A stretch of 64,000 bases of DNA from NCBI GenBank assembly GCA_002189035.1, contig NEEC01000009.1:434001-498000 (forward strand), in the 5' to 3' direction. The notes under the pieces were generated by a model. That model was not told the DNA's origin. It ran no database searches and saw only the letters and a program-made list of their open reading frames with translations. Numbering within the stretch: position 1 is the first letter of the stretch; each line of letters starts with the position of its first letter. A program made the position numbers and the translations under genes. The DNA comes from Utricularia gibba. Taxonomy: Eukaryota; Plantae; Magnoliophyta. Positions 1-64,000 of this stretch are shown in pieces.

Positions 1-46
1 GAATGCAAATAAGTATCTATGACACACAATACGAGTGTAGCTGTGA

Positions 47-259
47 TTACTCCTCGGTATCCTCAGGTTTGCTCTTTCCCTTTCCCTTTCCCTTGACAGC
101 ATTGACAGCGGAGTGGATAGCCTTCTTTCCGGTGCTGACAAGTTTTTTCCCGACCATTGTGGAAACATGTTCTCTCTCCGGAGGAATCACCGACCCTTTT
201 TTATAGTACTTGCCATACCCTGGCTCTTCCACCCTCGAGCTCGTGTCTCCTTTCTTCAT
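47..259 (-). CDS. Small basic uncharacterised protein, 70 aa, single exon (MKKGDTSSRVEEPGYGKYYKKGSVIPPEREHVSTMVGKK...)
   Basis: Clean ATG(259)-TAA(47) ORF with protein-like composition. CTATATAA TATA-like box on the minus strand at ~299-306. No family recognised with certainty. Confidence 0.5.
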   Translation of the reverse strand: MKKGDTSSRVEEPGYGKYYKKGSVIPPEREHVSTMVGKKLVSTGKKAIHSAVNAVKGKGKGKSKPEDTEE

Positions 260-597
260 CTCCTTGATCATAATCAAGTTCAGTGCCACATGGAGTAGTT
301 ATATAGCTGAGTTACACTCCCTTCAAGCGCGTCTACTGCAGTTTACCAGAAATTTCTCTGTAATGTAAGTGTTGCTGCAGCAATGTGTTTCCAGGGTTCC
401 TGGTGCAGATGGACGGTAAGGACGTGTAGCAGTGTGAATGTTGGGGTGATGTAGATGTTTAATCGGAATTATCTGTTTAATCAGAAAGGGGAAGGAAGCA
501 GCTCTTCTAATCCAACACAGCTTCACTGCAGGGAAGAAGACAGAACTTTTTTCGATTCTGAGAAATGTGTCTAGAAGGTGAAAATGGTTTAAGATAT

Positions 598-961
598 TGT
601 TGAATTTCCATGAAATGCATGATGAAGCAGGTCGCCGCGGGAACGTGGAGAAACGAATGGGAAAGGGTCCCAGGAACCTGACGAGAGGGAAGAAGATGGA
701 CGGACTTGGATATGGAAGAGGAAGCGGGGTGCTCTCCAAAGGCCCATGAAGTGAATCATATCTGCTGAGGCCCAACTTAACCTAACTATCCAACAACCCG
801 CAATGGTAGCCTATGCTTGAGCTCAAGAATAGGCAACGGTCATAAAACCAATCTCTACAAAGGATACACTTTGTTATAGAATATGTATTGGGTAATAACC
901 CTAAATATGCATACATTGTTTCACAAAATCCGCTCTTCTTCACCTTAGCTACAATTCTTTA
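598..961 (+). repeat. 5' LTR of the copia element (364 bp, TG...TA)
   Basis: Aligns end to end with 8497-8903; about 28 substitutions by manual alignment (~92% identity). Terminal CA mutated to TA. Confidence 0.95.
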
Positions 962-979
962 TGGTGAACCTGATGTGAA
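962..979 (+). promoter_or_regulatory. Primer binding site complementary to the tRNA-Trp 3' end
   Basis: TGGTGAACCTGATGTGAA directly follows the LTR. The complement of the plant tRNA-Trp(CCA) 3' end, recalled from memory, is TGGTGAACCCGACGTGAA: 16/18 match, both differences C>T at CpG. Confidence 0.75.
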
Positions 980-1071
980 ACGAAGAAATACACGTCTCCT
1001 TCTTCCTGCTACAACAACAACTCCTCAACCTTCATATTAACACATACCTGATGCATCACTTGTTTGCTGCA

Positions 1072-1224
1072 ATGAATATCAATCTTGCTCCCCCCACCTT
1101 TGATGGAAAGGATGCTAAGGAGTTTTGTACCTGGCAAAAGAAAATGCGAAACTATTTCACAAACCATGAGATGGAGGACTACTTCACTGAGAACGCACAA
1201 CCAAGCACAAACGCAGAAGGTTAC
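1072..1224 (+). pseudogene. Copia gag N-terminus (MNINLAPPTFDGKDAKEFCTWQKKMRNYF...), cut off by the Athila insertion
   Basis: PTFDG..W..KM..YF is the typical copia gag N-terminal motif. The frame ends exactly where the Athila LTR (TGATAA) starts. Confidence 0.85.
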
Positions 1225-2835
1225 TGATAATACCATTTTTATTATGTTTTTATATATGTTTTTAAGTATGCTTTGTAGGGATAATTGTTATTTAGTATGC
1301 TAAATTATCTTATTTTGCGTATTTAATCCGCTAGAATGTGTTTATTGTGAAAACAGGCTCAATTGGCAACAATTGAGCCAAAAACTCTAATATTTTGTCC
1401 AGTCTATGTTTTAAGTCTTATCAGGGTAAGAGCTAGTACTATAGCAGCGCACTTTCCGCGTTGACAAGTCAGAAGGGACAGAAAAGCTGTGCAAAAGCCA
1501 CTTTCCGCCGAAAGTAGCCGCCCTTCTGAAGAGATAAGATATGGAGCAGAGATCTCCCTTCTAGAAGCCTGAGGAAAAGACGAAGCTACCCTTACTTTTA
1601 AGCTGCAAAAGGGAAAAGGAAGGGAAAGAAGAGGAGAGAGTACACTGTGCACGCAGAGTGCACAGGCAGCGAACAGGAGCGAGCGGGAGCAAGGAGAACT
1701 CCGTTTCTCCGGCGCAAGTCTCCGGCGACCTCCAGATCAGCGTGTCTACACCACCGTTCCGGCCAGAACTTCGATTTCCAACAGATCTCCAGCCCACAGA
1801 AGCATCCTGCAACTTTTATTTATAGATTTCTGCACTCCCTTTTCTACGTGAACTTGCTACTGTTATTGCCGTCGTTTTTATGCTTTCTGATGCTTTTCGG
1901 TACCTTGCTGTGAACTGGAAACTCGTTGTAGACCTTGCCTTAGTTTATAAACATGTTTCTGTTTAAACTTTCCATGTTTGACTTTAAGTTTAACGCGCTT
2001 TTACTGTTCATGCGAACCATGCTCTGTTTCTGCAAACTATTACTCTGTTTTCAAGCGTTCCAAGTTGGGTTTAAGCCTAAGGGCTCTCTTGAGTGACACA
2101 GGAGTTAGACCCTAGTGTAAAACCCAGCCAAATTACTTTTATTTTATGTTTTATGCACCTTCACGTTAATTTCAGTCCCTCTTCATCCCTGCAACTCGTT
2201 TATTCTAGTAACTGTTATTTTACGTCTTACCCGCATTAGACTTAAATCCCAGAAAACCCCCCTGTTTCAAGTAATTCTGTTGAACTTCAGAAAATTGCAA
2301 CCATTCCCTGTGGATTCGACCCTTGCTTGCCACACTACATTAATTCTTGTGATTTGTGTAGTAGAATAGCTCGGTTTATAAATTTCTTTTGATGCGTTGA
2401 ATGTGCTAAACTGCGACATTTAGAAACCCATTCCAACGTTCATCAAAATGGCGCCGTTGCCGAGGAATGGTGTCTATTAATTTTTCTGTTGTTAATGCAT
2501 TTACGTTCCCTTGCAGGTCCACTTGAACTCCTTGATTTGGAGATTGAGAGGACCGAAAAATTACTGAGAAAGAAGCGCAAACAAAGTCAGCAAGAGGCTA
2601 AGTTGAGAGCCAAAGAGATGGCTGACAACCCACCAAATAACCAACAGCTTGTGAATATTTTGGAGAAGACTATTGGAGAGTATGAGTCACCAGATCATAC
2701 ATACCAAGGGCACTGCATTACCTTTCCTACAGCAGCAATTAATTTGAAGTTGAGGCCAGGAACTCTTGCTCTGTTTCCTAAGTATTATGGGAATAAGAAT
2801 GAGGATCCTCATATGCATATTGATGATTGTATTGC
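1225..2835 (+). mobile_element. Truncated Athila-type Ty3/gypsy element (5' LTR 1225-2445, PBS, gag start) nested in copia gag
   Basis: Starts TGATAA and ends ...CATCA at 2445. Carries the Athila LTR motif CTGTGGATTCGACCC. PBS TGGCGCCGTTGCCGAGGA. Gag with DLEIERT...MADN...LKLRPG..LFPKYYG.KNEDPHMH. The 3' part is deleted. Confidence 0.88.
2449..2466 (+). promoter_or_regulatory. tRNA-Asp primer binding site of the Athila element
   Basis: TGGCGCCGTTGCCGAGGA, one mismatch to the canonical Athila PBS TGGCGCCGTTGCCGGGGA, 3 nt after the LTR end. Confidence 0.9.
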
Positions 2836-2839
2836 TGTT

Positions 2840-4381
2840 GGAGCTGTTGGTAGCCATAGGATGCATCCGAAAATTCACCCATATGGAGCTCTCGGAGAAT
2901 CTGCAGCAAATTGAGTTACATACAAAGCCGTTGGATGTTGAAGAAAAGGCATTCATGGCTGGCTTTCCGGAAAATAGCAAAGCAGATCAAAAACGAAAAT
3001 CAGCCTACAAACCATTTGCTCTACGAATTTCAGCCACCAACTCTCAAACTCAAGGAGAAATACCTCCATGCTGCTACTGCAAGAAGGCCAACTCACATAC
3101 TCCGGAAAACTACTGGTGGAGCCCTACTGCGACATGTGCATTCTACAACCAAAAAGGACATATGGAGAAGGTGTACAGCATATGAAAAGAGGTCATATCT
3201 CAAGTTCACAACCAGCTGATGGGAAAAAAGGGCAACCTCAATATCAATCTCTCCACTGAAGCCATATCAAAGGCTCTAGACAATGTATTCTTTAAAACTA
3301 CTACTAAAAATGAAACTGATGCTCTCTACACTCATGCCGACATACTCACATTAAGAAAACTCACCATACTTACAGCCATAGCAGACAACAAGAAACATTG
3401 GACCTGGTTATTAGACAGTGGTTGCACAAATCATATCATTAATGATTTTTCTACATTTATTGAATATACTCCCTTGACCTCCAAAAATATTCAAATCGCA
3501 GATGGAACACTCATACCAGCCTTGGGGTAGGGTACTGTAAAACTGGAGTCATCAAAAGAGATCATCTACATAAAAGATGTGCTCTTTGTACCTGTAGCAT
3601 CCCATAATCTGCTCAGTTTGGGACAGCTAGTGAGCAAAAATTTCTCCATTCTGTTTGCTAATGACTTATGTATAATCTCTGATTGTGCAGGAAACGAAAT
3701 TATGCGCATACCTATGCTGAATAGGGTATTCTCTATCAACTTTCTGAGAGATAACTCTGAAATAGATTACATATGTCTCAGTGCAAGCTCTAGGGAAAAC
3801 ATGCTGTTGTGGCACAGAAGATATGGACATCACAACCAAATGTCTCTTATGAATATACTCAAGTCTAAGTTGGTGGATGGAATAGAAAACATAGCATCAA
3901 CAAAGGAATGCTGTGAAATCTGCAAGCTGGGAAAACTGAGCAGCTTACCTTTCCAAAAGAGTAGCTGGATCTCTTCAAACCCTCTAGAAATCATTCATTC
4001 GGATGTCTGCGGTCCCATAACTCCTACCACAAAAGGTGGAAACAGATACTTCACATTATTCGTTGATGACTACTCTAAGTTCGTCTGGGTATATTTCCTG
4101 AAAAGTCGAAATGAGTTAATCTCTAAGTTCAAAATATTCAAGGCTGCTGCAAAGAATGAAAGTGGATACAAAATCAAATGTATTCGTTCCGACAATGACA
4201 GGGAATATACACCACATGAACTAAAGCTGTTGTGTGAAGAAAATGAGATAACACATCAATTTACAGCACCATACACACCACAACAAAATGGTGTTAGTGA
4301 AGGACGCAATCAAACAGTGCTAGATATGGCACGATGCTTACTAATAGAGAAGGGAGTATCTAAAGAGTTCTGGAGAGAGGC
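2840..4381 (+). pseudogene. Copia gag C-terminus (two zinc knuckles), protease, GAG-pre-integrase and integrase core
   Basis: CCYCKKANSH...WWSPTATCAFYNQKGH; WLLDSGCTNHI; LWHRRYGH...CEICKLGK; IIHSDVCGP...FVDDYS...IRSDN...TAPYTPQQNGVSEGRN. In-frame stops are present. Confidence 0.93.
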
Positions 4382-5654
4382 TAGAGGTGGGTTCGGTTCG
4401 AACTGAAACCGTCGGTTCTAGGAGATGGATGTCCGTACGGTTCCGGTTCCGGAACCGGAACTGTACGGTTTCGGTTCGGTTTGGCATAATTGTAATCGTG
4501 GAACCGACGGTTCCGACCCGTGTGTGAACCGTACGATTTGGATTAAAAAATTAAAAAAATTATAAAAATTAAAAAAATGTATATTATTTTTTACACTTTT
4601 CTCAGACACCCATATGAAGGAAGTGTATGCGTAAAAAATCTTCTCAAACACCCCTTTCCAGACACACTCATGACAGATGTGGGTGCTTGGAAAATGATCT
4701 CAGGCGCCCTCACGACACACTCTCTTAAACTGTCTCAAATACTCTTTTCCAGACACCCATATAAGAGAATTGAGTGCCTAGAAATGATCATACCCACTCT
4801 TTCTAGACACCCACACAATGCATTGTTTTGTAGATGACGTCCAACTCTATTTCCAGACATCCTCTCGAGGCACCCATATGAGGGAAGTGAGTCACTGGAA
4901 AACTGTCTCAAATACTTCTTCCCAAATACTTATATAGGAGAAGTGGGTGTCTGGAAATGGTCTTACCCACTCTTCCCAAACACTCACTCAAAGCATTATT
5001 TTGTAGGTATTGTCTAACTCTCTTTCCAAGCATCTACATGAGGCAATATGGATGTCTGGAAAATGGTCTAAGCGATAGATGAATATTCTTTATTTATTGA
5101 AATTTTATTTCAATGTTTACTTAACATGTGATTTAATTTTTTTGTAGTATTTAGGATATATTAAATAATTTCATTTTCAAATGTATATTAAAATACTAAT
5201 AATTTAATCATTTATTTCATTTATTTAAGTCACAAATTATATTGATTTTATACTTTATTGAGGTATTTTATCAAGTAATTTAAATTAAGGTCTTTTATAA
5301 ATTAATATAATATATTACATAATATATTTAGTTAAATACAAAAATTAATATTGTTAAATATATTGTTTTATAATATCAAAATAAAAAAAATTAATAATTA
5401 TTAAAAATTTTACTTTAGACATTTGCAATAATTCATATGGGTATCTATAAAACACCTACAAACAGTAATCGCGGTTCCAGTTACGATTCAGTTCGCAAAT
5501 CTCGGTTCCGGTTCAGTTCAAGCTTTTGGGATACGGTTCCGAACCAAAACCGAAACCGTTGCCCATGGCAAACCACGGTTTTTGAATTGACGGTTCGCTG
5601 GAACCATTCGATTCCGAACCGAAACCGTACGGTTTGGAACCGAACCCACCTCTA
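4382..5654. mobile_element. Non-autonomous hAT DNA transposon (1273 bp) inserted in the copia integrase
   Basis: 18-bp perfect TIR TAGAGGTGGGTTCGGTTC / GAACCGAACCCACCTCTA. 8-bp TSD AGAGAGGC (4374-4381) / GGAGAGGC (5655-5662), one mismatch. Dense subterminal GGTTC/GAACC/AAACCG motifs. Removing it restores integrase FWREAVNYVVY. Confidence 0.93.
4590..5068. repeat. Internal array of short hairpin units within the hAT element, with a ~173-bp higher-order duplication
   Basis: Recurring TTCCAGACACCCA...TGGGTGTCTGGAAA motifs. AAACTGTCTCAAATACT recurs at 4727 and 4900 and is followed by collinear diverged sequence. Confidence 0.75.
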
Positions 5655-8579
5655 GGAGAGGCTGTGAACTATGTTGTATACCTGCTGAACCATCTCCCCA
5701 CCAAAGGTATTACTGAGTTTAGAACAATGTATGAACTATGGACTGGAAGGGTTCCAACAGTAGACCACTTGCGGGTGTTTGGCTATATTTGCTTTCGTCT
5801 TATGCCCAAGTCCCTAAGACGAATGCTGGATGAGGAAAGTCACATAGGGGTATTTATAGGCTATAGCTCTACTACAAAAGCATATAGGATATGAGATCCT
5901 ATAGATGGAAAAATGATACTAAGCCAGCATGTGTTATTTGATGAACAACGCGCTTGGAATTGGAAGACTGGAAACTCAAGTACAAAGAATTCATGCACAA
6001 CAAGCTGCGCTGTCTATAACGCCAAGATACCTACAAGGTGGCCTACGCAACCTCCTGACACTCAAAATAATCCTGCTGAGAATGCTGTCTCCCTGAGCAA
6101 CACACCCATCTCTAAAGCGGCTGGAAGCGATAACAACAATCAAAGTATTTTCAGCTTTGTCTTTGAAAATGCAACTCAAGAACATGAAGAAAACGAGATT
6201 GAAATGCAGAAGGATTCTCATGGTCAAGTCAACCCCACAACACCTAATCCAATCAGTCATCTATCAGAACATGGAAATGACGAACCTGAGAACCTCAGAA
6301 ATTCTGGAAGAAAAAACGTAGCTCGAAATCTGGAAGGAGCCTTTGATCAAGAGCATCAAAATGATTCAAGAACTGAAGAAGCTGCACCTATTGAGGATCC
6401 TGTGAACTCAAACTCAATTGGACCAAGAACATTTGAACACGGTCAATCCCCTGATCAATCACCTGATCTAGAGGACAATAATCCAGAATTCAAGACTTAT
6501 CTATCTGAAGAGAACTCTAGAGCAGACTTGAGTGAGACTTGTGAGCCCAACGCCTCGCCAACTCCAGATCTGAGAATATCATAGACCTGTTTAAAATCAT
6601 CAGATACACCTGATGGAACTCCACAAGAAGGCATAGAGGACAATATGAAAAACTCTTCCCTTATATTTTCAGAGACATATGATAACACACTGGTACGCGG
6701 ATTCAAGCCAATCACCTACTTCTATCAAGATAAATGTCTTCTCACTCACTCTGAACCCACTAGCTTGACCTATGGTCTCACAAACTCGAAATGGAGGAAA
6801 GCCATGGAAAGTGAACTTCAAACTATTGAAAACTATCAGACTTGGACACTTGTGGACAGAGTAAAAAATAAGAAACTCATTGGGGTCAAATGGGTGCTAA
6901 GGACGAAGCTAAATTCAGATGGAAGTGTAAACAAACACAAGGCAAGACTAGTAGCTGAAGGCTTTGCTCAAAGGGAAGGCAGAGACTATCATGACACCTT
7001 TGCTCCAGTGGCTAGACTCGATACAATCAAGCTAATAATAGCCCTAGCAGCATGTATGAGATGACATATTTTTCATCTAGATATTAAGTCTTCCTTTCTA
7101 AACGGGACACTCACAGAAGAAATCTACGTTGAACAACCTCTTGGTTTTGCTATTAAGGGAAAGGAAGACAAAGTCTACAAGCTACACAAGGCCTTATACA
7201 GTTTAAAGCAAACAACTCCGAGCATGGTACAGTAGGATAAATGACTATTTTCTGAAACACGGATATCAGCAGAACGAAAATGACATCACACTATATACAC
7301 TGAAAGACAAACACACAGTTAGACAGGTTATAGTGTCACTATACGTTGATGACATCCGAATCACCGGCGATAATGAAGATCTAGTCAATCATGAAAAGGA
7401 ACAGCTTAAACATGCCTTCGAACTCCCCGATTTGGGCCTGATGACTTATTTCCTGGGACTGGAAGGCAATCAAACCGACTCAAAAACTGTGATCTCTCAA
7501 CACAAATATACTCTGAACCTCATCAACAGATATGGCATGGCAACCTCCAGAAAATCTTCAGTACCTATTACACTAGAAATCAAGAATCAACTCTATGAAT
7601 TTGGGCAAAAGATTGATGGAAATTTATATCGAAAGCTTATAGGATCACTATTATACTTGACGGCCACAAGACCGGATATCACCTTTGCTGTCAATCTTCT
7701 ATTTCAATTCATGATGGAACTAACGACCACACATCTAGATGCAGGAAAACAAAATCTTAAGTATCTGAATGACACAAAGGAATTTAGGCTCATCTACAAG
7801 AGAGGTATGCATCCATGCCTACAAGTCTATTGTGATAACAATTATACAGGTGACAATAAGGACATGAAGTCTACAAGCGAATATCTCCTTATGATAAGTG
7901 GATGTACGTTTGCATGGAACAGCAAGAAACAATCTATAGTGGCACAATCATCATCCGAAGCTGAATATATGGTTGATGTTGCTGCCTCTAATCATACTAT
8001 ATGGATTCAAAAACTGTTAGAGGATCTGGATATTCACATAGACAAGACTATCACATTATTTCTGGACAACAAATCAGTTATTGCTATGGGAACAATCCAA
8101 CCTATTTTGGAAGAACTAAGCATATTCAAATAAAATATCATGTGGTAAGGAACTACATCAAGGAGAAACTCATCAAGCTCAAACATATCTCATATGAAAG
8201 GCAGGTGGTGGACATCTTGACAAAACTACTGCATCTCTAGCAATTTATTCAACTACGTGACAAACTAGAGTTGATACCTCTGTTATCGACTCCGGATAAA
8301 TCTGATGAAGCTAGACCTAATTTGAGCATTTCAGGTTTGAAGAATTCAAAGGGGAATGGAATCGCCTCTTATCCTGAAAATTTGACTAGTGAAAACCTAA
8401 TTCACGGGAGAAGAGAAGAAAATTTAGCCAGAGAAAGCAGTGAAATACCAGCCCAAGATCTTTCGAGTTTGAACGACCTGTCTCATCATGAGGGGCTGCT
8501 GAATTTCCATGAAATGCATGATGAAGCAGGTCACCGGGGAACGTGGAGAAATGAATGGGAAAGTGTCCCGGGAACCTGA
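5655..8579 (+). pseudogene. Copia integrase C-terminus, reverse transcriptase and RNase H (disrupted)
   Basis: LRVFG...FIGYSSTTKAYRI; WRKAMESE...KWVLRTKLNSDGSVNKHKARLVAEGFAQREG.DY.DTFAPVARLDTI; SLYVDDI; YRKLIGSLLYLTATRPDITFAV; AWNSKKQSIVAQSSSEAEY; RTKHIQIKYH. Several stops and frameshifts. Confidence 0.95.
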
Positions 8580-8903
8580 CGAGAGGGAAGAAGGATGGAA
8601 GCAGGCCGGACTTGGATATGGAAGAGGAAGCTTGAAGCAAGTCGGACTTGGATATAGAAGAGGAATCGGTTTGCTCTCCAAAGGCCCATGAAGTGAATCA
8701 TATCTACTGAGGCCTAGCTCAACCTAACTACCCAACAACCTGCAACGATAGCCTATGCTTGAGCTTAGGAATAGACAACGGTCATAAAACCAATCTCTAT
8801 AAAGGATACACTTTGTTGTAGAATGTGTATTGGGTAATAACCCAAAATCTACATACATTGTTTCACAAAATCTGCTCTTCTTCACCTTAGCTACAATTCT
8901 TCA
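8497..8903 (+). repeat. 3' LTR of the copia element (407 bp, TG...CA), preceded by a degenerate PPT (ATGAGGGGC)
   Basis: Direct repeat of 598-961, with an extra ~35-40 bp internal repeat unit. Followed by the GATAT TSD. Confidence 0.95.
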
Positions 8904-8920
8904 GATATGAAGATTAAGCG

Positions 8921-9047
8921 TTAGGGTTAGGGTTATGATGATGATTAATAGAATGAATTGGTTTGGATTATTGAAGAGTGAAAATGGGCCTAAGTGGGCA
9001 ACTTACTGGGCTTCAGTCGCTTCCTTAAACAAAGTTTCGAGCCCAGA
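8921..9047 (+). promoter_or_regulatory. CMC1 promoter with telo-box and site II motifs
   Basis: TTAGGGTTAGGGTT at 8921-8934, followed by TGGGCC/TGGGCT/AGCCCA motifs. This combination is typical of plant growth-related and mitochondrial genes. Confidence 0.65.
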
Positions 9048-9116
9048 TTGGCGCGGTGGGTTCCTCATCCTGGAGGACTCGCTGCTGTGCGTTTCCAGCG
9101 CTGATCGTGATTGGGA

Positions 9117-9919
9117 ATGGGGTACGTGCAACAAGCCAGAGACAATAGCGTCAAGAAGAAGGTTGAAGAAGGTAAATTTTTCGCTCATTCTTTTTTTTTT
9201 CCCCATAATGAACAAGCTTCGTGAGTTCAGTTTTCGCCTCTCGAATCGGAGCTGATTTATGACGGATTTTGTGATTCCATTGTGGTTTGAAAGTAGTTCA
9301 CCGTATCGGGGACTTGAATTTTCGATGATTCGCGTAATATGTTGGGTTCAGTGGTTGCAAATTGAGCGATGATTCCTAGGCTGTGTTTAGAAATGATGTG
9401 TCGTTAGTATTGTGTTAGAAGTCAGTGACCGAAAAAGGATTCAGCTTTGCGCAGTAAAATGAAGCAAAAGGCCTTAAAGGAATGCGATCTCTACACCTCC
9501 AAGTATGCCGAATGTGCTTCCGGCAAATTGTTTTCTGTTGTTTGGAAATGCCGCAAGCAAGCCAAGGAGCTGAATGATTGTCTCCATCAATAGTAAGTCA
9601 ACCCTCTGTTTCTTGGTCTTTTGCTTTTACCCTTGAAAACATATTGGGTGTAGAACTCTAGTAGCTTTTGAGATGGAACAAGGAAGTATTCGATGAAGGA
9701 CAAATTGCCCGTTTCTAACGATTGATATGCGATAGAACACCGCATCGCGGCTTCCCCCTATCAGGATCAAGCTCTGGTTTTTCTTCCCTTGTTTGGTTTT
9801 GTTTCTCAGTAATGCAGTAACTCTATTGTTTTTTTTTTTCTTGCAGCACCAATGATTCTGTCCTGGAGGAGATGAAGAAAGAGTACATGTTGCATACTGA
9901 AGAAAAGCATTCTCCCTGA
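9117..9919 (+). CDS. CMC1: COX assembly mitochondrial protein, Cmc1-like twin Cx9C; join(9117-9171, 9445-9592, 9847-9919)
   Basis: MGYVQQARDNSVKKKVEEALRSKMKQKALKECDLYTSKYAECASGKLFSVVWKCRKQAKELNDCLHQYTNDSVLEEMKKEYM. Two Cx9C motifs; GT-AG introns keep the frame. Confidence 0.92.
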
Positions 9920-10475
9920 GTTTGATTTTCTGAGGCATGGATGCGCTCTTGCTTTTGCTGGATGGCTAATGAACTTGCAATCTCAAGTTTAGATTCTGAT
10001 TAATCCCAAAGAATAGAAAAGCTAAGCTCCAGTGTCATTGTTCTATGACTGATATTCTTCCATTTTAGTTTCATGCACGAACTTTTGGTGGGAACTAAAA
10101 ACCCATGCTTTGATTACTTTGACTATCGATGAATAAACATATCCCATTTGTAATCAGCGCACGATGGTAATGAAAAAGGTATCATTTTTATTATCATAAG
10201 TTCATAACGACATTCTCTCCCAAGTCCCAAACCTTTCGTTAAGAGTGGTCATGGTATGCTACGGCTTACAGGTTACACAACACTGAAGCTGGTTGTAAGA
10301 GACAGCCCATTTTGCAACCGGAATCCGATCGTCGGCGATCGGAATTTTTGGTTTTCGTTGGGTGGAGCTGCGGATTACATTTGTCTCTGGCAATTCACAT
10401 ATAGAGGCGCTATATTTGTTTCTCTCTGCGTCGGTTTTCTGTTTGGCTCGAATTGCGTAGCGTTTTTGCTGGAAA

Positions 10476-13400
10476 ATGGCGAAGCAGCCTGTCAAAGAAA
10501 GCGTGCAGCTTTCAAGATTCGGGGTTCTGGTGGCGCAACTTGAGTCAATAGTGGTTGCCGCAACCCACAAGCCCCCGGACGCCCTCCTGTGTTTCGATCT
10601 TCTTTCTGATCTCATTTCCGTTGTTGAAGAAGAACCCAAGGTCATTTTCTTGGTTTTCTGATTTCATGTTTGATCGATGTCTCTGAGCTCGTTCCATCAG
10701 TTTCTGTTTTCCTGAAATGTTGTCTGAGACTTGCGATTGAACTTAGACTTCATACTGATGAACCTAAACCTGTGTATCGATTTTTGTGGGTTCAGTGGTT
10801 TTTGGCATCCTTGGTATTAGTCCTGTATTGTGTGGTTGGATATCCATGATGCCCTGACACTCTGAATATTGCATAGGCGAAATGAGGGCATTATTTCTTT
10901 TTTATTCATCCAAAGTCGGTATGATCCGTAATTTAAAGTTTATTGTCTTTGAATTGCAGCAATCTATTCTGCTGTCACAGAGGAGGGGCGAGGATGCACT
11001 TTTCTCTTTGCTGGTGTTCGGAGCTCGTAGGCCTGTTAGACATTTAGCCTCTGTGGCAATGGCAAAGATTATTCTGAAGGGTGATACAATCTCAATTTAC
11101 TCCAGAGCCAGTAGCCTGCAGGGGTTTCTTTCAGAAGGGAAGAAGAACGAGGCTCAGAAAGTGGCTGGTTTGTAATTATAGGTTTTCTATTTAGGATTAA
11201 TGTTTTTGCATTCATTTTTGAGATGTTTTGCTCGTGAATTTTACTTTCCTTCAATGTAAATACTTGCATATTATTTGATCGCACTGTGTGGTATCTTGAG
11301 TAGTCAAATTAATTCTTAGTTCTATTCTTCACGTTTGATTCAAGTAGTTAAACTGATACGAGGCTCTAAAGAGTCACACCATGCTGCAAATTGGCCTAAT
11401 GCACCCCGAATTACAAGTGCCTTTTGCTCTTCATGATGCTAAAATTACTCTTGATTATAGGAAGTCATCTTTTGGCTAATAACCAGTCTAGAGAGGTGTT
11501 TGTAGTTCCATATGACTGCCTGAAGGAATTAGCCTTCTAGATTTCAAGTGAAGGTTTGAAATAAAATGCACAGATCATTCTTGTTTCTTGTCAGTTATAA
11601 TTCAACGCTTTTTTTTTCATTTTTTTATGATGAACTATATTATCTCAGTTTCTGATCCCTGCTGTTTGCTGCAGGTGCTGCACAGTGCTTGGGAGAATTA
11701 TATGTTTATTTTGGGAGACAAATTCAATCTGGACTAATAGAGACCGTTAATATTGTTGCAAAGCTACTTAAGTTTACCGAGGTACTCGATGTGCTGCTAT
11801 TCTATCATTTAGGTGCAAAATGCTATTGTTATTGCTAATTTTTACATTGGTTTGCCTCCTATTTTGTCTATCTATATATATATAGCTGACATTTTTTGAT
11901 TCTCTATCTTGAAATTGATCATGATGATATCTGATGTTGCATAATTGTTGTTGATTTTCTTCATCTGGTCCGAAGGCCTATAATGAAAACATCCACTAGT
12001 TTAAGACTGCTGTGATTTTTAGTTTCATATGTGATAAAATATGTGGTTTAATGTTAAATATTTTAATAATCGGCCTCTTTTGCACTATTTAAATATATCC
12101 ACTTCTAACAGCTCTGTTTCTATAGAATTTTGTAAGACAAGAGGCTCTGCATATGCTTCGCAGTGCTTTGGAGGGTTCTGGAGGACATGCTGCTTCTGCG
12201 GCCTATGTAGATGCTCTTCGTGTGATCATGCGGGTTGGAGTTGTTGATAAATCAGCAAGTGTGCGGTTAGCTGCAGCTAAATGTTTGAAGGTGTTAGCAG
12301 ATGTTGGAGGGCCGGGATTGGGAATTGGAGACTTGGAGAACTGTTTGTCTTGCTGTATTAAGGTTCTTTGTGTTTCTATAAACGTCTGATTCGTATTTTT
12401 TTTCAGTACTTCTCTCTCTGTCTGGTATACTTTTTCCTTGTTATGAAAACCAGTGATTTAGGTTCCAAATGCTTTGTATCAGGCTTTTGAGGATCCCGAT
12501 AAGTCAGTAAGAGATGCCTTTACGGAAGCTCTAGGAGCATTCTTGGCGTTTGGAATGAATCCTAATGCACAGGTGTGATTTTGATTTCTGTTTGTTTTTG
12601 GAAATTTTAATTCTGTACTGTGTGACGAAGAATTGACCATTTTCCAGGTTCAATCAAGGGTAAAGGTGCCTGCTACTTTTAAAAAGTTTGAAGGAGGCCC
12701 ACAGAAGTATCTATCATCTCCATTTGCTAAAGGTACAGTTATGCTTAGACTTTGCTGAAAACAATTCCTTGTGTGTTATGAATCCTCCTAAACTTGATAT
12801 CAGATAGTTTTTTCGATCATCTAATGTTTACCCAATTTATTAAGTGCTAAATCTACAGCTGGTGGAATTCATCTGAAGGACATACGAGTGGCGATTGCCC
12901 TTTCATGGGTCAGTTTCTTGCAGGTAATTAACCACATTACTCGAAGCATAAACTGTCCTCTTGCGGCAATGAGTTATGATATATTCTTATTGCGATATAG
13001 CATTTTTTGCTGTCTTTTCAGATTATGGTCTCTATTTCTTCTATAAAGAAAAAAAAAAGTGAACGAGAACTTTGACCACATGTTCTGTATGATGAAGTTG
13101 CCAATTCTAAAGAGAAAATTGCTCCAACGGGCTCATTTCTTCTGGAAAAATTATCTGTAAAATGAAAAATTTTAAACCTTTTCCCGATGAATTGGGAGAG
13201 CCTAATCAATAAAATTGGTTCATTCAGATTTACCTAATGCATCTGTGGATGAAAAGAACATGGGTGTGACCTGTATGTACAGAAGTTCTGCATTTTGCAA
13301 ATGGACCAGTTAGTCAGAAGTGTCAATGATGGATATAGTGAAACATTTTTATATTTGACTGCAAGCAGTATTAATTTACAAGTCGGAAGATCTAACATAG

Positions 13401-16400
13401 ATTTTAAAAGTATTCATTTGCTGTACTTTGAAACTGTGGCACGGAGTAACGTTCACTTTAGCACATTTGCAGAGCATGTGCCTCAGGTATCATCAGCCAG
13501 ATAGCGAGCTGCAAAGTTATGCTCTAGAAGTTATGAACATGCTCTCTGGAGATATGTTCATTGATGCTCAAGCGCTGGTACCTTTTTTTAACTGGAAGTA
13601 TACTGTGTGATGCTATTTTTAGCATGTATTTCTGGAAATTTATGCCACTTTGAGTTGTCGAACTGCTGAATTAGATTGAACCTAGAAAACTTTAATCCAT
13701 ACAGTTCGTCAAGGCAACCCATCCATGAAAACGCATGATAAAATGAAAAAGTCTCATGAACCTGTAATTATTTTGTTGAAGTTTGATAGCATGCATTTTT
13801 TATTTTGAAGAATGTTAATGGTTACATATGCATGACTTCACAGTATATGGTAAAATAATTTTTTGAAGTGTTTTGTATCATGCTTGATGAGGAACCTCCT
13901 GACACACGTCTTTTAAATCTTAAGGCTTGTGTACTATATGTCATGCGGGTAGGTCTAGTTGATCAAATGAGCGAACCCACTCAAAGAAGCTTTTTAACTT
14001 TTCTCACAAAGCAGGTTTGTTATGAATTTCCAGCAAGTTTGTTCCTTTTTTTATAGGCCGTTAAAGAAACTGCATCATGAATAAGGTTTTTTGATGCAGC
14101 TTCAGTCGGCTGATTCCACCCCTTCCATGAAGGTTGCTGCTTTACGAACTCTCTCATATGTGTTGAAAACGTTGGAAGAGGTAAACGTGTTTTTACTTCT
14201 TTACATCATTTAAAATTTTAAGCAATAAAGTGACGTAACCAGTGAAAGAAGTCTTAGCAGCATAAGGTTACTCTGTTCAGTTGCAAGTGCACATTCCAAA
14301 CATTCACATTCCAAAATGTTTTTTGGATATGCTTCATTCAATTTTTTAATACGGAATTTTATTAATCAAGCTGATGCAAATTTGAGCTGTATTTTGAAAC
14401 ATTGTACATTTCATATGCTTGTCACAGGTTCCACATGAACTCAAGAATGCTATTGATGATACAGTCATTGCAGCAGTTTCTCACCCCATTCCCCTGGTCG
14501 GTTTTGTTTAGGTCTATCTTTCATTCATTGTTAGCATAGATTTAATTGTTGCAATGATCCAGATAGCCAGTTCCACTTTTTTACTGTTGTTCCAAGTCAA
14601 ATTGTTTTTCTCAGTCGCTCAAATATTAAAATAAATAGTATGTTTGGCCATAACTGCATGAAATGGTGGATTAGCTGGTTTATCTATAATACTTTTCTAT
14701 GAACCTTGTGGAGGTAACCCATACTTTCGAAAATGTGATGCTGTCATACTCTTAAGGGTTTTTGGCTATAATTGCACGAAAAACTGTGGGGTGACTATTA
14801 CTTAACCAGAATACTTTGCTCTGAACCCCGTGGAGGTAATTCAAGCTTGTGAAAATATGATGCCATCATGTCTTTATGTTCTTGACATATTCAATATATG
14901 ATGCTGGGATAACGTCATGTGAGTTGCTCAGGTAAGAGTTGAAGCTGCTTTGACTCTTCGCATCCTGGCTGAGGTTGATCCTTCTTGCATTGGTGGCTTG
15001 ATTTCTTATGCGGGATCCATGCTGAATGCTTCTAGAGAAATTGTTTTATTTGAGAAGGTAGGTCCCTTCATCTGCCACTTTGAGATGGTTTTCATTTCCT
15101 TAGTAGATGAAGTGACTCATTTTTTTACTTTTTTGGTAATTCGCTTTCACGCTTCATCGTTTGATCACTCTAGGCTGTTAAGATGGAACAAAATATAGGT
15201 GTTTTATTTTTTCCATGACTTTTTTTCCTTGGAAGTGCATAATGTATTGTTTACACAGGGATCTGATTTTAATAGGGAGCTTGGATCTCTAAGTGGGCAA
15301 GCTGCACTTTTAGCAGCCTTGGTATCTATTTCTCACAAGTTACCTCTGGGATACCCAAGCAGGTAGAGTTGCTGGAACCTCTGTTGACACTTCATGTTGT
15401 TAAGCTCATATATTATAAGTGGAGGATGAAGGTTCTTGGAGACTTACTTATATTCTTTGTCAATTCATATCATCACTGAAGCTTGAAAATGCATTTGAAT
15501 TTAGGAATAAACTCTGGCAATATGTGTAACGCTATCTTGTGCTTTCCCTTTTTCCCATTTGTCTATTGCTGCTGGAACGTTTTGTATGCATTTGTATGCA
15601 GCTTGCCCAAATCCATGGTTGAAGTATGCAGGAGTCTTCTTTTAGAATCTAGTAGAAATCCTATTGCAGCTTCTGTTGAAAAAGAGTCTGGATGGAATAT
15701 TTTGTCATCATTGTTGGCATCAATGCCTAAGGAGGTTAATGCTAAGCGCTATTTCATGGTCTAGTTTCAAAGGTTAACGACCTTTAAAGAGTAGAAAGAC
15801 AAAAAAAGAAACTTCCATTAAAGAACTGCTGTTGATGGGTGCAGGAGTTTCATGACCAAGTTTTTGACATTCTTGCATTATGGGCTTCAGTCTTCAAGGG
15901 GAGTCCAGAACAAGACATCATTCGTGCTCATGATCTTGCATCTGAAATTTGGTTAGCTGGAAAGCATTGTTATTTTATTTTCTTCATCAATTATTTTATT
16001 TTCTGGTTGTGATAGAAACTTTTCTCATTATGTGGATGAATGTTTACCATCAATAATGATTCGAATTAAAATGGGAATTGTGGATATGGTCACACCTCGT
16101 ATATGATGATCATTCTTATGATTCTATCACATTGTTATGTTACTATGCTCTTGCAGTGTGTGGTCTGCTGCTGTCGATGCTCTCACTTCGTACGTGAAAT
16201 GCTTTCTTTCGTCCGACTCTCAGAACAGAAGAATCCTGTTGCAACCAGTTCTTTTATACCTTAGCCGGTGCAAAAAATTCTTTATTCTCTATTTTTTTTC
16301 TGAATGCCAGAATTTTATTTCTTGGTTAGTAGGCCTCATCTTTTTCTGTATTAGGGCCCTTTCCTATATCTCACAACTTTCTGGAAAGGAAGACACTGGG

Positions 16401-19400
16401 GTAAAATCTTCGGCCAATTTGTTTGTGTTCCGGGTTTTGATAGCTTACCAGGCTCTCTCAGATCCATCTTTATACCGAGGTGACCATGCTCGCATCATTC
16501 AGATATGCACTACTCCATTCAGGTGATTATTATTGAGTTGCATATGTACAACCTACCTAGTTCATGAATGTTTATTGTTTAACTCTTTGTTCTTTGAATA
16601 GGCCTAATCATTATCCCTGATTCTTTTGAAAATAACAGAGAAGCTTCTAAATGTGATGAAGGCTCTTGTCTAAGGATTTTGTTAGATAAGAGAGATGCCT
16701 GGTTGGGTCCCTGGATTCCTGGAAGGTGGGGCCTATGTTCTGATATGCTTTGTTAACATGTTTATGTTTGATAATGTCATCATTCTTTCCCTCTCTTTGT
16801 CATGCTGATGAGGTACGCCTGTTTAGGGATTTGTTTGAAGATGAGCTTCGCTCTTTCCAAGGGGAAAGGATGGTTTGTTGGCATATGCCTGGAAAAATGA
16901 GCCTCCTAATTTCCCTCAAGTAAAGTGCTTTTATATTGCTCTATTGCTTGTTTCGTCATCAGAGAATACAAAGTTTTGTTTTTGTTTTATGTTTGACATT
17001 GATATGTGAAATACTGAAGCCTGAGACTATAAGCAAGATGGTGGTAAATCAGATGCTCCTCTTCTTTGGAACTATGTTTGCTTGTCAGGTTAGTGTTTCT
17101 GTGATCCTTTCCTGTGTTGTAGAGATGTTCTTTTTCCTTTCTCATTCTTTTTGTGTTCTCCAGGATAGCAGTGGGATGCTTTCTCTTCTTGGCATGGTTA
17201 ATGAGTGTCTAAAAGCTGGAAAAAAGCAAGCTTGGCATGCTGCCAGTGTGACTAACGTTTGTATTGGCTTATTATCAGGCCTGAAGGTGGTGATGTGACA
17301 TCTTCAATTATATTAAGTGCTTACCTCTTTCTAAAACTTCTTCATCTTTGAAGCAGTGTTTAGTTGCTCAGCGCCCTGAGCCATTGGAGTCGGAGATATT
17401 ACGTGCTGCACAGGCCATTTTCCAGGTTGTAGTGTTTATTTTAAGAATTCTTCTGTACCATCGAATTTTGGCTGACCATGAGACCTTGGTAGATCATTTT
17501 GTCTGAAGGGGACATCAATGTATCACAACGTAGAGCTTCATCTGAAGGTCTTGGTATATTAGTGAGACTAGGAAATGACAATTATACAGCCAGATTGGTG
17601 AGTGGCGTTGAGGCTTTTGAATGCACGAATTTCATTTCCTTCTGTTTGACAGATTTCTCCTTGACTTATATTATATTTTTAACACAATTCATACCCAAGT
17701 TCTTATAAGGCTGTATATGCAGGATTTTTGTCACACTTTTACACCACAACCTTGTCTTGGTTTCTGCATATTATCAGCTCTTTTTTCGTTCTAAAGTTGA
17801 TTTTTTTGTAAACAGACAAAGCAGTTTCTTGTTGATGCAAGTGGCACAGTTGACTCAAACTATGCTGGATCAATTGCTCTTGTTGTTGGCTGCATTCATC
17901 GGAGGTAACAACTTGATTTTCATTCTACGTGTAGCTTTAAATTCAAGTGCGTGTGTTTGTAGTAACAACTGCAGTAGATTTTGAAGTTTTTCTTATATCA
18001 TACAGCCCAAAGATAACTAAGCCTTTCGTATTATAAATGGCATGCAGTGCAGGAGGAATAGCTTTATCAAGTTTAGTTCCTAATACAGTGAATGTCATCT
18101 CTTCACTTGCCACATCTTCAGTTCCAAGTTTACAAGTTTGGGCCTTGCATGGCCTTCTTTTGACGATTGAATCAGCAGGCTTATCTTACGTATCTCATGT
18201 TCAGGTCTGTCACTGCATGATCGAATTTGCTATTATAGTTTATTTTGCCCTCATTTCTGGAATCCGTATCAAAAGCTTGATTCAAAAAAAAAAAAAAAAA
18301 ATTGCACTGATAATATTTGTGTTTGAAAGAAATATCATGTACATCATTCTGTGTGTGCATGTTCACTATCTCTAGTAATGAGATGCATCATTACTTATTT
18401 CCGGTGAACCAGTTTTGAAGCCCTGTTTCATCTTGAGATTAGAGTTCAATCCGATGATCGCTTACATTCTGCCCTGTGGGTTTTTTCTAGGACTTGGGAA
18501 GTTCTAAACACTTAGGCTACGTCCATCTGTTCTATGACAACGACAGTAATAATAAGCATGAAAGTGTGATATAGCTTCAACGCAAAAATTTACCTGGTTG
18601 GAGAAAGTGGGATAATAATGGGTTTGAATCTGCATGCCAGGGCTTAGTGTGATGGTTAGTAAATAAAATAATCAGAGAAGTGCTTCTTCAAAACCTTCGA
18701 GCTGGCTGCATTCACATGCACCTACTTAAAAACTCTTTTTTATGATAGCATGTTGATGCCGTTTTTAATTTTAAAAAATTCATACATACTGAATTTTGGT
18801 ATCTTTTATTACAGTCAACACTGAGCCTCATATTAGAAGTTATCCTCTCTGAGGACAGTGGTTTGGTCGATCTCCAGCAAGCAGTTGGCCGCCTCATTAA
18901 TGCAGTTGTTGCTGTTATTGGTCCTGAACTTTCCCCTGCAAGCATTTTCTTCTCAAGATGCAAGGTCAGTCCAAAAAGTTCATCCCTTTGAGTCAACATT
19001 ACATTTATCTGAAGATCTCGCTTGTATAATGTCTTCCAGTTGTACATGACATCTAATCTCTTTGTTCATAGGCGGCTATTGCAGAGATCAGTTCCTGCCA
19101 AGAAACGGCAACATTGCTCGAGTATGAGTGTCTACAAGTTTCCTTGCCCTGAAAGTGCTATCTTCTCGGCAGTCTTGCTGAATCATTGCTCTTTCGTTTT
19201 TTCAGGAGTGTGCGCTTTTCACAACAGCTTGTCCTTTTTGCACCCCATGCAGTTTCTGTGCATTCTCACTTGCAAACTCTTTTACCAACTTTATCCTCCA
19301 GACAGGTACTCTAAAGCAATTTCAATCAGCATAGATAAATTAGTTTCTGCAACCATTGAACTCATAATTTCTTGGATGTTGTAAGCCTACACTGAGACAC

Positions 19401-22400
19401 ACGGCTCTCAGCACTCTGCGGCATCTTATTGAAAAGGATCCGGTTAGTGCTTACACAGATTTCTCTGATTTGTATTTACTTTCTGAAAATGGTTGGGGTG
19501 CATTCACTTTGAAGGAGTGGTAGGAGTTGAAGTTACTTCCACATGCTTCAAAAGTTTAGAATTTGGAGCTCACTTGGTGATTCTGTGAGCCTCGTAATTT
19601 TCGTGTTAATGCCGTGGTAATGAATGCAGTTCTCCATTATTCGTGAGCAAATTGAAGAAACTTTGTTCCACATGCTGGACGAGGAAACGGATGCAGAGTA
19701 AGTTGAATTTGGTTATGTGACATACGGTGCTGGTTTCATTTCTGGAAGATGCAATGAAAACAAAATTTTGGGATGCAATATGCTGTTCAATTAAATCTAA
19801 AATCGTTGTGAATGACTTACTTTTCATCAGAATCGGGAATCTAGCACGTGCCACGATTAAGAGATTGCTTTACTCTTCATGCCCTTCACGACCATCGCAC
19901 TGGCTTTCTGTATGCCACCGTATGGTAAATTCCTAATAAATCTACTCTATTAGCAATTGCTGATGATTAAAGTGTTTGCATGTGACTCTTGTAAAAGGAT
20001 CACAGTGGAACTTTTTTATTTCCTAATGTTTACCCAGCTGGGAATCTTTGAAGAAATTTTTTTCTTAAAAATGGAACTTTTATTCCTTGTTGTGCCTTTT
20101 GCATTAGAATCTACATATCACTCTTTTTGTGTGTTGCCTTTGATGTAGATTGTTTTTGCATCGAAGTATAAGATCAAGAGTAAAGATACTTTGAATGATT
20201 CCTCATATAGCCCTCATGGTCATAAGAGACTAAATCTTGAGGAAGATGATGAGAATATGGTCTCAACTGAAGGCGCTCCAACTCCTACTTTACATGATAA
20301 ACACTTGAGATACCGAACAAGAGTTTTTGCTGCTGAGTATGTATTTCTCAATGTTTAGCAGCTGAATGTTTACCTTTTTTTATAGCTCAGTGGTTTTTGT
20401 GTCTCCTGTGGTTACCTGTTACAAGATACATTTTATTTTATTTTATTTTTTTCAGTTTTTTTAATCAACCTCAATTGTTGGAATCTCAGCTTGCCACAGT
20501 TTTACGTATCTTGGCATTGACATTAAATGACCAGCTCGGCATAACTGTGCAGCACCTGACTGAAATATAGTGAACTTTGCTGAGAGTGATAATCTAAATG
20601 TTGTTGTTTTTTAAGTTGAACCGTAATATGGGAGTCCATGAATGATCTCATGCGCTAGTTTATCTTAGTCAGTTTACTTGCAAGTCAGATATTTTCAAGG
20701 TTCTGTAGAGGCAACTTTGTTATGTTTCTTCTCGAAACTAAACAGGATGGGTTTGTTTTTTTTTTTTTTTTATAAATAATATTACTCTTTTTGTATTACG
20801 GAGAGTTGTTGTCGGTTTTTTGTTATGTGATCCAATAGATGGATAAATAAATTTTGTTTTGATTAACTTCTTAAAATAATAGGAAATAGAGTGGTTTGTT
20901 TCTTTGAATTGTTGTAATGTAGAAACGTTATGCAGCACCTTTTTGGATGTTGTCATTGCACTGAGATGCTCTGATTTACGCATGGAAATTAGGTGCTTGA
21001 ATCAGCTTCCTCTTGCTGTTGGAGAAAGTCCAGCTCACTTTGATCTTTCATTGGCAAGAGCGCGCCCTGGTATGGACTGGTTGGTTCTTCAGTTGCAAGA
21101 GATAATTTCTCTTGCATATCAGGTTCTTCTTTATGAAAATGAGCATCATTTTCTGCTTTGAATGTGTGAACAGAATCCAGTGTATCATGCTGTTTATTCA
21201 TATTATTTTTTTTTTCAGGTAAGCACCATTCAGTTTGAGAAGATGCGCCCACTTGGTGTGTCACTTCTGTGTAATATTGTGGACAAGGTACGTTGAAGAT
21301 CTTCCATTGCATCACCCTTCAATCATCATTTTTGCACCACGTTTATTTAAGGGTTACTGTCAGAGATCGGAATTTTTTGGGTTGTGAATTTTGTATCTAC
21401 ATTTGGAATTAATGTTAGACAACTAAAATATGCGGAACAGATAGCCCTCATGTTTGGTTTCAATCTATTCACTGATGATTTCCCAATCCCACTAAGATGT
21501 TGTTTATTGGTTGGTTCACCTTCATAGTTCATAGCTGCCGCAGATCCTGAGCTTCCTGACCACCTTCTTTTGGAGCAATATCAGGTTGACATTTGATTCC
21601 TTAGGTTTTAGTTATCTGAAATCTCTAGTTTTCAATCTGTCGTTGTTCCATTTACGTAGCTTATATAGGAGTATAATATTATCAGTATTTGTGAATATTG
21701 AATTTCTACTGTAGGCTCAATTGGTGTCTGCTATTCGAAGTGCTTTGGAATCATCTTCAGACCCTATTTTGCTGGAGGCAGGCTTACAATTAGCCACGAA
21801 GGTTAGAAGTGAAGCCTTTTTCTTCTTCCTCGCTGTGAATAAAATACATTAAGTGATTCAGATGTTGGCTTCATGTGAAATTGCAGATGCTTATCAGCGG
21901 GATCATTAGTCAAGATCAAGCAGCTGTGAAGAGAATCTTTTCCTTGATTTCTCGTCCCCTAGAAGACTTCAATAGTTTTTACTATCCATCTTATGCTGAA
22001 TGGGTCTCATGCAAGGTTTTTTTTTTTTCATTGTTAGATTTTGTGATCATGAAAAGGCCGTGCTTATGCCTGAAAGCATTTCCAGATGCATTACTTTACT
22101 TTTTTGGCCATTACAGGTGAAATTGAGGCTTCTAGTGGCTCATGCTTCTTTGAAATGTTACTCAATTGCGTTCTCAAGGAAACAGGGTGCTGAAAATTCA
22201 GATAGGGGTGTGGTCTTAAGGCCAATGTTTGCAAAAAGTTCAAGCAGTCTTGCAAAATATTGGCTGTCTTTTTTGAAGGACTTGTGCTTTATTTGCTTCT
22301 ATATACCTGTGGAAAATGTGAGTATCATACTTCCCGTTGAATAAATTAAGTGGATTCAATGCTTTGATGAAGCATAGCGTGCCTATTTTCCTCATGAACC

Positions 22401-25400
22401 TATGTGTTGTTTTTATTATCTCAGAGGAAACTATTTATTGATGGAATTGAAACATTGGTGAGTTCAGTTCAACTTCAGCCATTTCTGCAAGAAGCCTGGC
22501 CGACAATTCTTCAGGCACTGGTTCTAGATGCAGTTTGTTATAATCCTGATATGAAAATATCCTCACCATCTGAGAGAAAAGAAATTAATCCTGATACTGG
22601 CTTTGGGACAGTTGAAATACAAAAAGATGATTTCAAGTTTCTTTGGGGGTTTTTACTTCTCTTACTATTTCAGGAGCGAGATGTTACCCTGAATGGGCAA
22701 ATTGTCCCTTTCAGCTACTTGCAACCAAATTTCAGCAGTAACTTCACAAATGTTGATTCATTTTCTTTTTCCCAAAAGTTGAGCAATATTTTCTCCCCGG
22801 TGCTTCAATTTTTATCTTCTGAAAGTGTATTCAGATCAGGTTTTCTTACTCTTGATGCATGCAAAGAGTTGCTGGAGGTACATATTTTGAAAATACTGCA
22901 TGATATCTATTGACTTCTTGTTTACTTCATTTAGGTTGATTTAACCGTGTTTCACATGTGCTGCACATTGCCGCAGGTTCTTTTGTGCTTGATTTCCAGT
23001 GATGGTACATGGGATTGTGTTGCAATCTTTTTTATATCACAGGTCGCATCCACAATTTCTAGTTTCTAAATTTAGTTATGATTTTATGTAATGCAGTGCT
23101 TCCTTATTTCAAAAAAATGAACTCTATATTTTGTATTCAGACATTTTTTCCATTCTCCTGTATTGCAGCTGTGTATCACTTTTTTCTCAGGCTTATTCTT
23201 TATTAAGTTAACTGCATATCTTGTAGCATGTGTATAAAGATTCGCTATGATTCTACAGATGCGTGGGACTTTGCTGGCTGGTGATTTTGATCTAATGTGA
23301 TTGCTGTCGTACAGGTTGTACAAAATTGTCCGAAAGATTTTCTTGAAGAGGAGCATTTTGCATGCTTGGTGACGGAACTATGTTTTGCCTCTCTCTTCAA
23401 GTTCTTGTCTAGGTGCACTCATAGCATTTTGTACTTTTCATGTAATAACAAACACTTGCCTGACAAATTGTCTTCATTTTATTGGAACCAACAGCAATCC
23501 ACATGCTTCAGACTGGGGGGAAACAGCTTTTCTTGCACTTGTTGCCACCTCAGCGTTACTGAATCGCTTTGAAATTCAGGTATTCATAATGTTTTTTTTT
23601 TATCAGTAAGGTATACATAATATTTTCAGGTATATTCCTTGGAAGGCTAATATCTTGTACGTCCGTCCAGATGCAGCTGAAAATGTTGTTACCTTTCTTA
23701 TTAATTGGCTACAAGTGTCTTGAGGAAGCACCAAGTGAGATGGCCCTTTTGAAAGTCAAAGACTTTGTCCATTCCATTGCTTCTTCTTTAAGGAGACTTG
23801 GTAGGCACCCTTTTGGTATAGTGCAATCCAAGAATCAAATCTTAGATGGTGTTATTTGAATGTTTGTTGCAGCCACAACTCAATTTAGTTCAGGAGACAG
23901 TACCCCCTTGGTATCGGTGGTTCCAGTTTGTCTTAATACAGCAGCCTCTCTGACTGCTTCTTGGATCTCTATGATCCATCAAGTTAAGGATTCCAGCTTA
24001 CGCAAAGTACTACTTCTGAAGCTTGGAATCTCCATAGAACAGCTGTCATTATATGCAAATCTAGCTTTTGACTTTCAAAATCGTGGGTTAAGCCAAGAAA
24101 ATTCTGGAGAATTTATAAGAGTGTTGCATCTAAGCATCCAGTGTGTCCGGGATGTTCTTTCAGATTCCGACAGACAGGTGATGGTAGTCAAGCTTTAAAT
24201 CCTGGCTCTTTTACTTTCTAGTTAATGACAAGATCCTTGTGGCGCAGATCCAATTAATTGCCTTGCAAATGATCAAAGTCATGCTACAGAAAGAACTTGG
24301 TTCGGAATTCAATCCTTTTTTGATCTTTTATGTTGGGGAGCTTGTTGAAGATTTTTTCCTCATAATGCAGAACTTTTCAAAGGTAACAGTTTAGGCAGTG
24401 AGCTCTTATCCATGTCAAAATAAGTAGATTATTAATGTGGTTTCCATGACAGAACCCATCTGACAGAGAAGCAGTATTGATTTCTGGCGAATGTCTCAAG
24501 ATTTTGATGCTTTTGCAAACATTCACAGTTGGAAGTGTTTGCCAAAGGGGTTTAATCCATCTGCTCTTGGAAGCCTTTCTCATGGTTCTTCCAGCCTCTG
24601 ATGGTCCCCTCTCCCAAGTAAACTCAAGAATCTTGGAGCATAGAAATGTTCTCTACTCATCAATGCTAATCAAGTTTTCTCCTCTTGCAGGATTCTGTCG
24701 ATTTACAGAAACTCGCTGTAAAATTAGTTTCACAGCTTGCTCAAACTCCTAGCTCAGCAGCTTGCATCAAGGACATTCTATTACAAATGCCTGCAGTGAA
24801 AAGGCAGCAGCTGCAGGAGATGATCCGTGGTTCTGTGTCTCAAGGGAACGATGCAAAGCCAGTGTTATCATCTGGACCACCGTTGGTGATAAAATTGCCT
24901 CCCGAGACAATTAAGCACACTGAAGAAACGAAGATCTCTCATGATGAAGGTTCCCTTAATGGTAATGATTCCAGTGTTCAGGAAGCAGAAGAAGAGGAGG
25001 AGGATGACGATTGGGATACATTCCAGTCATCATTTTCACCCACAACAAGCGACACGGTTGCTGCAGCCCCACCTTCTCATGTTACAGGGGGCACTCAAGT
25101 TACTCAAGTCACTGATGCTGGCGCAGCACTTGCAGTTGGTGTTGATAATCAGACAGAAATCCACCCCGACCCTAGCACTTATTCTCAGCGACCAGATGAG
25201 ATTGTTGATGATGAAGCAGATGGTGGGGATTCATCAGCTGGTGCTCCGTCGGATGTTACAAAGCCCAGCACCAGAGAATACGACCCTCTTGGCATCAGTT
25301 CTGTGGAAAGTGAAATGCTCAGCAGTGATAGCAACAATGGAGCTTCTGCGGACCTGGAGGATGTATCTAGGATTCCTTCAGGTTCTGAGGAAGGACACAC

Positions 25401-25470
25401 AAGCATTACACTTGGCAGGAAATCCTCCGATCCCGAGCAACATCTTGTTGATCCATCTGAGGACAAGTGA
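10476..25470 (+). CDS. SWEETIE: SWEETIE / HEAT repeat-containing protein 5 (HEATR5/Laa1 family), ~47 exons; one apparent -1 frameshift at 16861-16864
   Basis: Starts MAKQPVKESVQLSRFGVLVAQLESIV. Exons traced by hand with GT-AG boundaries (AAQCLGELY, EISSCQETATLLE, DKHLRYRTRVFAAE, DWLVLQLQEIISLAYQ, YYPSYAEWVSCK). Last exon starts at 24691. Confidence 0.95.
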
Positions 25471-25689
25471 ACTGTAACACAGGGGCATGCTTGTGGTTCG
25501 GTTTTTCAGTTGCTTCTTATGCTTGCGGATATGAAAGGTGAAAACATGATCTCTTTCTTCTTGGCTGGTACACATGATTTTTCAGACAATTCTCAACTGA
25601 AAGTTGCAAATAGTCTTGTTGTGAAATATTTATTGTCTATTGAAAGGGAAAAAGAAATTGGATTTCCGCGGTGAAGCATTGAAATTGCT

Positions 25690-26549
25690 TCAGGAGGGCT
25701 GAGGGTGAAGCCCCAGTCCCATTTCGCACGCGCCGCCGCAGGCTGCTATCGCTTTCGGCTTCACGGCGGCCTTCACCGGTCCCAGCCCTAGACTGAGATC
25801 CAGCTCAATGTCTACGACATCGTTCTCTCCACCGGATTCAACGTCCGTCCCCTGGGAGCTCCGGCACGCGCTCTCTCTCTCCGTAATCTCCGCCGCCGCG
25901 GACTGATGGCTCAACGTAGACCCGTGGCTCGGCGACCGATCCTCCTCTGATTCCAGTTGCTGGCGCGCTCCGGAACGCTTGAATCGGGAGCTGGGCCGTA
26001 CGCGGTTCAGGGCCATCGCACCCGAAAACTGCTTCTTGTCTTTTTTGCAGACGTGCCTGATGTCGCATCCTTTCAACGCCGGCGCGTCGGAAGCGGCAAT
26101 CTTTTCAATCGGGACTCCTTTAAGAACCGCCTCCACCGCCTCCTGGCAGAGCTGCCACTTCCCCGACTCCAGCAAACCCACAGACCCGTAAACCGGATTC
26201 ACGATCCTCCCACAGGCTTCGTACAACAGAGACCTGAATATAGCTGTTTTTTTTGACCCACAGGAAAGAAAGAAAAAGAAAAATCAACATCAGAAATCCA
26301 AAAAGAAAAACCATATTTGTAAACCCCAAGAAGACGGCGATTCTCCGGCGACTGACCTTGGCGGAGGCGCGGAGGCTTTCCAGCATTGATAAGGTTGACG
26401 AGACCCGTACGGCCATAGAACTTGGCGAGGAAGACGGTGGCGTTGGCCTGAGCATCGGGGCTTCTGATCCACTCCAAGCTCTCCCTTATGGTGCAGGCGT
26501 CGCTGCAGCCCTTCCGCAAAACTCGGCAGCCATTGCAACTCAGCCGCAT
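25690..26549 (-). CDS. LBD41: Class II LOB-domain protein (LBD40/41 clade); join(26549-26357, 26243-25690)
   Basis: [19 protein letters not shown]...[17 protein letters not shown]...[26 protein letters not shown]-terminal EAR-like LDLSLGL. Confidence 0.92.
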
Positions 26550-26614
26550 ACTGACTGCTTGCTCTCACTCAATCAAATTGTGGTGTGGTGGAGCTCCCAA
26601 TACCGATAGATGGC

Positions 26615-26766
26615 CGCATATATACCCAGAGAGGATGGCGCGTGGCACGCACGAGGGGCCCCAGGGACCCTCCTGGTTTGTTGGAAAACTAGGTGCGGAG
26701 AGAGGTTTTCCGGTTTCCGGATTTGGAAAGCGCGAGCCTTTCTGTGGGCTGACTGGTTTTTGGTTT
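26615..26766 (-). promoter_or_regulatory. LBD41 promoter: TATA-like element plus three AAACCA (ARE/HRPE-core) motifs
   Basis: TGGTTT on the plus strand at 26674, 26754 and 26761. TATATA near 26618-26624, 70-220 bp upstream of the ATG. Confidence 0.55.
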
Positions 26767-27037
26767 CGCCAACTTGACAGTTCTTGGCCATAGCTGATGC
26801 TTATCATCATCCATTTGACATTTATTCCCCTCCCTTCCCTTGCCTTCTTCTTACCACCTCGTCCAAGTGTAATGAATGAGTATCCGGGCGCCCCTTCCCA
26901 TTGGGCAGGATCTTTTCCTTTTCCTCCCCCACCGGAACCTCCTCCTTTTCCTCTGGTTCTCAGCCACTCAACACACAGTAGCAGCACCCGCCCATTTTAC
27001 ATAATATTACAAAAAACAATCATATATCTAAATTGAA

Positions 27038-27065
<28 letters not shown>
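27038..27065. repeat. (TA)n microsatellite
   Basis: About 14 TA units, seen directly. Confidence 0.95.
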
Positions 27066-27069
<4 letters not shown>

Positions 27070-28857
27070 GATTATAGATTAATATTAATTGATTGAAGTT
27101 AATATTTTCTAATGTAATTTATGTTTATTATATGCTTGAACTTAAAGTATATTTATCTGATTCATTAAGTATTTAATTTCAACATGATATAATGTCATCG
27201 TTTAGATAATCAAGATGGATTTTCTATTAGTCTGAGTTTCAATTAACAAAAAAATAAGGAAATACATTAGTCTTAACTGACAAAAATTAAATTAGTTTAT
27301 AATCTGATCATTACTTACAATTTCACAAAAAAATTAAATCAAATATCAATTCCACTTGAAGATAATATTAAAACAAATAATCATATATCAAAAAATAAAA
27401 ATAAAATAATAAAGTGTATAAGATATTACACATCACTAATAATTTGATTGTACTCAGTTTTTCTTAATATAATCTATATTTTTTTGTGTATTTGTGTTTT
27501 ACAAATGTTCTACTAACCAATCTAATTATTAATTAACACATACATATATATACACACACGTACATGTGCAGGATGCAACTCTTTTGCATAACGAAGCATC
27601 GACAAAGACCACATATGGAGCATGGAAAACGTACAAGGACCACGATGCCTACCAGTTTGGATTCCGGCGGACCTGAACTTCCCTGATTTCCCCGCGTAGA
27701 CTCAGTCCCATCTTAACACAAGGGATGGGATGTCCTGTCCCCTTCCATGTACCTTGGATTTGGGTTTCACCTTCTCCTTCAACCGCCTTCTGTGCAATTC
27801 CAGGAAACACATCAGCGAAAAAGATACGGAAGGCCTGCAACCTTGCGGCGCCAATCACGAACGGCTCTTGTCTAGTCGCTCAATGAACAAATGCGCCAAA
27901 AAAGATAATCAATTTAGATGGGATGACCAGTTTCGCCTCTCTCTCTGACCCCATTTCCCAGCTTCAAAATGGGCCTCAAAGCAGCGGCTTCCGCCACCGC
28001 CGCGGCTCCTCCGTCTCCATTTTAGCAGTCTTTCTGCGACACAGAGGCAGCCCCCCGAGATTAAGCAAATGGGCCTTGAAATTGGGCCTTCCAAATGAAA
28101 AAGACGATGTCCGTACCAATTATAAAGATATTATTAAGTAAAATTAAAATAAAAAAATCGTCGGGCGGGGCCCGAAAATATTCTAAACAATGGAACGTCA
28201 CATGGCATGATGTGACAACGCACTCACATTCATTATGATTCCATGTATCATGTTTCATTACCTCACAAAATAAAAAAAAATATCGGAAATTATAAGAATC
28301 TGAGAAAAAATCATGTGTGTATCTTTGAGTATATTTTGTAGTATCTTTTAAAAAATAAATCATGTGTAATTTTTATAAAAAAAAGCCTTTCTAATATAAG
28401 TCAAAAATTGCATTTAGATAAATATAATAAATGTAATATATTTGAAAATTATTTGAATATCTGTTTCACGATTTTAGCAATTTAAAATTTATAATTTTGA
28501 AATTTGAAGATTAAATTTTTTATATTAATTTAAACTTGAAGTATTTTTCTTGTAATTTTATCTAGATAATAACATCAGTAAATTAATTTACAATTCATAT
28601 TTTGCATGTTTATTCTATTGAAATTTCATTTTTATGCATCATAAATTGGAAAAAGAAATTTAGTAATTCAATGGTTGTTGTGTAGCAGTGTGGGATTGAA
28701 GAGGGACATGAAATTTAGTTTCAATATAAAATAAAATTTCAATTAATTAATATAATATTATAAAGATGATGTAGAGTATTTGACTTGTAAATTTCCTCAG
28801 AAAACAGAAAACAGGAGTGAGGAGGTTGAGGGAGGAGAAGGGATCTGAAGAGTGGAG

Positions 28858-30398
28858 ATGGAGGAGTATTTGGACTTGTTCGTTGAAGAAACGTCGTGGT
28901 ACAACGACATTGTTCTGGGTTTCTTTCTACCGAAGAGTTGGTGGGTGCCTCTGCCTCACTTCTTCAGAGGATGGCTACGGAACTTTGTGGGCGGTACTTT
29001 ACTCTATTTGATTACTGGGGTACTGTGGTGTTTCGTAATCTACTATTGGAAGCGCAATCTCTACGTTCCAAAAGGTGGGTTTTTGCATTCATTAATCAGC
29101 TGTTTTCGCTTTCAATTGCTAATTTTGGGATTCATTCTGTAACTCCATTTTTTTTTTCACTTCTGTTGGTGAACGCTGAAACGGGGCTCCATCTCTGCAT
29201 CTATTATTGTGAACGATTCTTGGGATACAATGATTTTTAACCTTCATTCTGGATTGCTATCATGCTTGATCCCAACCCAAGTGGATGAAGCTCACTCCAA
29301 CAAGTTTTCTTCTGGGGGAAGGTGCAAGTATTTTGAAAAAACAAAAGCTTTAAAGTGAGTGCTTTGTGCTTCTGTTGGCACAGAAGCGACATTCTGCTCT
29401 CAAGCATGCTTCTCTAGTCCAACAGCTTTTACTAGGGATATTAAGGAAGGATGAACAGTCTTTTCCCTTGGGAGTGTTTACTGCGTGTTCTACATGCATA
29501 TTCTGAGAAGCGCTTAATGTGTTTTTAGCCTCCCCTATGATGAGCTGGTGATGAAACTGCATCTGTTACTGATTGCAGATTCCGTCCCTTCAAGAAAGGC
29601 CATGCTTTTACAGATAGGAGTGGCAATGAAAGCGATGCCGTGGTATTCTGCACTTCCGGCTTTATCAGAGTACATGATCGAGCATGGGTGGACTAAATGC
29701 TATCCCAGGATAAGCGAAGTCGGATGGGGCCTCTACATTCTCCATCTGGCTATCTACCTTGCAATTGTGGAATTCGGAATATACTGGATGCACAGAGAGT
29801 TGCATGATATAAAACCTCTCTACAAGCTTCTCCATGCCACACACCACATCTACAACAAGCAGAATACTCTCTCCCCATTTGCTGGTATTCTTCTTGAGCC
29901 AGCTCTCTCTCTCTATGTATGTCTTACTTGCCTTAGAGTTAAGCTTAAAAACTTCTAGCATGGCTTGGCTACCCTCGATAGAGGTTGCATAAGCACACCA
30001 TGCATTCATGTGATATATATATAGTTTGGTTCCTTGAACTCTCAAAGCTGTCACTGAGTCATTTGGGATCCTTCCCACTGCGCTTTTGTATGTGCTTTTC
30101 AGGGCTTGCTTTCCACCCAGTGGATGGAATTCTGCAGGCAGTGCCTCATGTGATAGCTCTCTTCATCGTTCCAATGCATTTCACTTCCCACATTGCTCTT
30201 CTGTTCTTGGAAGGCATATGGACAGCCAACATTCACGACTGCATCCATGGAAGACTGTGGCCTGTTATGGGTGCAGGGTACCACACCATCCATCACACTA
30301 CCTATCGGCACAACTACGGTCACTACACCGTCGCTATGGACTGGATGTTCGGAACTCTCCGTGACCCGGAGGAGGAAGATGAGGCCAAGAAGATGTAG
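28858..30398 (+). CDS. STE1: Delta7-sterol C5(6)-desaturase; join(28858-29074, 29579-29884, 30103-30398)
   Basis: [19 protein letters not shown]; His boxes HRELH, HATHH, HTIHH; [18 protein letters not shown]. Introns in phase. Confidence 0.96.
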
Positions 30399-30643
30399 AG
30401 AGCCAGCAGCCCCTTCTGGTTGCTCCCACCAGTTGATGCTTCGTTGTCATCATTTGAGTGTACGTGAACTTGGAATATACAAGTTTTTCATTCATTTTCT
30501 CTTCTGCATAAGCTGGTTGAAATTGTAAGAAAGGACATGACTCAGGGGGAGAAGGTCTGGACCGGAAACAAAGAATGGAAACTGGGTATGTTGTTATCAC
30601 TGCATTCCTCTTCCAAAATTTCAGGATCTGCCGGTGAATGAAA

Positions 30644-33600
30644 TCACGGATCGCTCCGGCCACGGAGCATATCGGTGAAGCCGCCTCTCATTATGCGTCT
30701 GAACCTCGTTTCTTCAGCCTGGGCGGGGACACTTCTAGGGGATTCAGTGCCATCCGATGAAGCAATGGATTCGGTGGTTTCCTTCTTTCCGAGAAGCCCT
30801 GTATCGCCGAAGAAGCTACTAACGGAGGCAAGGCCGCCGAGATGGGAGCCCATGACCTTGCTGAATGAATCCAGTGTTCCACCCGATCTTTCCCTTAGTA
30901 TGATTTCCAGGGCTTCCTTGTGAGCCGGGTCCAGTGCTTCACTGTCTTTCAGTAGATTTTGAATCGCAGGAATAAGAAAATCCTTTACGCTCGGAGCTGG
31001 AAGATCTGCGCAAGCGTGTTGCCAGGGAGTGTTTTAGCAACTTCATCAGGATCAGGAAGCTCAAAAAGAAGCATAAAAATCGAACCTGTTGCATCCAGAG
31101 CACGAATTGATTCACAGAATGCGTTACTTCTTTCCCGGCGTTGTACGCTGCTTGAAGGGGGTGGTGATGAAGTCAACTTAAAAATCTTGGACACGAGATG
31201 TAAGAAGGCTAAGGAAAAGGGAAGCAACACCAAGAATGTATGGAGTGTGTTCATAGGAGCAGGATGCAGAAAAATACAGGAAAATAGACTTGATGAAGGA
31301 TATAGTCTCGTAGCGCATCTGTGGTATGTGGGACAGCTACCAACAACGCACGAATAACACCTATTGTAGCTTCATGTGATCCATCTTCAAGAAAAGCATC
31401 CATCTGAATTCGTATCTTGTCAATGATCTGCAAACAGGTAGCAGTCAGTGTATCTGAATCAGCATGACAAGGATCTGGAGAGGTTTGTATACCATCGTGT
31501 TCTTGAAGTGCTGTGCGACGGAACCAAATGCATCTATGCTTGCATATTTTACATTGATGTTTGGATCGGAACCAAGGGTCACAAGAGCAGGTAAGACATG
31601 AGCTGATGTTGCCTTTTCATCAAAATATGGTACCTACAAAAGAGCACGGACTTTCATGTTGGTCCATTCGGGTAATATAAGAAATACCCACAATACCATA
31701 AGAGAAACCCTACAATGACTTTCAGAAGATCTGCAGCTGTGATTTTCAGATTCGCATTAGAACTGGCCACCATTTCCCATAAAATGCCGAATACTAGCCC
31801 TTGGTGTTCTTCATTGGTACTGCAATACAGGGGGCTCGATGAATCGACATAGGAAATCATTACAGTCAGAAAAGGCCTACCTGAACACGTAGCACATGAA
31901 CCGGATGGCGTTTATGACATCACGCTTTGCTGGATCATCTTGTCCAGAATGTCGAATCAGGAGATTTCTCAGGTATTCTGCCAGGTGGTCACGCTTGGTC
32001 GGGTGTCCAAGTATGCCAGCAAGGATAAGCGGTAGCACAGCCATTGTGGCCAGCCTCTGAGAAATTATGGAATGAGGTCGCAAACCTGTGAAACACAAAC
32101 GACAGAAACATGAAACACATCAGAAACTAAAAAAATCGACAGCATGATGCGGGTTGAATGGTTCAACATCAGTACCTCTTAGTTTTGTTTGTGTCTTGAA
32201 AGGAAAGAATTTCAGGTCAGAATCATCTCCGAATGCTACCAGAAAAATCGGCAACATGATGTGGGTTGAATAGTGCTTCCCAAAATATTCAACCACGGCC
32301 AATAGAAACTGTAGATAGGCATCATCAGTTCCATTTTTTGTTTAAACACATGGGATCATAGATGAAAGTGGCAAAAACTATAAGCATCCAATGGAAGAGA
32401 GATGCCGTGTCCATTAGAGTCCAATGACCTAAGAGGCAATTAAAATACCGTTACTATATGGTTTCTTATGCCGTCTTCCTTCTGTGGCAACAAAGAGGAT
32501 AGTCGAATCATAGTTGGATAGCACTCAATATGAAACCACTCAATGATAGGCCAGGAGACATCCCCCCTGAGTTATGAACGCTGTTAATCCGTGGGGAAAA
32601 TGAAATATCTATGCTGTTATGAATATGAGTCTTTTTTATAAGCTGAAAATTTCCAGGAAAGGTCTCAATAACAAGCTTACCTTGCATACAACTCCAGTAA
32701 CTGCTCATCAAACAAAGTTCCTCCAGCTTCCAGGACAGTTGAGAATGGGCAGGTTTCCACAGCTTTCTGGTGCAGATACGGAAGCAATTCGTTAAGAAGC
32801 CTTAACAGAACATCAATGTTCCAACGTTCTCTTTCAGCCAAAACATGAAGATGTGACTCAACTGAACCATCAACTCCTGACAAAGGAGGGCAACGCTGGA
32901 AGACAGATGGTGCAAAATAGTCACAACAATGTAAGATCATTTAAAGGAAATAAGAAGATAAATACTACCAGAGAAGACTGGATCAAATGAGCGAGCAGAA
33001 CATGCACTACATGATCCAAATTATTTCCCCATTTTATCACAGCGGGAACTAAATCCTTCATTGTGGTCTCAACAACTATACCAGAGGGATCACAAACCAG
33101 TTGAAACATCACCTCCTCTACCTGTCAAAATGAATGCGAGTATTTATTGTGACCCCCTTCATATTCTCCTTGAAAATTTTTCTCCTACGGCACCAAAATA
33201 TTAGAATCATGAAAAACGCTCCATTCCTAGATCACGGAGCTTACATTGCAGGTAACTGTGATACCTTCTCCATGATTGCCTTGAAGCATATTTAGTGAGG
33301 CTGACCTTTAAATATTTGTCCGTGCTTGGGAAAAGCATCAGCAATAAAGCTAGATTATGAGCAGCAGCCTCTCGGACAACAGTAGCTGAATCCTCCACGA
33401 GTTGTTGTACTATTGACAAGATGAGAGAATCACGTATCTCTGGACGAACGTATTGTGCAAGCTCACCACAGGATTGAGCAACAAGCAGCCTACGCTCCTC
33501 ATACATATGATTAATCTAGATGCAACTTAGTGACTTCAGAAATCTTGCTCCAGCATCAGTAGTAATAGAAAGCTTAAGGTGGTGCTTACTTGTTCCCAAC

Positions 33601-36499
33601 ACTGAGGCAGAAGTTCTGTCTCAGTTCGGAGTTCTCCAACATTCATAGCAAGTGTAACACAAGCCTGATAGCATATAATTCATGAACACAAATCCACAAG
33701 AATGAAATAAAACTTTGTAAGGATTCTTACATCCATTATAATTCTTCTTTGTTGCTCATCTGGACGTTTGATAAGATTAAATAAAGTATGGGTCAAAGAG
33801 TCTCTAGTGGCACTCTCTGGATGTTGCTCAATGGCACACATGATAAGGGGAAGGAGCTCCTACAAGGACAAACTCCAGAAATTCATCATAATTGCATTAG
33901 AAATAGCATATCTGTAGCAGATATAGTCAGGGAAAACAAGCTTCTACACATTAGTGGTGTGGCAAACCTCACGATGGTTTATTAACACATAAGGCACAAT
34001 TTTCGGCAATGCATCTGAAAGAACCTGAATAGCTTCCAAACCCTGCAGGATAGGTGCCTCAAAGGTCAGCCTGCAGAGGTTTTTTCAAAGACCATTAGAG
34101 CCCTGAAAGAAACAAATCTTACAATATTTCTAGTATCTGATTCAGCCTGAGCATTTCTGGAATGCATAGGTGTTGAATAAAATGCAGGTGACATGCTTTC
34201 ACTCTTTCCAATGGAATGACCCTCACTGGGAGATATAAGCTCCTCTTCTGGTCCACCCTCTGATACATCAACTGCCTTATGTGGGACCTCTATTCCCAAG
34301 TTATCCACATCTGAACTTACCAATTCAGCAATACCAGATGGCGTATTATCAGGTGTCCGTGGATCTTCACACTTACTAACTTCAACTGAGTTTCCATCTC
34401 TCTTCACCAATCCAGTAGTGTCTTCACCAACAGAGCTTTCAACAGTACTTCCATTCTGAAGTTCATTATTATTATTTTGGATATCCTCAAGTTGTTGGAC
34501 AAGAGCAGAGCTTGATGTCAAGACAATTTTTCCAGAAAGGGACTCTTCAATACGCATTTTTAATGATGTTATTTCAGCTCTAAAATCATTTATCTCTTTT
34601 CTCTTTCTTTCCAAAGTCTTCTTCAAATTTTGAACCTGATAGACAGCTTCATCAGTGTTTCCCAATAAAAGGGAGAGCCAAAAAAAAATCTAATAAACAT
34701 TATAATGAAAAATTCACCAAGTTTTCTTTGTCCTTGATATCTTTCTGAAGAAGATCCAGTGATTTTGTCAATGTCAAGACCTGTGCATCCAACATATCTT
34801 TGCTTTTTGTCAGTGACTGGATGTCACTTTTCAGAGCATCATTTTCTTTCCTTAGAGAATCATTTTCACGCAGCATTGCTATTTTCTCCTGCATCATTTA
34901 AAATAAAGAAATCAACTAAATGTGTTTCAGCAAAAAGAGGCATATAACAAGCTCCATCAAATGAAACATATGCCAACTCTCAAAAAGTAATTGCATTTTT
35001 TGTAACTCTAAGGGGAAAGGTCTTTCATGAATTTAACATGCACCTTAGCAGCCTCTCCAGTGGAAGATAGGTATTGGTAATAATAGTGTCGTAGTGCATC
35101 TGGGACATAACCAGTTGAATTTTTCCAGTCATCGGAGTTCTGATCAGTGACCTAAGGTGAGTGAAAAAAAACTGAAAACAATTATATAAGGAACCTTTGA
35201 AACCCTGAATCTGTCTATTTTATTACTATTATTTCAGTAATTAAGCTCCACGTAGTTATGTATTATTTCAATGCTATATCAAGATCATGCTGACAACACT
35301 GCTATTAATAGCTAACATAAAACAACCCAGTCGAGTAGATATTCAAAATCGAGATCACAGTCTATGTATGTTAGATGTCCACTACGCATGATGGCATAGA
35401 GCATGGATACACCTTATCTGGCTCTTCCAACAATTTATATAGTCACCAAGTTTCTCTGGTTATTGTACTTCAAGCAAGTTTCTATCTTTATAATCACATC
35501 CAAAGTTTTTGTTTTATGGTAAGGATACCTCCTCATAAAATGTCATGGCTGTTAAACGATACCCAGCTAAAAGCAAGTATTCCTTCACTGCACAGTCAAT
35601 ATCAAATCTTTCATTGTCCTTCAAAGGGCCCAACTGTAAGGAAGACGTATCTCTGTTTTGTGGTCTATGAATCGACGCATCATTTGATGCAATATCATCT
35701 CTCCCTGAATATGAGAAATGCTGAAAAAATTAGTCAAAAAGAACTTTCAAGGAGAAGCCACTTGCGATTGTACGCAACCTATGCATATGGTGAAGATGAA
35801 GTTACCAGTTGATTCATGCGAGATAGTCTCAGTTTTTCTCAGCAACTCATCCTTGAGGTTGAGAATATCCTCTTTAGCTAAACGAAGTTCATATTCACGA
35901 ACAGCTAACCTTTCTTCCAGCAATTCCTTTTCCTCAAAGAGGCTCTGGGGATCCGCAACTATCTCGTGAAAAATACAAGAACAGGAATGGGTTTATAGTG
36001 TGCAACATTTGAAAACATACATACACCAAGGCACAAAATGTGAAACCTGTGAACCCCAAGCGGTTGAAGTCACCCAAGCAATACAGTATTCATTATATGA
36101 TACGCCACAAAAGCAACAACAAATGAAGTCTCACATTGAAATCACCGAAGCAATACAGTATTCATTATATGGTACGTCACAAAAACAATAACAAATGAAC
36201 TCTCACATTGAGAAAACTCATCCTCTAATATTTCCAAATTCAAATTGCTAGAAAAAGTGTAATTTTCCCGCAACTTGGAGCAACCAAAGAGATAGCGAAC
36301 CTTTAAGTGAATTTAGGCGGGTGATCTGATCGGGCGGGAAACGAGATGGGTCTGAAAAGAACTCTTTCAGACGAATCGCCTGATCGTCTCGGCCGTCGTC
36401 CAGAAGCTCGTGGAGAAGCTCGAATGCCGACAACAAGTAATTCTCTTCTAACAGGAAGTTAACTACCCAATTGCACTGCGAAGATCTCTCCACGTCCAT
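30644..36499 (-). CDS. RELCH: RELCH / LisH-domain and HEAT-repeat protein KIAA1468 homolog (multi-exon)
   Basis: MDVERSSQCNWVVNFLLEENYLLSAFELLHELLDDGRDDQAIRLKEFFSDP; LisH AVKEYLLLAGYRLTAMTFYEE; LPKIVPYVLINHREELLPL; C-terminus RFRRIMRGGFTDMLRGR. Exons traced by hand. Confidence 0.94.
31200..31303 (-). other. U12-type AT-AC intron in RELCH (104 nt)
   Basis: Donor ATATCCTT; branch TTCCTTAGC close upstream of the terminal AC. Splicing gives ...LRDY/LVSKIFK in frame; without it the ORF hits a stop. Confidence 0.88.
35152..35528 (-). other. U12-type GT-AG intron in RELCH (377 nt)
   Basis: Donor GTATCCTTAC after TFYEE; candidate branch TTCCTTAT ~35 nt from the 3' AG. The next exon, VTDQNSDDW, is in frame. 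Confidence 0.72.
36067..36210. repeat. 72-bp tandem duplication (2 diverged copies) in RELCH intron 1
   Basis: AAGTCACCCAAGCAATACAGTATTCATTATATG...TCTCACATTG occurs twice with few substitutions. Confidence 0.9.
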
Positions 36500-37004
36500 T
36501 CGAAATTCTTCGCGATCTCAACAATCGAAGCTACTCACGCCGGGAGCCTCAACGCAACCTCCCTTTCCCCATTGTTCGATCCCCAGATCAGAAAATGAAT
36601 CGTACGCCGTGACGCGGGGACAGTCTCGCCGAGAAGCGATTACCAAAAAAAAAAAAAAAGACGAAGTTGCCCGTGTTGCCACGTGGAGCCCAAAGCCGCT
36701 ATTTTCAGTAATTTTTTAAATCTTACTAGATAAAAAAAAAGATTTAGACAGAAAATAACTCAAATTCCAACATTACACATAACCCAAAATGCCACTGCTC
36801 CGTCCTTGAAAATACCAAACGAGTAAAGGGGTAGAAACGGAAATTGAAAGTTTGCCCGTGGCAGTTGGTAATTTAATAATGAAACTCCAAAAGAATACAA
36901 AGCTCTATCAAAAATGAAGAATGATCTTATGGCTGAGGGAGAGTAACGTGGCAGACAGATCTTGGTCCGATACCGCGATCCCACTGCCAGAAGTCTCTGA
37001 TTTG

Positions 37005-38601
37005 ATGCTGAGAACGGAAAATGGAGAAGAAGAAGTTGTCAGCAAACATAGAACCAGTCACCCCGAGGTACTGAAACCAAAGTTTACAAGCTTGTGATTT
37101 CTTCTGCTCAGGCCTTGATTTCAATCTCCTTCAGGAAAGTGATGAGTTGAAGCACAACAGAGACATGGGGAAGCTGGGGGAATGGAGGTGTCCCGAGTTG
37201 GAGCTGCTGAATCAAGAATTGAGTAAGCTAAAGCTGGATATGGCTACAGTTATGGAAGAAAAGAGGATAGCAGAGGGTGAAAGAATATCGTCATTGCTGA
37301 AAATAGAGTCTTGTTTGAGTTCTGTTGAAGTTCTGACTGGGGAGATTGAGGAGATTAATGAAGAGCAGGTACTGGTTGAGTTGGCAAAAATTGAAGCTGT
37401 AAGAGAACATGAGCAGATTGAGGGTCAGAGGAGAAGGGATGCTGCGAGGTACTCTGCTGCGATTGGGGAAACTCGGAAGAAGATACTGAGAATGGTTCAA
37501 CAGATGACGGGAGGTAGTGGGAAGCAACAGATGCTGGAAGCTGCAATGGCGGATATCAGTATGTTGCAGAATGAACTTGTAGGGGTCAGGGGGAGGCAGG
37601 AAGTGGGCACACTGGAATTGGATTCGAAGATGGCAGAAGATGTGGAGGCAGCAAAGAAGCAGCTTGCTGCAGTTACAGAAGAAAAAGTTCAGTATATTGC
37701 TTCTGTGGATGCTTTAAGGCAAGAACTGGACGAGGTTCCTAAGGAGAGGGCAAGGACAAGGAAGAAGGAAGAGAATACAGAGATGAAGATTCAGAATCTC
37801 ACGGAAAAGCTTCTGAGTGCAAACATAAGGCTAGAAACAGCATCTGCAGCAGAAGCGAAAACTACATCAGTCCTCTCAAACCTTTGGCTCTCTCATAAGC
37901 AAATGAAATCTAAAGCAGAAAAGGCGGAGGAGGACTGTTCAAGGATAAATGAAGAAACCAAAAGCATCCAACACGAAATTCAGAGAATTGAAAGTGAAGT
38001 AGAACTGGGAGGTGAATTATTACAGTTTGCATTGCGAGAATTGCAGGAAGTCAAGTCATCCGAAGCCAAAGCTCTTGATGATCTAGAAGTGCTCTCCAAG
38101 AAGGCTGCAAGAAACAGAGCTTCGCTTCATAAGACAGCAATAACTATTTCCAAGTTCGAATATGATTACCTGAAGATGCGAGCAGCTGAGGCTGTAGTAA
38201 TAGCAAATGAGAAAGTTGCTGCAGCCAAGGCTTGGGTTGTAGCTTTGAAGGCTAGTGAAAAGGAAATTCAGTTGAAAACGGAATCCCTCCGTGGAGAAAC
38301 AAAACAGCTTAGAATGGATAATGAAAGTGAGGATGATAATGAACTGACAAACACAAAAAGTGCCTTTGCAGATGAATTGGTGAAGTGGGAGCAAAGAATA
38401 GAACCTGTAAGAAACAAGCTGAGGGCATCAAGCAAAGAAACGAGCAGAAGCATCAAAATGATACCAAGGCACACTAAGGGAAAAGGATCAACTTCCTTTG
38501 CAGTAACAAGAAGAGCAAAACTGATGCCAAACCTAGGAAGAGTCTTCAGGGGAAAGAGCGTCCTGAGACGTCTGCAAAATACTGTCAAGACAATTCAATA
38601 G
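37005..38601 (+). CDS. PMI2: WEB-family coiled-coil protein, PLASTID MOVEMENT IMPAIRED 2-like; probable join(37005-37067, 37135-38601)
   Basis: QELSKLKLDMATVMEEK...NEEQVLVELAKIEA...TISKFEYDYL...ANEKVAAAKAWVVALKASEKEI. Exon 1 is inferred from a phase-0 67-nt GT-AG intron and is less certain. Confidence 0.8.
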
Positions 38602-38984
38602 TATTTTAGGAAAGAGTTGATACTGCTTTTTATTGCTCGTCAGTTCATAAAAATCTGTGTTCTATGCAGCAGTTGCATGTTCTGTTCACAAGATACATCT
38701 GTGGATTATTCACCGTAGACAAGGAATGTACACGCAGAAAGAAAATTCTCATATGTTCAGTATAAATAAAACATTTCTCCCGCACACAAAATATGTCTCA
38801 TAACCACGGCTCACTCTCATCATAAATTACATCCTATAGTGAATGATGAAAAAGGGTATAAATGAACAAACAGACCATGAGTTAGAGTACAAAGCTCATG
38901 TTTTTACAATCGAGGAAATGGGCATCCCTTGTATACGAACAATAAACTAAGCCTTAGCCCGTTGCGGGGTTAAAGAACAAAAAC

Positions 38985-40615
38985 TCAAGAATCCCGTAGA
39001 ACAGTAGTTCCATTGGTCATCATCTCATGATGAGAAGGCAAAACAGGCGCAGTAGGCTGAGCTTTGTAAATTTGACTGTATGAAATATCATCATCAAATC
39101 CAACACCTGGGGCTACAGAGACAGCTACAGCGGGTAGATATGGCTCGGGGGAAATCAGCGGCTCAAGCGGCTGCAAGACTGGTAGAGCCTGATCTAAAGG
39201 CATACTAGTCATTTGGTTGGGAATATTCATGTGAATCTCTGTAGCTGCTTCAGTGAATCGAGCTCCAGAAACCACTGGGTTGAATATAGGCCCTGTCTGC
39301 AGATTCACTGGAGGCTGAATTGAAGAAAAGCCTCCTGTATTAGCATCCGTGCAATTGGATGGCATCGAAATGTTATGATACTGAGACTGTGTAAATGGCA
39401 CCAAATATACGGGATACTGGTGATTAAACTGGTAAGGAGGAAGATGTGGATGCGTTGGCATTTGGTATGTAGGATAATAAGGTGAAAATGGAACTCGGGC
39501 CGAGTACTGAGCATAATGAAACGTTCCATGTACTGCCTGTGAATCCGGCTGCATCTTTCCATCTGGAATTTGAGGTAATGGAACTCCAAGAACATGAGCT
39601 GTCTTCTCGAAGGAAACATTTACAGAGGCATCAGAAGCTGAATTTTCTGATGCTTCTACCGGAGGAATCTGATCAACTGGCTCTAGACCTCCAGTTTTCT
39701 GAGCAGCTGAACTTCCAGCGCTATTTTCACTGCAAAGAAAAGGAAAAACATGAGCCAGTAAATTCACCCTATCCAATTCAATGAAGTTGTCACCAAAAGT
39801 CATAATACACTAGAACACGCACTGGGAGATCAAACGAAAAGTCTACAGAGAAAAATTCAAGAAAGAGCATGCGATAAACAACACCTTTCGAGAGAAGCCG
39901 ACGATGGGACCCTGGATTTTCTACCCGGCAAACTAATGCATTTCTCATCGCACTGTGCCTTTCCCATAAACGAAGAGTTGACCATGGACAGCGAGGAACA
40001 AGACGACTCAAACGAAGAACTTGTTTCCAAAGCCACAGGCTCGACGCAAACCTTGCCCTCGGCGTCACCGAGTGCCCCAGTCTCCCCCTCCAGGTCCAAT
40101 TCTGAAGGCTTTGTCATCTTCAACCCAGTATCAGCAAAATGACCCTTGAGCAAACTCTGAGACGCACTAGAAAACCAAGAACCAGATTTCTGTTGTAGCA
40201 GGGCCGCATCCAGTGACTCGGACTCGAACGGTAACAGAAACAGCCTAATCCTTGCTGTGGGCGAGATTCTATCGTGCTCTTCAAGCATGTTAACCACGTC
40301 CTCGTCGGAAATGACGGAGATTAAGGAATCCAGGTCCTCTTTCGGCAACTGATACTTGAGTATAAAAGGGCGGTTCTGGAAGACAACGCGGGCCAAGTGG
40401 GAGTAGAGTGTACCAAATGAGGCAGCGGTAGTGCGTCTATCCACAGCGACTATACGCGTATCGCCACCGGCGTAAAAGAGCGACTTATCATGCGGCCGGG
40501 GAACAATGCGGCCGCCGTAGCTGCACATTAGCCGGATCTTCGACGGTGCGATCGGAGGCAGAGTAGCCAAAACGGCGGGAGCCGCTGGCGCTGCAGACGC
40601 CGGCACATGCTCCAT
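38985..40615 (-). CDS. Octicosapeptide/Phox/Bem1p (PB1) domain protein; join(40615-39885, 39729-38985)
   Basis: KIRLMCSYGGRIVPRPHDKSLFYAGGDTRIVAVDR...LKYQLPKEDLDSLISVISDEDVVNML. Pro/Gln-rich tail with DDISYSQIYKAQP. Spliced length 1476 nt, in frame. Confidence 0.9.
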
Positions 40616-41117
40616 CCCGAGGGTTTAGTTTACAGGTCAGCGACACAGAATTGGAGCGAGCACTCCATTTTTTTCAACCAAATTTCTGTTTCTCAAAAAG
40701 AAAAAAAGGAAGAAATTCGAAAAATCAATCACAGCCCATAATAATCAAACAGGCCCATTAACCCCTCAAAACAGGCCGCCTGGTCATTGTCCAATCCCAA
40801 TAACAAAATCCATCCAGACACACACAGGCACTCAGAAGTGAAAAAAACAAAACATACGACGCCCGACATTGAAGATTCCTTCTCCAACTTCTTTCTAAAG
40901 CGACCTGAATCCAGTTTCCTCTTTCCCAAAAGGATCATCTCGAGGAACTTTAGCCTCTCTCTGGGTGTACCTTCTTTTCATCCCCATGCCCCAGCTCCCC
41001 ATTCTCTTCCACCATGCTCCCAAAAGCTGCTTTTTTCCCCAAGGTGCATCTTAGCTTCATCTGTTTTACCCACCCACATCAAATCATGTGCTCGCTTGTG
41101 TCCTCTTCTAGAAACTT

Positions 41118-41950
41118 TTACATCATGTTGAAGTTGAGCATCCCATCTGTAAAAATTTGAGCTTTAACGAGGTCAAGTCCGGCCAAAGATGGTAAAAAAC
41201 TCAACCCTTTCTGGTATGGAGTATCAGAAAATCCAAAATCTAGATCATGACGAACCAACCCCTTTCTGGTGAGATGAGATTGAGAAGCCACTAGACCGCA
41301 CACGTTCGATCAAATGATATGCTTTCTTTTGTTAGGTGGAGTTCCCCCTCCACCCAAAAAAAGGTGCTGAAGAGGGGGAAAGATGATCGTGATCAGGCAA
41401 CCAGGGCACGGAATAATTTGTGATGGTATGGGGAGAAGACATCTGGGGGATTAGATTAGGTTCTGAAGCATTCATTCCAGAGATTACATACTCTTTTTCA
41501 AAAACTGTATCCTTCTGTTCACATGCATTTTTCATAGGCGTCATCTTCCATGTCTTCTACTCCACTCCTTTATTCTGCACATCCCCATGGTCTTTTGAAA
41601 TACCACTCGAGTCAAATTCAGATTCATTTTCACGTTCTAACAGATGTGAAGCCCTGTAAGAGTAACACCCACACAAGGATGCGACAACAAACAAAGCATT
41701 TCACATAAATGACAGTCCATATCACGGTATCTGTACACCATGGCCGTCAGGTTTCTCGAATCTTGTACTTTGGCACACCCACGCTTGACTGTCATCGCCA
41801 TCGTCCTCGTCCTCATCCTCATCCTCATCTCCATCCCCATCCCCACATCGCTTTTCATCTTCGACCATGTGGCTTCCTTTCATATCACCTTTCCATGTTC
41901 AAGATTCTTCCACACTACCCAAAAAAAAAAGGTCCTATCGGGTGCCATTC
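41118..41950 (-). pseudogene. Decayed acidic-rich coding sequence of unknown family, head-to-head with MIR157
   Basis: Protein-like segments (MVEDEKRCGDGDGDEDEDE...; ASHLLERENESEFDSSG...; DLDFGFSDTPYQKGLSFLPSLAGLDLVKAQIFTDGMLNFNMM*) are interrupted by stops at ~41900, ~41558 and ~41311. An upstream UTR-like exon has the donor GAG/GTGAGC at ~42109. Confidence 0.3.
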
Positions 41951-42448
41951 TTTCTAATCATTGCTTGGTTTTTAGCTATTATCAAATTCTAAGCATGCTC
42001 ACGTATCGTGTGTGTAGTCCAGCTCGACGTTTCTTACAAGATTCCAGTTCCCCGGACAAATGCATTGTAGCATATGTGTTACTTGAATGTCTCTTGTGAA
42101 TATGCTCACCTCAAGACAAGTGACAGAGGATTCGCTGATTCAGCATCTCCTGTGAGAGTGTGACAAAAGACAAGGCCTCGTAACTCTTTCAACTCCCTGC
42201 TTCTTCTTCTTTTTCTGATAAACTATTTATTTACCTTCACATGTAGACGTAAAAAAAGAAAAAAAAAAAAAACTTACCCAATCATGGAAGACAGTAACTT
42301 TTTGTGTGTGGGAACTAAAATAATGGATTTTGAAGCCTCCCCCACGTCCGTAATGCGTTAATCAGGCGGACAGATTCCACGAGTTGTCGTTGGCTACGTA
42401 TCGTCTTCTAAATGGACAGCAGAGTAAACGGTAGGGCCTGGTTCCCAC

Positions 42449-42456
42449 TATAAATA
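42449..42456 (+). promoter_or_regulatory. TATA box of the MIR157 primary transcript
   Basis: CTATAAATA lies ~125 bp upstream of the hairpin and is followed by an ATCAC initiator-like sequence ~25 nt downstream. Confidence 0.75.
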
Positions 42457-42571
42457 CATGCTTCTGGGAGGGGCTCAAATCACACAGCTCCTTCTTCTAC
42501 TTCTTGCCCTGTAAGTATTTGTTGAATAGGGTGTGTTTTTCTCAGAGATGGCGACGGTGTGAGGTGGTTCC

Positions 42572-42667
42572 GGTGATGCGCTGACAGAAGATAGAGAGCA
42601 CAGATGATGAGAATACATGAAGGACATGTACTTCAATCTTTGTGCTCTCTATGCTTCTGTCATCACC
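42572..42667 (+). ncRNA. MIR157: MIR157 (miR156/157 family) precursor; mature (C)UGACAGAAGAUAGAGAGCAC at 42581-42601, star at 42644-42664
   Basis: Exact miR157 mature sequence, canonical star GCTCTCTATGCTTCTGTCATC, the characteristic ACAGATGATGAG loop start, and a GGTGATG/CATCACC lower stem. Confidence 0.97.
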
Positions 42668-42842
42668 CCTTTACCCTTCACACTGCTGCTGCTGCTGATT
42701 TTCCTCGTGCGCCAAGCTCATGCCTCCTCCACCTCCGACGCCTGCCTGAGCTGCAAGCTCTCGCCACAACTGCAGATTTAGTAAGTTCCAGAAGGTACCA
42801 AACAAACATGGATGTTTTTCTTCTGCTGTTCTTTTGCAGGCA

Positions 42843-42947
42843 GCGTTGATATGACAGAAGAGAGGGACGCAGATGATGGAATGGAAGTACACACAGAATT
42901 GTACCTCCCTCCAGATTCGTGCTCCCTCTTCCTCTGTGTAAATGGCT
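42843..42947 (+). ncRNA. Second, degenerate miR156-family hairpin in tandem with MIR157
   Basis: 5' arm TGACAGAAGAGAGGGACGCA (42852-42871) is miR156 GAGGGAGCAC-type with an inserted C. 3' arm GTGCTCCCTCTTCCTCTGTG. Same AGATGATG loop start; inner stem GGAAGTACA/TGTACCTCC. Confidence 0.75.
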
Positions 42948-44575
42948 CATCTTCCATTCATGCACCGCACTCTGTTGGAGACTCGCTCATCTCTCATTGC
43001 CGACCAGGGCGACCCGAGACCAGGATCCATTAACCATTCTCGGGTTTGGATGAACCACCCGCATTTCAACACCAGTCCTCCATTTTCTCGGGACAAATGA
43101 CTGGACCACCTACAAAAGTGGACAATTTGTAATATTTATATAAAAAAATGATCTATTAATATTTTTTTATCTTAATAGAAAAGGATAAACGATAGAAAAT
43201 CATTTGCTTAATAAACTTTATCATATTTATTCCATAATTAACAATTCGTATTATATTTTTTTAATAATATTAAATACTATGACAATATTAATTTTATTTT
43301 TAACATTTTTCAATATTTTTAATTCGACATATTTTTTGTCTTAAGATAAAAGTGCATGACATCATTGAAAAATCATTTTCGACTTGTATATCATTTTCTT
43401 TCAAATAAAAAATATTTGAGTACGTTATTAGTAAATAACATTACCTTTTAATGGTAAATAACGTTAATATGACATTATTTTGTAAAATTCTTAGTTCATG
43501 TAATACATAAGTTATCGAGGAAAACAAAAAATTGATAACATGGAACATTATAAAAAAAAATGTTTTGAATAGATGTATGTGATTCAATTTTATTCCTTTT
43601 TATACCATACACATATTAAAATATGGCGAATACAAGTGAATTATTTAGAAGGATAGTATGGTACCAAGGAAACAATATTAAGACATTCTTTGATATTAGA
43701 ATATTAGTATGTCTAAATAGATTTTTATTCAATTGTATATAAGGTTTAATATTTTAGAATATAAGTTTGAGTATGTGAATAGTATATATATAATTAGTCA
43801 TTTTCTTTATTTATGTATAACACTCTACATACTCAAAAAATGAATGTGTGAGTAGTATAAACATACAAAGTTTAATATGCGTATATTAATTAATAAAACA
43901 ACGATTTATGTATAAATTTGAATATAAGTGTTTTATATTATACTGTCAAACAACTTTTAAATATCACATGAATGTGACTACAAATTCTTATACAAAAGAT
44001 GTAATCAAAAGTCAAAAAAACTAGAAGTACATAATATAATTTACACTTTAAACTCTTTGAAATTGAAAAAGCATCAAACGATTCAAGCAATTTGAATAAT
44101 CATCAAAATTACCAAAGAATATGAAATTTATAAAATATCAATGGATACGAATGATAGATATCAATATTTTTGATAATTTAGATTGATATAAATGTTAATA
44201 TTTTGAACAATGAATATGATATAAATGTTATATTTATACTTAGATATTTCTAACATTTTTATATCAAAAAATAAAAAAAATTATTGATAAAAAAATATGA
44301 GGAACACCTAAACATTAATCTTAAAGATATAATCCTCCAATTAAATAATAAATAATAGAGTTTAATGCTAACAAAGGTTAACTGGAATCAAATTAGGTAT
44401 AAACAAACTATCTGCCGGCAACTTAAATGGTCTAATAATTAAGTTATATTTAATTACGGGAATATGAAACTGAAATTATAATTAAAAAAAAAAAAGTAAA
44501 GCCGTCCGGTTCTTTTCTGTTCTTCCCTAGGGCTTTTGTTCCAAAATTCCATTGCAGTCCTGGGATTCCGGGGAC

Positions 44576-46395
44576 ATGGCGGGAATCAAGTGGTCGCTGG
44601 ACGATTCCGACGTGTCTCAGGCGGCGCGGCAGGCTGCGGCTGTAGATCTGATCTCTGATGACGACCGGTCAGTGGCCGCGGACTCGTGGTCCATCAAGAG
44701 CGACTATGGCAGCACTCTTGACGACGATCAACGTCACGCTGACGCCGCTGAAGCACTCTCTGTGGTGTCTTTTCGTGCCGCCTCTGACTACAAGTCGATT
44801 CTCTTCGCATTTTGATAATTTTTGTGTAGATTTCGTTGAGAATTTTTGGTTTAAAATGTGATGTATTTGGTGGCAGCTCTGACAAGGAGGAGCCAGATGG
44901 CGAACCTGCTTCATCAATGCTTGGGTTCCAGAGTTTTTGGGATTCAACGTATGCACATGAATTGGCGAATTTTCGGGAACATGGGCATTCTGGTGAAGTT
45001 TGGTATGCGTGAACTTTGTGTATGTGTGAAAGTAAATTCTAGCGAATTATGTTGCTCGCCTGTTTATGTAATATGTAGATCCTTTATTTGTGTATATAGA
45101 CGATGATTCGAAACCATATAGTGGGTTCCCGTCTGAGGGAGTATGTCTTATTACATGTCGTTTATATGGCGACAAAGAGTGTTTTCTTTTCCATGCTGTA
45201 GGTTTGGTGCTGATGTGATGGCGAATGTTGCCAGTTGGACCAAAAACCTTTGCTTAGAGACTTTTCAGCGTCAATTGGAAGATAATGCAGGTGCTGTGAA
45301 TTGTTTGCCTCCTGGGCAGTATGAAAGGGACTTGTCTGCATGGAGTGTCCTAGATGTAGGAACTGGTAATGGATTGCTTCTGCAGGAGTTTGCTAAACTT
45401 GGGTATGCTGTATTGCTACATACTATTGTTTTATTGAAACTTGGGACCGGTGATTGATGAAGCAAGCATTTTTTTGGCTTCAGATTCTCTGATCTCACCG
45501 GAAGTGACTACAGTGAAGGGGCAATTGAACTTGCTCAAAGCCTCGCTGAACGTGATGGATTCTCTTATATCAAGTTCCTGGTTAGACTTCTAATGGTTGT
45601 TTTAGCACTAAATTAAATGCTGTTCTGTGAACATGTGCTGTCTGGGGAGGTGCTTGTCGGGGTTTATCACTGTAACGGAGGCTACAGTTTTTGTCTCTGG
45701 AGTCATGGTCTCAATTCAATTCTCATGAATTTCCCACACAATTGAAGAAGCATTAAAGCAGTTCATGTTGTCCTGCTATATATTTTTCCTCATTAATACA
45801 GTTTTGTGTCTAAACGCTTTTAAGGTTGACGACATCCTTGACACAAAATTACAAAGGAAGTTTCAGCTTGTCACAGATAAAGGGACCCTAGACGCGATTG
45901 GTCTGCACCCTGATGGTCCTCAGAAAAGGTAACCTGATTTCTAATCCCCGTTACAAAGTTAATTGGAAGTATTTCCTACTGATGGAGATCGGCAATATAC
46001 TTTCAGGATGATGTATTGGGATTCCATTTCAGGAATCGTTGCTCCCGGTGGATTGCTGGTGGGCATATTCATCTAAAGCATGCAAACCATGCATCATTTC
46101 TTTCTTCTAGTCACATTTTTCCTCGAGCGATGTCCTTCTCCGCCTGGATCTCTGATTACCACTTGCTTGGGTTTCTCAGGTGATTACCGTGTGCAATAGC
46201 ACTAAAGATGAATTGATACAAGAGGTGGAGTCTTTCAACCAGAGGAGGGCTACTGGCTCACGAGGAGAATCTGAGAGCCCCATCAACCAAGCCGGGGTGT
46301 TCGATTACGTCGATCACATTCGCACTTATCCGACGTTCATGTTCGGAGGTGCCGTCGGATCTCGAGTTGCAACAGTGGCTTTTCTAAGGAAGTGA
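44576..46395 (+). CDS. EFM4: Protein-lysine N-methyltransferase EFM4 / EEF1AKMT2 (METTL10) homolog, 7 exons
   Basis: DDDRSVAADSWSIKSDYGSTLDDDQRHADAAEAL; LANFREHGHSGEVWFG; VLDVGTGNGLLLQE; SDYSEGAIELA; DKGTLDAIGLHPDG; YPTFMFGGAVGSRVATVAFLRK. Confidence 0.93.
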
Positions 46396-46749
46396 TGGAG
46401 CCCCATCAACCAAGATGCTGCTTTGTTCTGTTTTTTTGTTTGGTTAGTGAAGTCTTCTTTGGATTCTATGACGTTTTTTTAGTTGAAGGTACCAGAAAAA
46501 TGCTAAATTGGTGCTTTTTGTGGGACATAAATATTATATATGAGATACAGATTTCGAGTTTAATATGGAAACTACCGACCCGATTGGTTAGGGCGCCCGA
46601 ACCGGAGATACGAGCAGAGGCGACGAGAGCAGCGGTTTCGGAATCTTTGGGTGGACGGGATCCCGGCCGTCGCGATCGCCGGTGAATCTCCATCGCTGGA
46701 TCTCCTTCTATCTCCCGTGGAGTTGCAAGCAAGTATCAGATCCCGGAAA

Positions 46750-47907
46750 ATGAAGCGGAAGAAGTGGTCGGAGGTGGAGGAACAAACCCTACTATCGAAA
46801 TATTCAGAGCTCCTCGAATCAGGAGTATTGTCGAAGCTGAAGACGAGGGAGAAGAAGTTCAAGCCAATATCCGACCACGTGAATTCGCTACACCATCTTC
46901 TCGATCCGATTTCTTTCCCTTTCAAGTGGACATGGCGGGACGTTTCGATCAAGGTGCAGAACATGCGCCATCAGTATCTGGGTGTGAAGCAGAAGATCAG
47001 AGTTTCCGAGAATGAGTTCAATTGGGCCGATGGGGAGAATCATTGGGAGAATTTCTTGAAGTACAAAGAGGTATTTGGCGACATTGAGCTCTCCGAGTCT
47101 AATACTACGACTGCTGTAAAGGATAAGAAACTTGGGGAAGAAAGCATTATTTCTGATGTTTTAGGATTAGGTTATGGCGTGGAGACAGGAGATGATGTTG
47201 ATGATGACTATGACTATGAGGGTGAAGTTGATGAAGAGGAAGAGGAGGAAGAAGAAGAAGAAGAAGAAGAAGAAGAGGGGATGGATGGTGATCCTGGAGG
47301 AAGTGATGCAGGGGAAAAAGATGCAAACTTGGAATTTTCAGGTTCCAAAGGGAGAAAAAGAAGATTAAGAATGTTGAATCTTGGAAGCAAGGTTTTGGAA
47401 TTGAGAGAAATGATTGTGAGAAGAGAAGAGAAAAGGAGGGAAAGAGAATGGAACAAGCAAGTGAAAGAAATGGCTGTTTCATCAAAAAACAGCAACAGCA
47501 AAGGAGATGAAAGTGAAGAAGAAGATGAAGAAGAAGAAGTGCTCATTGAGATGGAAAAGATGAAATTGCAGCATGCGAAAAGGGAAGCACAGAAGAGGAT
47601 GAGGTTGGAGAAGGAACTAAGCGATGAGAAGAGGAGGAGAATGGATATGGAGCAGAAATTGGAGGAAGAAGACATGGAATGGAAGCAGAGAATGCTGGAA
47701 ATGCAGATTGAACATGAGAAGCAGATGATGCAAATACAAGCTGATTCCTGCCAAGCACAGCTTCAGATCCTTGGCCTGGTAGCTCGGATTGTTTGTCATT
47801 TTTTTGGGTCAGCCAATGAAGCCCTGGGTACACAAGATTTGCAGACGCTAGCTCATCAAGGAGGACTAGGTGATGCTTCCAAGCCTGGTTCCTCTGTGTT
47901 TCAGTAG
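46750..47907 (+). CDS. Trihelix-type (Myb/SANT-like DNA-binding) transcription factor with poly-Glu tract and C-terminal coiled coil, intronless
   Basis: MKRKKWSEVEEQTLLSKYSELL...KWTWRDVSIKVQNMRHQYLGVKQKIR...HWENFLKYKEVFGD; E-rich helix WKQRMLEMQIEHEKQMMQIQA. First in-frame ATG is at 46750. Confidence 0.85.
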   Translation: MKRKKWSEVEEQTLLSKYSELLESGVLSKLKTREKKFKPISDHVNSLHHLLDPISFPFKWTWRDVSIKVQNMRHQYLGVKQKIRVSENEFNWADGENHWENFLKYKEVFGDIELSESNTTTAVKDKKLGEESIISDVLGLGYGVETGDDVDDDYDYEGEVDEEEEEEEEEEEEEEEGMDGDPGGSDAGEKDANLEFSGSKGRKRRLRMLNLGSKVLELREMIVRREEKRREREWNKQVKEMAVSSKNSNSKGDESEEEDEEEEVLIEMEKMKLQHAKREAQKRMRLEKELSDEKRRRMDMEQKLEEEDMEWKQRMLEMQIEHEKQMMQIQADSCQAQLQILGLVARIVCHFFGSANEALGTQDLQTLAHQGGLGDASKPGSSVFQ

Positions 47908-50221
47908 CCCCAAATCTTCATCTGTATTTCCCAAAATGCTCCGACACTGTAACAACAAAAAACACTCAAGCAACAGGCTATGCTACATACCCCATATTCT
48001 GGAAGATCTCAGCAGTGTATTGGGCAGGGTCTACCAGCTGTTAGAATGGCTGAACTCTTAGAGCCCAGCCCAACTCAATAAAAGACACATTCAGTTGGGC
48101 TGGATTTGAGATGATAAGCATGACTTTCCTGATCTTTTTGCCTCTGTTCCTACAGTAATGACAAAACAAAAATGGGAAGTGGCATGAGCTATCAGTCATT
48201 CTCTCACTTCTCACCTACCTCCGAGGTTGCTCCTCCCCCCTTGTTGGGATCATAAATTGCTAGTAAAGGGCTCGACCACCAAGAATTAACCAACACTCAT
48301 TTCCATAGCCGATGCATCCACCAACACTGATCCTCCCCCAAGGCTAAGAGGTCTCAATAGGAATAAGGGAACCCCATTGTGAACGATCCTCCCTTCTTCA
48401 CACATGCTCATTGTGTTCCATTGCTACCATAAGTCTTAAGACCCCACAGTCACACAGGAAGCCCAACTTTAGCTGTCTGTCTCTTGGAAGAATGAAGCTC
48501 CCATGTTTGGTGGGGCAGTTGGGCTGCTAATGGTGCAGTGGAATGTCACCAACAACCTTTCTCCCAGGGGCTGTGCCGTCCGAGTCGTCCACATCTCGCA
48601 AGCTACATGGTATTTGATACCACTAAGCTGCTAAGTCTTAGACTTACAAACGTGACCATGAACTGGGGTGGTTCAAACAGATGAAACGAAACCCTACTCA
48701 GCGTCTTGCTGGGGGTGATTATGAGGATCTGAGTCTTGTTGATACCTACCCTTCCTATTGAAGATGCCTTTGCTTTCAACAAGTTGCTCCATTCTTCTAG
48801 TGTCCTTGAGAAAGATGGAGTATGTTTTATTACCGGATTTAAAAAACAATTAATCCGTAAGTAGGGTAAGATATGTCTTGATTGATCAAATATAAGTACG
48901 ATATAAAATATTTTAATTTTATTCCATATAACAAAAACGAGATTTTAACATACATATTAATACTTCTCACCTAATACGATCAACCAAACACAATCAAAGA
49001 TAACATATAAGCATGTTGGGTTCCCCATCTTGCATCTTGGTGAATTGGGTGGCATCCCCCACTTGGTGGGAACTCCCACTTGCTCCTTCACTCCCCAATG
49101 CCAGTGAAATAGGATTGCACAGGGTTTGGTGAGTTACCCAACTCCCCTTCTCCCAAGTAACTTGAACTTAGAAGTTGCACCTCAACTACTAACTCATGTT
49201 GATGGTGTCGAAATGCGAGATTCGATGGATCGAGCGATGCATACAATACCGAGTACAAGGCAACTGAGGGACATAGATGACTTGAATCCAAATCAATTTA
49301 TCCCCCAATTTCAATCAACCCCATGAGTTGGTTTCAACATCACATTGTATATATAATACTTCAAAAACCCTAATTATTTTGTGATATGACATGTAGAAAT
49401 TGAATACTAGCTAGAGAATGAAAAGTAAGACTTCTCATCCTCATTTGTAAAACCCTAGAAACTCAAAAGCCACTTTTATCACATAGTTTCTCATAGATGT
49501 CCATTTTTCTAATATACTAGAAAATTATGTGTATTCTTTAAGGACTCATTGGAATGACATAGAACGTTATTTTACGTTAAATAATACATATTCATCATGT
49601 GTATTAGAAAATATTGATATTTAATATTATACATCTATATATCAAGTAGGTAATTTTTCATTTATGGTGAAACACACATCTATCTATCAAGTAGATTTAG
49701 TTAGTACTATGATAATGAAATATGATATTATTTTTTAATTTTTTTAAAAAAATTCTTTAATTATTTATATTTATATCTAAGACATGATAAATAAGTTAAT
49801 CATTTCTCAAATAATATTCTCTACAAATTACATTCATATTTCTTCAAATCACTCCTGTTTATGTTAATTAATCGCATTTGTATTTCTTACAGAGCAAATT
49901 AAAATATCCTACCAAACGAACCCTAAATAGGTCACGTTTTATTTGTAAAGAGCACACCAAATTGGATTAGAATGGATTAAAAGAAAAATAGTTATGTCTT
50001 AGAATTTGTGATGTGGAACCCTAAAATGGATTATTTTTTAAACACAGAAAATAAAAAGAGGGGAATGGAACCTGCTGGTTGGACTCAAACTACCATTCCA
50101 AGTCAACTCAACAAACTCTCACTCCTTGCACTTGCATTTCAACCGCCGTTACGGTTGTCCTCCCTTTCACTCCCTATAAAGGCATCCGCTTCCGTGAACG
50201 GGATCCTCCAAACTCCGCCAG

Positions 50222-51491
50222 ATGAAGAAGAATATCGACGACGTCGACCGGGAGAAGAAGCGCCGGTGGAGGGAGGGCGACGACGGAGACAAAGACAGAG
50301 ACAGAGACAGAGACGAATCGCAACCCGAGCGTGAGTCTTCTGGATCTCCTGCTTAATTAATAGCACCTTATAAACTGGTGGTGTATGAAAACTAGGGTTT
50401 GGTGGTGGCGCGAAGAAGCGGCAGCAGCATTTCTCTCCCGAAGAAGACGATCTCATACTCCGGCTGCACGCTCTCCTCGGCGATCGGTAAGTGAACCAAC
50501 ATCCGATGCCGTGTAGCTCCTTCTCTGTGCTGCTTTCAATGCATTTCCTTGAAGCTCCTCACACTTTTCTCTTCCTAAATTAAAAAAAAAAGTATCTGAA
50601 TTAAATTATATTAATTTATAATTATTTTCTTTTATAATTTATTTGGCTGGTAAATTAATTTACTTATTGGATGAGATTAAAATTATTTTTAATAAAGTAC
50701 ATATAAATACTTCATGAAATATATTGGAATTTTATTTTTTTATATCCTTTTTTAAAGGAAAAATAGATCTATACCAATATACTGTGGGGTAATAGCAAAT
50801 ATATGTAGTTTTTGAAATTCTTTTTAATAAATTCCAGTAAATAATAATCAAAGCATGTTTATTAAATTTTATTTTTTAATTGGACATTATTTCAAGGCAT
50901 TTAGAGCACACACCAATGGATGTATTACAAATTTAATCATCCTATTTTTAGTGTGAGATAAAATTGATCATTTTTAGTTAAATTTTTTTGATTGAATGCA
51001 ATGATAATGGACACACGTGGCATGTACGGGCTGCCACCTGGGTTTTTTTATTTTTTAATTTAAAAACTATATATATGCTGACCTAAGCACGTGTGGTTGT
51101 TTGCGCGTAGATGGGAGTTGATCGCCGGACGTCTGCCGGGAAGAGCCGCGGAAGAGGTGAGGAGCTACTGGAACTCCCACCTGAAGCATTGTGCTGCGTC
51201 GGTGTGTGAGGAGGCATCCTCTTCGGTCTCTCCGGCGCTCGCTGATCCTCGTAACGGCTCGAAACTCGCTTCTTATCGACGATGTTTGTTTACTTGCCTC
51301 GCGCCATGCTTGCAATTGCTTCTCTTCTGACAGCAAGATCACAGCCAGAGAACTATGAGCGTTCCACGGGAAGCGGAGGGGACGCGAAGAATGGTGGGCA
51401 AGAGGGAGACAGCCTCCGGAGCGACGAAGAAGATGCCGGCGCTTTTACTCCACCGCCGCCGTCTCCCTCGTCCTCGCTGTCCGGATCCTGA
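50222..51491 (+). CDS. Single-repeat R3-MYB with bHLH-interaction motif; join(50222-50330, 50396-50486, 51111-51250, 51334-51491)
   Basis: [43 protein letters not shown] matches [D/E]Lx2[R/K]x3Lx6Lx3R. No R2 repeat. TATAAA at 50175. All three introns are GT-AG and in phase. Confidence 0.85.
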
Positions 51492-52081
51492 GACGAACGA
51501 ATGAGGCCAGGCGCAATAAGAAGATGCATGACGCTGTTGTCATGCACACCGGCCCGGCGTTTCCCGCTTTAACCTCCTGCTGTAACTCTCTTTCTCCGCT
51601 TCTCTAAAAAAAGCAGTTGCAATCTCACCCCACATCTATGCATAACATGGTTAGGATTGCATGAGCCCTCATTCACAAATCCAGTCATTCCCAATTTTTT
51701 CACGCAGATATGAACGCGCCTGGCTTAGAGTGGTGCTCGTCGAGGCGTGTTCAGCCACGGGGGGAAGATGCAGGTCCGCCTTTCAGGTGAGATGGTTCGG
51801 TTTCCGCATGCCCAAAGGCCTGTTCATTCTGCAGAACCCAAGTTTTCTGCATGCATGTATCCTCAATGGAATAGTGAAAAGAGTCAAAGGAGGGAGGTGA
51901 AGCATTTTTCATTCTGCGGTGAAATTATCATAGTGAAGGAACTCATCAGTCACAAGGTACCTATACAGATATACTCAAGGACTGGACTGGCAGTTATGCA
52001 TATAGAGTTCCATTTCCCTGCAAGTATCCATCCACTTTCAGCAGTGGTTTGTTGCTAAGACGAGGAGCGGTTGTCCTTTAC

Positions 52082-53739
52082 TCAGAGATCAGATGAGGCG
52101 AGAGCAAGAGCATGCTTCTGCATGCGTTTCAAGCTAAGTTCCATGCTCATTCGCACCATCTCAGAAAATATTTCTTTTGGTCTGCAACACAATTCCTCCA
52201 TGTCAATTTGTGACACAATGTCACACAGGATGTGCTGGAATGCGTCCGGTTGAAGATCGGAGGCAGGACATGGAGTTTCTCTCAGAAGCCTCAGAAGCAG
52301 CTGGGCTTTGGCTCGAGATTTTGGTGTCCCTTGGACGGTTAACTCCAGAAGACCTGGTATTACGCCTTCTCCTAGTATTGGCTCCCTGTACTTGGAACGA
52401 TCACTCTGGCACAGGGTTAAGAGTGCCCCCACCGCATAACCTCGGTTCCGAAGTGACCTGCTCTCAAGGACCTCTACCACGGCTAGGATTCCTCCCTGTT
52501 CAGCTGTGAGAGCTGTTCGTGCTTCTTCAAACCCCATCAAGATTTCCACCAACGCAGTACATGTTCCAGCAGTCTTGGATGACTTTCGGGTGGACTTGAG
52601 AACATTAACCAAAGGAGGAATTGGTTCAGTTAGGAGGAGTTCTGCAAGATTCTCCTGGTGGGACGACAGATTGTAGAGCACCATGAGTGCATCCGACTTA
52701 GCTTGTGGAACTCCATGCCATAGAATTTGTACAAGGGGGGAATAACACCAGAAGCACCCATGATTGGCTTGTTGATAGGTGATGCTGAGAGAGTGATCAT
52801 AACTGAAACTGCTATTTCATCAACAGCCAGATTCCCAGAGAGAAGGAGATTCATAAGAGGCTTCATGGAGCCAGCGTTTACCACACTGGTCATATTCCTG
52901 CAAAATGCAGGACTTCGATCAGGCTTCACAGTTGAAGAATCGAATAGACACAAGTATTATGAGGTTCATTCCAGCCCAAATAGCGAGTCTAAAAACCGAC
53001 AAAACCAGAGAGCTCGTAGTGACAAACCCAGAAAAACAGCAAAAAGGAGAGCATAACAAATGACGATCCTTCAAGTAACTTCACGACAAAGTCTAAAGGA
53101 AAGAATAGTAGAAAGCAACATGAAAAAAAGCACCACGTGAAATCAACCACACCACCCAACTTTCCAAGTCATAGAATTCCATGCTCACAAAATTAATTCT
53201 AGAAATCGCAGGGATATGAGTTAATTCGAAGACGAGAAGGCGGAGTAACGTAACAAGCTCTCTTCCCAGCAACAAACTGAAAAAAAAAAGCTAATCTTTC
53301 TTTAATCCGAATCCCAAAATCCAGAGGAGCCATCACCAACCAAATACGATCACAAACCATGAAGCATCTTACGCTTCATCTTGCACAGCAAGATTGAGTA
53401 ACGCAGCAAGGGCGGCCATATTCGCACCAACGAGATGCTCTGTAGCGGCAGAGAAATGCCTTCTCCGCGACGCCTTGGCCATCCGTCGCATCTTCTTTGC
53501 TGCTTGCAGGTTCAAATCGAGGTTTGCGGAACGAAGCATAGTGAGAATCCGGCTGACGGAAGAAATCCTACACGAGGACAGGATATGGGTGGGAGCTGCA
53601 ATATCACCGACGATATCGCCGTTGCTGTCTTCAATTTCAAAATTTTTTCCCTCTGGAGAGTGACAGTGAGCGAGGACAGGGACAGAAACGTAAGCTTGAA
53701 AGATGCTGCGTTCGATGTTCAACTCTCTCCTGCCTCCAT
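52082..53739 (-). pseudogene. ARM-repeat protein (U-box-less PUB4-like), degenerate; intron 53372-52898
   Basis: ALLNLAVQDE; ITLSASPINKPIMGASGVIP; GGILAVVEVLE...AVGALLTLCQSDRSKYREPILGEGVIPGLLELTVQGTPKS. Frameshift at the G6 run 52735-52740, no in-frame ATG before 53539, shortened first repeat. It could still be a diverged functional gene if the frameshift is an error. Confidence 0.7.
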
Positions 53740-53783
53740 TTGCCTTCCTTTTCTTTCATTTTCTTTCCCTTTCGCCAGTTAAA

Positions 53784-54090
53784 TCAAGATGGACTCATGG
53801 ACCAGCCCTGCCACTTCAGTGCCTCGTTACAAACCACACATTTCTTCGAATGGAAGAATGCAAAGTTGACGGTAAAGGACGGTGAGCCCGGATCGGGGCG
53901 TTTTGATTGTAAAACTCCAACTAACTTCATACACGAATGAGTACGAGACCGTAGAGTCGAATGTACAGGCTTGTCAGTGACGATATGCTTTCCGACCGGG
54001 AAGCCCACTCCTATTCCAGATCGCCGGCGTAGGCCAGGGAGCCTCCGCCCAGGATCCGTGATGCGACGCGGCACTCACTCTTCCTGCCAT
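53784..54090 (-). pseudogene. NDUFB8: 5' fragment of complex I subunit NDUFB8 (ASHI), frameshifted
   Basis: MAGRVS / RVASRILGGG / LRRRSGIGVGFPVGKHIVTDKPV lie in three different frames. They match plant NDUFB8 MAGRLS.VASRIMGG...LR.R.GMGLPVGKHIVPDKPL as recalled. A degenerate NEALKWQG follows; the C-terminal half is absent. Confidence 0.75.
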
Positions 54091-54145
54091 TCAATTCAAC
54101 AGACCGTTTCGATATCTCCCCACGAGTTGCGTGAGGTGTAACTGT

Positions 54146-54202
54146 TGGGCCTCGCCGTATTTCATGGGCCCAATATTAATGGGCCCTTCGCCTTCGGTAT
54201 AA
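54146..54202 (-). promoter_or_regulatory. Site II (GGCCCA/TGGGCC) cluster upstream of the NDUFB8 remnant
   Basis: TGGGCC at ~54146, ~54165 and ~54180, 55-100 bp upstream of the ATG. Confidence 0.6.
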
Positions 54203-55049
54203 ATGCATATATTTATGTGATTTATGGATTAAGAGGATAAATTAATGTTTTCAGATGGAACCTCTCATAATTAGTGCTTAAATCTATTAGCATAATTGTT
54301 CTCCATTATTACCAATATTAGAAATGTTTTAATCTATAACGTTTGACATATCGAGCAAAATTAAATCAATATTTTGGAAAATTTTTGGAGTTTATTTTTA
54401 TTTTAAAATACTATCAATTATAAAATTAATTCTATCAAAATTAATTTTAAAATTAAACTACCAAAATTACTTTTGAATAAGTAAAAAATAACCTACTTTT
54501 ACATCATATGTCTATTTTTTAACTAATAAAGTTTTATAGAGTACTTAAAATTCATTTTTATTTCTGTTTTTCTAAATTAATTTTGAAAAAATAGAAATGT
54601 ATTCTTAAAATTTTCCAAAACACTGCTTAATTCTCAATATTTTCTAATTCTAATATAACTAGTTCTCAATATTGAAAAACTAAATATACATAATATCCAT
54701 TTTTTCAACTTAATTCCTAAGCTAAACTAACACCATACATTCTTCTAAGTTAAAATAACATTACATATTCTTAACTATTTTCTATAATAAAAAATTAATC
54801 TCATAATCAAATCCAAATTTTTTCTAAGTTGACTTCCACGGTCGTTGATAACCACCATCCATTATGTAACGCCAACCATCATCCACAATCATTGGAGGTT
54901 GTCACGGATTGAGATATGAAAGTTAGGGGTTTGGTTTCGTAGTTTCCGGTTGGGTGTTGCTCATTAAGTGGGATTTGTTTAAATCAATTGTGTTTCTTGG
55001 TTCACTTTTGCTTGGTTGCATTATATTATTTTAGTGTTTGTAGGGAATT

Positions 55050-55530
55050 TTGATGGAGTTAAGTTCAAGTTCCAATCTTTCCACCCCAACCATGCTATCA
55101 CAGATTGTTCCACTAAAGATGACGACCACTAACTTAGTAATTTGGCAAAACTTTATACACAATTACATTTCAAGCCAACATTGTGTTGGGTTATATGGAT
55201 GGTTCCCGGTTCAACCATTTCGTATCATTTTCCAAGGTTGTGAAGGAGATAAGGGTCACTGATATTAATCCTAAATGTTATGATTGGTTGGTTAATGATG
55301 CGCAGGTTGTTACTTGGATTAAATCCACCCTTTTCGATGAAGTTTTGGATGTGAATGTTGGCATAGAGTTATGGATAATATGTACATGGCTCAAACTGAG
55401 GCAAGTGTCATTCAGTTAAAACGCTCTTTGATGACTCGCAAGCAAGGGGATAATTTGATTTTTCAGTTTCATAATGAAATGCAATCCTTGGGTGATCAAT
55501 TAGCTATTATTGATGAAGCTAGTTTTATGG
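55050..55530 (+). mobile_element. Degenerate Ty1/copia gag fragment (Ale/Retrofit-like)
   Basis: IVPLKMTTTNLVIWQ...LGYMDGS...NPKCYDWLVNDAQVVTWIKSTL...SVIQLKRSLM...QSLGDQLA, across frameshifts. No LTR identified. Confidence 0.75.
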
Positions 55531-56944
55531 GTGGTTGAGACTTGACCATCATATGTCATGACTCTTGGGCCCTGGGCATGGGTCATGACAATGTGGTATA
55601 TTCTAAGGTTCCTTGGTTGATCACTTAAAGGAGGGATAAAGACAATTGAGCAGAGTTTTTATGTGTGTTAAATCATTAGGAGGTGTCATTTACATATGTG
55701 TGCCATATGTTTGCAAGATGTTTAGAAAAGCAACTCATAGGGAAGAGTTAGTAAGTACCATGGTGTCCAAGGAACCAACCAAGAAGTCTCAAGAACTAGA
55801 AACAATGACAAGGGCATCAGTACGGATTAGAGGTAAAGAAACCATGTGAGAGCTAGTGCAAAATTTGTATGCAACTAAGACAAACCTTACCAATGTATGT
55901 GCTAATATCATGAGGAACAATGTAGGAAATTCAGACAAAGTAGTTGCTAGTAATGAGGTTGGCTTGTCAACATGTTAAGTAAGCAAAGAATTATCATACC
56001 ACATTCTAAATTAATTTTTAGCTTTAATAGTATACACGAATTATTCTATTTGATTTTTATATTCAATATTATGAGTATGAATCACACCTAGGCAATCACT
56101 AGAGTTTTTCTAAGGAAAACGTTGTCTGAAACCCATATTCATTATCAAAGTATAATGCTTGTATGTCCATTGTTATGGCAGATCTTGTTTAATTACTCTT
56201 TTAATAATTACATATAATATTCAACAAAGTAAAAAAGCATTTTTATATGGAGTACATTGTTAACCAAATGGTTTGACAACGAATCAATTTTGCGGAAAAT
56301 GTGAGGAACCCTTTCAAGTTGGCTCTAATTATCTTAATGACGTATAAATTAAAAAGTACAGTGAAATTATGATAATCATCTCTATGTTTGAGATTGGTCC
56401 TACACATAGGGTTATCTACATATTCAATATCTCTAATAAACCATGATTTTATCAGAGTTTCTAAATTTCACATAACCATGCGTAACAAATTCATCATTAT
56501 TTCAAGTCTAATATTATTAGATCATCTCTAATTAAAGACCTAATTGTTGTCATCATTAAAATATGCCATAGCTTTAATAAACCTCACATAAGATTATCAA
56601 TAAGTTGTATTCAATGAAGACATTTGTTGCTACATACTTAAATGATTTTAAATCCTTACGAGATGAAATCGAGTGAAATGATACTTACTTTTTATTAGTA
56701 TTTGATCTCAAAATATTTGGTGAATGTGTCATTCTAAATGAGATACAATGATTATGACATACAAACAAATGGACTTAGATCCTAAACCCTAGAGAATCAA
56801 CACTAGACCAATGGATTAAAGGATCTAATTGTATCCCAAAACATACAATATTCGTCATATGTATTGACCAATAGTATGACTTCAAGTAACTTGTAATTAT
56901 GTATAGTTTCTTTATATTTTAATTAGTGTAATTATTAATTAAAT

Positions 56945-56948
<4 letters not shown>

Positions 56949-56989
<41 letters not shown>

Positions 56990-57000
56990 TTTTGTATTTG

Positions 57001-57044
<44 letters not shown>
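56949..57044. repeat. Compound (TA)n microsatellites (56949-56987, 57004-57044)
   Basis: Seen directly. Confidence 0.95.
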
Positions 57045-57048
<4 letters not shown>

Positions 57049-57060
57049 TATTATAAAATA

Positions 57061-57130
57061 AAATTATTTATTTTTATTATATGAAATATGATATAAAATT
57101 ATTTATTTTTATTATATGAAATATGATATA
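57061..57130. repeat. 35-bp perfect tandem duplication
   Basis: AAATTATTTATTTTTATTATATGAAATATGATATA twice. Confidence 0.9.
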
Positions 57131-57878
57131 AAATAATAGACAAAATAGGGTTACTTAGTTAAAAAATAATTAAAATAAAATTATTCTTCTAATGTTAATA
57201 AAATAAGATTATTCTACAAATAATAATTTTACAGAGCGCTAATTATAATTTCTCAGCCGGTATATAGGATTAAAATGAAGAGTTTGCCAGCACGTGAGCC
57301 ACGGAAAGGCACGGCCGCAGGCGCAGCGTAATGTTGCGTGAATTTACTGTTTTGTGCATTGCGTTTAGTACCATCCCGCTTCCTGCCCAGCCTATATTTG
57401 GCAATTCACGGCCTTTAGATGAATGTCGCGGGGCAGGAGCATTTGTCGGGTAGACCCGGGCCCACTCAGAAAACTGCTTAAAATATTAAAAAAAACAACG
57501 ATATCGGTTCAATATATTTATTATTTTGAGGAATATTTAATAATGATGATATATATAATTATTAAAGAGATTTTTTAATATTCGATATAATGGATGGGGG
57601 CCCACCGTATCGTCTTGCTTACCCATTTCGTTAAATAAATAAATGAATAAATAAAAACCTACCCTTCTCTCTCTCTCTTTCCCTCTCTCTCACACTCGCA
57701 GTCACAGGGTGGAGGAAGCCGTTCGTACTCCAGCTGCATATACATACAGGAGATAACAGCTCATCTTCCTCCCCCTTTTTTTCCACAAATATAAACCCTA
57801 ATTTCTCTGTTTTCTTAACTGTTTTCACTCCTAGATGCCTAATTCATAGGGCCCAGCAGCCGCCACTGCTCGAAGCCG

Positions 57879-60800
57879 ATGGCGCCAATGGCCAGCGCTC
57901 CGACGCTCCGTCGCTGGGTAACCGCCATTTTTGTACTTATTGTTCTCCGACTCACCAGGGTTTCGGCCTCCGTGGAGGAAGTTCGATCACTGCTTGAGTT
58001 CAGGAGGGGTATAAAATCGGATCCCTCCAATGTGGTTTTTTCCAGTTGGGTATTGCCAGGCAACGCATCTGCCTGCCCTGAAACCTTCCATGGTGTTGTC
58101 TGTGAACCGCAAACGGAGTCTGTGGTTTCCATTTCCCTTGACCGCCTAGGACTGGTAGGAGAACTCAAATTCAGTACTCTTACGTCGCTGAAGTTTCTGC
58201 GGAATCTAACCCTTGCTGGGAATGCGTTGAGTGGTCGTCTTGTTCCGTTGATGAGGCTTATGATGTCTCTTGAAGTAATTGATCTATCGGGTAACCAGTT
58301 TTATGGCCCGATTCCTGCCAGCTTTAATGATATTTGGGCCCTGCGTTATGTTAATTTGTCCAACAATTATCTGTCTGGAGGATTCCCTGATGGGATTCGT
58401 AATCTGCAGCAGTTGAAAGTGTTGGATTTGCACTCAAATATGCTAGAAGGCGACATTCGGGAACTCATTCCCCAGCTGAGGAATGTGGAGTACTTGGATT
58501 TGAGTAGCAATAGCTTCTCTGGGTTGATGGAAATGAGTGTGGAGAACGTCTCAAGCTTAGCCAACACCGTGCAGTATGTAAATTTGAGCGGGAATGATCT
58601 GGGAGGGCAACTTTGGGATTCAGATGCAATGAAATTGTTTCGAAACTTGAAGGTTTTGGACTTGGGGAATAACAAGATCACGGGTGAACTTCCAGATTTC
58701 GGGCATTTACCAAATCTCCAAGTGCTGCGTCTTGGACATAATCAACTGTTTGGGCGGCCCCCTTTGGGACTCCTGCAGGGAGCCACCCCGTTGGTGGAAT
58801 TGGATATCAGTGATAATGGATTTTCTGGTGACTTTTTTATTTTTTTTATGTGTTTTTCTTCTTTTCCCTTTGGATTAGACTACATGTTAGTGTTCTCTTG
58901 TTCAATGCGATGATTATGCGGATGCTTGTTCTGAGTTATGGGTGAAATTCTGATTTTTTCTATTCATATTTCAGATACTCTTCCTGAAGTTGGCTCATCC
59001 ACATTGGTTACTCTCAACCTATCGTCGAACTCCATGTCAGGCTCATTACCACGTTCACTGGGGCCTGTGTGGTGGTTGATCTTAGTAGAAATTTGCTAAG
59101 AGGTGACTTGTCTGCTCTCGTGGATTGGAATTCCAACCTGGAAGTTCTGGATTTGAGCTTCAATGACTTTACTGGGAATATTCCCAGTTTAACGCATTTC
59201 TCAAAGCTGACTCAGCTGAGTCTTAGAAATAATTCACTAGGGGGAGCATTGCCTTCGAATTTGGGATCCCTGGAAAAACTCAGTTCAGTTGATTTGAGCT
59301 CGAACACATTTGATGGGCCAATCCCGGAGAGCTTCTTTACTTCCATGACAATTATGCATCTAAACTTGTCTGGGAATCATCTTTCTGGAACCATCCCTCT
59401 TGGTGGCTCGCATGCTACTGAGTTTCTGGCTCTTCCTCCTATTCCGCCCTTGGAGTCACTAGATATTTCAAGAAATGCTTTGACTGGTGGTTTGGCATCT
59501 GAAATTGGCAACTGGCAGAGGCTCAGGTTACTGAATCTTGCTACAAACCGTCTATCTGGATCATTGCCTCCTGAATTAAGCAAGCTCACTCTCTTGGAAT
59601 ATCTGGATTTATCACATAACGACTTTAGTGGTCAAATTCCTGAAAGATTGCCTCAGACTCTCTCTTTCCTAGACATGGCTTACAATAATTTTTCAGGAGT
59701 GGTGCCTGATAGATTAAAAGGTTTCCCTGCTTCTTCGTTCTCACCTGGAAATGACGGACTGGGGCACCACCATTCTTCTCCAACTGGTAATGTTGATGTT
59801 TCAAGCCATGATGTAGATGGAGGATATCATCGCAGTTCTAGATCCAGCATCACAAAAGCTATTATCATTTCATGTACGGCAACTGCTTTGTTGCTTGCCG
59901 TTGTTCTGTTTGCTTATATCAGATCACCAATTCACAATTTCCATCTACGACCCAGCGTCCATGGTCAAAATGTCGATGGAGATGCCAATATTGGGACATT
60001 TGGCAGGCACTCAATTTTTGGTTTTGCTGGTAGTAGCAATGAGCATCCTCCAACTTCCTTAAGCTTTTCCAATGACCATTTACTGACATCAAACTCGAGG
60101 TCATTGTCGGGACCTATGGAGTCTGGCATGGAGACTGTTGAGCATGTTCTGCCTGAGCGAATGGCTGCTGCTGCTGCAGTGAATCGTGGTCAAGTTGACA
60201 ATCAGCCAACAACATCTGGAAGGAAATCTCCTCCAGGATCTCCTAATTTCTTAGGCGTTGAGCAGCCTGCCACGTTGGATGTGTATTCACCTGATCGGTT
60301 AGCTGGTGAACTACTGTTCTTGGACGGCTCACTAAAATTCTCGGTTGAGGAATTATCTCATGCTCCAGCAGAAGTCCTGGGTAGAAGTAGCCATGGCACT
60401 TTGTACAAAGCCACCCTAGATAATGGGCAATTGCTGACTGTGAAGTGGTTGAGGGTTGGCTTGGTGAAGAACAAGAAGGATTTTGCGAAGGAAGTGAGAA
60501 GGATTGGGTCTGTTCAGCATCCAAATTTAGTTCCCTTGCGTGCCTATTACTGGGGACCAAGGGAGCAGGAACGGCTTATTCTAGCAGACTATGTCTTTGG
60601 CGATAGCTTGGCTTTGCATCTCCATGGTAAGATGCCCTCTTGCATACTGTGTGTTAACCTTTAAGACATGTAATCTCAATTCCCTGGTGTGATTCTGCAG
60701 AGACTACCCCTAGGAGGCATGCCCCTCTATCCTTCAACCAAAGATTGAGAATTGCGGTTGATGTTGCTCGTGCACTTTCTGTGTTGCATGATAGAGGACT

Positions 60801-61278
60801 CCCTCATGGAAATCTAAAGCCCACGAATATACTCTTGGCCGGCTCCGAGTACAATGTCTGTCTCTCCGACTACGGCCTCCACCGTCTGATGACGCCATCA
60901 GGAGTAGGTGAGCAGATCCTGAACTTAGGGGCACTTGGTTACCGAGCTCCTGAACTTGCCAGTGCAGCCAAACCCATCCCTACCGTGAAGAGCGATGTAT
61001 ATGCATTGGGTGTGATCTTGATGGAACTTTTAACCCGAAGGAGTGCTGGTGACATCATTTCTGGTCAATCAGGTGCCGTTGATCTCACTGACTGGGTTCG
61101 ACTTTGCGATCAAGAAGGGCGTGTGATGGACTGTTTTGATCGAGATATAGCTGCAGGGGAAGAGCCATCAAGAGCCATGAACGAAATGCTGGTAGTTTCA
61201 CTGAGGTGCATTCTTCCTGTAAACGATCGGCCGAGCATCCGACAGGTTGTTGACGAGCTGAGCGCCATAACCCTGTGA
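57879..61278 (+). CDS. SIRK1: LRR receptor-like kinase, SIRK1 (At5g10020)-like; join(57879-58827, 58975-60626, 60701-61278); apparent -1 frameshift at 59060-59063
   Basis: Signal peptide; EVRSLLEFRRGI; LDRLGLVGELKFSTL; many LRRs; TM segment; LDVYSPDRLAGELLFLD; APAEVLGRSSHGTLYKATL; PHGNLKPTNILL; SDYGLHRLMT. Confidence 0.93.
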
Positions 61279-61525
61279 AGAAGTTTTGTTGTACATGTTG
61301 GTTGTGAAAAGAGGAAACTGATTCTTTGCCGTTGAGCGGCTGGTTCTCTTCCATTTGTTGTTCTCTTTGTCCCTGACTTAAGTGTCCATCCCTGCCTTCA
61401 AGTTTTTGCATGTGAAGGTCCGGGTGGGCTGCCAAGTGATTGACAATGAGCCCTGCTTTCCCTCTCATTTCTCATTCATGATATGTAAAGTAGTTCATTG
61501 CTCTATCCATTGTTCATTCTTAAGT

Positions 61526-62932
61526 TTATTCCTCGCCATCATTTTGTGATGGATGCAGTCTTTCCATGGTCAGTGTAGTCAGGTTAGATCCTCTGGCAGA
61601 AGTGGCACACTTCTTGGCCATGTCTTTAAGACAGAGGAGAGCCGGAAGGAGGTCCAAAATTGTCATTGCCACTGAGTGATACTCGTGAGTTCTGTTGTCA
61701 GAATCACTATCTTGAGTTCCACTGAGTTCTCGCTGCTCCGCCACCTCAGCCAGCGAGGTTGCTTTCCTAGGGAGGGATTCTTTCCTCATGGCCGAATGAT
61801 GAAATCTGCGTAATCCCATTTGCAGCTTGCTAACACAAGGAAATGAGGATGGGCTTGCCAACCAGTGGCGTGGTCTATCATTAGAGTACTCCAACCAGCT
61901 GATTTCCATCCATTCCGACCTCAGTATCTCACAATGCACATAAAAGCAGCCAACTGCCTGCACAATACGCACAGAGGCTGGGTTTCACTGTTTCCAAGTT
62001 TTGATTCATGTTCACCATGAGCAGAAAACATTCTGTTGGAATTGAAAGATCACTCTGCACACATGTGGTGCCCAAACATGCACTGAGGAATGCGTCAGTT
62101 GATTTAATTGTAGGTGCTTATGTAATATAGCCAGATAAGCCACCAGGTTTACACCTGGTCTCCTCAGGGCCCGGCACCACTTCACTTCCAGCCAGCTATG
62201 GAGCAAACACCCACTTCAAATTGTTGGCATATTTCCTTACATCATCTCCTTCAACTTGCACGCTGAAAAACGGGGCTTTCTGAAGTAGAAAACAAGTGAT
62301 TCAACCTCCTGTGTTACGGCAAACGAGAGCAGAAATGCAACTCCCCGGCTTTGCTGTTTTGAACTTGGAAGCAATGAGAAAATGTGGTCTTTTATTCATC
62401 AAAACCGTACATCCTTTGTATACAACAAAATGAATTCAAAACAAACGCATTTGCAGTAACTAGCAAAAAGAAAACGACAGACAACCCACGATTTCCACAA
62501 GAAACGGAATTACAGCAACAGACAACAGATTTTGAGCAGCACCATCCGCAGAACAGGGGAAGCGGCGGAGCAGGGGCCTCCCCTGTTGTCTAGCCACCCA
62601 TTTGATAATAATACATCACATAATGAATGCATCTTCCTCAGCAATTAACGCCAGGGCTCTTTAATTAATTTTTGTGGTTCACCCACCAACAACAGAGAGC
62701 TTCTTTCAGTTCCAAAAAGCAATGCAGCACGAGGAAGATCGACCAAAAAGCAGGTTTACACACCAAAAAGAGCAAAGACTTGTCAAGACTGTCGGCTTAC
62801 CAATTCCAGTAGAGCGCTACAGCCAAACAGAAGAAGAATCTCACATTGAGATGAGAACCGGAAATCCGCCGGGACCCGAAACTCAGACGACAAACACCCG
62901 TCCACGGGGAGACTCATGCGTGATCTTTCCAT
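61526..62932 (-). pseudogene. Possible decayed multi-exon gene of unknown family (Cys/His-rich remnant)
   Basis: ATG at 62932 and several good splice sites (TTG/GTAAG, CTTCAG/, TGTTAG/). Segments KAPFF...KWVFAP*, CMFGHHMCAE*, PLCVLCRQLAAFMC. No consistent open frame. Confidence 0.25.
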
Positions 62933-63401
62933 TGTCAGCTCCGACTCCGAGGTTACCAGATGTTTTCGAGTCGCGTTTAGGCCTCTCGACAATACCCTAA
63001 TTTTTCTAAAAGATGACCTTCGACTCCGCATGCAACGAAGAAGACGAAGATGAAGAGCACGTAGGATATTATTTACATAGAGCCCCCTTAATTCCATCAT
63101 AATCACAGATCAGTCCTTCAAAATCTTCATTATTCTCTTGCACCCACTTAACTCAGTTTAGGGGGGTAAATTAGAATAATAATTAATAGTGGCCAACCCA
63201 AATTAATAAGCCCTTTAATCCTGTTGTGGTTAACCTAAGTTGCACCTTGTAGTTGTAGGTACACCCACCACCTCACCTTTCGCCAACCCTCTCTATACCT
63301 AGTTAGAGTACTCAACTCTTTTTTTTTTTTAATATATTCACTAAAAAATATCAAAAAAAAAAAGATTGGTCATAACCTCAATATCAAACTAGTATAAAAA
63401 A

Positions 63402-63609
63402 GAGGAGTTCATTTGAGAAATGACCATCTCTTTTCTACCATATTCAAGAAATAGTCTTCTCAAAAAACTTTTGACATGTTAGTGAATTTTAAATTTTATG
63501 CATTTTTTTAAATTGAAATATTAAAGATGGTAATTTCTATAAATTTTTGAGAGAATGACCATTTCTAAAATATGATAGAATAGAGATGATCATTTTTCAT
63601 ATAGACCTC
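63402..63609. mobile_element. MITE-like element (~208 bp) with ~60-bp imperfect terminal inverted repeats
   Basis: GAGG...GAAATGACCATCTCTTTTCTACCATATT vs the reverse complement of AATATGATAGAATAGAGATGATCATTTTTC...CCTC; AT-rich core. Confidence 0.65.
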
Positions 63610-64000
63610 TCAAAAAATAGCAAGCACAAGCAATATTGATGCTTCATGAAAATAGTAAAAATTCTTCTCGTGTAAATATCACATATTTAGTTTTCTTATT
63701 TTTCGGGTCATCAATCTTTGTGTTTTTTTTTTTTTACTTCTCATTAACAAGAACAAAACTTTAAATAGTATTAGCAACAATTTTTTGTGATTCATTTTAT
63801 ATGAAACTACCAAAATACCCATAACTTCTACATCAAATGATAATGGAAGGGAAATATTTTTTTTGGAGTAGGAGGTGTAATAGTGTCTTTTTGGTGACAT
63901 GAGATTGATGAAGCCTATATAGAAGATGCATTTGTATTTTGATACAAGTCATGCATTAGATAACAAAAATTTTCAAGATATCTAATCTATGGTACTACTC

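Follow-up and report, generated by a model that had tools for sequence, protein, structure and literature searches.

miR157 is a timer of the juvenile-to-adult switch in plants. Tandem genes of the related MIR156 type are found in rice (MIR156b/c) and in maize (Corngrass1). On tomato chromosome 8 a sub-cluster of six MIR156 hairpins is present (PMC9569937). In the tomato, rice and maize genes the hairpins are arranged head to tail within approximately 1 kb and are thought to be part of one transcript, as is proposed here for a locus of Utricularia gibba. All hairpins of those genes are intact and contain the same or a near-identical miR156, whereas the U. gibba locus combines a miR157-type hairpin (hairpin 1) with a degenerate miR156-type hairpin (hairpin 2). 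To our knowledge, Arabidopsis MIR157a/b/c have no partner hairpin on the same transcript. They share the guide, the adjoining AGATGATG and the upper-stem pattern with hairpin 1, as does the cross-species consensus. Loop-to-base processing is documented for MIR157a-c and for MIR156a of Arabidopsis (Moro et al. 2018, PMC6237749). It needs a double-stranded segment of 15-19 bp above the duplex and a small terminal loop, and MIR157c yields no less miRNA when the part beneath the duplex is deleted (PMC6237749).

A similar pair of hairpins is listed for U. gibba itself. Table S2 of a small-RNA survey (Sci Rep 2021, PMC8333044) contains adjacent miRNA loci at unitig_736:1101798-1101997 and 1102064-1102305, both on the + strand. 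The first locus yields as its major RNA the same 21-mer as hairpin 1, including the unusual 5' C, and at the second a miR156 variant whose position 11 is G predominates (PMC8333044). Strand, 21-mer and the G-at-11 variant directly following it are the same in the locus described here. The two pairs differ in the second guide, which has an intact ...GGGCAC 3' end in unitig_736 but carries an indel near the 3' end in hairpin 2. Furthermore, both hairpins of unitig_736 passed the ShortStack miRNA criteria, whereas the locus described here is not listed. Judged from the listed loci, the locus is probably a paralogue of this expressed tandem pair.

The window (the whole 64 kb stretch of DNA that was analysed) probably corresponds to unitig_899:434001-498000, with hairpin 1 near 476,582, because this placement fits the MIR156 cluster listed at unitig_899:2898407-2907770 (Table S2, PMC8333044). 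None of the 71 miRNA loci in that table is located near unitig_899:476.5 kb, and both hairpins are absent from it. Annotation by exact match does miss hairpin 2, as the original prediction had anticipated. Multi-mapping alone was considered as the cause of this absence and rejected, as the table gives several loci with the same mature sequence. The more likely cause is low expression in the three libraries. Since hairpin 1 is also missing, the absence may reflect the tissues sampled. Searches of the literature with the guide and star strings of hairpin 2 found no paper, and no discussion of miR157 in Utricularia was found in the literature searched. Table S2 also lists many expressed 3'-region variants of the U. 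gibba miR156 family, with guide endings including GUGGGCAU, GUGAGCGC, GCGAGCAC and GGGAGGGCACU; this variety is consistent with a guide 3' end that is generally relaxed or evolves fast in U. gibba.

The features of the locus are compiled in Table 1. Two hairpins of the miR156/157 family are present on the + strand within approximately 1 kb, with guides starting at 42582 and 42852. Guide match, folds and model scores agree with the predicted order of an exact-guide MIR157 hairpin followed by a second family hairpin on the same strand, and the two-hairpin MIR157/MIR156-type locus is real.

Table 1. Positions of the features of the two-hairpin locus in the window.
Feature	Position	Strand	Details and basis
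TATA box	42449..42456	+	TATAAATA; assumed to be the core promoter for the pri-miRNA; TATA[AT]A matches nowhere else in 42000-43136
Hairpin 1, MIR157 precursor	42571..42670	+	exact guide match, covariance-model score, fold
Hairpin 1, guide	42582-42601		
Hairpin 1, star arm	42642-42662		
Hairpin 1, upper stem			15 bp
Hairpin 1, terminal loop			5 nt
Spacer between the hairpins	42664..42851	+	188 nt, 52% GC; GTAAGT at 42781, pyrimidine-tract CAG acceptor ending 42840
Hairpin 2, degenerate, MIR157-derived, miR156-type	42841..42945	+	model R1, Rfam MIR156, predicted pair table
Hairpin 2, guide arm	42852-42872		
Hairpin 2, star arm	42917-42939		
Hairpin 2, upper stem			13-14 bp
Hairpin 2, terminal loop			8 nt
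Presumed region of the transcript 3' end	43131..43215	+	first stretch rich in A/T with hexamers resembling poly(A) signals; inference only

Hairpin 1 is an intact MIR157 precursor. The exact 20-nt guide is of the miR157d type, is located on the 5' arm of the fold-back and has a chance expectation of 0.04 per window. In the predicted fold (-57.9 kcal/mol, z -7.2, no shuffle as good) all 20 of its 20 bases are paired. For the homology searches, metagenome contigs were scanned for miR157, GAGGGA and GAGAGA guides, which gave 120 plant miR156/157 loci. Eighteen distinct MIR157 hairpins of other plants from this set were used to build a covariance model (R1). R1 scores hairpin 1 with 80 bits (E 3.5e-19). 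The Rfam MIR156 model (RF00073), which rests on miR156-type seeds whereas R1 rests on MIR157 hairpins, gives 41.2 bits (E 1.6e-6). This value is below the gathering threshold of 62 bits, and a scan of the window with Rfam at this curated cut-off yields no MIR156 match. The miRNA would be released from hairpin 1 by DCL1 cutting from the loop to the base, and miR157 would then repress its SPL transcription factor targets.

The guide arm of hairpin 2 begins 189 nt beyond the star of hairpin 1. As predicted, its bases 1-16 are identical to those of the known GAGGGA variant of miR156 (vvi-miR156a), and they are followed by AGATGATG as in hairpin 1. The canonical guide is present on the 5' arm only in part, as 16 contiguous bases and then an indel. 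A fold-back had been proposed at 42843-42947, and it forms with a predicted energy of -39.5 kcal/mol (z -1.97). The hairpin still forms when the whole stretch 42480-43150 is folded. Its scores are 18.9 bits with the Rfam MIR156 model, again below the 62-bit threshold, and 23.3 bits with R1 (E 8e-4). R1 has only three matches at E values up to 10 on both strands of the whole 64 kb, namely hairpin 1, the antisense of hairpin 1 (52.7 bits) and hairpin 2. Hairpin 2 is therefore a true but degraded member of the miR156/157 family.

The degradation is visible in the predicted duplex. Guide nucleotides 1, 2, 8 and 17 of hairpin 2 are unpaired, with asymmetric loops at 8 and 17. Thus, 16 of 20 guide positions are paired, compared with a minimum of 18 among 24 reference MIR157 hairpins. 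The plant-miRNA criteria of Axtell and Meyers (2018) reportedly allow up to five mismatched duplex positions, up to three of them in asymmetric bulges. By this measure hairpin 2 is a borderline case. The criteria are also said to ask for precise miRNA/miRNA* reads in small-RNA libraries.

The original prediction took the loop start common to both hairpins as a sign of tandem duplication. This is not supported. Of 27 distinct MIR157 hairpins from unrelated plants (metagenome-derived set), 15 have AGATGATG directly after the guide; none of the sampled hairpins of the GAGAGA or GAGGGA type has it there. Because it is common in the former and absent from the latter, it points to MIR157 ancestry. 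By this comparison, the shared AGATGATG is a feature of the MIR157 family and no mark of a recent local duplication. The cross-species MIR157 alignment shows a common pattern, consisting of the GGTGAT lower stem, the guide, AGATGATG followed by ATGCA, the loop, TGCATCTCACTCC, TTTGTGCTCTCTA and the star end CTGTCATCACC. One of the metagenome loci (L047) appears to be Arabidopsis MIR157a. On the 3' strand of the upper stem, hairpin 2 (CCTCCCTCC) is nearer to the consensus CTCACTCC than hairpin 1 (CTTCAATC). With AGATGATG and CCTCCCTCC retained, hairpin 2 is therefore derived from a MIR157-type hairpin and is not a recent copy of hairpin 1.

The GAGGGA variant itself belongs to a different precursor lineage. 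Presumably ptc-miR156k is this variant too. Table 1 of PMC2831844 gives the variant under the name vvi-MIR156A. Its loci have an intact GCAC 3' end, which hairpin 2 lacks, and the GAGGGA loci sampled run on with AACCCTGT after the guide. An origin of hairpin 2 from the vvi-MIR156a-type lineage is ruled out, as AGATGATG and not AACCCTGT comes after its guide. The two-hairpin arrangement is probably old, because AGATGATG is family-wide, the upper stem of hairpin 2 is nearer to the consensus, and a similar pair is expressed on another contig.

Two classes of changes distinguish the duplex of hairpin 2 from that of hairpin 1. Guide positions 11 and 14 form U-A and A-U pairs in hairpin 1 and G-C pairs in hairpin 2. 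Both arms changed in step at these positions, which indicates selection for pairing after the hairpins diverged. As the star arm carries a complementary change for each of the two guide changes, hairpin 2 formerly functioned as a hairpin of the miR156 type. The other changes are uncompensated. The star arm is altered at its 3' end, as the original prediction had noted; CTGTCATC is replaced by CTGTGTAA, and guide nucleotides 1 and 2 are unpaired as a result. A T-to-C change in the star breaks the pair at guide nucleotide 8, and the GGTGAT/ATCACC lower stem is gone. Compensated pairs first and uncompensated lesions later give a readable order of events. Hairpin 2 would accordingly have descended from a MIR157-type hairpin, served for a time as a working miR156-type hairpin and then accumulated damage (the indel at 17, mismatched bases at 1, 2 and 8, a lost lower stem), while the loop-proximal stem used by DCL1 would have been kept.

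At guide position 17 a C insertion had been proposed. The indel of 1 nt is present, but an insertion is only one of two readings, as a deletion of 1 nt (G17 lost, together with A19G) fits equally well. Measured to AGATGATG, the guide arm lacks 1 nt relative to hairpin 1, and in the alignments by MAFFT and by R1 the indel appears as a lost G17 together with A19G. The fold of minimum energy has C17 in a bulge. With one G restored in silico, the predicted energy falls from -39.5 to -45.4 kcal/mol, and guide positions 9-20 are paired without a break. The single base at the indel therefore carries much of the verdict on hairpin 2.

The claim that both hairpins are located behind one TATA box is borne out. 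The TATA[AT]A search of 42000-43136 found no second TATA box in the spacer or elsewhere, and no poly(A)-like signal follows the TATA box before 43131. Because of this single TATA box at 42449 and the late poly(A)-like signal, co-transcription of both hairpins would be the simplest reading of the sequence. Transcription would start approximately 30 nt downstream of the TATA box. Exact-product look-ups of short ORFs across the pri-miRNA region gave no match. Perfect GTAAGT donor-like sites are present at 42511 and 42781, and a strong pyrimidine-tract CAG acceptor is present at 42840, just before hairpin 2. Splicing at such sites would imply introns of 35, 59-60 or 329 nt. Splicing from 42511 to 42840 would place hairpin 1 inside the intron, whereas an intron from 42781 to 42840 would have only 59-60 nt.

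In the preferred reading, hairpin 2 is co-transcribed with hairpin 1 in a paralogous two-hairpin gene, as a partner that is weak or decaying and not as a new regulator. We assign this reading a probability of about 60%. Most likely, the locus is an unannotated copy of the expressed pair listed for another part of the genome and reflects ordinary birth and decay of microRNA genes. Nothing was found that favours the ideas of a novel isomiR or of a processing modulator over decay.

It is rather unlikely that hairpin 2 is still a working miRNA gene. In that case, DCL1 would cut from the loop and release a 20-21-nt RNA with a 5' U, the miR156 seed and a changed 3' end, which would be loaded into AGO1 and repress SPL genes, possibly with an altered target preference. 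The hairpin structure is consistent with this. In the predicted folds both hairpins have a structured segment above the duplex and a small loop. The predicted upper stems of the 24 reference MIR157 hairpins have 8-22 bp and their loops mostly 4-11 nt (three have 25-32 nt), and upper stem and loop of both hairpins are within this range (Table 1). The loss of the lower stem is not disqualifying, because this part is dispensable in MIR157c (PMC6237749) and the upper-stem determinant is retained. The intact upper stem, the kept seed and an open 5' end, which would favour loading of the guide strand, are compatible with continued processing in the predicted structure. The two compensated pairs additionally attest that the hairpin was once under selection. 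Several miR156 variants altered in the 3' region are expressed in U. gibba, and so is the second hairpin of the unitig_736 pair (PMC8333044). Against a working gene stand the absence of hairpin 2 from the 71 published loci, its R1 score of 23 bits versus 80 for hairpin 1, and the four unpaired guide positions, which exceed those of any of the 24 references.

Pairing with targets is also ambiguous. The sequence of the canonical SPL target site was taken from PMC3727082. Positions 1-16 of the hairpin 2 guide pair with this site, including one G:U pair, and any mismatches are confined to positions 17-20, which is in line with a functional guide. These four positions, however, are mismatched or need a bulge. 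Four 3' mismatches or a bulge are at the edge of the usual plant targeting rules.

Hairpin 2 might yield no useful small RNA but act in cis, as a structured element that binds DCL1/HYL1 and raises or lowers processing of hairpin 1. It is probably on the same transcript as hairpin 1, and the DCL1-type loop-proximal stem is retained although the duplex is degraded. Retention of this stem is equally expected from recent decay, however, and an element of this kind is quite improbable. Continued DCL1 cutting of hairpin 2 from the loop, giving an additional SPL-directed isoform with shifted target preference or a cis brake on miR157 output, is unlikely. If true, a fast-evolving carnivorous plant would have gained an extra SPL-directed isoform or a brake on miR157 within the same transcript. 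An assembly error at guide position 17 or a chance fold-back is highly improbable: long-read assemblies such as this one carry residual indels and one single-base indel separates the interrupted from a contiguous duplex, but it lies outside any homopolymer run and its correction would leave the mismatches at 1, 2 and 8 and the lost lower stem, while chance is excluded by the 16-nt exact guide match on the correct arm, the family-specific upper-stem motifs, the E value of 8e-4 and the lack of other R1 matches.

Under the preferred reading of a decaying partner, basic miR156/157 biology is unchanged and the value of the locus is for annotation. Tandem genes of the miR156 family are already known; new is the unannotated copy of a miR157 gene. 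Repeated whole-genome duplication and rapid sequence change are known traits of the U. gibba genome. The locus provides a snapshot of tandem microRNA hairpins that diverge and decay after duplication. On a small scale it also serves as a natural experiment that asks which parts of a hairpin last longest, the upper stem on the one hand or the lower stem and the duplex ends on the other.

The pair appears lineage-restricted as far as seen. Among 31 miR157-type loci scanned from metagenomes, none has a second family guide within 1.2 kb, and among the 120 plant miR156/157 loci from metagenomes no orthologue beyond hairpin 1 was found. The only other tandem among these 120 loci is of the GAGAGA type. 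In this further tandem MIR156 gene (L070:516-682, on a metagenome contig of 1.2 kb) two GAGAGA-type miR156 guides are located 147 nt apart on one strand. The gene order PMI2-then-PB1 is common to the window, Paulownia and Sesamum. No miR156/157 guide was found within 10 kb of PMI2/PB1 in Paulownia and Sesamum, in Buddleja or in the paralogous region of Paulownia, and in three Lamiales none was found upstream of the NST1-like gene. The restriction to this lineage is suggested because neither the 31 miR157-type loci nor these regions contain a corresponding guide.

By the genes around the locus, the window is closest to Lamiales, and the divergence is unusually high. The PMI2/WEMBL-like ORF (37147-38601) has 45-49% identity to its best Lamiales matches, compared with 61% between Olea and Sesamum. 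Its listed start is TTG, and it is a fast-evolving or degenerating copy. The PB1-domain ORF is located at 39857-40615. For the NST1-like ORF (46651-47907) the identity to the best Lamiales matches is 56-58%. The PMI2-like and NST1-like genes are 8 kb apart in the window, whereas in Lamiales genomes they are on one chromosome with gene numbers 25-53 apart. This closeness suggests strong gene loss or compaction in the region. An LRR receptor-kinase-like gene (57879-60664) consists of two ORFs (57879-58913 and 59069-60664) separated by a gap of 155 nt, which may represent an intron, a frameshift or a pseudogene. ORF fragments of a Copia-type integrase and a reverse transcriptase at 3579-8133 are the remnant of a retrotransposon.
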